Shown one piece after another: positions 1-39,625 of a DNA stretch of 39,625 bases. Origin of the DNA: Candidatus Cloacimonadales bacterium (lineage in GTDB: Bacteria > Cloacimonadota > Cloacimonadia > Cloacimonadales > TCS61); assembly GCA_046482725.1 (NCBI GenBank), contig JAWOEN010000166.1:1-39625 (forward strand). The letters run 5' to 3'. Made by a program: the position numbers and the translations under genes. The first letter of the stretch is position 1; each line of letters starts with the position of its first letter. The notes under the pieces are model-generated. The model was not told the origin of the DNA and did not search any database. It saw only the letters and a program-made list of their open reading frames with translations.

Positions 1-36
1 GTAATTGCTAAATTTCTACTAACAACAGAAAATCAT

Positions 37-69
37 TCAGGCTATCATTTGGTAGCCTGAGTTTTTTTT
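37..69 (+). terminator. Intrinsic terminator for a + strand gene upstream of the window
   Basis: Hairpin TCAGGCTATC-attt-GGTAGCCTGA (one G:U pair) followed by G and T8. Confidence 0.7.
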
Positions 70-140
70 GTGTACTTGGGCTTATCCTCAGATCTACTAG
101 ATTTTATTTAGATAACCGCTTAACAGAAATTTTGCCAAAG

Positions 141-176
141 AAAAAGCCCGGAACTTCACAGTTCCGGGCTTTTTTT
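141..176. terminator. Bidirectional intrinsic terminator ending the glmL-module operon
   Basis: AAAAAGCCCGGAAC-ttcaca-GTTCCGGGCTTTTT perfect stem with A/T tracts on both sides, 25 nt past the stop at 202. Confidence 0.88.
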
Positions 177-201
177 ATATTTCTCAGCAAATGCTGATTA
201 T

Positions 202-1326
202 CTATAATTCGATTACTTCCACATTGGCACGTGGAATTGTAACTTTTTTGCCATTATTCAGTTCGGCTTCCAAGATACGCACCATAGTTTCGGATTCCAC
301 TTTGGTCAATTCTTCGGGCAAACCGGTGATTTTTCCGATCTCGCCAAAATTGGGCTCACGAATCACACGGATAGTAGAGCCGATTTCCAAAGTAGCCATT
401 TTCGCCTCTTCCACTTGCAGCTTTTCACCTTCGAAAGGAATGGGGATAATGATTTCGGGGCGCATCACACCGGCACGGATTTGTGTCATTCCGTGCATCG
501 AAGCTTTTTGACCGTCAAAATCTTTGAGCAATTGGAAGGTCGCATCAGCCATCTTGATCTGACCAAAGCCTTCGGTACAGACGATTGTGACGCCGATATC
601 TTCATGACCGGTAATAGCCACACCAATATCATAACCCAACAGCTCTTTCAAGTCACGGTCATCCACGCCACCGGAGATGATGCCATTCACTCCCATTTCC
701 TGAGACTTCTTGATCACATCTAAGGTAACCATCGAGCCGGTAACGATCAGTTTTCCGCGGCAAGATTCATCGATTTGACTCGCTTTCACCACATCTGAAC
801 CAGTTTTCGCCAGAACTTTGATCTCACCAGTTGTCTCGCCGGCAATACCAAAAATTCCCTGCACATAAGCCGATTTATTTTCGATAACAACGCCTTCTTC
901 TTCGATCACTTCTACTACTATGCCATCGATGAAAGCTTTTACCTGAACCGGAATTCTCGGTTCGCGCAGCAGCATCTGTCCGGTAATTTTGGAAATACTT
1001 TCCACTTCACCCTCGATCGGAGATTTGATCGCAGATTTAAAAAATCCAAAAAAGCCTTTGGTTTGAGCTATCATCTGCCCTTTTTTCAATTCATCACCAG
1101 CTTTCACCTTGATAAATTCATGCACCATACTGGGCTGTACACCCAATTTATTTGCCAGATTAAAAGGTACTACCTTACCTGGTAAGCGTGTTTCAGCTAC
1201 CAAATCTTCAGCTTTTACCTTATCACCTTTTTTTACCAATACATTACCCTTCAAAGGAAGAATTCTGTCTTTTCTTAATACGATACTTTTGGTTACGGTT
1301 AACCCTGCTGAATATGCTTGAGCCAT
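202..1326 (-). CDS. Conserved hypothetical protein (374 aa): barrel-sandwich-hybrid repeats, central alpha/beta domain, C-terminal KOW-like domain
   Basis: Strong GGAGG RBS. BSH half-motifs GNVLVKKGDKVKAEDLVAE, IKVKAGDELKKGQMIAQ, IKSPIEGEVESI and VKAFIDGIVVEV, with no MKM biotin or lipoyl lysine motif. KOW-like IGSTIRVIREPNFGEIGKI. Confidence 0.85.
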   Translation of the reverse strand: MAQAYSAGLTVTKSIVLRKDRILPLKGNVLVKKGDKVKAEDLVAETRLPGKVVPFNLANKLGVQPSMVHEFIKVKAGDELKKGQMIAQTKGFFGFFKSAIKSPIEGEVESISKITGQMLLREPRIPVQVKAFIDGIVVEVIEEEGVVIENKSAYVQGIFGIAGETTGEIKVLAKTGSDVVKASQIDESCRGKLIVTGSMVTLDVIKKSQEMGVNGIISGGVDDRDLKELLGYDIGVAITGHEDIGVTIVCTEGFGQIKMADATFQLLKDFDGQKASMHGMTQIRAGVMRPEIIIPIPFEGEKLQVEEAKMATLEIGSTIRVIREPNFGEIGKITGLPEELTKVESETMVRILEAELNNGKKVTIPRANVEVIEL

Positions 1327-1335
1327 AATTTCCTC

Positions 1336-3198
1336 CTATTTTAATAATTCTTCTGGATATGCTTTGAGCTCTTTCATCCATTTCAATAGTAATGGAACTC
1401 TATCAGAAGCGTCTACGGGTAAGACGAATGGTTGTCTACCGCGGGTATCCAGTACGATGCCCACAACGCCACCGTGCAATTCTGTCTCTAAATCCTGATT
1501 TTTACCAAGGCCCAGATCCAGACCGCGTCCGGGTGACAATTTTGCTTTAGCAGTTTCGCCAACTCCCAGCGGAATCAGGCGCACTTCACCAAAGGGAATA
1601 TCTTCTTCGAAAATCGTGCCGTCAGGCAGCTCGATCTTGGCAGAAAGTGCTTTTTTCCCAGATTTCATCTTACCCACCGGAGCCACACAAGTTCCCAAAT
1701 AGATCAGACAATCTTTTTCGAAAACTTCGGTAGCAGCTCTGGGACTGATCTCGGCCAATACACCCAATTGTGGCATCATGAAAATACTATCCACTGCCAA
1801 ACGAGTAATACCTTCTGGTAAGAAAGCGTTGATCAGCAACATAACTGTCTGATTTCTACGAGGAGCGTGCGATAGTACACCGCCCGAACCAACCAAAAGA
1901 TCCAGAGTCATCATATTCACGATAGAATCACCAGAAGCAGATTGGGCAAAAGCATCGGAAATTTCGCGCTGTTTTTGACCACCCTTCAGGCCAACCGCAA
2001 ATTCTTTATGTTGGATAAAGGCATATCTCAGAGCTTCATTGGCAATAGCCTGCTCCAAAACCAGCTCCTTAAATTTTTGGGGAATCGTAGTCGGACGAAT
2101 CATCTTGTTTTTGATCATATTTCTCAAACCAGACTCATCAATATCAAAAGGTACCCAGCGTAAGATATTATCCAAGCCGGCAGTAGCCAAAACATTGGAG
2201 ATACTGTAGCTCATGCCGAGGTTGGCACTAACTGTACGATTGAAAACTTTGTCTTCGGTAAAGACTGAGAAAACGTCTGTGGTAGCACCACCGATATCCA
2301 CACCCAAAACTTCGATATCATTTTCTCTGGCAATAGTTTGCATGATATTACCCACAGCTGCCGGAGTCGGCATAATGGGAATATTTTTCATCTTGCCATC
2401 GACCGGGCCCATAGTCCAGCTCATCAATTTATTATAGCCGGGCGCTTGTGCCATCACGTGTTCCATGAAAAGATCATGAATTTTGTCACGGGCTGGTCCC
2501 AAATTTTCTACTTCCAAAGTAGGACGTAAATTTTCTGTAATAATCAGGTCGGTTTTTTCTTTCAAAGTCTCTTCGATCACGTCGATCGCTTTCTTATTTC
2601 CGGCATAGATCACCGGCAATTTGTAGCTAGAGCCCAAACGTGGTTTGGGATCTGCCGCACCTACCAACTCAGCCATTTCAGCTACGTGTTTGGTAGTTCC
2701 ACCATCGACTCCACCCGCCATCAAAATCATATCGGGGCGTAAAGCTCTGATGCGCTCAATCTTTTCATAGTTAGCACGTTTATCATTGCTGGCAATCAGA
2801 TCCATCACGATAGCACCAGCTCCCAGAGCTGCTCTTTCTGCACTCTCACCTGTCATTCTGGCTACCACTCCAGTCACCATCATCTGCAATCCACCACCAG
2901 CACTGGAGGTAGAAACATAAGCGTCTATACCATTCTTCTCACCAATAAATAATTTATCACCGTCGGTGAACTTGATAGTAGGATCCTTGTATTTCAGTTG
3001 TGCTAATTCTTGCAACTCGGTAACTGCGTTTACCACGCCTCGCGTCACGTCATTCAGCGGTTTCTCGACCGTTGTAGGCGCCTCTCCACGCACTGTCTGA
3101 CGGTATTCACCATCAACATACTCAATCAAAATAGCTTTGGTTGTAGTACTTCCACAGTCAGTTGCGATAATACGTCTCAAATTTTGAGTCTCTGCCAT
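1336..3198 (-). CDS. glmL: Glutamate mutase L (GlmL/MutL) family ASKHA-fold ATPase, long form (620 aa)
   Basis: Phosphate-1 DCGSTTTKA, SSAGGGL, GGVDGG, YAGN, PTPAAV, phosphate-2 DIGGATTDVFS, RTVSANLGMSYS and adenosine GSGGVL motifs. GGAGG RBS. Confidence 0.85.
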   Translation of the reverse strand: MAETQNLRRIIATDCGSTTTKAILIEYVDGEYRQTVRGEAPTTVEKPLNDVTRGVVNAVTELQELAQLKYKDPTIKFTDGDKLFIGEKNGIDAYVSTSSAGGGLQMMVTGVVARMTGESAERAALGAGAIVMDLIASNDKRANYEKIERIRALRPDMILMAGGVDGGTTKHVAEMAELVGAADPKPRLGSSYKLPVIYAGNKKAIDVIEETLKEKTDLIITENLRPTLEVENLGPARDKIHDLFMEHVMAQAPGYNKLMSWTMGPVDGKMKNIPIMPTPAAVGNIMQTIARENDIEVLGVDIGGATTDVFSVFTEDKVFNRTVSANLGMSYSISNVLATAGLDNILRWVPFDIDESGLRNMIKNKMIRPTTIPQKFKELVLEQAIANEALRYAFIQHKEFAVGLKGGQKQREISDAFAQSASGDSIVNMMTLDLLVGSGGVLSHAPRRNQTVMLLINAFLPEGITRLAVDSIFMMPQLGVLAEISPRAATEVFEKDCLIYLGTCVAPVGKMKSGKKALSAKIELPDGTIFEEDIPFGEVRLIPLGVGETAKAKLSPGRGLDLGLGKNQDLETELHGGVVGIVLDTRGRQPFVLPVDASDRVPLLLKWMKELKAYPEELLK

Positions 3199-3210
3199 TT
3201 TTCCTCCAAT

Positions 3211-3633
3211 TTATTTTTTAGATTTTTTTTTATCTGCTTTCGGTTTGATCCCGAAAAATTTCTTGATCTTGTTATGACGCCGTTTGCGTAAAACTCTTTT
3301 TTCTGCTCGTTCTTGGCTGTAAGATTCATCATCTAGTTCATCGATGCGCTTCACCAGCATCGAGATATATTTGTCATGCTCGAGCAGGGCGGCAAATTCC
3401 TGATATTCGCGGGAATCTACAAACACTTCGGCAAAAGGTGCTAGAAAGTGCATCAATTGGCTGCCGATATTGTGCAAAGGTCGCAAAGACTCGATGGTCA
3501 TGATTGCTGGGGCAGCCATCCGTTTTTCTACAATAAAGCGAGAAATTTTATCGATCAATTTCACAGCTTTTTCCGGAGATATCTCCAAAATTATTTCATT
3601 CAATTTTTTATCCTTCTTATTCAAATTATTCAC
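3211..3633 (-). CDS. Conserved hypothetical protein (140 aa), first gene of the glmL module
   Basis: GTG start; 12-nt gap to glmL. Amphipathic core MAAPAIMTIESLRPLHNIGSQLMHFLAPF and a very basic C-terminal tail. Confidence 0.8.
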   Translation of the reverse strand: MNNLNKKDKKLNEIILEISPEKAVKLIDKISRFIVEKRMAAPAIMTIESLRPLHNIGSQLMHFLAPFAEVFVDSREYQEFAALLEHDKYISMLVKRIDELDDESYSQERAEKRVLRKRRHNKIKKFFGIKPKADKKKSKK

Positions 3634-3651
3634 ATATTTTTAGTTCAGGTA

Positions 3652-3680
3652 AAATTTCTTTATGCCCTTGCGATTGTCAA
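3652..3680 (-). promoter_or_regulatory. Possible sigma70 promoter in the 3' end of comF, driving the glmL module
   Basis: Minus-strand TTGACA-N17-AAATTT (perfect -35, weak -10), 18 nt before the GTG at 3633. Confidence 0.4.
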
Positions 3681-4307
3681 GACAATGATTTGGCTAACCC
3701 CGTTATTTTTCAAAACATTACTAATGGTATTGGTAGTGGCTCCCGTAGTAAAAACATCATCAACCAACAAGACTGTTTTACCGACCAGTTTTTGGCGATA
3801 TTTGCTGCCAAAAGCCTGGGCCACGTTTTGCTGTCGCTCCTGACGGTTCAATTGAGTCTGGGTTTGGGTAAAGCGTTTGCGGGCAAGTGCTTGGGGAAAA
3901 TGTTGATAACCGCATTTCTTGGCAATCGTTTGGGAGAGAATTTCAGCTTGATTGAAGCCGCGAAAACGTTTTTTGACACGATGTAGCGGCACCGGCACCA
4001 CCAAATCAATCTGGGGCAGATCAGCTTGAGCTTGCAAAAAATTGGCCGCCTCAGTTGCCAGAAATTTTCCCAGACTTCGCATCTCATTATATTTGAACTC
4101 ATGAATTAGCTGCTGCACCAAAGGCGTGAAATCGAAAACTGCCAACGACCGCTCGAAACTGAAATCGCCAGGCTCCGTTGTCTGCTCTCTCCAAACTAAT
4201 TTTTGGACACAAGCAGCGCAGACCACCTCTGCTCCCGAGATACTGCTACCGCAGCCCGGACAGATTCCGGGAAAAATCAAGTTCAAAAAAGTATCGATAA
4301 TTTTCAT
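3660..4307 (-). CDS. comF: ComF family protein (zinc ribbon plus phosphoribosyltransferase fold)
   Basis: CPGC...CAAC, VPVPLH, RGFNQA, R-x-x-NV and LLVDDVFTTGAT motifs. Confidence 0.93.
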   Translation of the reverse strand: MKIIDTFLNLIFPGICPGCGSSISGAEVVCAACVQKLVWREQTTEPGDFSFERSLAVFDFTPLVQQLIHEFKYNEMRSLGKFLATEAANFLQAQADLPQIDLVVPVPLHRVKKRFRGFNQAEILSQTIAKKCGYQHFPQALARKRFTQTQTQLNRQERQQNVAQAFGSKYRQKLVGKTVLLVDDVFTTGATTNTISNVLKNNGVSQIIVLTIARA

Positions 4308-4358
4308 AGCTTCCCTCTGCTTTCTATAATTTCAAAAGTCACAGGCAAATCTCTCAAT

Positions 4359-4880
4359 CTAAACTTCTTGCCCCGCTTGCAGGCGCATGCCCACTTTGTA
4401 CTTTTCCATTTTCTCCGGTGGAAGCTGCAGGCGGCAAATTGCACCCAGAGGTGCTACTCCGATCAAGCGACCGACGATCTTGCACTCGGGCTCGAAAATA
4501 TAAACTTTTCCCTGCAAGTTTTGGCTGCTGAAATCTTCTCCCGCCCAGCGGATTTCTGCCGGTTCAAAGATTCTTTTTCTGATTACCAAAGAGTCAGCAT
4601 CGCAGGCAATAATTTTGCCATTAATCGGAAAAACCAAAGTTGGTTCAGCCTCCAAATAGCGCCAGCGCCGGTTTACTCGAAACAGCATCAGCACTAAAAG
4701 GTAGAGAGCCAAGCCCAACATTGCCAGAAAGTTAGCACCTTGAAATGGGATATTGGAGCTGATAATAACCGAAAGCAACACCAGCGCAATCGGTAGGGCA
4801 GCAAATTTGAACTTGGTCTTTTGGATAGCGGATATCACCGCAATGGGATTATAGACTTCCAGCTCTTGATATTTTTTCAT
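4359..4880 (-). CDS. Membrane-anchored phosphatidylserine-decarboxylase-like protein lacking the catalytic serine
   Basis: Start moved to ATG 4880 (AGGTGGAG RBS). Two TM helices, then LFR..VFPINGKI, GRLIGVAPLGAICRLQLP and KVGMRLQAGQEV, which parallel short-type PSD motifs. Confidence 0.55.
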   Translation of the reverse strand: MKKYQELEVYNPIAVISAIQKTKFKFAALPIALVLLSVIISSNIPFQGANFLAMLGLALYLLVLMLFRVNRRWRYLEAEPTLVFPINGKIIACDADSLVIRKRIFEPAEIRWAGEDFSSQNLQGKVYIFEPECKIVGRLIGVAPLGAICRLQLPPEKMEKYKVGMRLQAGQEV

Positions 4881-4917
4881 CTCTCCACCTTTGTAGTTTT
4901 TTTTCCGTCTTATTTTG

Positions 4918-6210
4918 CTAGATTCCAACCCGTTCAAAGATGAAATCTACATGTTTTAGATAGCGTTCAAAAGAAAATATTTGATTGATCTCCGCAGCAC
5001 TGAGATATTTTCTGATCTCTTCATCAGCCAGCAAAAGTTCTTGGAAGGGCTGTTTTGTTTCCCAACATTTCATAGCGTTTCTCTGTACCAAAGCATAGGA
5101 ATCTTCACGAGAGATCCCGGTTTCGGCCAGCTTCAGCAGAAAGACCTGAGAGAAAACCAGTCCGTTGGTCAGGTTGATATTTTTCATCATATTATCGGGA
5201 TAGACCAACAAATTTTCGATCAGTGAGATCATTTTATTCAGCATATAATTCATCAAAATAGTCGTATCAGGCAGGATAATTCTTTCCACGGAAGAGTGGC
5301 TGATATCACGCTCATGCCACAAAGCATTATTTTCCAGAGCAGCCATAGCGTTGCTGCGAATTAGGCGTGCCATTCCGCTCATCTGCTCGGTAGCGATGGG
5401 ATTGCGTTTGTGTGGCATAGCAGAAGAACCTTTCTGGCCTTTGGAAAAATTTTCCTCAGCTTCCAAAACTTCCGTGCGCTGCAGGTGGCGAATCTCGACT
5501 GAGATCTTCTCGATGGTAGAAGCAGCCACAGCCAAAGTGTTCATATACTCGGCAATGCGATCACGCTGGATAACCTGAGTGGCAATATTTACCGGCTGCA
5601 GATCCAGATAAGTGCAGGCTATCTCTTCGACCTGAGGCGAAAGATGAGCATAATTGCCCACCGCACCCGAAATTTGGCCTACTGAGACTATATCGATCGC
5701 AGCTTTCAATCTTCTGATATTTCGCTGCATCTCGTCGTACCAGAGGGCAAATTTTAGACCGAAAGTCGTGGGCTCGGCATGTATACCATGCGAGCGTCCA
5801 ATGCAAAGTGTGTGTTTGTGTTCTTGGGCTCGGATGCGCAGCACTTCCGAGAGCTTTTCCAGATCGCGCAAGATCAAAATGCCGGCTTGCTTCAATTGCA
5901 GAGAAGTAGCTGTGTCCAACACATCTGAAGAGGTCATTCCGTAGTGAATAAAGCGTGATGATGGTCCTACAAATTCTGAGACACTGGTAAGAAAGGCAAT
6001 CACATCATGTTTGGTTACCTGCTCGATTTCGTCGATACGCTCGATATCAAAATCTGCCTTTTCCACAATATTTTCCAAGTCTTCATCCGGGATCATTCCC
6101 AGCTGGTTCATAGCACGGCAAGCTGCTATTTCCACATCCAACATACATTGAAACCTGTTGGGCAGATCCCAAATTTTCTCCATCTCTTCTCGCGAATATC
6201 GCTTGATCAT
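4918..6210 (-). CDS. purB: Adenylosuccinate lyase
   Basis: TKHDVIAF, HYGMTSSD, GRSHGIHAEPTTFG and the signature GSSAMPHKRNP. Confidence 0.98.
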   Translation of the reverse strand: MIKRYSREEMEKIWDLPNRFQCMLDVEIAACRAMNQLGMIPDEDLENIVEKADFDIERIDEIEQVTKHDVIAFLTSVSEFVGPSSRFIHYGMTSSDVLDTATSLQLKQAGILILRDLEKLSEVLRIRAQEHKHTLCIGRSHGIHAEPTTFGLKFALWYDEMQRNIRRLKAAIDIVSVGQISGAVGNYAHLSPQVEEIACTYLDLQPVNIATQVIQRDRIAEYMNTLAVAASTIEKISVEIRHLQRTEVLEAEENFSKGQKGSSAMPHKRNPIATEQMSGMARLIRSNAMAALENNALWHERDISHSSVERIILPDTTILMNYMLNKMISLIENLLVYPDNMMKNINLTNGLVFSQVFLLKLAETGISREDSYALVQRNAMKCWETKQPFQELLLADEEIRKYLSAAEINQIFSFERYLKHVDFIFERVGI

Positions 6211-6237
6211 TCTTCAACTCCTGATTTTTTATATTTG

Positions 6238-6828
6238 TTAGTTATATTTTATTTCATCCACACTTACTTTCAGCACCAAATCTTGCTGCTGCCAAAGCTT
6301 GATATATTGCAGATCCTGATTGAGATCATATTCCAATCTTACCCGAAACTTGGGAGTGACAATTTCTTCTATCTGCATCGCTTCATTCCAAAAGATTTCC
6401 AGATTATCCAAACTCAATTGCAGCTCTGAGCAGATGGTCGAAGAGTACTTATCTAGCAAATCCGGTGAAAATATCTGCTGTAAATCAGAGCTGGTGAGCG
6501 GCACTGCCTGCGTTTTACCCATAAACTGAAATTCTACTTCCTGCCCTATTTCCAGACTGGCCAAAGGTGCTGCCTTCATGCCAAAAACTCCACCCTCTAC
6601 CAAGCTGGCAGAAAATTTCTCCGGCGTATTTTTTAGCTGCAGATTTTTTCGGAAAGTGAAATTTTTATAATTTATCTCTGCGATGCCGGAGAGCGTAAAA
6701 TTCTGATATTTATTGATATTTTCGCGCAATAATTCTGCTCGCTGGCGCGGTGGCGGAAACAAAGAACAGCCCGCCAGCACCAGCAAAATCAGGCAACTAC
6801 TAATTATTAATTTTTTGTTTATTGGCAT
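6238..6828 (-). CDS. Lipoprotein, possibly of LolB/LolA-like fold
   Basis: Lipobox LAG|C after a basic and hydrophobic signal; beta-rich mature part; overlaps the 3' end of lgt by 29 nt. Confidence 0.7.
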   Translation of the reverse strand: MPINKKLIISSCLILLVLAGCSLFPPPRQRAELLRENINKYQNFTLSGIAEINYKNFTFRKNLQLKNTPEKFSASLVEGGVFGMKAAPLASLEIGQEVEFQFMGKTQAVPLTSSDLQQIFSPDLLDKYSSTICSELQLSLDNLEIFWNEAMQIEEIVTPKFRVRLEYDLNQDLQYIKLWQQQDLVLKVSVDEIKYN

Positions 6829-7591
6829 AGATTATACCTAATCCCAAAAGACCAAAAATGATCATACTGAAGCTGAGCAATTGTCCCATCGTGAAGGAAG
6901 CAAAGATAAAGCCCAGATGCTCATCGGGTTGGCGAAAATATTCTACAATAAAGCGAAATATTCCATAGAGACCGATCCAACTATAAAATACCACACCATT
7001 GGTTTGAGATTTTTTCAAAATTATCCAAGTGATGAAAAAGAGTAGCAAGCCTTCCAAAAAAGCTTCATAAAGCTGCGAAGGATGCCGTGGTAAACCATCG
7101 GAATGCGGAAAAATCATGCCCCAGGGCATTTCGGTGACTCGCCCGTAAAGCTCGCCGTTGATAAAATTTCCCAATCTACCCAAACCCAAGCCCAAAGCAG
7201 CTAGTGGCATAATAGGATCGGCATAGCGATAGAAAGATATTTTCTGCTTGCGAGCAAAAATCAAGCCTGCAACAATCACACCCAGCACGCCTCCATGAAA
7301 AGACATTCCGCCCTGCCAAACTGCAAAAATATGCAGGGGATGGTGGAAATAGTAGGGTAAATTATAAAAAATCACATAGCCAAATCTGCCACCAATTACC
7401 ACTCCCAACATCAGATAAAACAGCAGGTTATCATAATCTTCTCGGGGCAAGCTGGCCTCGCGGTAACGCAAAAAACGTTTGTAAAAAAAATAGGCCAACA
7501 AAAAGCCCACAATATAGAGCACTCCATACCAGCGTACTTCCAACATTCCGATCTTGAAAATCGTCGGGTCGATTTCGGGAAATTCTAACAT
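6800..7591 (-). CDS. lgt: Prolipoprotein diacylglyceryl transferase
   Basis: WYG, GGRFGYV, WQGGMSFHGG, GRLGNFINGELYGR, HPSQLYE and RFIVEYFRQPD motifs. Confidence 0.98.
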   Translation of the reverse strand: MLEFPEIDPTIFKIGMLEVRWYGVLYIVGFLLAYFFYKRFLRYREASLPREDYDNLLFYLMLGVVIGGRFGYVIFYNLPYYFHHPLHIFAVWQGGMSFHGGVLGVIVAGLIFARKQKISFYRYADPIMPLAALGLGLGRLGNFINGELYGRVTEMPWGMIFPHSDGLPRHPSQLYEAFLEGLLLFFITWIILKKSQTNGVVFYSWIGLYGIFRFIVEYFRQPDEHLGFIFASFTMGQLLSFSMIIFGLLGLGIIYANKQKINN

Positions 7592-7615
7592 ATCTATTCC
7601 TTATTTGATAAGATC

Positions 7616-7649
7616 AAGAAAAGGCTTCTCAATATAATTCGAGAAGCCT
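7616..7649 (-). terminator. Intrinsic terminator after etfB
   Basis: Minus-strand AGGCTTCTC-N10-GAGAAGCCT followed by TTTCTT. Confidence 0.6.
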
Positions 7650-7655
7650 GCAAAC

Positions 7656-8435
7656 TTATTTTCCGATCTCTTTTAGTTTATCGTATAAAATCTTGGCCAA
7701 GTCCTCGGCCGGCAGTTCATGCTTGGCGCCACCTTTTTTTAGTTCGGGTGAGAAAATGCTAACCACCTGTGTGGGCGAACCATTCAAGCCAATATCGTTC
7801 TCTTTCAATTTCAGATCATCGGCATTTAGGATTTTCATTTCTGCTTTCTTGGCTTTGCGCTTACCACGCAAAGAGGGCAAACGCGGAGTATTGATATCTT
7901 TCACCACTGTCAGCACAGCGGGCAAACCCATCTCGATTCTGTCATAGCCATCTTCCATCAATCTTTGCACCAGCAGGCGCTGATTCTCACAGCTCTCCAC
8001 AGCCTTCACAAAGCCGACTTGCGGGATATCAAGGTGAGCTGCTACTCCGGGTCCCACCTGAGCTGTATCACCATCGATAGCTTGCTGCCCGAAAAGCACC
8101 AGATCATATTCCATCTGAGCAATAGCGGCCGCCAAAGTCAGGCTGGTCGCCCAAGTATCAGCTCCGGCAAATTTACGATCGGAAAGCAAAATAATCTCAT
8201 CCACTCCCATCGCTACCGCTTCACGCAGAGCACTTTCCACTTGGGGAGGCCCCATGCTGATAGCTGTCACTTTGCCGCCGTGAATTTCTTTCAGGCGAAT
8301 AGCTTCTTCGATCGCATAAAGATCGAAAGGGTTGATAATACTCTCCACACCTTCTCTGATCAGGGTATTGGTCTGCGGATCAATCTTGATCTCGGTTGTA
8401 TCCGGCACTTGCTTTACGCATACTATAATATTCAT
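7656..8435 (-). CDS. etfB: Electron transfer flavoprotein beta subunit (FixA family)
   Basis: MNIIVCVKQVPDT, INPFDLYAIEEA, SMGPP, FAGADTWATS, QAIDGDTAQVGP and PRLPS motifs. Confidence 0.97.
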   Translation of the reverse strand: MNIIVCVKQVPDTTEIKIDPQTNTLIREGVESIINPFDLYAIEEAIRLKEIHGGKVTAISMGPPQVESALREAVAMGVDEIILLSDRKFAGADTWATSLTLAAAIAQMEYDLVLFGQQAIDGDTAQVGPGVAAHLDIPQVGFVKAVESCENQRLLVQRLMEDGYDRIEMGLPAVLTVVKDINTPRLPSLRGKRKAKKAEMKILNADDLKLKENDIGLNGSPTQVVSIFSPELKKGGAKHELPAEDLAKILYDKLKEIGK

Positions 8436-8466
8436 AATTATTACCTCAAAATCTTAAGTTTGGCAC

Positions 8467-8496
8467 AATTTATAAAACCCCCGATCTATCAGTCAA
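8467..8496 (-). promoter_or_regulatory. Putative sigma70 promoter of etfB
   Basis: Minus-strand TTGACT-N16-TATAAA (or N18-TAAATT), about 30 nt upstream of the start codon. Confidence 0.5.
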
Positions 8497-8680
8497 GCAG
8501 CTAATGTTTTAGCTCTCTGAAAAAATCTCTGCCCCTGCTGGCTGCCAGCTCTTTCTCCAAAGTCGTCTCAAGCTTATTTCTACTATAAATATTTTTTCTG
8601 AGCTTGACATCCCAACCTGTTTGCCAAGTAGGTGTTATTTTTTTTGGAATCAAGTAAAAGAGATAGGAGATAGAGAATAT

Positions 8681-9577
8681 ATGAGCAATTTTTGGCAGAA
8701 AATCATTCCGGTAATCATCGTGTTTTTTTTGGGATTTCTCTTGAAGAGAATCAAGATTTTCCGGCACAACGACGGCGACCTGCTACTGAAAATAGTCTTT
8801 AATGTGACGCTGCCGGCTCTGGTCTTTTTGGCAATCTCGCAAGTCGAGCTGGTATTCAGTCTGCTCTTTTTGCCAATTATTGCCGCTTTGGTAATCTTGG
8901 TAAATTATCTTGTGGCGTCGTTCTGGGGCAAGCGACTAAACTTGCAGCCTGCCACTTTGGGCAGCTTCATTATCGGCAGTATGATCATGAATACAGGCTT
9001 CGTTCTGCCCTTTATTTTGGCGCGCTACGGTCCCGAAGCACTGGCCTATTACACGATTTTTGATTTTGGGAATATGCTGATGATCTTCACCTTTGGCTAC
9101 CTGATTGCTATGAAATATGGAGAAAATGGCAACCTGAAAATCGACCTGACCAAATTTTTGAAGCTACCTCCGATCTGGGCTCTGATTTTGGGTGTACTCT
9201 TCAACCTGGGAAATTGGGAAATAAATGGCGCTGCTGAGAATATCTTGGAAATGATCGGCACTCCCACAGTCTTTCTAACGATGCTGGCCCTGGGTTGTTA
9301 TTTTCATCCCCGCGTAAAAAACCTCAACAAGATCGTGCTGGTTTTCAGCATCAGGATTTTGGGTGGTTTGGCTCTGGGTTTGGCTCTCAGTTGGGTGTTT
9401 GGATTGGAAGGGATCGTGCGAGATATCGTGATAATTTGTAGCAGTGCGCCCGTGGGCTACAATACTTTGGTGCTCTCTTCCTTGGAAAATCTGGATAAAG
9501 ATTTTGCAGCCAGCTTGGTTTCTATCTCCTTAATTTTAGGAATTATCTACGTACCGCTGCTGATGTTTGTTTTATAA
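8681..9577 (+). CDS. AEC (auxin efflux carrier/malate permease) family transporter
   Basis: Start moved to ATG 8681 (AGGAG upstream). About 10 TM helices; VFNVTLPALVF, NTGFVLP, PPIWAL and SSAPVG motifs. Confidence 0.9.
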   Translation: MSNFWQKIIPVIIVFFLGFLLKRIKIFRHNDGDLLLKIVFNVTLPALVFLAISQVELVFSLLFLPIIAALVILVNYLVASFWGKRLNLQPATLGSFIIGSMIMNTGFVLPFILARYGPEALAYYTIFDFGNMLMIFTFGYLIAMKYGENGNLKIDLTKFLKLPPIWALILGVLFNLGNWEINGAAENILEMIGTPTVFLTMLALGCYFHPRVKNLNKIVLVFSIRILGGLALGLALSWVFGLEGIVRDIVIICSSAPVGYNTLVLSSLENLDKDFAASLVSISLILGIIYVPLLMFVL

Positions 9578-9619
9578 AAAATTGGGCAGAGTAGAGGCAC
9601 TTGCTCCTAATCTGCCCAA
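9578..9619. terminator. Terminator hairpin between convergent genes
   Basis: TTGGGCAGA...TCTGCCCAA stem; U-tract on the minus strand. Confidence 0.65.
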
Positions 9620-9634
9620 ATAGATTTCGGTTTC

Positions 9635-12283
9635 TTACTTCAGTAAAATCATCTTCTTCACTTGATTGTAATCGCTAGTCTGTAAACGGTAAAAATAGAT
9701 TCCTGAGCTCTGCTCAGCAGCATCCCAACCGTAGCTATGCTTTCCTGCTTCACAAGCTAAAAACTCTTTCTGCACGATTTGACCGCGAGCGTTATAAATT
9801 GTCAATTCAGCGATTTCAGCTGTTTGTAGTGAAAACCTGATCGTCGTACTAGCTGCGCGTTGGCTCTTTGTGGATGTGAAAGGATTGGGATAATTGCCGA
9901 TCAATTCGGTAACTAATGTCAGATCTTGCGAACTGGATTGAGCTAGGGTCAGCTCGATTGATATCTCTGTTATCTGCTCTGTCTCGATCAAAATATCGGT
10001 AACTGTCTCTGTCACGTAGCCTTCCAAACTGGCAATCAATTGATAGCTACCAACTTCCAGCTCCAGTGAAAAATCTCCCAGCTCATCAGGCGATATATTT
10101 TGTCCGGCAATCTCAATATTGACAGCGCTGACCTCAGCATCTCCGCCCTCTAAGCTTACTGTTCCCACCAAAGATCCATAATAGATAGTGGCGAACAGTT
10201 CCAGATCGAGGTTGGTAATCTGGTCAGCCAAAATCTCGATCTCTTCGATCACTACAGGATCATAACCTGCCAATTCTGCTGAGAGCTGATAAACACCGGT
10301 TTCCAGCTCAAGCTCAAAGCTACCGTCAGCGGCAGGATAATAGACCTCATCAGCTATTGTCAATGCTACCTCTTCCACATTTCCTTCGCCACCACTGAGA
10401 TTAACTGTGCCGCTGAGAGTTCCATAGCTGGCATCGTAGTGTGTGTAAACCAATTGATAGCCGCCATAAGCGACCAGTCTACCTTGATATGATAAAATAT
10501 TTTTGAGGCGAGTGGGAATGAAAGCAGGTTGCTCAATATCGATCATCTCCCAGCTCACTCCATTATCTTGGGAAATGATAATAGCATTTTCCACACCCTG
10601 ATTGCCAGCATTGTTGGCATAGCCCACAGCCACAAAATCTCCGTCCAGATTGGTGCTAATTCCCAGCAATTGATCTGTACCATCATAATCGGCTTGCTGC
10701 CAATCTGCCAAATCTGTTCCACCATTGGCAGTGTAATAAATATTGCCTTCAATAGTAGTAATCACTCCGACTTGATCCGAGCTGAAAGCTACTCCATAAA
10801 GATTTTCCGTACCTAGATTGAAGCTGCTCCACTCATCGTCCGCCGACTTGATAACGACCTCGCCGCCTTCTCCTACAAAGAAGATATCGCCATTTTCTTT
10901 GGCGGTGGCACCATAAAGTGCATAAGATGCACCCAGACTTTGCCAATTGGCGCCCTGATCTTCTGTATAATGAATATTGCCGGCACCCATCACATAAGCT
11001 TCTTGGTCATCAATCTTAAGAATATGAGAAATCTCACCCATTGCCAGGTTTATCTCTTCCCAGCTACTTCCGGCGTCAGTTGTGCGATACAATCTGCCAT
11101 CTTCTTCACTCGCCACAACTCCCACTTCTGTATCAAAGAAGCAAACTGCAAAAAAATCTTCCGCTTCGGTAGTAACATCAAGGCGCTGATAGCTAGCACC
11201 TGCATCTTCTGTTCTGATCAAAGTAGATCTGCCACCTGCCAAAAACCAATTTTCTTCATCCAAAATATCGCCGCCATAGAGATAGTAGGCCGGCACTGTT
11301 TTCTCGACCCAGGCTGCAGCTGCATAATCAGATTTTGCTACAGTACCATACCAGCCGCAGATAATAACCTGACCATCTTCGGTAAAGGCTACTCCATCAA
11401 AATAGCTGGAAAAATTGTTCTCTACAAAGCTGGCAGTTTCCCAGTTATCAGTAGTTTTCAGCAGCTCACCATACCAACCCACTGCAAAACCCAGATCGCC
11501 GTTCATGGCAATATTTCTAAGGTGATGACTAGCTCCGGTACCATTGATTTGCTGAAAAGTAGCAGCTCCATCTTCCGAAACAGCGATAAAACCATCGCCA
11601 CCGGAAACAATAACTTTGCCATTATTGCTAACCACCTCATAGAGATGAGGATCATCCATAAAACTAGCTCCGCTATCAAACCAATTTGCTCCAAAGTCGA
11701 TAGTTTTTTGAACCCAAGTAAGATCACTGCTGCCATTGTTTCCCACCAGATAGCCGGTTCCGTCAGCAGCCATTTCCACTGCATAGATCGTAGCACTCAC
11801 TCCCGATTCCTGAGCTTGCCAGTTAGCACCAAAATCTTCTGAATAAGCTACTTTACCGGCACTGCCCACAGCCCAGATCTTGCCATCTGCCAAATAGGCT
11901 ACATCTTCCAGATGGTCATTACCAAAATAATCTGCAATAAAATCTATAGTTTGCCAGCTTTCTCCGTCAGAGGTGATAAAAGCCAAGCCATTTTCGCTAG
12001 CCACTATTCCGTTGTTTTCATCGGCAAAAGCGATGCCATTGACATCTTTGTAATAATTTGTCGCTGCATTGAAAGCAGGGCTCTCGACAAAAGAGAAAGT
12101 CTCGCCATTATCTACAGATTTGGCAAAAGCTCCATTCATCCCACCTACCCAAATCTGCTGACCTACCTGTTCGATATCATATAAATGTACGGGAAAATCT
12201 GTCTGCCGATTTAGTTCCCAAGCTGCTAAGCCTGAAACGAGGAAAGACAAAATTATAAAAATAACCAAAATTCTTCTACTCAT
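9635..12283 (-). CDS. Secreted YCF48/BNR-repeat beta-propeller protein with two carboxypeptidase-regulatory-like domains and a C-terminal FlgD/T9SS type A sorting-like domain
   Basis: Signal peptide; many (S/T)xDxGxxW Asp-box repeats; two ~78-aa beta-sandwich repeats; C-terminus GNYPNPF..IYNARGQ..WDA..SSGIYFYRL..KKMILLK. Confidence 0.88.
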   Translation of the reverse strand: MSRRILVIFIILSFLVSGLAAWELNRQTDFPVHLYDIEQVGQQIWVGGMNGAFAKSVDNGETFSFVESPAFNAATNYYKDVNGIAFADENNGIVASENGLAFITSDGESWQTIDFIADYFGNDHLEDVAYLADGKIWAVGSAGKVAYSEDFGANWQAQESGVSATIYAVEMAADGTGYLVGNNGSSDLTWVQKTIDFGANWFDSGASFMDDPHLYEVVSNNGKVIVSGGDGFIAVSEDGAATFQQINGTGASHHLRNIAMNGDLGFAVGWYGELLKTTDNWETASFVENNFSSYFDGVAFTEDGQVIICGWYGTVAKSDYAAAAWVEKTVPAYYLYGGDILDEENWFLAGGRSTLIRTEDAGASYQRLDVTTEAEDFFAVCFFDTEVGVVASEEDGRLYRTTDAGSSWEEINLAMGEISHILKIDDQEAYVMGAGNIHYTEDQGANWQSLGASYALYGATAKENGDIFFVGEGGEVVIKSADDEWSSFNLGTENLYGVAFSSDQVGVITTIEGNIYYTANGGTDLADWQQADYDGTDQLLGISTNLDGDFVAVGYANNAGNQGVENAIIISQDNGVSWEMIDIEQPAFIPTRLKNILSYQGRLVAYGGYQLVYTHYDASYGTLSGTVNLSGGEGNVEEVALTIADEVYYPAADGSFELELETGVYQLSAELAGYDPVVIEEIEILADQITNLDLELFATIYYGSLVGTVSLEGGDAEVSAVNIEIAGQNISPDELGDFSLELEVGSYQLIASLEGYVTETVTDILIETEQITEISIELTLAQSSSQDLTLVTELIGNYPNPFTSTKSQRAASTTIRFSLQTAEIAELTIYNARGQIVQKEFLACEAGKHSYGWDAAEQSSGIYFYRLQTSDYNQVKKMILLK
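9951..10426 (-). repeat. Tandem pair of diverged ~78-aa beta-sandwich domains
   Basis: YGTLSGTVNLSGG..PAADGSFELELETGVYQLSAELAGY versus YGSLVGTVSLEGG..PDELGDFSLELEVGSYQLIASLEGY. Confidence 0.8.
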
Positions 12284-12594
12284 GAAAACACTCCTTATTT
12301 ACTGATTTTTTCTTTTTTTGCTTTTTATGAAAGCCTCGAGATTTGTAAAGAAAAAAGCTGGCGCTTCTGGTTTCCTTGCTTTTACTGCACCAAAAGCCAA
12401 GTTTGCATAAAAAAAATTCCTAGCTTTAGATAAACCGGCAGAGAAGATATTCTCCAAGAAATAGCTTTACATAATTATCGCATTTAAGACGAATAACATC
12501 TTAAAATCTAGCAAAGTAGAAAATAGGAAACAGGGTTAAATAAATCTCTGATTTCCGTCCTGATAGAACTAAAAAAAGATAAATAGGAGATTAA

Positions 12595-14151
12595 ATGAAA
12601 GTTTCTGAAAAAATCGAACTTTTAAGGCAAAACGAAGCCAAGGTAAAAGAGATGGGCGGTGCAAAACGCATCGAAAAGCATCATGATAAAGGCAAGTTTA
12701 CAGCTCGCGAAAGATTGGATATGCTGTTTGATCAAGGCACATTCCGCGAGATTGATATGTTTGTGAAACATAGATCCACCAATTTTGGAATGCAGCAGGT
12801 AGATATTCCCTCCGATGGAGTAGTCACCGGGCACGGTCTGGTGCATGGACGTCCTGTCTTTGCCTACTCCCAAGACTTTACTTCTCGCGGTGGTTCGCTG
12901 GGTGAGAAACATGCCGGCAAAATCGTCAAGGTGATGGATCTGGCAATGAAAGCGGGAGTTCCCATCGTAGGCATCAATGATTCCGGTGGCGCCCGAGTAG
13001 AAGAAGGCATCGACGCGCTGAAAGGTTACGGCGATATCTTCTTCCGCAATTCCCGAGCTTCCGGTGTGATTCCCCAGATCAGTGCGATTATGGGACCTTG
13101 TGCCGGCGGAGCTGTCTACTCACCAGCCATGACAGATTTTATCTTTATGGTGAAAAAAACCAGTTTCATGTTTATCACCGGACCCAGCGTGATCAAGACT
13201 GTTACCGGCGAAGAGACCACCTTCGAAGAGCTGGGCGGAGCGATGGCGCACAATACCAAAAGCGGCAATGCACATTTTGCCTGTGAAGATGAAGAGCACG
13301 CGATCGATGAGATCAAGACCCTGCTCTCCTATCTGCCCAACAACAATATGCAAGAGCCTCCGCATCAAAATACCGGCGATGATCCAACCAGATTATGTGA
13401 AAAATTGGATAGCCTCGTCCCCGATAGCGCCAAGATTCCTTATGATATGAAAGAGATCATTCATGAAGTTTTGGATAATGGGGATTTTTTTGAACCGCAC
13501 GAATATTATGCCGAAAATATCATCATCGGTTTGGGCCGTCTCAATGGGCGCACAGTTGGTATCGTAGCCAATCAGCCCATGGTTTTGGCTGGTTGCCTCG
13601 ATATAAATGCTTCGGATAAAGCAGCTCGCTTCATTCGTTTCTGCGACGCCTTCAATATTCCGCTGATCACTTTTGTAGATGTTCCCGGCTATCTGCCCGG
13701 CACACATCAGGAATGGGAAGGCATCATCCGTCACGGCGCCAAATTGCTCTGGAGCTATTCGGAAGTAACAGTTCCCAAGATGACTGTCGTGGTCAGAAAA
13801 AATTATGGCGGCTCCTATATCGCCATGAATTCGATGCATTTGGGTGCTGATATGATCTTTGCCTGGCCTTCAGCTGAGATTGCAGTGATGGGCGCTCAGG
13901 GCGCGGTAAATATTGTGGGAACCTATCGCAAAGCGATCGCCGCTGCTGAAGATCAGGAAGCGATGCGTCAAAGCAAGATCGATGAATATGAGACAGCTTT
14001 CAACACTCCCTATATCGCTGCTGAGCGCGGCTATATCGATGCAATAATCCAACCTTCGGAAACTCGGATGCGCCTGATAGATGCCATGGAAGTGATGTGT
14101 ACTAAAAATGAAGCACTGCCTCCCAAAAAACATGGCAATATCCCACAATAA
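12595..14151 (+). CDS. Acyl-CoA carboxyltransferase (methylmalonyl-CoA carboxyltransferase 12S / PccB / MmdA family)
   Basis: TARERL, DGVVTGHG, DSGGARVEEG, GPCAGGAVYSPAMTDF, RFCDAFNIP, DVPGYLPG and KKHGNIP motifs. AGGAG RBS. Confidence 0.95.
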   Translation: MKVSEKIELLRQNEAKVKEMGGAKRIEKHHDKGKFTARERLDMLFDQGTFREIDMFVKHRSTNFGMQQVDIPSDGVVTGHGLVHGRPVFAYSQDFTSRGGSLGEKHAGKIVKVMDLAMKAGVPIVGINDSGGARVEEGIDALKGYGDIFFRNSRASGVIPQISAIMGPCAGGAVYSPAMTDFIFMVKKTSFMFITGPSVIKTVTGEETTFEELGGAMAHNTKSGNAHFACEDEEHAIDEIKTLLSYLPNNNMQEPPHQNTGDDPTRLCEKLDSLVPDSAKIPYDMKEIIHEVLDNGDFFEPHEYYAENIIIGLGRLNGRTVGIVANQPMVLAGCLDINASDKAARFIRFCDAFNIPLITFVDVPGYLPGTHQEWEGIIRHGAKLLWSYSEVTVPKMTVVVRKNYGGSYIAMNSMHLGADMIFAWPSAEIAVMGAQGAVNIVGTYRKAIAAAEDQEAMRQSKIDEYETAFNTPYIAAERGYIDAIIQPSETRMRLIDAMEVMCTKNEALPPKKHGNIPQ

Positions 14152-14159
14152 GGATTCTT

Positions 14160-14342
14160 ATGAAAAAGCGAGATAAAAAGCTCCAAGCTGCTATTATGGC
14201 AGCCTTGCAATATATTCAGGAAGAAGAATCCGGCCAAAAGAAACAGATAAATCTCTGGGCTCGCAATGGTCGCGAGCGTATGATGGCAAACAATCGTTTT
14301 GTCCAGAAGCGCGGTAGAATTTTGCGTCCGGGCAGAGTTTAA
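14160..14342 (+). CDS. Small accessory subunit (acyl-CoA carboxylase epsilon / OadG-MmdD C-terminal-like, 60 aa)
   Basis: AGGA RBS; ATG 8 nt after the upstream stop. AAIMAAL helix and W-x3-GR-x2-MM motif; no TM anchor. Confidence 0.7.
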   Translation: MKKRDKKLQAAIMAALQYIQEEESGQKKQINLWARNGRERMMANNRFVQKRGRILRPGRV

Positions 14343-14431
14343 TTAAAAAAAATAATAAATCTAGATAACCGGCAAAATTCGAATATTTATAGATGACGAA
14401 TATTTGCCAACCTGATTGGAGGAAAGAGAAG

Positions 14432-16339
14432 ATGAGTTTAGATAAACACGGCGTATTAGAAATGACCAAGATGAATTATGATCCGCATCGTCCGGCTGCG
14501 AAAAATCCGATAAAGATTCAGGATGTAAGCTTGCGCGATGGGCATCAGAGCATTTTTGCCACTCGCGGGCGCACCGAAGATATGATCCCGGTTGCCAAAA
14601 TGATGGATGAAGTCGGTTTTCATTCCATGGAAGTCTGGGGCGGTGCTACCTTTGACACGATGCATCGCTATCTGGGCGAAGATCCTTGGGAAAGAATTCG
14701 TACTTTGAAAAAACATATCACCAAAACCCCCTTTTCCATGCTCTTGCGCGGGCAAAATGTAGTGGGCTATCGCAATTATGCTGATGATGTGGTAGAAGCA
14801 TTTGTGCAGCGAGCTTGCGATAATGGCATCGATATTTTCCGCTGCTTTGATGCGCTAAATGATTTTAGAAATTTCGAAACTGCAGCCAAGATTGTGAAGA
14901 AAAACGGCAAACATTTTCAGGGAACTATCTGCTATTCGCTCACCGAGATGCGGATGGGTGGAGATGTTTATAATATCGATTATTATCTGAACAAAGCCAA
15001 AGAGCTGGAAGAATTTGGAGTAGATTCTATCTGCATCAAAGATATGGCAGGTCTGGTGGCACCTTATGATGTTTACAACCTGATAGTTGCCCTAAAGCAG
15101 CAGACCGCTATTCCTATTCATCTGCACACACATTTCACTTCCGGCATGGCCGATCTGGCTCTGCTAAAAGCGGTGGAAGCTGGCGTAGATGTGATCGATA
15201 CTTGCATGGCACCCTATGCTTATCGCACTTCGCATCCGGCTGTGGAACCACTAGTAATTACTCTGATGGGAACAAATCGCGATAGCGGATTTGATATTGA
15301 AAAGCTGGCCGCGATCGGCAAAGAGATGGAAAAATATACTCCCAAATATATGCACTATCTCAATAATACCAAGCTTTCGATTATCGATACAAATGTGATC
15401 TTGCATCAAACACCGGGTGGTATGTTATCCAATTTGGTTAACCAATTGCGGGCGATGGATTCTTTGGATAAATTGGATGAAGTATTTGAAACTCTGCCTC
15501 AAGTTCGCAAAGATTTGGGTATGGTTCCTCTGGTTACACCTACCAGTCAAATTGTGGGTATTCAGACGGTGAACAATGTACTTTTTGATGAAAAACCTGG
15601 TGAATATGCCAAGATTACCGAGCAGGTAAAAGATCTTTGTTATGGGCTATATGGCAAAACAACTCGCCCCATCGACCCCGATGTCCGAGCCAAAGCGCTG
15701 AAGAATTATCCGCGCGGAGAAGAGCCGATCTCTTGTCGCCCCGGCGATCTGCTGAAGCCGGAATTGACCAAGATCCAAGCTGAGGTCAAAGGTTTGGCTC
15801 AAGATATCGACGATGAAATATTGTGTGCTCTCTATCCGGTTACAGGCAAGCGTTTCCTGAAATGGAAATATGGTTTGGCAGAAGTTCCGGACGATGTAAA
15901 GCCCAAGACGATGGAGCAAGTGGAGGCAGAGCAAGATCTGGTTGCCAAAGCTTTGGGCGGAAAGTTATCGGAAAAATCCGAGCGCGAAAAGCCGGCCAAT
16001 CTGCGTCAATTTGATATCTATGTGGATGGCGAATATTTCAATGTGGAAGTAGCAGACCCCAATGCTACAGCAACTCCGGCTCGCAAAAAGCGCGAGAAAT
16101 CAGCGGCTGAAGCAGCACCGGGCAGCGTGCTGGCACCGATCCCCGGTATGATAGCCGAATACAAAGTTGCCATTGGCGATACAGTAACCCAGGGCGATAC
16201 TATTTTGGTCTTGGAAGCGATGAAAATGTTTAATAATCTGGAAGCGCCGACTTCCGGAGTGGTAAAAGAGATCAAACACGATGTGGGCGATTCGGTAGCC
16301 AAGGGTGAGCTCTTGATGGTTATCGAGCCAACCGAATAG
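14432..16339 (+). CDS. Pyruvate/oxaloacetate carboxyltransferase (transcarboxylase 5S / PycB / OadA family) fused to a biotin carboxyl carrier domain
   Basis: Start moved to ATG 14432 (GGAGG). RDGHQS, EVWGGATFD, MLLRGQN, IKDMAG, HTH and PLVTPTSQIVG motifs; biotinylation motif EAMKM. Confidence 0.93.
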   Translation: MSLDKHGVLEMTKMNYDPHRPAAKNPIKIQDVSLRDGHQSIFATRGRTEDMIPVAKMMDEVGFHSMEVWGGATFDTMHRYLGEDPWERIRTLKKHITKTPFSMLLRGQNVVGYRNYADDVVEAFVQRACDNGIDIFRCFDALNDFRNFETAAKIVKKNGKHFQGTICYSLTEMRMGGDVYNIDYYLNKAKELEEFGVDSICIKDMAGLVAPYDVYNLIVALKQQTAIPIHLHTHFTSGMADLALLKAVEAGVDVIDTCMAPYAYRTSHPAVEPLVITLMGTNRDSGFDIEKLAAIGKEMEKYTPKYMHYLNNTKLSIIDTNVILHQTPGGMLSNLVNQLRAMDSLDKLDEVFETLPQVRKDLGMVPLVTPTSQIVGIQTVNNVLFDEKPGEYAKITEQVKDLCYGLYGKTTRPIDPDVRAKALKNYPRGEEPISCRPGDLLKPELTKIQAEVKGLAQDIDDEILCALYPVTGKRFLKWKYGLAEVPDDVKPKTMEQVEAEQDLVAKALGGKLSEKSEREKPANLRQFDIYVDGEYFNVEVADPNATATPARKKREKSAAEAAPGSVLAPIPGMIAEYKVAIGDTVTQGDTILVLEAMKMFNNLEAPTSGVVKEIKHDVGDSVAKGELLMVIEPTE

Positions 16340-16356
16340 AGCTTTTTTTTTTAACC

Positions 16357-16391
16357 AAAGCACAGTTTGGCCTTGCCCAAGCTGTGCTTTT
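16357..16391 (+). terminator. Intrinsic terminator of the carboxyltransferase operon
   Basis: AAAGCACAGTTTGG-ccttgc-CCAAGCTGTGCTTTT. Confidence 0.78.
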
Positions 16392-16504
16392 CTATCTCAT
16401 TTTTCTTTACAAACCAACTATTTCTGCAGAATTATCTTGGTCCCATCAATAGTCGGATTGACTAGTTTCGCTGGCATTACAAAAAAATTGGATAGGTAAT
16501 AATT

Positions 16505-17821
16505 ATGATAAGATTTTCATTTGCAACACTTGATTCAGCTTATTTAGCGCAGCGCTTCATCGAAAAAGGCGAGACAACTTTCTTTGCTGTCGATCTCTAC
16601 GACCTGGCAATAATTCTCGTCGGTTTACTAATCACGGTGGCAGTGATTTTACCGCGCCTGATTTCGGATCGCAAAATCTTAACAGCACCTCTACTCTACC
16701 TTCTGACCGGAGCTTTAGTATTTTTGCTACCCCAAGCGCCAGCACTTCCCGATCTGGTGGAAAATCCTTGGTGGCCCAAGCGCATAACTGAGCTGGGCGT
16801 GATCGTTGCACTTACATCTGCCGGGCTCAAATTAAATCGCCCTTTCGCTCGTTATAGCTGGCGAATTAGTTGGCGCTTGCTGGCTTTTACCATGCCACTA
16901 ACCATTATCGCCTCTGCTGTGCTAGGCTGGTGGGCTCTTGGCTTTGTTCCGGCTACTGCCTTGCTCTTGGGTGCTGTGATCGCGCCAACAGATCCGGTTT
17001 TAGCAGCTGATGTACAAACCAGCCGCCCCGGCAAACCAGATACTTCTCAAACCAAATTGGCTTTGACAACCGAGGCCGGCCTTAATGATGGATTAGCCTT
17101 TCCCTTCACCAATCTGGCAATTGCCGTAATGCTGGTAGGGACATCTCCTGCCAATTGGTTGAGCGGTTGGCTGGCAATAGATTTTTTCTACAAGATCATC
17201 GTGGGTGCTTTGGTGGGATTTGTTAGCGGCTGGACTCTGGCACGACTACTTTTTGGCTTTTCTGCGACCCGCCGTCTGGCGAAAACTATGACCGGCATCA
17301 CAACTCTCAGCCTTACTCTCTTACCATATGGGATAGCAGAGCTGTGTGCAAGCTATGGTTTTATTGCTGTATTCGCTGCAGCCTGCACCTTTCGCCAATT
17401 TGAATGTGATCATGAATATCAGATTACTCTGCATGATTTTTCCGAAGAGATCGAACGGGTGATGGTGGCAATTTTAATGTTTTTTATTGGCGCTTATGCA
17501 GTTAATGTTTTATCAGAATATCTGACACTAAACTTATTCTTGGTGGCTTTAGCTATTATCTTTCTAATTCGCCCCCTGAGCGGAAGCTTGGGCTTGGTCG
17601 GCTCACAACTATCTCGCAAAAAACGTCTAGCTGTCTCTTTTTTGGGCATTCGAGGAATCGGCTCAATCTACTATTTGGCTTATGCCATCTACCACGTCAA
17701 ATTTCCCGATGCAATGCAGTTGTGGACATTGATAATAACCACAATTATAGTTTCCGTGTTTGTACACGGTATCTTGGCAAATCCCATAATGAGCTGGGCG
17801 CTGAAAGAAGATAAACAATGA
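16505..17821 (+). CDS. Cation:proton antiporter, CPA1/NhaP family
   Basis: APTDPVLA, TEAGLNDGLAFPF and FLGIRGIGSIYY motifs; multiple TM helices. Confidence 0.92.
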   Translation: MIRFSFATLDSAYLAQRFIEKGETTFFAVDLYDLAIILVGLLITVAVILPRLISDRKILTAPLLYLLTGALVFLLPQAPALPDLVENPWWPKRITELGVIVALTSAGLKLNRPFARYSWRISWRLLAFTMPLTIIASAVLGWWALGFVPATALLLGAVIAPTDPVLAADVQTSRPGKPDTSQTKLALTTEAGLNDGLAFPFTNLAIAVMLVGTSPANWLSGWLAIDFFYKIIVGALVGFVSGWTLARLLFGFSATRRLAKTMTGITTLSLTLLPYGIAELCASYGFIAVFAAACTFRQFECDHEYQITLHDFSEEIERVMVAILMFFIGAYAVNVLSEYLTLNLFLVALAIIFLIRPLSGSLGLVGSQLSRKKRLAVSFLGIRGIGSIYYLAYAIYHVKFPDAMQLWTLIITTIIVSVFVHGILANPIMSWALKEDKQ

Positions 17822-17855
17822 TATTATTGCTCAAATGCTGATCAAAAAAAAAATG

Positions 17856-17885
17856 AAAAGCCCGATCTAAAAAAACCGGGCTTTT
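17856..17885. terminator. Bidirectional terminator between convergent genes
   Basis: AAAAGCCCG...CGGGCTTTT. Confidence 0.75.
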
Positions 17886-17910
17886 GCTAAATACTCCAAA
17901 TATAAACTAT

Positions 17911-18951
17911 TTATTTCGTCCGAAATGTCTCGCTGATCAATTCCAATTCGATCAGAGCATCCAATTTGAAACCTTCGGGATAGTAGACACTGTTATCGAT
18001 CAGATAAGCCCGCTGCGTTTGCTCATCATAAAAGGCAAAGCTTTGAAAAGCGCCGCCAGCTGTGTATTTTTGGTTCATCCAAGTTCCATCAATTCTCCAG
18101 CCTGAATATCCGGCAATCTCATATTTTCGACTGCGCAAATTATCTTTCACATACTCATCTTCGTCGTAATATTCCCAGGCCAGTTCTGCTCTTTTCTCGA
18201 TTATCCACTCTTTATCAACAATATTTTCAGGCGCAGATTCTGAGTAGAGGCTGAGATAGCGATCCGGTTTATCGCGCAATCTGGCAAGATAGGAGACGAA
18301 ATTGTTCGGCTCATCTTTTTTGTAGGTTTGATATTTCAGCGGCAAGTCTATTTTCCAGGAAAAATCTGCAAAAGCTGAAGCTTGATGAATCTCTCCTGCG
18401 TATAATTGGCTGCGAAAGCGTTCTAAGAGTTTTGTGCGAAAAAGCTCAAAGGTTTCATTGAGATGCAGATAGTTTAGTTTCAGCAAATTATCAGCAGTAC
18501 TTCCCAGCAAAAAAAGCACATATTGATCGTTGGCCCAAAGATTTTCTACCGGGTAGATGCCAACCAGATTTTCTTCTACTTCCGCTTTGATACGTGCACT
18601 GATCACACTTTTGATATAACTATTTACCTTACTTTCCGACGATAAATCGCCCATAAAAATAAGGTTATTGTATTTGTAGAATTGTTCCAAATCGGCAAAG
18701 GGTACTCTTTTGATTTGGAAATATTTCTCATTTTCTGTGGTAAAATACTCTCTTTCCAAAGTTCGTCTCAGCTGGTTTTCTGCTCCTTGCCAAACTGCGT
18801 CATCGGCAAAAATATAGATCACATGCTTTTTACCCCAGGCCATCGGCTTGTGAGGATCTTTCTTCTTTTGTCCCTGAGGAGTAGGGCGGCCTTCGTCGCC
18901 ACAACCCAGCAATAACAAAACTGTAAATAAGATAATTATTAGCTTCTTCAT
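17911..18951 (-). CDS. Lipoprotein, DUF4837-like
   Basis: Lipobox LLG|C; NLWANDQY; C-terminal G-T-W..AGGAFQSFAFYD..K..LIELELI, recalled as typical of DUF4837. Confidence 0.7.
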   Translation of the reverse strand: MKKLIIILFTVLLLLGCGDEGRPTPQGQKKKDPHKPMAWGKKHVIYIFADDAVWQGAENQLRRTLEREYFTTENEKYFQIKRVPFADLEQFYKYNNLIFMGDLSSESKVNSYIKSVISARIKAEVEENLVGIYPVENLWANDQYVLFLLGSTADNLLKLNYLHLNETFELFRTKLLERFRSQLYAGEIHQASAFADFSWKIDLPLKYQTYKKDEPNNFVSYLARLRDKPDRYLSLYSESAPENIVDKEWIIEKRAELAWEYYDEDEYVKDNLRSRKYEIAGYSGWRIDGTWMNQKYTAGGAFQSFAFYDEQTQRAYLIDNSVYYPEGFKLDALIELELISETFRTK

Positions 18952-18957
18952 AATTGC

Positions 18958-19515
18958 CTACTTCTTCTTGCGTATAATATAATTCATTCCCGAATAGAGC
19001 GTGATAGCTGCTGTGATCCAAAAATATATCCGGATAAAAATCTGCACCCAACTCTGGGGCTGCCAACCAAAATATTGCAAGACGCTGGCATAAACTAGCA
19101 CGCCGACTAGACCCACCATCTGAAATACGGTTTTCACTTTTCCCCAATTATTGGCAGCAATATAGATACCCTTTTTGGCATAGTTATCACGCAAGATGGT
19201 GATGACAATTTCTCGCGCGACAATAATAATAATCACAGGTAAGGAGATATAACCCAAGGGGATATAAAGCGCCATTAGAGCTGCTATTACCAATAGTTTG
19301 TCGGCCAAGGGATCCATGATTTTGCCGAAATTACTGATCACATCAAATTTTCGGGCTAGCATGCCATCCAAATAATCTGTGATGCTGGCAACAATAAAAA
19401 TAGCTGTGATCCAAATAACAAAATTTTCCGGCTGACTGAAATAGGTGATCCAGAGAAACCAGGGCACCAAGATGATTCTTAGCATGGTGAGAATGTTGGG
19501 TATCTGTTTTTTCAT
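18958..19515 (-). CDS. pgsA: CDP-diacylglycerol--glycerol-3-phosphate 3-phosphatidyltransferase
   Basis: IPNILTMLR, TDYLDGMLAR..SNFGKIMDPLADK and GKVKTVFQM motifs. Confidence 0.95.
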   Translation of the reverse strand: MKKQIPNILTMLRIILVPWFLWITYFSQPENFVIWITAIFIVASITDYLDGMLARKFDVISNFGKIMDPLADKLLVIAALMALYIPLGYISLPVIIIIVAREIVITILRDNYAKKGIYIAANNWGKVKTVFQMVGLVGVLVYASVLQYFGWQPQSWVQIFIRIYFWITAAITLYSGMNYIIRKKK

Positions 19516-19521
19516 AATATT

Positions 19522-20301
19522 CTAAAATTTACTCCATAAAGCTGTTCGGGCGATCAAAGCAGCCAAAACCAGAGCACCCAGCTCGACTGCAAAAATATGA
19601 TAATCGATTTGATAAGAGATAGTTCCACGATACAAAAGAGCATAATATGTTGCGACAATCAAGGCGAGCGGTACCAGACATAAGATGAGAGAATCTTTGA
19701 TAAAACCCCAATTACGCTGACTGTGCTTTCCGCCGGCCGAACGATAGATCCGCCAAAATTCATCATGCTTCACCTCGAAATGAATGCGCATAAAGATGAT
19801 GATAAAAAGCAATAATGCCAAATACAAACCATTGGCCAAAAGATAATTTTCATTGATTTCGCTGAGCTCGGACTCTACTTTCTCCCATAATTCCTGATCA
19901 AAAGTAGCATTGATTTGCGGATAGTTGCTCGCCAAAAAATCTTCAAATTCTGCTTTTTCAGCAGATCGATAAACTCGTCCATCAAATTTGATCGTCATCA
20001 GGTTGGGCAAATTATACGAAACCAAAATATCCCTGACATTGCCCAGATCGTAATTTTCGATCAAAGTATTTGCCACGGTAGTATCTGATTCCACGATGAC
20101 TTTTTTGATGTAATAAACCTGAGCCAAATCTGCTTGCAACTGCTGCAGATTATCAAAATCTTCGGCATAAATTATCATCTGCGCCTGCGAGGCTGTTTCA
20201 AAAGATTGGGCCTGGATTATCTCATAACCAAAATGAATCAAATTCCAACCTAGCAGCAAAATCAGAGTGATCAAGATCTGAAAAATTATTCCTTTTTTCA
20301 T
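19522..20301 (-). CDS. Divergent FtsX-like permease
   Basis: Start moved to ATG 20301 (ATGA overlap with the ABC ATPase stop). TM1, large periplasmic domain with a YNLPN (NPLP-like) motif, then 3 TMs; IYRSAGG..GFIKDS resembles the FtsX coupling helix. Confidence 0.6.
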   Translation of the reverse strand: MKKGIIFQILITLILLLGWNLIHFGYEIIQAQSFETASQAQMIIYAEDFDNLQQLQADLAQVYYIKKVIVESDTTVANTLIENYDLGNVRDILVSYNLPNLMTIKFDGRVYRSAEKAEFEDFLASNYPQINATFDQELWEKVESELSEINENYLLANGLYLALLLFIIIFMRIHFEVKHDEFWRIYRSAGGKHSQRNWGFIKDSLILCLVPLALIVATYYALLYRGTISYQIDYHIFAVELGALVLAALIARTALWSKF

Positions 20302-20915
20302 AATTCCACCACAGTACCGGCTTGGATTTTCAAGACTTTGTCGCAATTTTCGATTTTATTTTGGGAGCTGATAATTAGGCTGGAGCCGCTATTGGTAACA
20401 AAATCACAAATTTTTAGAGCATTTGCCAGATTGACTGGATCAAAAAAACGATCCATATCATCAATCAGGACGATCGAGGGCAATTGGGCTACAGCTCTGA
20501 TAATTTCGATAAATTTCTGCTCGGAATATGAAACCATGCCGGCCTTTTGTTGCAATTGGCGATCAATACCGGCAAACATACAGAGCTCGGTAATTTTCAA
20601 TTTTAGGCGAGAGCTCAGCTTGGGAAAGGGTAAGACAATATTGCGCCAGACAGTTTCATCCAAGAGCAGATGCGATGTAGCCTCTACCAAAACTGTCTGC
20701 TTTCGCCTTTTATAAAAAATTGCCGGCTTTTCCTGAAGCAGAATCTCTCCCGTATAATTATAATATTCACCGTGAATCGTTTTGAAAAGTAGAGATTTCC
20801 CCGAGCGGTTATTGCCGATCAGGTTGACCATTTTGCCCTTCTCGATCTCCAACGAACCTATCGAGAGCAAATTATCTGTTTTTATATTTAAGAAAAAATC
20901 TGATATTTTTAGCAT
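20298..20915 (-). CDS. Degenerate ABC ATPase, FtsE-like
   Basis: Walker A GNNRSGKS. HLLLDETVWRNIVLP matches FtsE RLLxDxTVxENVALP. Signature, Walker B and H-loop are degenerate. Confidence 0.72.
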   Translation of the reverse strand: MLKISDFFLNIKTDNLLSIGSLEIEKGKMVNLIGNNRSGKSLLFKTIHGEYYNYTGEILLQEKPAIFYKRRKQTVLVEATSHLLLDETVWRNIVLPFPKLSSRLKLKITELCMFAGIDRQLQQKAGMVSYSEQKFIEIIRAVAQLPSIVLIDDMDRFFDPVNLANALKICDFVTNSGSSLIISSQNKIENCDKVLKIQAGTVVEL

Positions 20916-20916
20916 T

Positions 20917-21549
20917 TTATTCCTTTTTTGATTTCTCAGTACTATGCTGCAAGAGTACGATTATTTTATCCTGCTGCTTCAAGATTTTTCTTTCAGCGAT
21001 TATTAGGTCAACCTTTTTTGATTTTTCCATAATCTCACTCAATCGACTTTGCGGATAGATAAGCCAAGCTTTGCCGGTAGCAGCCAAATTGCGTCGGATA
21101 CAAGCCAGTACTTCCGCTAGATTGCACAGCAACTCATGGCGCGAGATAGCTCGAGCTTCCTGAGGACTTATCCGACCTTTGCCCCGAGCGAAATAAGGTG
21201 GATTGGCAAAGATAATTTCATATGGCTGGCTGGCGGAAAAAAGACGCAAATCAGCCTCAATAAATTGGCAGTCTAAGCCGCAAATTGCAGCATTTTTTTG
21301 GGACAATTCCACTAGCTCGGGTTGAATCTCCAAACCGGTTATCTGCCAATCTTTCCGAGCTGCAGCCAACATGATGGAAACTATACCATTGCCACTGCCC
21401 AATTCTAAAGCTTTGTTGCCGGCAGGATCAGCTGCCAAAACTGCCTCGTAGAGCAATTGTGAATCACTGCTGATTCCCAATCCTTTTTTTTGATAAATGG
21501 TTTTACCAAAAGGAAGCTTTACCGGATCAGCAATTTTATCCTGTCCCAT
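20917..21549 (-). CDS. SAM-dependent methyltransferase, tRNA1(Val) A37 N6-methyltransferase (TrmN6/YfiC)-like
   Basis: LELGSGNG, GLEIQ, NPPYF and AISRHE motifs. Confidence 0.85.
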   Translation of the reverse strand: MGQDKIADPVKLPFGKTIYQKKGLGISSDSQLLYEAVLAADPAGNKALELGSGNGIVSIMLAAARKDWQITGLEIQPELVELSQKNAAICGLDCQFIEADLRLFSASQPYEIIFANPPYFARGKGRISPQEARAISRHELLCNLAEVLACIRRNLAATGKAWLIYPQSRLSEIMEKSKKVDLIIAERKILKQQDKIIVLLQHSTEKSKKE

Positions 21550-21552
21550 AGC

Positions 21553-21990
21553 TCAATCTTGAGTAGAGCCAAATCCGCCTGCATCACGCTCTGTAGTATC
21601 CAGTTCTGCACAGAGCAAAAAGTCAGCAACTTCGTGACGAGAGATTATCATCTGAGCAATGCGCATACCGGGCTCTACCTGAAATGCTGCTTCTCCAAAA
21701 TTGAAGAGTAAGATTTTTATCTCTCCACGATAATCTGCATCGATCGTACCAGGCGAATTCAAGATGCCTATCTGCTGCTTGTAAGCCAGCCCGCTACGAG
21801 GTCGGATCTGAGCTTCCAAACCCTGCGGCAAACTGATTGCCAGGCCGGTGGGAATCATTGCCAGCTTGCCCGGCTCGAGCTTGATATTTTCTTTATTGGC
21901 AGCAAAAAGGTCATATCCGGCTGCGTGAGCTGTCATGCGTCGGGGTTCCCGAGCATTTTCTCGAGTTTTCATAAATTTTATCTTGATCAT
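21553..21990 (-). CDS. dut: dUTP diphosphatase
   Basis: AAGYDL, QIRPRSGLA, NSPGTIDADYRGEI, RIAQM and RDAGGFGST motifs. Start moved to ATG 21990 (AGGA). Confidence 0.97.
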   Translation of the reverse strand: MIKIKFMKTRENAREPRRMTAHAAGYDLFAANKENIKLEPGKLAMIPTGLAISLPQGLEAQIRPRSGLAYKQQIGILNSPGTIDADYRGEIKILLFNFGEAAFQVEPGMRIAQMIISRHEVADFLLCAELDTTERDAGGFGSTQD

Positions 21991-21999
21991 AATAATCCT

Positions 22000-22025
22000 A
22001 AAAAAAATGGGCTGCAAGAGCCCAT
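22000..22025 (-). terminator. Intra-operon terminator-like hairpin between ispA and dut
   Basis: Minus-strand ATGGGCT-cttgc-AGCCCAT followed by T7, abutting the dut RBS. Confidence 0.55.
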
Positions 22026-22051
22026 AAATATTTATTTTTTTATCTTTTCAT

Positions 22052-22948
22052 CTAAACTTTGCGGGTGATAATATACTCAGCCAGCAGTTGCAGCATTTTG
22101 GCTTTTTCTCCATAATGCTCCAATAGTGCTTGCGCCTCATCGATCAGCTGTTGTGCCATCTCACGAGATTTTTCCAAGCCGTAAAGTGCCGGGAAAGTAG
22201 CTTTCTGGACCTGACTATCTTTGCCGATAGTTTTTCCCATCAATTCAGCATCTCCTTCCACATCCAGGATATCGTCAATTATCTGGAAAGCCAGACCGAC
22301 TTTATTGCCAAATTTTTCCAATCTTTTGCGATCTTCTTTGGGAGCATCTGCCATGTAGCAGGCAAAGCGAATCGGCAAATTTATCAGGCGGGCGGTTTTG
22401 TTTTTGTGAATATATTCCAGAGTTTTTTTGGTTACTTTCTTTCCTTCGGATAAGATGTCGACCATTTGTCCACCGATGAGCCCAGTAGAGCCTGTTTCTT
22501 TGCTGAGCTCGGCGATCAGCTGAACTTTTAGTTTATCATCCAGCTCAGAGGAGTTGATCACATCGAAGGCATTTACCAAGAGAGCATCTCCGGCCAGCAG
22601 GGCGATATCGTCTCCATAGATCACGTGGCAAGCTTTGCGTCCGCGTCTGGTATCGTCATTATCGATGGCGGGAAGATCATCATGAATAAGTGTGTAAGTA
22701 TGCAAAATCTCCAAAGCTCCGGCAATCGGGTAAGTAACTTTCACATCATCTTTAAATAGCTTATAGACATTGATCATCAGATAAGAGCGCAATCTTTTAC
22801 CACCGGCAAAAAGAGTATGACGCATAGCTTTGTGAATCTGCTTGGGATACTCATCTTTGCGGGGCAAAAAGCGATCTATCTCAATATTAACCAATTCACG
22901 TTTCTCTTTCAGATCTTTTTTTAGTAGCTTGCGGTCGGAATTATTCAT
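22052..22948 (-). CDS. ispA: Polyprenyl (farnesyl/geranylgeranyl) diphosphate synthase
   Basis: GGKRLR, FARM LIHDDLPAIDNDDTRRG, GQMVD, KTA and SARM FQIIDDILD motifs; follows xseB. Confidence 0.93.
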   Translation of the reverse strand: MNNSDRKLLKKDLKEKRELVNIEIDRFLPRKDEYPKQIHKAMRHTLFAGGKRLRSYLMINVYKLFKDDVKVTYPIAGALEILHTYTLIHDDLPAIDNDDTRRGRKACHVIYGDDIALLAGDALLVNAFDVINSSELDDKLKVQLIAELSKETGSTGLIGGQMVDILSEGKKVTKKTLEYIHKNKTARLINLPIRFACYMADAPKEDRKRLEKFGNKVGLAFQIIDDILDVEGDAELMGKTIGKDSQVQKATFPALYGLEKSREMAQQLIDEAQALLEHYGEKAKMLQLLAEYIITRKV

Positions 22949-22967
22949 TTTACCTCGATCAAATTGT

Positions 22968-23168
22968 TTATTTTTTCTCTACTTTTTGGGAAAGTATCTC
23001 GATTTTATTTTCTACATCTGCCAATTTTTTACTACAGAGTTTGGCTGCTTGCGAGCCAGCTTCAAAGAGGCTAACCACATTTTCCAATTCATCTACGCCA
23101 TTCTCCAGAGTCTCTACAATCTCTTCCAATTTTTCTAAAGCCTGCTCGAAACTTAGCTCTTTTTTCAT
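22968..23168 (-). CDS. xseB: Exodeoxyribonuclease VII small subunit
   Basis: SFEQALEKLEEIVETLENG..L..F..G..C..L pattern; classic xseB-ispA order. Confidence 0.93.
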   Translation of the reverse strand: MKKELSFEQALEKLEEIVETLENGVDELENVVSLFEAGSQAAKLCSKKLADVENKIEILSQKVEKK

Positions 23169-23190
23169 CTAATTTACCTGCTTTGCCAGA

Positions 23191-24126
23191 TTATCTACTC
23201 ACAACAATATCTTGCTGCAATTTGTTCAAATATTTCGCCGGGTTTCTGGTTTTATTATAACGTAAAACTTCATAATGCACGTGCGCCCCGGTAGATCTAC
23301 CAGTATTGCCCATCTCACCGATTATTTGTCCGCGCCTTACTTTCTCGCCTACTTTCACCAAAATCTTATCCAGATGCCCATACTTTGTTTTATAGCCAAA
23401 TTCATGAGAGATCTGAATATATTTTCCCATCAGCTTGGTTCTGGTAGCTTTACTTACCACTCCATCTGCCGTGGCATATATAGCTGTACCGCGCAAATTA
23501 CTGAGGTCTAAGCCGCGATGAAAAGTTCGCTGTTTGGTGATGGGATGAGTGCGCCAGCCATAATGCTCGGAAATCCTACCAAAAGTAGGATAGATAGAAG
23601 GTGTATTGCGATAGAGTAATTCTTGCAACGCTATTTGCTCGCTTAGTTCCTGCCAAGACTCATAATCAAAATCCAGTTTGGCGTCCAGAATAGTAAGATT
23701 GTGCAACAGACTGTTATAATGATTACTAAAATCCTGACCCAAATTTATAAAAGTAGAATCGTAAACCGGTCTACCACCAATACCCATCTCCCGAATTTCT
23801 TTATTCACCTGTTTGAAGTTTTTATCTTTTCTGATTTTATCTTCCCACTCTTCCATCTGCTGAAGCTTAATCAGGATAGAATCTATCTGATTGGAAAGTG
23901 TGAAAATATGTTCTTTTAGCTTGGCATTCTCTTCTAAGATTTGATCTGCCTCAGCAATACGCACTTGATTGTAGCCGATATAGACGGCTGCCAAAATAGC
24001 CAGAAGAAGTAGGGCTGATATGCTGGCAATGATAAGCATGCCGCTTTTTTGCGATAGGCTGATGCTTTTACTTTTAGCAGCACCGGTTGCCGAAAAGGCA
24101 ATATGCCATCTCTTTTTAATAGCCAT
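23191..24126 (-). CDS. M23 family metallopeptidase (TM, coiled coil, LytM domain)
   Basis: Zinc ligands intact: HRGLD (HxxxD) and HVH (HxH); YATADG, YGHL and GNTGRSTG motifs. Confidence 0.93.
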   Translation of the reverse strand: MAIKKRWHIAFSATGAAKSKSISLSQKSGMLIIASISALLLLAILAAVYIGYNQVRIAEADQILEENAKLKEHIFTLSNQIDSILIKLQQMEEWEDKIRKDKNFKQVNKEIREMGIGGRPVYDSTFINLGQDFSNHYNSLLHNLTILDAKLDFDYESWQELSEQIALQELLYRNTPSIYPTFGRISEHYGWRTHPITKQRTFHRGLDLSNLRGTAIYATADGVVSKATRTKLMGKYIQISHEFGYKTKYGHLDKILVKVGEKVRRGQIIGEMGNTGRSTGAHVHYEVLRYNKTRNPAKYLNKLQQDIVVSR

Positions 24127-24334
24127 AATTCTCCTTATATTTTTTTTTTATTCAAATCATGATTGTACTCACTTTGTGTCAAGAGATTTTGCGTTAAGAG
24201 CGCTATACACAAACAAGTAGTCATTTCAGCTTTTCAGATAAATTGCTTGACCTTTAAGCTTTTCAAAATCAAAAGATTATCCTAAATTTTAATGAAAAAT
24301 AGCTAAATAAAATAAAAACTTATCGGAGGAAAGA

Positions 24335-25231
24335 ATGGTAAAAAATTTTGATGAATTGGTAGAAAGAGTAAAAGATATCCCCAATAAAACCGTTGTGATA
24401 GCTGCAGCTCACACACCTTCAGCTTTGGGCGCTGCTATTTTGGCGCAACAAAATCAGCTGGCGGATTGCCTGCTGGTTGGCAACCGCGAAAAGATCTTGG
24501 AATATCTGAAACAAGAAGCACCTGAGCTAAACGACGCCTTTGAAATCGTCGATACTGGAGATGATCTGAAAGCCGCTGCTGTAAAAGCTGTGGAACTAAT
24601 TAGAGAAGGGCGCGGCGATCTGATTCTGAAAGGAAAATGCGATACTGGAACACTGCTGAAAGCTGTCTTGGATAAAACTTGCGGCTTACGAACCGGCAAT
24701 ACGATGAGTGATGTGCTGGCTTACGAAACTCCTGAGCGTATTATCTTGATGGGCGATGGCGGATTTTTACCTCTTCCCACTTTATCAGAAAAAGTATCGA
24801 TCATCAATAATTGTGTAAAAGTAGCTCATGGCTTGGGAAATAGTTTGCCCAAAGTTGCTCTGCTTACTCATTCCGAAGCTGTTAATATCAAGGTGCAATC
24901 TACTGTAGATGCCGGTATCATTGCCAAGATGAATCAGCGCGGCCAAATCAAAGGCTGCCTGGTAGATGGTCCTTTGGCTTTTGATAATGCTATCAGCCCA
25001 GAAGCTGCTGAGCTGAAAGGGATAAAATCTGAAGTGGCAGGCCTAGCTGATGTGCTGGTAGTTCCCAATATTGAAGCGGGAAACATTTTCGGCAAAGTGC
25101 TGACCTATTACTGCAAATATCGAGTTGCCCATGTGGTGATGGGAGCTCGGGTTCCCATCCTGATCGCCTCTCGCGCTGATAATGCCGAAACAAAATTTCT
25201 CTCGATGGCAATGGGAATTCTCAGCGCCTAG
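24335..25231 (+). CDS. ptb: Phosphate butyryltransferase (PTA/PTB family)
   Basis: LKG..TGTLLKAVL, DGPLAFDNAIS, VPNIEAGN and ILIASRAD motifs. GGAGG RBS. Confidence 0.88.
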   Translation: MVKNFDELVERVKDIPNKTVVIAAAHTPSALGAAILAQQNQLADCLLVGNREKILEYLKQEAPELNDAFEIVDTGDDLKAAAVKAVELIREGRGDLILKGKCDTGTLLKAVLDKTCGLRTGNTMSDVLAYETPERIILMGDGGFLPLPTLSEKVSIINNCVKVAHGLGNSLPKVALLTHSEAVNIKVQSTVDAGIIAKMNQRGQIKGCLVDGPLAFDNAISPEAAELKGIKSEVAGLADVLVVPNIEAGNIFGKVLTYYCKYRVAHVVMGARVPILIASRADNAETKFLSMAMGILSA

Positions 25232-25246
25232 CTACCAGCAAGATCT

Positions 25247-25283
25247 TGTTACAAGAGCTAAAACAGCTCTTGTAACATTTTTT
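25247..25283 (+). terminator. Intrinsic terminator after ptb
   Basis: TGTTACAAGAGCT-aaaac-AGCTCTTGTAACA followed by T6. Confidence 0.85.
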
Positions 25284-25320
25284 GCCAAACTGGCAGCTTT
25301 AGTAATATGAAGGAATCGTT

Positions 25321-25788
25321 ATGAATTTCAAAATAATCTGTTTGGGCAAAACCAAGCAGAGCTTTATCAAACAAGGTATAGCCGAATATCAAAAGCGTAT
25401 TGGTCGCTTTGGAAAACTTAGCTGGAAGATCTTACCTGATATCAAGCTCACCGCCTCCAATAACATAGCTCAGGTAAAAGCTCAAGAAGCTGAGATTATC
25501 TTGAAAAACCTCAACCCTCGCGATTTTCTGATTGCTCTGGATGAAAAGGGAGAACAATTTAGTTCGCCAGCCCTAGCAGCCAAATTCCAAAAAATCTCAG
25601 TCGGCGGCAAAAGCCCTGTTTTGGTGATCGGAGGAGTTTACGGTCTCGATAAAAGCATCTGCCAAAAGGCAGATTTGCTCCTAAGTTTTTCTCAGCTCAC
25701 CTTCACACATCAAATGATTCGGCTACTGGTAGCCGAACAAATATATCGAGCGCTTACCATTATCAAGAATAAAAAATATCACTACTAA
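25321..25788 (+). CDS. rlmH: 23S rRNA (pseudouridine1915-N3)-methyltransferase
   Basis: ALDEKG, IGGVYGL, LTFTHQMIRLLVAEQIYRA and C-terminal YH motifs. Confidence 0.96.
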   Translation: MNFKIICLGKTKQSFIKQGIAEYQKRIGRFGKLSWKILPDIKLTASNNIAQVKAQEAEIILKNLNPRDFLIALDEKGEQFSSPALAAKFQKISVGGKSPVLVIGGVYGLDKSICQKADLLLSFSQLTFTHQMIRLLVAEQIYRALTIIKNKKYHY

Positions 25789-25801
25789 AAAGGATATAAT
25801 T

Positions 25802-26197
25802 ATGGATAACAAAAAACTGATGCAAGCAGCCAAAGCAGCTGCCCAAAATGCTTATGCTCCATATTCCAAATTCAAGCTGGGAGCAGCCCTGCTCACAAAA
25901 TCAGGCAAAGTATTCACCGGTGTAAATGTGGAAAATTCTTCCTACGGACTTACCAATTGTGCAGAGCGAACGGCGATATTCAAAGCAGTTTCAGAAGGGG
26001 AAAAAGAGTTTGAAAAAATGGCAATTTATGTCAATTCAGATAAGCTTTTCACTCCTTGTGGAGCTTGCCGACAAGTGATTTCTGAATTTTCTGACAAGCT
26101 AGAGATAATCATCTTTTCCGACAAAGAAAGCTTGGAAACAGATATCAGTGAACTGCTGCCTATGAGTTTTAAATTATCAGCAAGCAGCAATAAATAA
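25802..26197 (+). CDS. cdd: Cytidine deaminase (homotetrameric type)
   Basis: AYAPYSKF, NVENSSYG, CAERTA, PCGACRQ and LLP motifs. Confidence 0.96.
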   Translation: MDNKKLMQAAKAAAQNAYAPYSKFKLGAALLTKSGKVFTGVNVENSSYGLTNCAERTAIFKAVSEGEKEFEKMAIYVNSDKLFTPCGACRQVISEFSDKLEIIIFSDKESLETDISELLPMSFKLSASSNK

Positions 26198-26284
26198 AGT
26201 TGTTTTAATTCCTACAAGAAATAATTGTTGGCGTCAAATAAACTTATTTATATATTATAGGTAAATTTTTATGGAGAGTGAATT

Positions 26285-27208
26285 ATGAATGATAATTATG
26301 ACATAGCCATCATTGGAGCCGGACCAGCCGGCTTATCGGCAGCTGTCTATGCTGCTCGAGGCGGACTTGAGACCATTGTATTGGAAAAAATGCTGGCAGG
26401 TGGACAAATTACGGTCACAGATGAAGTAGAGAACTATTCTGGGATCAATGAAAACTTGAATGGATTTGAGCTGGCTGATCGTTTCAAAGCGCAAGCTGAA
26501 AAGTTTGGCGTTACCATCAAGACTGCTGATGTGCAGAAGGTGCAAGCAGCAGGCAAACTGAAAGAGGTGGTAACCGATGACGAGACATATTCGGTGAAAG
26601 CTGTGATTATAGCTACCGGAGCTCAGCCGCGTAAACTGGATGCGCCCGGTGAACAAAATTTTACAGGCAAGGGAGTTTCTTATTGTGCTACTTGCGATGG
26701 TCCGCTTTACAGAAATCAGACTGTAGCTGTAATTGGTGGTGGTGATTCGGCAGTGGAAGAAGCTTTGTTTCTAACCAAGTTTGCCAAAAAGGTTTATCTG
26801 ATTCATCGTCGGGACAAATTGAGAGCTGTCAAGATCGTGCAAGATCGTGCCTTTGCCAATGACAAAATCGAGATCATTTGGGACACAGTGGTCGATGAGA
26901 TCAAGGGTAGCCAAATGGTAGAAGAGCTGCAATTAACCAATCGTAAGACCAAAGAGAGCAGTACGCTTCCGGTTACCGGAGTTTTTATTTTTGTTGGATA
27001 TCTTCCCAATAATGAATTGGTCAAAGATTTTGCTGAGTTGGATGCAATTGGTTTTGTGAAAACAAACAATAAGATGGAGACCAAAGTCAGTGGCATCTAT
27101 TCAGCCGGAGACTTGAATCATAAGATTTTGCGTCAGGTAGTTACCTCGGCTGCAGACGGTGCGATTGCAGCTTTTGCAGCTGAAAAATGGATCGAGGAAA
27201 CCTTCTAA
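26285..27208 (+). CDS. trxB: Thioredoxin-disulfide reductase
   Basis: [33 protein letters not shown] and AGD..RQVVTS motifs. Confidence 0.96.
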
Positions 27209-27234
27209 GCAGAGCAGGTTGATGGCAGCATAAT

Positions 27235-27267
27235 AACAAAGGTGGCTCAATTGAGCCACCTTTGTTT
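27235..27267. terminator. Perfect 32-bp palindrome, likely a bidirectional terminator between trxB and the mre operon
   Basis: AACAAAGGTGGCTCAATTGAGCCACCTTTGTT lies between convergent stop codons. Confidence 0.8.
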
Positions 27268-27281
27268 CGCGAATTAATATT

Positions 27282-27542
27282 TTATGCTTTATCGTAAACT
27301 GTGATCTCCTCACCATCTACATAAAGATATTTAGGATCTTTAGGAGCACCTTTTTTCTTGATCTTATCACTGTCGCCTTCTTCTACCAAGCGCCAGATTT
27401 CCCAAGCTTCTCCTTCTCCATCGATACAAAATGTTACTTTCTTCTGCTTGAAATCTTCGATAATAAAATCGATTGATGCCAAAGGCTCTGCCTTGGTTAC
27501 CGGTACACAAAATTTCTCGTTGTCATAGACATAATTTGCCAT
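27282..27542 (-). CDS. Hypothetical protein (86 aa), last gene of the mre operon
   Basis: Start moved to ATG 27542 (GGAGGA RBS); soluble and charged; no family recognised. Confidence 0.75.
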   Translation of the reverse strand: MANYVYDNEKFCVPVTKAEPLASIDFIIEDFKQKKVTFCIDGEGEAWEIWRLVEEGDSDKIKKKGAPKDPKYLYVDGEEITVYDKA

Positions 27543-27568
27543 AATTTCCTCCACAAATTTTATTTTTT

Positions 27569-28168
27569 TTATTTTATCTCATATACTTTATAGCAGCCGG
27601 CATTATCCAACCAAATGGAATCTCCTGCTCTGCTATCTACACTAATAATTATTCTACCATACACAGCTCCCGACTTGAAAAATCCAGTGGTAATATTCAC
27701 TGGAATCCATTCGTTTGAAACCATGATTGTTTTAGAGAATTTATCCAATTGCTTTCCATTTCGATCAAAAGTGATAAATTTGATTCTGACATTCTGTGCC
27801 AATTTATGCTGAGATTTGGCATAAATCCGAGCATAATAAACTCCGATGGGATCTAAACTGAACGCTTCTGAGACTAGATTTATCTTCCTCTCAGCCTCGA
27901 TGCGAAGAGATTTCTCTCCCTGCTGGGCCACTGCATTATCCCAGACAATATCACCTGGCTGGGAATCGAGTGATACCCAATGCTGAGGAAAACCTGCTGC
28001 CTCATATTCTCCCAACTCAAAATCGGGATTGTACATCAGATTTGGTTTCCCGGCAATATCAGATTCAGAAAAATCCGTGATCGAGCCCAGATAGCAGCCT
28101 CCGATCAAGAGGGCTGAAAAGAGCAGCAGCAAACTGCACAAATTAGAAAACTTCATCAACTTTCTCAT
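27569..28168 (-). CDS. Lipoprotein with a carbohydrate-binding (CBM4/9-like, galactose-binding fold) domain
   Basis: GAGGA RBS overlapping the rodA stop; lipobox IGG|C; NLMYNPDFE..W..GEKSLRI..NEW..IWLDN pattern. Confidence 0.7.
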   Translation of the reverse strand: MRKLMKFSNLCSLLLLFSALLIGGCYLGSITDFSESDIAGKPNLMYNPDFELGEYEAAGFPQHWVSLDSQPGDIVWDNAVAQQGEKSLRIEAERKINLVSEAFSLDPIGVYYARIYAKSQHKLAQNVRIKFITFDRNGKQLDKFSKTIMVSNEWIPVNITTGFFKSGAVYGRIIISVDSRAGDSIWLDNAGCYKVYEIK

Positions 28169-28175
28169 ACATTCC

Positions 28176-29393
28176 TCACTCAAATACGCTGCGTTCGTTT
28201 AGGTACTTCAAGATTATCGCTATCGACGCTACATTGATCAGCAAACTCGAGCCACCATAACTAATGAGTGGCAGGGGAATTCCAGTAGCTGGGACAATCC
28301 CAAGATTCATTCCGATATTCACAAAAAGCTGAAACGTGATATAAGCCAAAAAACCTACAACAGCATAACGATTTTCCGGCCGATTTAGAACTCTCAAGCT
28401 CTTGGCTATTTGAATTAAAAACAAAAAATATATAGCAAGAAGAATTGTGCAACCTAAAAATCCAAATTCTTCGCCAATCACCGAGAAAATAAAATCAGTA
28501 TGATGTTCTGGTAAAAAATCTAGATTTTTTTGAGTACCCAGCAGCCATCCTTTGCCACTGATTCCGCCGGAGCCAACCGCAATTTTGGATTGGATAATAT
28601 GATATCCTGCACCCAGTGGATCGCGGGTAGGATCGAGGAAGGAAAGTATGCGATTTTGCTGATATACTTTCAGGCTATTCCAAATAAAAGGTGTGAGCAA
28701 GGCAAAGAAAGTATTGATCACAACCACAAAACCAATAACAATATTTGCCAGCTTACTTTTGTACAAGACAAAAGAGAGAAGCAAGATATTTAGCAGAAAT
28801 AGTGGGATAGAGAATGAAGTAAGAATGCTGAGCACGGGTGAGATCAGCAAAATAATATAAAAGTTTGGTAGCTCAGAGACAGATAAGATGGCAATCATAA
28901 TAAAGAGAAAGACAATCGAAGTTCCAAGATCCGGTTCCAGCAAAATAAATATCACCGGCAAAAGAGTAATGCCAAAGGCGATCAATAATATCTTACCTTC
29001 CGAAAGATGACTTTTGCCCAAATATTTGGCCAACATCAAAATTGTGGTAATTTTTGCCAATTCTGAAGGTTGAAAATTGAATAAGCCCAAGGAGATCCAG
29101 CGATGTGAACCTTTTACTTCAGGCAAAAACAAAACTACAATCAATAAAATAATCGAGATGATATAGCCGGGAACAATTATCAGATCCAAGACTGTTTTGG
29201 GTATCAACTGCACCAAGATAAGAACAGCCAAAGCCAGCATAATCCAAATAATCTGACGAATATAATAATCCGCAGTAATAAACCCAGCTTCAGTTTTAGC
29301 TGTAGATGCGGAATAAATCGCGACTACGCCCAGCAATAAGATTACCAGAAGCAGCACAAAAATCTGCCAATTAAATTGTTTCAGATCTTTCAT
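28176..29393 (-). CDS. rodA: Rod shape-determining SEDS glycosyltransferase RodA
   Basis: Start moved to ATG 29393 (ATGA overlap with mrdA). RWI..FQPSELAK, EPDLGT, LPEHHTDFIF, GEEFGF and SYGGSS motifs. Confidence 0.96.
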   Translation of the reverse strand: MKDLKQFNWQIFVLLLVILLLGVVAIYSASTAKTEAGFITADYYIRQIIWIMLALAVLILVQLIPKTVLDLIIVPGYIISIILLIVVLFLPEVKGSHRWISLGLFNFQPSELAKITTILMLAKYLGKSHLSEGKILLIAFGITLLPVIFILLEPDLGTSIVFLFIMIAILSVSELPNFYIILLISPVLSILTSFSIPLFLLNILLLSFVLYKSKLANIVIGFVVVINTFFALLTPFIWNSLKVYQQNRILSFLDPTRDPLGAGYHIIQSKIAVGSGGISGKGWLLGTQKNLDFLPEHHTDFIFSVIGEEFGFLGCTILLAIYFLFLIQIAKSLRVLNRPENRYAVVGFLAYITFQLFVNIGMNLGIVPATGIPLPLISYGGSSLLINVASIAIILKYLNERSVFE

Positions 29394-31150
29394 AAAGCAG
29401 CTTCTCGTTGTTGTTGATAAAACTCTATGATTTCCCGCGCGATCGGCGCTGCCACACTGCCACCACCACCAGCATTTTCCAGAAATACTGTAAAAACTAT
29501 TTCCGGCTCTTCCCAAGCTGCATAGCCGGCAAACCAAGCATGCGTAGTCTCGCCCATGTGATTTTCGGCTGAGCCTGTCTTACCATACACTTTCACATCT
29601 GCTACTCGGGCAGCGCTGCCTGTTCCATATCTGCCATTTACCGTTTCATACAAGGCTTCTTGGATTATCTTCAGGTGTTCTGCCGCAGAGGGCAAACGCA
29701 GCTCTTTATAGTACTTCAGCTCTTCCTGCTCATCCTTGATAAATTTTTTCATCAAATGCGGTTGGCGCCAAATTCCATTGGAAGCTATCGTAGCATAATG
29801 CGCACACACCTGCAAAGGCGTAACCAAAATCTCGCCTTGTCCAATCGATAAATTTACCTTTTGCCCCAAAATGTTTACATGTTTGCCATAATTATCGGCA
29901 TACCACTGCACTGTGGGAAAAAAACCTCTGCGCTCTCCCGGCAGATCGACGCCGGTACGTTTCGTCAAAAAATTTTGTTTGGTAAATTCTTCCATCTCGG
30001 CCAAATCGAATTGCATCGAAAGATCATAAAAGAAAACGTCACAAGAAAACTTGATAGCATCAACCACATTAAGCCGGCCGTGTCCACTATGCAGCCAACA
30101 ATTAAAATAGCGATTTCCTACCTGCATACCACCGTCACATTCAGCCAATTTGGTTTCTCTATCGATGATATTTTTTTCCAAACCCAGCAGAGCCGGAATA
30201 GTTTTGAAGACTGAAGCCGGTGGATATGAACCGTGAATAACCCGATCTAACATAGGCTTCTGCGGATTATTCAGCATCTGAATCCAATCTGCGCTAGAGA
30301 TGGAGCCGATAAAAATATTTTGATCAAAGCTGGGTTTACTGACATAAGCCAAAACTCCACCTGTTTTGGCGTTTAAAACTACCGCCGAACCGGGAAAATC
30401 TTCGGGCATAATAGATTCGATATATTCTTGCAAACGGTTGTCGATAGTCAAAATCATATCAGCGCCATCTACCGGTTCTTGATGTAAATTGTGGTTGAAA
30501 AATTCCAAACTCTTACCGCTGGCATCAACCTGCAAAATATCATAGCCGCTTGTCCCGCGCAATTTCTCTTCATAGTAGCGCTCTAAACCATTTTTACCAA
30601 TATTGGAATTTATCGTATAGCCCTGCTCTTCTCTAGCCGCCAATTCCTCTTCCGATATTTTACTGACATAGCCGGTGAAATGATTGTTATAAGCGTATTC
30701 ACGCTTGTTTTCAGTTTTGAAAAAGAGAGACGGATAGCGGTCAAACTTTTCTGAAATTTTTACCATTTGATCATACTGCACATCTTGGATCAAGAGTATT
30801 TCGGAATAGAGCCGATAGCGGTTTTTTCTGATTATAGCTTGGATTTTATCTAATTCTATGGGAAAATTTGAGCTAACAAATTTGGACACAGCATCTTTGC
30901 TGATAATCTCTCCCGGCTTGATATAAAGATTTATACTGCTTTTATTTACTGCAATCGGCAGATAATTTCTATCGTAAATCTCACCCCGAATCGGTGGCAA
31001 CTTCTTTATTCGCACGAAATTTCTTTCAGCAATCAAGGAATATTTATCGCCCTGAATGATTTGCAGATTTACCAAGGCTAAAAGCAAAACGAGTAAGACC
31101 AGCAATAATGAGCTGATTATCAGCCTAGAATCAGCTTGAGCTTTAGTCAT
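29390..31150 (-). CDS. mrdA: Penicillin-binding protein 2
   Basis: RGEIYDRN, GKNGLE, SxxK (SVFK), SCD and KTGS motifs; lies between mreD and rodA. Confidence 0.96.
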   Translation of the reverse strand: MTKAQADSRLIISSLLLVLLVLLLALVNLQIIQGDKYSLIAERNFVRIKKLPPIRGEIYDRNYLPIAVNKSSINLYIKPGEIISKDAVSKFVSSNFPIELDKIQAIIRKNRYRLYSEILLIQDVQYDQMVKISEKFDRYPSLFFKTENKREYAYNNHFTGYVSKISEEELAAREEQGYTINSNIGKNGLERYYEEKLRGTSGYDILQVDASGKSLEFFNHNLHQEPVDGADMILTIDNRLQEYIESIMPEDFPGSAVVLNAKTGGVLAYVSKPSFDQNIFIGSISSADWIQMLNNPQKPMLDRVIHGSYPPASVFKTIPALLGLEKNIIDRETKLAECDGGMQVGNRYFNCWLHSGHGRLNVVDAIKFSCDVFFYDLSMQFDLAEMEEFTKQNFLTKRTGVDLPGERRGFFPTVQWYADNYGKHVNILGQKVNLSIGQGEILVTPLQVCAHYATIASNGIWRQPHLMKKFIKDEQEELKYYKELRLPSAAEHLKIIQEALYETVNGRYGTGSAARVADVKVYGKTGSAENHMGETTHAWFAGYAAWEEPEIVFTVFLENAGGGGSVAAPIAREIIEFYQQQREAAL

Positions 31151-31628
31151 CTATCGAGACCTGCAATTTATCAAAAAAGACCAAAAGATAGATCATCACA
31201 AAGGAGAAGATCCAATTATACAAACCGGAAAAGAGAGTATTGAGTAGCAAAGCCCAGCTAAAATCCACACTTACTGCATAGCCCATAAAGATCAGCGAAG
31301 AGTAGATAAAATTGACAAATAAGATACTGAGCGCGATTAGACCGAGCTGCTTTTTATTCACATTTTGGTGCAATTTGCTAACGATGAAAGCAATGATAAG
31401 AAAGCTGAAAGAGTAGAGTCCAAAAACTTCCGGTTGCAAAATATCCAAACCCAAACCGCCAAAAAAGGCGATCAATAAACTGGGAACAGGATTTAGCGTG
31501 ATACTGCAAAAGATAATAAAGGGAATCATTAAGCTGGGCTCAATCCCGGCAATTGATAATCTGGGGATAAACAAAACTTGCAAATAAAGTGCGATTATTC
31601 CCCATAAAATCAATTTCACCAATTTCAT
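31143..31628 (-). CDS. mreD: Rod shape-determining protein MreD
   Basis: Start moved to ATG 31628 (TGATG overlap with the upstream gene). Hydrophobic; AFFGGLGLDIL..FG motif; directly upstream of mrdA. Confidence 0.85.
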   Translation of the reverse strand: MKLVKLILWGIIALYLQVLFIPRLSIAGIEPSLMIPFIIFCSITLNPVPSLLIAFFGGLGLDILQPEVFGLYSFSFLIIAFIVSKLHQNVNKKQLGLIALSILFVNFIYSSLIFMGYAVSVDFSWALLLNTLFSGLYNWIFSFVMIYLLVFFDKLQVSIDD

Positions 31629-32308
31629 CAGGAGATTTTCCGCACAATGCAAAAGGGGGTGAGCTCGGCGCCCTGCCCCTGAGGATTATCTTTCATCACT
31701 TGCTCCAACAGCTGCTTATCTGCTTGCTTGGAGCCGCCCACCATCCAACACCCACCAATATCATTGATATCCATGATCGCTACTTCTACGCGAAAAGCAT
31801 CGGAAATTCGCTGAGCTACCCGCGCCGGATTTTTGGGACCTTTGATTACACATTTTTCATAGGGCGGAACCGGAGAGGTGGTTGCTGCATCGATCAGGGC
31901 CGCTTGTTTACCGGCAATCCTATAAAAATCTCCTTTGCCTCGACGCCCTACCAATCTGCCCAAACCGCCGATCAGAGCTGCCAAAAGTATCCTGAGTCTA
32001 CCACATTCGTCAATTGCACATTGCATGCTTTCCGGAGCTCGCAAGCCGATGCCATACTCTACCTTGGAGACAAACCGCCACAAAAGGCGCGCTAAAATTC
32101 CCAGCTTGATCTGCTCGACCGGCACAGCTCTACCTTGAGTAATGGCAAGCGGACTTTCGCTGATCACCAAAGTATCTCCGGGCTCAAGATGCTCTGCAGC
32201 ATAATCTCTGACCACGTCCACAATATCGTCTGTAGCATTCAATATTTCTGTTTTGATCGGTTGTCTTAGAAATTTCTGATTATCAATCTCTATATATTTC
32301 TCTTTCAT
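31628..32308 (-). CDS. Coenzyme F420-0:L-glutamate ligase (CofE)-like amide ligase
   Basis: LVISESPLAITQGR, IDA, GPKNPARVAQRI, VAIMDIND and C-terminal DNPQGQGAELTPFCIVR follow the CofE-family motif order. AAGGA RBS lies inside mreC. Confidence 0.78.
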   Translation of the reverse strand: MKEKYIEIDNQKFLRQPIKTEILNATDDIVDVVRDYAAEHLEPGDTLVISESPLAITQGRAVPVEQIKLGILARLLWRFVSKVEYGIGLRAPESMQCAIDECGRLRILLAALIGGLGRLVGRRGKGDFYRIAGKQAALIDAATTSPVPPYEKCVIKGPKNPARVAQRISDAFRVEVAIMDINDIGGCWMVGGSKQADKQLLEQVMKDNPQGQGAELTPFCIVRKIS

Positions 32309-33068
32309 AATTATTTTCCTTTATATGCTTTATTACCACTACTTGATCCAGCTGATTTATCTTTTCAAAAGGCTCGATTTGCGCCAGCATATTTACACCA
32401 GTATTGGCTCTTTGCAGGCTGGTAACCACACCCACGGGAAATCCCTTGGGAAAAATATCGGATAAATCCGAGCTAATGAGAGTATCTCCCACGTTGATAT
32501 CTGCGCCCTGATGCAACATTGTCATCGCGATATTTCCATATATATCAGCTTTCAGCAGACCTTGCAGGGAGTTTCTTTTTAGCATCACTCCCAACTGAAA
32601 AGCGGAATGATCGATCGGTAAAACTATCGAATAGTTATCTGTGGCGAGAGTAATTTTCCCCACAACTCCATAAGAGGAGATGACGGGATAATCTTTCCTA
32701 ATGCCATCATTAGTACCTTTATTGATGATCAGATTTTTCTCTTGGAAATTGCCGCGATAGGCAATGATCTTGGCCAAAACAAATTCACTAGACAAAGCGG
32801 CAAATTCTACATCCAATTTTTTTTGTTCATCCAGAGCATTATACAATTTGGCATTTTCCACCTGCTTCAAAGCCAGGCGTTCTGCCAAATGAGCAGCTTG
32901 TTCTTTGAGCTCAAAGAGCTCGTAGATAGAATTTAGAGATTGGATAAACGGATAGTAGACAAAATTACTGACAAAATTTGCTTTGCGCAATCTACTCTCA
33001 TCGTTTCCAGCTTGAAAAAAGAGAGTAAGAATCAGCAGAAATATGAATAATCCATTTTTTTTCAGCAT
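32283..33068 (-). CDS. mreC: Rod shape-determining protein MreC
   Basis: TGATG overlap with mreB; coiled coil; INKGTNDGI..PVI..GVVGKI and GDTLISS..IFPKGFPVG motifs. Confidence 0.93.
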   Translation of the reverse strand: MLKKNGLFIFLLILTLFFQAGNDESRLRKANFVSNFVYYPFIQSLNSIYELFELKEQAAHLAERLALKQVENAKLYNALDEQKKLDVEFAALSSEFVLAKIIAYRGNFQEKNLIINKGTNDGIRKDYPVISSYGVVGKITLATDNYSIVLPIDHSAFQLGVMLKRNSLQGLLKADIYGNIAMTMLHQGADINVGDTLISSDLSDIFPKGFPVGVVTSLQRANTGVNMLAQIEPFEKINQLDQVVVIKHIKENNYEREIYRD

Positions 33069-34108
33069 CAATCTTCTATCTTACGAATCAGAACTTCCCG
33101 ATAATTTTCCAGATCATCCAAAACCTGTCCACAGCCGTTCAGTACGCAATGTAAAGCGTTGCTATTTACGTGTACCGGCAGATCTACAGCTTCTTGGATA
33201 CGGCGGTCTAAACCTTTGAGGGCAGCACCACCACCGGTGAGAATAATCCCTCTTTCGGCAATATCAGCTGCCAGCTCGGGAGCTGTCTTTTCAAATAATC
33301 TTTTCACAGCATCCACCATCAATGTAATAGTTTCACTCAGTGCTTCCCGGATCTCTTCACTGCCGATCTCTATCGTGATCGGGTAGCCTGTGATAATATC
33401 TCGACCACGCACTTCCATCTTCAGCTCTTCTTCCAATGGATAAGCTGAGCCAATCTGGATCTTTATGCGCTCGGCTGTTTGAATCCCGATGAAGAGATTG
33501 CTGCGTTTGCGCAGATAATTTACGATTGCTATATCCATCTTATCGCCGCCCACTCGAATCGAGGTGTGCACCACAATATGGGAAAGCGAAATAATGGCAA
33601 TTTCTGTAGTACCTCCGCCAATATCCATCACTAGGTTACCCTGAGGTTTGTCGATCGGCAGCTCGGCTCCGATAGCGGCAGCTACTGGCTCTGAGATAAG
33701 ATGTACCTCGCGGGCGCCGGCATGGATGGCGCTATCACGCACAGCTCTTTTTTCCACTTCGGTGATACCGGAAGGAACACAAACCAATACACGTGGTTTG
33801 ATCAGAAAGCGTTTTTTTTGAGCTCGCAAGATCAGGTTTCTCAGCATCAGCTCAGTTACTTGGAAATCTGCGATCACACCATCTTTTAGTGGTTTGATCA
33901 CAGTAACTTCTTCGGGATTTTTTCCCAACATATCTTTGGCTTCCGAGCCGATCGCAATTATTTTTTTCTTGCCCAGCGTGGCCAAAGCCACGACAGAAGG
34001 CTCATCGATTACGATGCCAAAGCCTTTACGGTATACCAAGGTATTGGCAGTACCCAAATCTATTGCTATCTCGTTTGCAAATAAACTACTTATAAAATCT
34101 CTAAACAT
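33068..34108 (-). CDS. mreB: Cell shape-determining actin MreB
   Basis: IDLGTANT, PLKDGVIADF, VPSGITEVEKRAV, DIGGGTTE and LTGGGA motifs. Confidence 0.98.
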   Translation of the reverse strand: MFRDFISSLFANEIAIDLGTANTLVYRKGFGIVIDEPSVVALATLGKKKIIAIGSEAKDMLGKNPEEVTVIKPLKDGVIADFQVTELMLRNLILRAQKKRFLIKPRVLVCVPSGITEVEKRAVRDSAIHAGAREVHLISEPVAAAIGAELPIDKPQGNLVMDIGGGTTEIAIISLSHIVVHTSIRVGGDKMDIAIVNYLRKRSNLFIGIQTAERIKIQIGSAYPLEEELKMEVRGRDIITGYPITIEIGSEEIREALSETITLMVDAVKRLFEKTAPELAADIAERGIILTGGGAALKGLDRRIQEAVDLPVHVNSNALHCVLNGCGQVLDDLENYREVLIRKIED

Positions 34109-34188
34109 TTTTCCTCCAAGGTTATCATCGAGCGTAAAACTTATTCAAAGATTACTATAAACTGTCAAGCAGAGAATTGCAAAATTTC

Positions 34189-34219
34189 AGGCAGACAATC
34201 CTGAGCGAATCGCCTGCCT
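34189..34219 (-). terminator. Hairpin downstream of the Ldh_2 gene (probable terminator)
   Basis: Pairs fully only as minus-strand RNA with G:U pairs (AGGCAGGCGAUUC-GCUCA-GGAUUGUCUGCCU); weak U-tract. Confidence 0.5.
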
Positions 34220-34243
34220 TATAACTATTTATCTACAGATAGG

Positions 34244-35341
34244 TTATATCTTCAGCTCTTTGATATTTAGCTCTTGCAACATGATATCGATATTTTTCTG
34301 AAGATTCTCATTGATGCTAATACCGTGCTGGCGAATCTGCTGTTCCTTATAATACTCTTTTTCTCCTGCTACCCAAATCCGCTCTTTATCAGGTCGCTTG
34401 GGAGATTTTTGCAAGCGGGTAAGAATGTCTCCACAGATTCTTTTGAAATCTTCCACTTCGGTAAACTTGCTAATATCCATGGCAACAAAGAGATGACCCA
34501 ATTTATAGGGAACCCGGTTGCCCTGAGAATCCCAGCCATGCAGCTGTTCCATAAAGCTTCCGGCTTGCAAAGCTGCCGATAATATTTCTACCATCACAGC
34601 CAAACCATAACCTTTGTGTCCGCCACTGAGCTCTTCCATTCCTCCCAAGCCCAGCATGGATGCATCGCCGGAGATCAGATCTTTCAGCAATTGTTGAGTT
34701 TCAGTATAGGGTTTGCCTTGGCGGTCGATAGCCCAACCCTCGGGAGTGGGCTGGTTGGCTCGGGCATAAACCTCCACCTTTCCGCGCTGCGAGATGGAAG
34801 TAGCAGCATCATAGATGAAGGGATAAGCTTTGTTGGTGGGTGCGCCAAAGCAGATAGGATTGGTACCCAGCATGGGTGCTACGCCAAAAAGCGGGGCGAT
34901 GCTGGGGCGAGCATTGGTAAAATTTATTCCGATCATATCCTGCTCGGCAGCCATTTTGGCATAATAACCACAAATACCGAAATGGGTAGAATTGCGCACG
35001 GCCACACAACCGATACCAAATTCTCTCGCTCGCTCAATCGCACTTTGCATAGCTTTGTGAGCTATTACATGACCCATCCCGTGATTGCCGTCCCAAACCG
35101 AAATCGCTTTGAAATCTTGCACAATATCGATCTTGGTCTCGACAAATTGCACTCCTGCCTTGATGCGATCATAATACATTTTCAGACGACCGACTCCGTG
35201 AGATTCGATTCCTCGCAAATCAGATTCTATTAGCACATCTGCACAGATTTTGGCTTCCGATTCGGGAACTCCCAACCGGGTGAAAACCTTTAACATTAAC
35301 TCATAAATCTTGGCAACCGCAACTCGTTTTTCTTCTGCCAT
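34244..35341 (-). CDS. Ldh_2 family (type 2 malate/L-lactate) dehydrogenase
   Basis: DLRGIESHGV, RNSTHFG, GTNPI, DAATS and GGHKGYGL motifs. ATG 35341 with GGAG RBS. Confidence 0.92.
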   Translation of the reverse strand: MAEEKRVAVAKIYELMLKVFTRLGVPESEAKICADVLIESDLRGIESHGVGRLKMYYDRIKAGVQFVETKIDIVQDFKAISVWDGNHGMGHVIAHKAMQSAIERAREFGIGCVAVRNSTHFGICGYYAKMAAEQDMIGINFTNARPSIAPLFGVAPMLGTNPICFGAPTNKAYPFIYDAATSISQRGKVEVYARANQPTPEGWAIDRQGKPYTETQQLLKDLISGDASMLGLGGMEELSGGHKGYGLAVMVEILSAALQAGSFMEQLHGWDSQGNRVPYKLGHLFVAMDISKFTEVEDFKRICGDILTRLQKSPKRPDKERIWVAGEKEYYKEQQIRQHGISINENLQKNIDIMLQELNIKELKI

Positions 35342-35417
35342 CAAAATCTCCTTTCCTCTTTTGGTTTACACTTCGATAATTTATCAATTTCTCTTGCGAC
35401 TGATTTCAGCTTTGCGA

Positions 35418-35445
35418 AGATTAAAAAAAATGTTTTGTAAGTCAA
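35418..35445 (-). promoter_or_regulatory. Putative sigma70 promoter of the Ldh_2 gene
   Basis: Minus-strand TTGACT-N16-TAATCT. Confidence 0.45.
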
Positions 35446-35459
35446 CAATTTGTTATCTT

Positions 35460-37538
35460 TCAAAATTCAAATAGCTTCTCGCGCCACTGATATTTGCTGT
35501 TATAGACTTTTCTCAGCAGCTTATTTTCCGATTTGGCAAATTCCCGATCATCCTGCACAATCTCAAAAGCTAATCTGCGTGCTTGCTTCAACAATTCCTG
35601 ATCTCGCACTAAATTGGCATGCTTAAAACCGGGCAGTCCCGACTGAGCAGTTCCAAAAAAATCTCCCGGTCCGCGAATTTCCAGATCTTTTTCTGCTACC
35701 ACAAAGCCGTCGTTGGTTTCTACCATGGTCGCCAGCCTTTCGCGTCCCTCCCGGCTGATAGGTTGATGCGCGATTAGATAACAATAAGATTTGGCGCTAC
35801 CACGTCCTACTCTGCCCCGCAATTGATGCAACTGGCTCAAGCCAAAGCGTTCCGCATGTTCGATCATCATCACACTGGCGTTGGCCACATCGATGCCGAC
35901 TTCGATGACGGTGGTGGAAACCAGAATCTTGATCTCGCCTTTTTGGAAGCGCTGCATAATCTCGTCTTTGAGCGCAGTTTTCATCTTCCCATGCAAAATT
36001 TCGCTTTGATATTCCGGGAAAATCTCAGTGGATATTTTTGCGAAAAGTGTTTCCGCATCCAGCAGATCCAGCTTGGAAGATTCTTCGATCAGCGGGCAAA
36101 CAATATAGATTTGCCTGCCCGCCATCAGCTCTTTTTGGATAGCTGCATAGACCTCCCGCCGCTTTTTAGCCGATTTCCAGATGGTTTGGATCGGCTTTCT
36201 GCCCGGAGGCAATTCATCCAAAACACTCACATCCAGATCGCCATAGACGGTCATTGCCAATGAACGTGGAATGGGAGTCGCCGAGAGATAAAGCAGATCG
36301 GGATGAGAATCTCCCGCCAAAAGAGCGCGCTGCTCCACTCCAAACCGGTGCTGCTCGTCGATGGCGACAATACCCAATTTATGAAAAGAGATATCTTTTT
36401 GAATCAGAGCATGTGTACCAATTATCAGAGCAATTTCACCGGCAGCGATTTTAGCTTTTAGCGCTTTTTTACCTTTATAATTGCCACCTTTCAGCAGGGC
36501 GATCTTCAGTTGAGACTGATTTTCCAAAAATTTGTTAATTGCCAGATAGTGCTGCTCGGCCAGTAATTCCGTGGGTGCCATCAAGGCTGCCTGATAGCCG
36601 TTTTCGATCGCTAAGAGCAGGGCAAAAAGTGTAACAATCGTCTTGCCGGAACCCACATCGCCTTGCAAAAGGCGATTCATCTGCTGCGAACTGCTCATAT
36701 CATTGACGATCTCGCGAATCACTCTTTTCTGGGCAGCAGTCATTTCAAAGGGCAAAGCTTGCTTCAATTTTGTGGTGAGAGTGCGCTGCAGAGCGAAGCA
36801 AAATCCCTGTTTATCCTGATGATGAGCTTGCTGCACTCGTGCCAGCATGAGCTGAGTATAAAAAAGCTCTTCGAAAGCAAACCGCAGCTTATGCTGAGCT
36901 ACTTCCTCCGGATTGGTGCTGAAATGAATCTTTTGCAGAGCTATCTTGCGAGGTTCAAACTGATATTTTTGCAAAATATATTGAGGCAAAGTTTCTTCGA
37001 TCGCCTGATGATATTTGGCAAAAGCGTTGTAAACAAGGTCCCGCATTTTCTGCATAGTGATTTTCTCGGTGAGCGGATAGATCGGTAAAATGTTGCGAGC
37101 ATGCCAGAAATTATTTGTTTCACTGCTTTCATCCAAAATTTCTATTTCAGGATGCACCAATTGCAAACTATTTTGAAACTCTGTTACTTTACCACTAACC
37201 CAAATATTACTGCCTTCTGCCAGAGAAGATTCTATATATTTGAAATTGCGAAACCAAGTGCAGAGCAAGAAATCTTCCCCATCACTAAGATAGAGATGGA
37301 GTTGTGACCGCTGCTTTCCCAAATTGCGCTTTTCGATCTTGCTCACCTGGCCAATGATGGCACAATTATCTCCCACCGCCAGCTCGGAAATACGCTGGCT
37401 AGACTTTCTGTTGATATAAGCGCGCGGAAAATGCTCCAGCAAATCTCCGATATAATTGAGGCCCAATTTACTGAGATATCTGGCTCGAAAATCTCCCACA
37501 CCCTTGAGATATTGAATCTCATAATCTAAAGGATTCAT
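35460..37538 (-). CDS. recG: ATP-dependent DNA helicase RecG
   Basis: QGDVGSGKT, APTELLAEQH, DEQHRFGV, SATPIPR, QLRGRVGR and DLEIRGPG motifs. Confidence 0.98.
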   Translation of the reverse strand: MNPLDYEIQYLKGVGDFRARYLSKLGLNYIGDLLEHFPRAYINRKSSQRISELAVGDNCAIIGQVSKIEKRNLGKQRSQLHLYLSDGEDFLLCTWFRNFKYIESSLAEGSNIWVSGKVTEFQNSLQLVHPEIEILDESSETNNFWHARNILPIYPLTEKITMQKMRDLVYNAFAKYHQAIEETLPQYILQKYQFEPRKIALQKIHFSTNPEEVAQHKLRFAFEELFYTQLMLARVQQAHHQDKQGFCFALQRTLTTKLKQALPFEMTAAQKRVIREIVNDMSSSQQMNRLLQGDVGSGKTIVTLFALLLAIENGYQAALMAPTELLAEQHYLAINKFLENQSQLKIALLKGGNYKGKKALKAKIAAGEIALIIGTHALIQKDISFHKLGIVAIDEQHRFGVEQRALLAGDSHPDLLYLSATPIPRSLAMTVYGDLDVSVLDELPPGRKPIQTIWKSAKKRREVYAAIQKELMAGRQIYIVCPLIEESSKLDLLDAETLFAKISTEIFPEYQSEILHGKMKTALKDEIMQRFQKGEIKILVSTTVIEVGIDVANASVMMIEHAERFGLSQLHQLRGRVGRGSAKSYCYLIAHQPISREGRERLATMVETNDGFVVAEKDLEIRGPGDFFGTAQSGLPGFKHANLVRDQELLKQARRLAFEIVQDDREFAKSENKLLRKVYNSKYQWREKLFEF

Positions 37539-37852
37539 CTGTTCAACCTTCTGCTTTTTTGGATTAATATATTTACCTGCCTACTCTGCGGAGAATAACT
37601 TTATCTTGTCAATTGTAAAAAAATCAAACACGTACTAAGAGTCGGCTGATAGATTGATGTTTTTGGCTATCAGCTTGAATTTAGTAAAGAAAAATAAGCT
37701 TACCTGTCAGAAAACATCGCGTTGCTTACAAAAATAGAGAGAATATTTTATTGTAAAACAACAGCAGAGTATAACTCATAAAAAAGCCGATTAGCCCCGC
37801 TTCAACCTGAAGAATTTTATAATTTATATAGGAATGAGAAGCGTAGAATAAA

Positions 37853-38062
37853 TTACTTCTCCAGAAAATTTATCTCAAAATATTTCAAAGCCAAATAAAT
37901 GATAATTATACACAATGAAGATCCGATCCCGAAGGGCACAATTAATTGTGCTGAAATTGTGGTAATAGTAGCTATGACCTTCCACTTTAACACTATTTGG
38001 CTATTTTTCCATACTAAAAACAAGAATAATAGTACAAAAATAAACTGAAAATTAAGTCCCAT
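37853..38062 (-). CDS. Small hypothetical membrane protein (69 aa)
   Basis: GGAGGTG RBS before ATG 38062; two to three hydrophobic segments; AT-rich. Confidence 0.55.
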   Translation of the reverse strand: MGLNFQFIFVLLFLFLVWKNSQIVLKWKVIATITTISAQLIVPFGIGSSLCIIIIYLALKYFEINFLEK

Positions 38063-38218
38063 TACACCTCCAAAGTTTGATGATTTTAATCTCTTTTTCA
38101 TATTCTATAACTAGCTGCTATAAAACAATTTATATTTATCAAAATCATCTTGACTACCTCCTAACCAACAAATAAATGTCTTAAAGTCTTACTGGACAAT
38201 AAATTAAAAGCAGCCAAG

Positions 38219-38594
38219 ATGAACTATACCAATGTTATTTTACAAAATGAGTTACCTTTCGAGTACTCACTTGATGAACTGAATACTCCATTTGTTTTGG
38301 AGTAATCCAAGATGTTTGAACATCTTGATTTAAGCAATATTAAGCGATATTCTTTCGGAGTCGGACCCAATGACTATGCTAGTCACTCAATGATTAAAGC
38401 ACTCATAGTCTACGCATTGGAAGGCTATCGGTCAATACCTCAACTAATCAGGGAAGTGAAATGTAAGCCATACTTTAGCCGCTATGTTCTTGGGTTTGCG
38501 TTACTGGGAAAAAAACTGCAAACTTTTCTATTAAACTATTATCTCACAATCTCTTAGGATGTTGATTTTCAACTCCATAGTTGAACACGCCTAA
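38219..38594 (+). pseudogene. Transposase remnant (IS5/IS1182-like, DUF772-type N-terminus), internally deleted
   Basis: ATG 38219; in-frame TAA at 38303-38305. GPNDY..SMIKAL..S..L..LGF N-terminal motif is joined near 38497 to a frameshifted C-terminal-like RYW..LLSHNL..RML segment. No DDE core. Confidence 0.65.
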
Positions 38595-38742
38595 AATCAC
38601 ATATTTACTTTTTAAAGATCTCTTATTTCCTAATCTAGCAAGAAAAAAGCTTTTAAAAAATTAAATTCACTCTTTCTTCACTGATTATTTAAATCATCTC
38701 GTCCTAATCAACACTATTTTCTGCTAATTATGCAGAAGTCAT

Positions 38743-39624
38743 TTAATCTTCAATTGGTAATTCTCTATCTTTTATGAAAAAAATCTTTTCTCCATCAGGT
38801 GAAATTGAAGGAGAATAACCTTGATCAATTTCAATCGTTTCCAGATCATTTAAATTTATTACTCTTAGTGAACCTCCACTCAACACTAGTTTATTCCCAT
38901 GATAATCAATGTCAAAAAGGTGAGAATAAAAATCTGCGACTGATATTATTTCTCCATTCACGATGAAATATACTTCTAATGATTGGTTAACTCTAGATTG
39001 GTTAACTCTAGATATGAATAAAACTACATTTCCTACTCCACTAATAATGAAATACGGTAAGGTTTGTTCTTTTACAATATAATCATCGGAACCATCAATG
39101 TTAATTGACTTCAAACTATTATCTCTGGAAATTACTTGGTTATAATAAATCCTATTATCCATTTGATTTAACTTTGGTCTAACAAAAACATTAGTACTAT
39201 CAGTAATCACTTCTACATTATTTTCTCCGTTAATATCCATAATCCAGATCGAATATACAGTATCAACTTCTGATACATAGGTAATCCAATTACCATCTGC
39301 AGAAATATGAGAATCATAATCTCGAGAGTCAGGAGTTTCGGTAAGATTAATTCTATTAGAGCCATCTATATTCATGCGATAAATATCGTTGTCATCTTCA
39401 TCAATTAAATATTGTAGATCATCTGAAAAATAGTTATAATTGTGATATGAAACTGAAGAAATCTGTTCAATATTCCCGACAAAATCACGAGTAAAAATAC
39501 CTTCAGATGTTTTATACACAATTTTTTGACTGTCTTGCGTAAAAGTTGCTCGAGTATCTCCTCGCATTATCCACTCGAAATCAGTTCCATCGGAATTAAT
39601 AAGACATCCCCAAGGTTCAGCAGC
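38743..39624 (-). CDS. TolB-like/PD40 beta-propeller protein (5' end outside the window)
   Basis: Frame stays open to the window edge; repeats IYRMNIDGSNRINLT, ISADGNWITY, IWIMDING and PSISPDGEKIFF. Confidence 0.85.
   Translation of the reverse strand, partial: AAEPWGCLINSDGTDFEWIMRGDTRATFTQDSQKIVYKTSEGIFTRDFVGNIEQISSVSYHNYNYFSDDLQYLIDEDDNDIYRMNIDGSNRINLTETPDSRDYDSHISADGNWITYVSEVDTVYSIWIMDINGENNVEVITDSTNVFVRPKLNQMDNRIYYNQVISRDNSLKSINIDGSDDYIVKEQTLPYFIISGVGNVVLFISRVNQSRVNQSLEVYFIVNGEIISVADFYSHLFDIDYHGNKLVLSGGSLRVINLNDLETIEIDQGYSPSISPDGEKIFFIKDRELPIED
38981..39013. repeat. Exact 15-bp in-frame tandem duplication
   Basis: GATTGGTTAACTCTA twice plus GAT, encoding SRVNQ-SRVNQ-S. Confidence 0.9.
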
Positions 39625-39625
39625 G

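Follow-up and report, generated by a model that had tools for sequence, protein, structure and literature searches.

Three tightly packed genes in a stretch of 39,625 nucleotides from a Candidatus Cloacimonadales contig, referred to below as the window, stand about an even chance of encoding those components of a conserved, undescribed multi-protein inner-membrane system, seven to eight genes in all, that lie in the cytoplasm and use ATP. The central gene product is, by its sequence, an ASKHA ATPase of the Pfam MutL family, and the 374-aa protein encoded downstream is its obligate partner. This reading is based on gene fusion of ATPase and partner, on conserved operon linkage, and on the joint presence and loss of the soluble and membrane parts.

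The three-gene locus and its products

The locus comprises the following features, in order of transcription:
3660–4307, minus strand: ComF-type phosphoribosyltransferase gene, identified by profile matches (Pfam/NCBIfam), 26 nt upstream of the unit
3211–3633, minus strand: small-protein ORF, 140 aa with a GTG start, from the ORF call
3203–3207, minus strand: GGAGG ribosome-binding site of the ATPase gene, read from the sequence, 4 nt before the ATG
1336–3198, minus strand: ORF of the long MutL/GlmL-like ASKHA ATPase, 620 aa, with its ATG at 3198
1332–1336, minus strand: GGAGG ribosome-binding site of the partner gene, read from the sequence, 5 nt before the ATG
202–1326, minus strand: partner-protein ORF, 374 aa, with its ATG at 1326
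about 141–176 (hairpin about 141–174), minus strand: intrinsic terminator, a hairpin followed by a T-run, which closes the unit; from folding

The layout agrees with what an earlier sequence-only reading had described: three packed genes with intergenic gaps of 12 and 9 nt, strong ribosome-binding sites before the last two genes, and a perfect terminator. The second of these ribosome-binding sites overlaps the ATPase stop codon, and the terminator hairpin has a folding energy of −31.3 kcal/mol (z-score −7.1; 0 of 200 shuffled sequences are as stable). The promoter proposed at 3652–3680 fared less well. TTGACA does lie at 3680–3675, but its −10 partner matches at only two of six positions by eye, and the region does not rise above chance, as a scan found 12 promoter-like sites against 8.1 ± 2.7 in shuffled sequences. 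The unit may not start its own transcript, since 26 nt separate it from the end of the comF-like gene, with no terminator-like site in between, and that gene is the direct upstream neighbor in 12 of 14 Cloacimonadota-type loci. The loci of other groups have no comF-like neighbor, except for one distant copy in locus L044; the ComF-type gene is thus a possible co-transcribed neighbor and, outside Cloacimonadota, no part of the system.

The 620-aa protein matches the Pfam MutL profile (PF13941) with 412.4 bits, its residues 10–497 covering profile positions 1–450 of 450, and extends about 120 residues beyond the match at the C-terminus. The nucleotide motifs DxGSTTTK, DIGGATTD, and GSGG are present and invariant in 40 orthologues, so that both the intact motifs and the extended C-terminus noticed earlier are borne out. 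A match to hydantoinase/oxoprolinase A (PF01968; 24.0 bits, cut-off 22.9) covers residues 3–39 only, with no single stretch that reaches the cut-off. Orthologues in many phyla are 60–85% identical to the protein, identity across phyla is about 60–66%, and the mean column identity of the 40 sequences is 64%.

The partner protein, with a mean column identity of 63%, is predicted with a pLDDT of 87.5, and the model together with fold matches suggests an N-terminal barrel-sandwich hybrid, a swivelling beta/beta/alpha-like domain (about residues 152–299), and a KOW/SH3-like barrel (about 310–374). The N-terminal part matches PF13375 (31.4 bits, cut-off 25.6), and PF05896 scores 24.2 bits against a cut-off of 25. 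That the ATPase works with this protein, as had been proposed, follows from fusions, adjacency, and an identical phyletic pattern. Among the longer relatives of the 374-aa protein, 97 of 98 also carry PF13941, and fused forms labelled Neomarinimicrobiota or Planctomycetota are 45–51% identical to the partner over 99–100% of its length. The partner gene lies no more than 1.3 kb downstream of the ATPase gene in 63 of 80 loci (57 of the 67 with enough room). The 26 of 101 Planctomycetota genomes that have one of these genes are also the ones that have the other, and the copy numbers agree, the ATPase being counted as present at E < 1e-100.

For the small protein the proposed partnership is only probable. 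It is helical, its hydrophobic core (VPAI..ES.KPL..GSQ) is conserved, and its C-terminal tail is basic; it belongs to a real conserved family of 866 representative clusters (E ≤ 1e-3) with no match among Pfam or NCBIfam families. Its ORF may begin at an in-frame TTG (3603) behind AAGGA, which would give 130 aa; homologues align from about residue 13 onwards. The gene stands directly upstream of the ATPase gene in 43 of 80 loci and anywhere in the locus in 52, with representation in one of nine Zixibacteria loci and none of seven Ignavibacteria-labelled loci.

Separation from the B12 mutases

GlmL/MutL is described, in PMC4682846, as a glutamate mutase-reactivating chaperone. The 620-aa ATPase falls below the cut-offs of the NCBIfam models for the GlmL equivalog (NF040745; 209.7 vs. 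475 bits), the Or-4/OraF type (NF040744; 192.6 vs. 600 bits), and the glmL_fam subfamily (TIGR01319; 152.5 vs. 204.05 bits). In a tree of 41 rows, which drew on 22 of the 80 loci and left out the other 58, a branch of 4.4 (support 100/100) sets the six canonical rows apart from the 35 long or fused ones, and canonical GlmL branches measure 1.65–3.5 as against 0.07–0.56 for the long type. The suggestion that the long form is a separate subfamily therefore holds.

The absence of a mutase or B12-binding gene from the unit and the window was also correctly read, in that a profile search found no B12-binding domain within the window, but the genome has such enzymes elsewhere. Four PF02310 matches lie on contigs C39, C84, C1, and C213, and the B12 mutases are a methylmalonyl-CoA mutase (MCM) on C39 and KamD/KamE on C213; GlmE (PF06368) has no match in this genome, which is 98.7% complete. 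The genome contains just two MutL matches, on C107 and C84, the latter being a 1050-aa ATPase–partner fusion and thus a paralog, and neither is near a mutase gene. Among the 26 Planctomycetota carriers of the long ATPase, none has a match to GlmE or to the Lys/Orn aminomutase alpha subunit, and 12 have no MCM-family match either, leaving 12 carriers without all three mutase families searched. One genome of the same sample (G044) has a true GlmL-like match (E 3e-29) beside GlmE that is clearly distinct from the long ATPase. The long ATPase is not linked to B12 mutases and is not a repair factor for B12 enzymes. The label “glutamate mutase L”, which it bears in thousands of genomes, suggests that these organisms ferment glutamate by a B12-dependent route, which they lack.

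Linkage to a membrane module

In many phyla, the ATPase genes share one operon with four membrane-protein genes, namely DUF6754 (PF20539) and three unnamed families, and a further small membrane protein often joins them. DUF6754 is found in 34 of 80 loci, and in 23 of the 43 in which at least 5.5 kb are visible on both sides; the full set of four is found in 28 of 80. The DUF6754-linked loci carry at least 12 different phylum labels, as assigned by the submitters. The three-gene order is conserved across the 80 loci, but the unit often extends into membrane genes, and the idea of a self-contained three-component system is not supported in view of this linkage. The modelled DUF6754 protein has a signal peptide, an Fn3 domain, a transmembrane helix, an alpha/beta domain, and C-terminal transmembrane helices; two of the unnamed families are polytopic membrane proteins, and the third crosses the membrane with two helices, between which lies a domain of predicted periplasmic orientation. 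The linked membrane proteins match no known transporter or secretion family, apart from a weak TMD0_ABC match (best E 0.0066) that 10 of the 22 proteins in one family show. Mean column identity of the membrane parts is 36–39%.

Cloacimonadota (the window included) and Poribacteria-labelled loci have the soluble genes unlinked from the membrane genes. In the window and in 12 other Cloacimonadota-labelled loci the three genes stand alone with a terminator at the end, and in Poribacteria-labelled genomes the genes are dispersed, yet all parts are present in the chromosome. The source genome has two membrane-gene sets with two DUF6754 copies, both on other contigs (C68 and C200), and two Cloacimonadota genomes have DUF6754 and the other three membrane genes immediately behind the fused paralog. 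The likely client is a membrane module and not a soluble enzyme, because of the shared operons and the membrane genes on the other contigs of the source genome; of the earlier claim of a different client, the freedom from mutases stands.

Presence and loss point the same way, with the reservation that co-occurrence counts overstate independence because kin share genes. Of 41 Cloacimonadota genomes, 36 have both the ATPase and DUF6754 and five have neither; these five belong to one genus and are single-contig assemblies of 1.5–1.6 Mb. DUF6754 occurs in 25 of the 26 ATPase-carrying Planctomycetota genomes and in 27 of 101 overall (DUF6754 without ATPase in G055 and G058). The ATPase without DUF6754 is found in G004 and G149, and three ATPase copies against two of DUF6754 in G028, G052, and G088. 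All 101 genomes sampled from the phylum to which locus L045 belongs have DUF6754, and 99 of them have the ATPase, usually one ATPase against two to six DUF6754 copies (mostly four to five). The proposed machine is conserved over a range that takes in Planctomycetota as well as Cloacimonadota and Ignavibacteria-type lineages, and it is near-universal in one phylum.

Possible functions and comparison with known systems

In the membrane-system reading, the long MutL-like protein would bind and hydrolyze ATP, as its intact motifs suggest, and the barrel-sandwich/swivel/KOW protein would be its fixed partner, made as a single polypeptide with it in other lineages, with the small helical protein as a putative accessory or adaptor. 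The four-protein membrane module would be the working partner on which this trio docks, the Fn3 domain of DUF6754 pointing outwards and its alpha/beta domain lying in the cytoplasm. The module serving the window trio may be encoded on C68, and the fused ATPase–partner of C84 with the membrane module of C200 would form a second, paralogous system. ATP-driven movements of ATPase and partner would be passed to the membrane module, which would then do work at the cytoplasmic membrane or across it, for example transport, translocation, or mechanical work directed at the envelope. The contrast between the soluble subunits (64% and 63% column identity) and the membrane subunits (36–39%), together with the short branches, suggests from sequence comparison a core catalytic subunit and not an accessory chaperone. 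It is possible, and we propose it tentatively, that the GlmL-type ATPase and its partner are the motor of an unrecognized class of inner-membrane machine, and thereby the first ASKHA-powered membrane transport or translocation system. Several observations weigh against the membrane-system reading: soluble and membrane genes are unlinked in Cloacimonadota and in Poribacteria-labelled loci, the copy numbers of ATPase and DUF6754 do not correspond one to one, a few genomes have either without the other, the small protein is absent or rare in two groups of loci, and the membrane proteins resemble no known transporter or secretion family. Nor do we know of any ASKHA-driven bacterial membrane machine, GlmL-type included.

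The ATPase–partner pair might instead insert, assemble, or reset the DUF6754 complex as an assembly or repair chaperone that has kept the logic of an ancestral reactivase, which we consider rather unlikely. The chaperone role described for GlmL/MutL would suit it, its genetic coupling to the membrane module equals that of the membrane-system reading, and a single ATPase for several membrane modules in the L045 phylum is what a shared helper would show. The very high conservation and short branches, as opposed to fast-evolving canonical GlmL, would however be unusual for an accessory factor, and we know of no reactivase in strict stoichiometric fusion with a multi-domain partner. It is improbable that the trio forms, by itself, a complex that uses ATP to activate or remodel a soluble client other than a mutase. 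Its solitary, terminator-closed occurrence in 13 Cloacimonadota-labelled loci and the conserved gene order agree with that idea, but the same genes share operons with the four membrane-protein genes, are present and lost jointly with DUF6754, and in Cloacimonadota have a fused paralog that runs directly into the membrane genes.

More doubtful still is a membrane-anchored actin-like scaffold, in which the ASKHA protein would polymerize or form a static platform for envelope, shape, or division, with ATP controlling assembly. The fold, the extracytoplasmic Fn3 domain of the membrane partner, and the protein's identity of about 60–66% across phyla, a level typical of cytoskeletal and chaperone ASKHA proteins, are compatible with a scaffold; the closest sequence relatives, however, are GlmL and hydantoinase-type proteins and not MreB, FtsA, or ParM, and no known bacterial actin, to our knowledge, has a counterpart to the C-terminal extension or the fused partner. 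A canonical reactivase acting in trans on the MCM (C39) or on the lysine 5,6-aminomutase KamDE (C213) is close to refuted: MutL membership and the presence of these mutases in the genome would allow it, but the missed cut-offs, the separate clade, the position of both MutL copies away from mutases, the mutase counts among the Planctomycetota carriers, and the distinct GlmE-adjoining protein of G044 all speak against it.

The evidence points to a conserved seven-to-eight-gene system under many phylum labels, with no characterized component and with soluble subunits conserved on a par with core housekeeping machines. If the membrane coupling is real, it would be a new way to energize a membrane complex, and DUF6754 and three membrane-protein families without a family name would gain a concrete, testable function.

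The ATPase shares PF13941 membership and the ASKHA nucleotide motifs with GlmL/MutL and Or-4/OraF. It is 26.5–29.8% identical to annotated GlmL and unannotated relatives (10 plasmid-collection records) and, with its C-terminal extension, about 160 aa longer than canonical GlmL/Or-4. Canonical glmL sits between glmS and glmE in the five cases examined, and the canonical Or-4-type gene follows oraS–oraE; the 620-aa ATPase gene occupies neither position, and its product, unlike canonical GlmL, has a barrel-sandwich protein as a separate or fused partner and shows linkage to membrane genes.

The partner has the N-terminal barrel-sandwich hybrid domain in common with RnfC and NqrA (64–65 residues aligned; Z 7.5 with NqrA, 7.2 with RnfC) and, like them, would be a soluble protein on a membrane module. 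In contrast, the full-length rnfC (TIGR01945; 19.4 vs. 245.95 bits) and nqrA (TIGR01936; 15.3 vs. 321.05 bits) models fail on it, Pfam detects no Fe–S or NADH-binding domain in it, and none of the linked membrane proteins is assigned by Pfam to an Rnf/Nqr family. Residues 152–299 resemble the swivelling phospho-histidine domain of PTS Enzyme I (Z 9.2, rmsd 2.9, 108 residues) and that of rifampin phosphotransferase (Z 8.4), both at Z values near the level that, according to the tool, unrelated models often reach. Unlike the PEP-utilizing enzymes, the partner has no histidine among the invariant or nearly invariant residues listed from a 41-sequence alignment, in which H241 of the window protein corresponds to a consensus serine. 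ABC ATPases and Hsp70-type ASKHA translocon motors likewise combine a conserved soluble nucleotide-hydrolyzing subunit with less conserved membrane subunits, and one ATPase serving several membrane modules, as may occur in the L045 phylum, would fit that pattern. The parallel is an analogy only: the long ATPase has no sequence or fold kinship with ABC ATPases, and transport would be no more than a candidate output.

The gene trio and its linkage

The three genes of the unit lie on the minus strand within the first 3.7 kb of the window, and ORF calling bears out the tight packing, with intergenic gaps of 12 and 9 nt, that had been described in the sequence-only reading.

Features of the unit in the window
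3211-3633, minus strand: small-protein ORF, 140 aa, GTG start (ORF calling)
1336-3198, minus strand: ATPase ORF, 620 aa (ORF calling)
202-1326, minus strand: partner ORF, 374 aa (ORF calling)
3207-3203, minus strand: GGAGG site before the ATPase gene (sequence reading)
1336-1332, minus strand: GGAGG site before the partner gene (sequence reading)
~141-174, minus strand: terminator, a hairpin followed by a T-run (folding, -31.3 kcal/mol)

Both GGAGG sites reported for the second and third genes are present, and the hairpin said to close the unit is markedly stable (z = -7.1, with 0 of 200 shuffles as stable). The promoter proposed at 3652-3680 is weak, with a TTGACA element but a -10 partner that matches at 2 of 6 positions, and the region carries 12 promoter-like sites against 8.1 ± 2.7 in shuffles, which is not above chance. 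A ComF-type gene stops 26 nt upstream of the unit with no terminator-like site in the gap, and in 12 of 14 Cloacimonadota-type loci this gene immediately precedes the unit; the transcript may therefore begin farther upstream than the unit itself. Metatranscriptome contigs from four runs in three studies match parts of all three genes at at least 95% identity, and four records span the ATPase-partner gene junction; such contigs, which in an RNA library can also stem from DNA or from close relatives, are only a hint of expression, and stretches of the unit that lack contig cover carry no meaning. An Rfam search of the window gave no match.

Elsewhere in the window, at 12595-17821 on the plus strand, consecutive genes encode a carboxyltransferase (PF01039), a carboxylase subunit of OadA/PYC type that has a biotinyl domain, and a Na+/H+ exchanger, an arrangement resembling a gene cluster for a biotin-dependent decarboxylase or transcarboxylase. 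An 882-aa BNR/Sortilin-repeat protein at 9635-12283 (minus strand) combines a carboxypeptidase-regulatory-like domain with a Por secretion-system sorting tail at its C-terminus and is likely a type IX secretion cargo. Two minus-strand ORFs match no Pfam family, one of 192 aa with hydrophobic segments (4359-4937) and one of 196 aa with a lipoprotein-like N-terminus (6238-6828).

The 620-aa protein matches Pfam MutL (PF13941) end to end (412 bits, residues 10-497), about 120 C-terminal residues fall outside the model, and a sequence search of solved structures returned no match. The sequence-only reading had proposed that this ATPase works with its two flanking proteins, and linkage to the 374-aa protein was examined in the best 80 of 556 ATPase relatives (60-85% identity, many phylum labels in the record titles), found in a search of one genome per species. 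In 63 of these best 80 loci the partner gene follows the ATPase gene within 1.3 kb on the same strand; among the 67 that offer at least 2.2 kb of room, it does so in 57. In a sample of 101 Planctomycetota genomes, the partner occurs in exactly the same 26 genomes as the long-type ATPase (the clade of the window's protein), with equal copy numbers.

Fusions join the same two proteins. A second, fused system is found in the window's own genome, G000:

C84:11401-14553 (L002:49-3201), minus strand: fused 1050-aa paralog

This single protein has a zinc-ribbon-like region at its N-terminus, then a MutL domain that shares 39% identity with the 620-aa protein, and at its C-terminus a homologue of the partner (30% identity, E 2e-31). 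PF13941 is present in 97 of 98 longer relatives of the 374-aa protein, and about 50 fused relatives are 44-51% identical to it over 99-100% of its length, those named being Neomarinimicrobiota or Planctomycetota. The fusions, the adjacency in 63 of the best 80 of 556 and the identical 26-genome pattern uphold the proposed cooperation, and the 374-aa protein is, on this genomic evidence, the obligate partner of the ATPase. In precomputed Pfam annotation, the related fused forms P0180, P0186 and P0198 carry an N-terminal XRE-type helix-turn-helix instead of the zinc-ribbon-like region, a hint of a variant that binds DNA or acts in regulation.

By sequence, the partner shows only a weak RnfC_N/NqrA_N barrel-sandwich match, and its sole match among solved structures is mannose-6-phosphate reductase (E 0.01). 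In a structure model built from 41 orthologues (pLDDT 87.5), residues 51-123 resemble the N-terminal domains of NqrA (Z 7.5) and RnfC (Z 7.2), the best match for residues 152-299 is the swivelling domain of PTS Enzyme I (Z 9.2), followed by rifampin phosphotransferase (8.4), aconitase X (8.3) and RraA (8.2), and residues 310-374 form a KOW/SH3-like barrel (Z 8.8, rmsd 1.3); these Z values are near those of unrelated models and so describe folds, not functions. Foldseek returned weak whole-chain matches only, including Thermotoga maritima NusG (E 7e-6) and NqrA (E 1.4e-3), both with low TM-scores. The residues listed as invariant, or nearly so, across the 41 orthologues do not include a histidine.

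The 140-aa protein has no Pfam or NCBIfam family, and profile-profile comparison with other small or inserted proteins gave no relation (≤3%). Its relatives form 866 representative clusters at E ≤ 1e-3 (88 at ≤ 1e-10) in which a hydrophobic core is conserved and the tail is basic, and it is, judged by these features, a member of a real family. The small-protein gene lies directly upstream of the ATPase in 43 of the best 80 of 556 loci and anywhere in the locus in 52, which agrees with the conserved linkage expected of it; it follows the partner instead in loci labelled Marinimicrobia, Lentisphaeria or Fidelibacterota, and was not found in seven loci labelled Ignavibacteria.

A membrane module beyond the trio

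Clustering of neighbouring genes identified four more conserved genes.

Conserved membrane-protein genes after the partner gene, same strand
DUF6754 protein (PF20539): ~400 aa
Polytopic protein 1: ~215 aa, no Pfam or NCBIfam family
Bitopic protein with a TM helix at each end: ~280 aa, no Pfam or NCBIfam family
Polytopic protein 2: ~210-270 aa, no Pfam or NCBIfam family

Among the best 80 of 556 loci, DUF6754 occurs in 34 and all four membrane genes in 28; among the 43 of these 80 with at least 5.5 kb on both sides, DUF6754 occurs in 23. The unit had been described as a self-contained three-component system, which does not hold where the four genes continue the locus, and the trio belongs to a larger set of genes. 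In 22 of the best 80, the small gene is preceded by a gene for a two-TM protein (about 150 aa). Loci of the Ignavibacteria/Zixibacteria/Calditrichota type carry one or two four-gene modules divergent from the ATPase, and a 267-aa secreted or anchored protein between ATPase and partner. A TolQ/ExbB/MotA-like gene also lies ~0.3-2.5 kb (mostly ~0.5 kb) after the partner in loci of this type (L024, L027, L034, L035, L041, L043, L052, L072 and L082).

G000 has one complete four-gene set at C68:6154-9479 and another at C200:15221-20396, the latter with a DUF6754 protein of 975 aa. Two other Cloacimonadota genomes have a long DUF6754 gene and the three other membrane genes immediately after the fused paralog, and the short-type module stands alone in all seven further Cloacimonadota genomes checked, as it does on C68. 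A SecB-like ORF (PF02556, 30.2 bits) lies just upstream of the C68 module at 4924-5310 (plus strand), but it adjoins the module in 0 of 7 other Cloacimonadota loci and was rejected as a part of the system. In ~14-19 of the best 80 of 556 loci, the glycine cleavage genes gcvT, gcvH and gcvP immediately precede the system in the same orientation (cited upstream of the small gene: L021-L023, L047, L051, L053, L055, L056, L058 and L074); this may reflect lineage synteny or a metabolic link, and is read as synteny because the loci are mostly labelled Eisenbacteria or unlabelled.

The two halves also occur together across genomes. In counts whose related genomes are not independent samples, ATPase and DUF6754 are found in the same 36 of 41 Cloacimonadota genomes, DUF6754 is found in 27 of 101 Planctomycetota genomes, 25 of them among the 26 ATPase carriers, and in the phylum of locus L045 (G146, G151-G250) DUF6754 is found in 101 of 101 genomes and the ATPase in 99. 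Both are missing from G107, G110, G113, G122 and G128, single-contig genomes of 1.5-1.6 Mb from one Cloacimonadota genus, a lineage of natural loss from which the need for the system might be learned. Two sets of five genomes with dispersed genes were searched: DUF6754 occurs in four genomes of each set, and the partner in all five of the one set searched for it. A few genomes carry one half only, and copy numbers are not one to one: genomes of the L045 phylum usually have one ATPase gene and two to six DUF6754 genes (mostly four or five), which suggests a single soluble module shared among several membrane modules that differ in their outward domains.

Proposed working

The DUF6754 model (pLDDT 80) comprises a signal peptide, an Fn3 domain (Z 10-11), a TM helix, an alpha/beta domain and C-terminal TM helices, with the Fn3 domain predicted to face outward and the alpha/beta domain predicted to be cytoplasmic by the positive-inside rule. 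Matches in both fold searches were all taken up by Fn3, to which the match with solved structures by sequence was likewise limited; the two polytopic families had no match there and the bitopic family nothing meaningful, so that, by sequence, no component appears to have a solved relative except in the Fn3 domain. Profile-profile tests gave no relation between the membrane families (all probabilities ≤3%).

Mean column identity is 64% for the ATPase and 63% for the partner, against 36-39% for the membrane proteins, and the much more conserved soluble proteins are read as a catalytic module. ATPase, partner and small protein would dock on the membrane module and drive it with ATP, the leading guess for its output being transport or translocation. 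The main rival is a chaperone-like role, in which the soluble module would assemble or reset the same membrane complex; a passage in PMC4682846 terms MutL/GlmL a chaperone for reactivating glutamate mutase.

Comparison with canonical GlmL and B12 mutases

A literature search, made without subscription papers or supplementary files, found no description of the long MutL subfamily or of DUF6754, and an ESM Atlas search returned only 'hypothetical protein' clusters. The identity of the 620-aa ATPase as a mutase accessory is rejected, since it falls below the curated cut-offs, belongs to a separate clade and has no linked mutase. It scores far under these cut-offs (GlmL, 209.7 versus 475; Or-4, 192.6 versus 600; glmL_fam, 152.5 versus 204). 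GlmE was not found in G000 (98.7% complete), which holds four B12-binding matches.

B12-binding matches in G000
C39: methylmalonyl-CoA mutase
C213: KamD/KamE
C84, ~13 kb from the MutL paralog: B12-binding protein adjoining a histidine-kinase-type ATPase
C1: B12 radical-SAM protein

The genome has only two MutL-family genes, the ATPase gene on C107 and the paralog on C84, and neither stands beside any B12-binding gene. Among the 101 Planctomycetota genomes, 26 carry the long-type ATPase (E < 1e-100), GlmE occurs in two and the Lys/Orn aminomutase alpha subunit in one, and none of these three is an ATPase carrier; of the 72 genomes among the 101 that have MCM-family genes, only 14 belong to the 26 carriers. 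As an internal control, a weak MutL match in G044 (E 3e-29) adjoins the GlmE of that genome. These distributions favour the earlier proposal that the long GlmL serves a client other than a B12 mutase.

Canonical genes beside B12 mutases, from five glmS-glmL-glmE loci and one oraS-oraE-Or-4-type locus of a plasmid collection, are 26.5-29.8% identical to the 620-aa protein. In a 41-row tree of the window's protein, 22 of the 80 long-type loci, three fused orthologues, nine fused paralogs and these six canonical genes, the 35 long and fused rows are divided from the canonical rows by a branch of 4.4 with support 100/100, which places the long type in a separate clade, the point that a phylogeny had been proposed to test, with end branches of 0.07-0.56 in the long clade versus 1.65-3.5 among the canonical genes.
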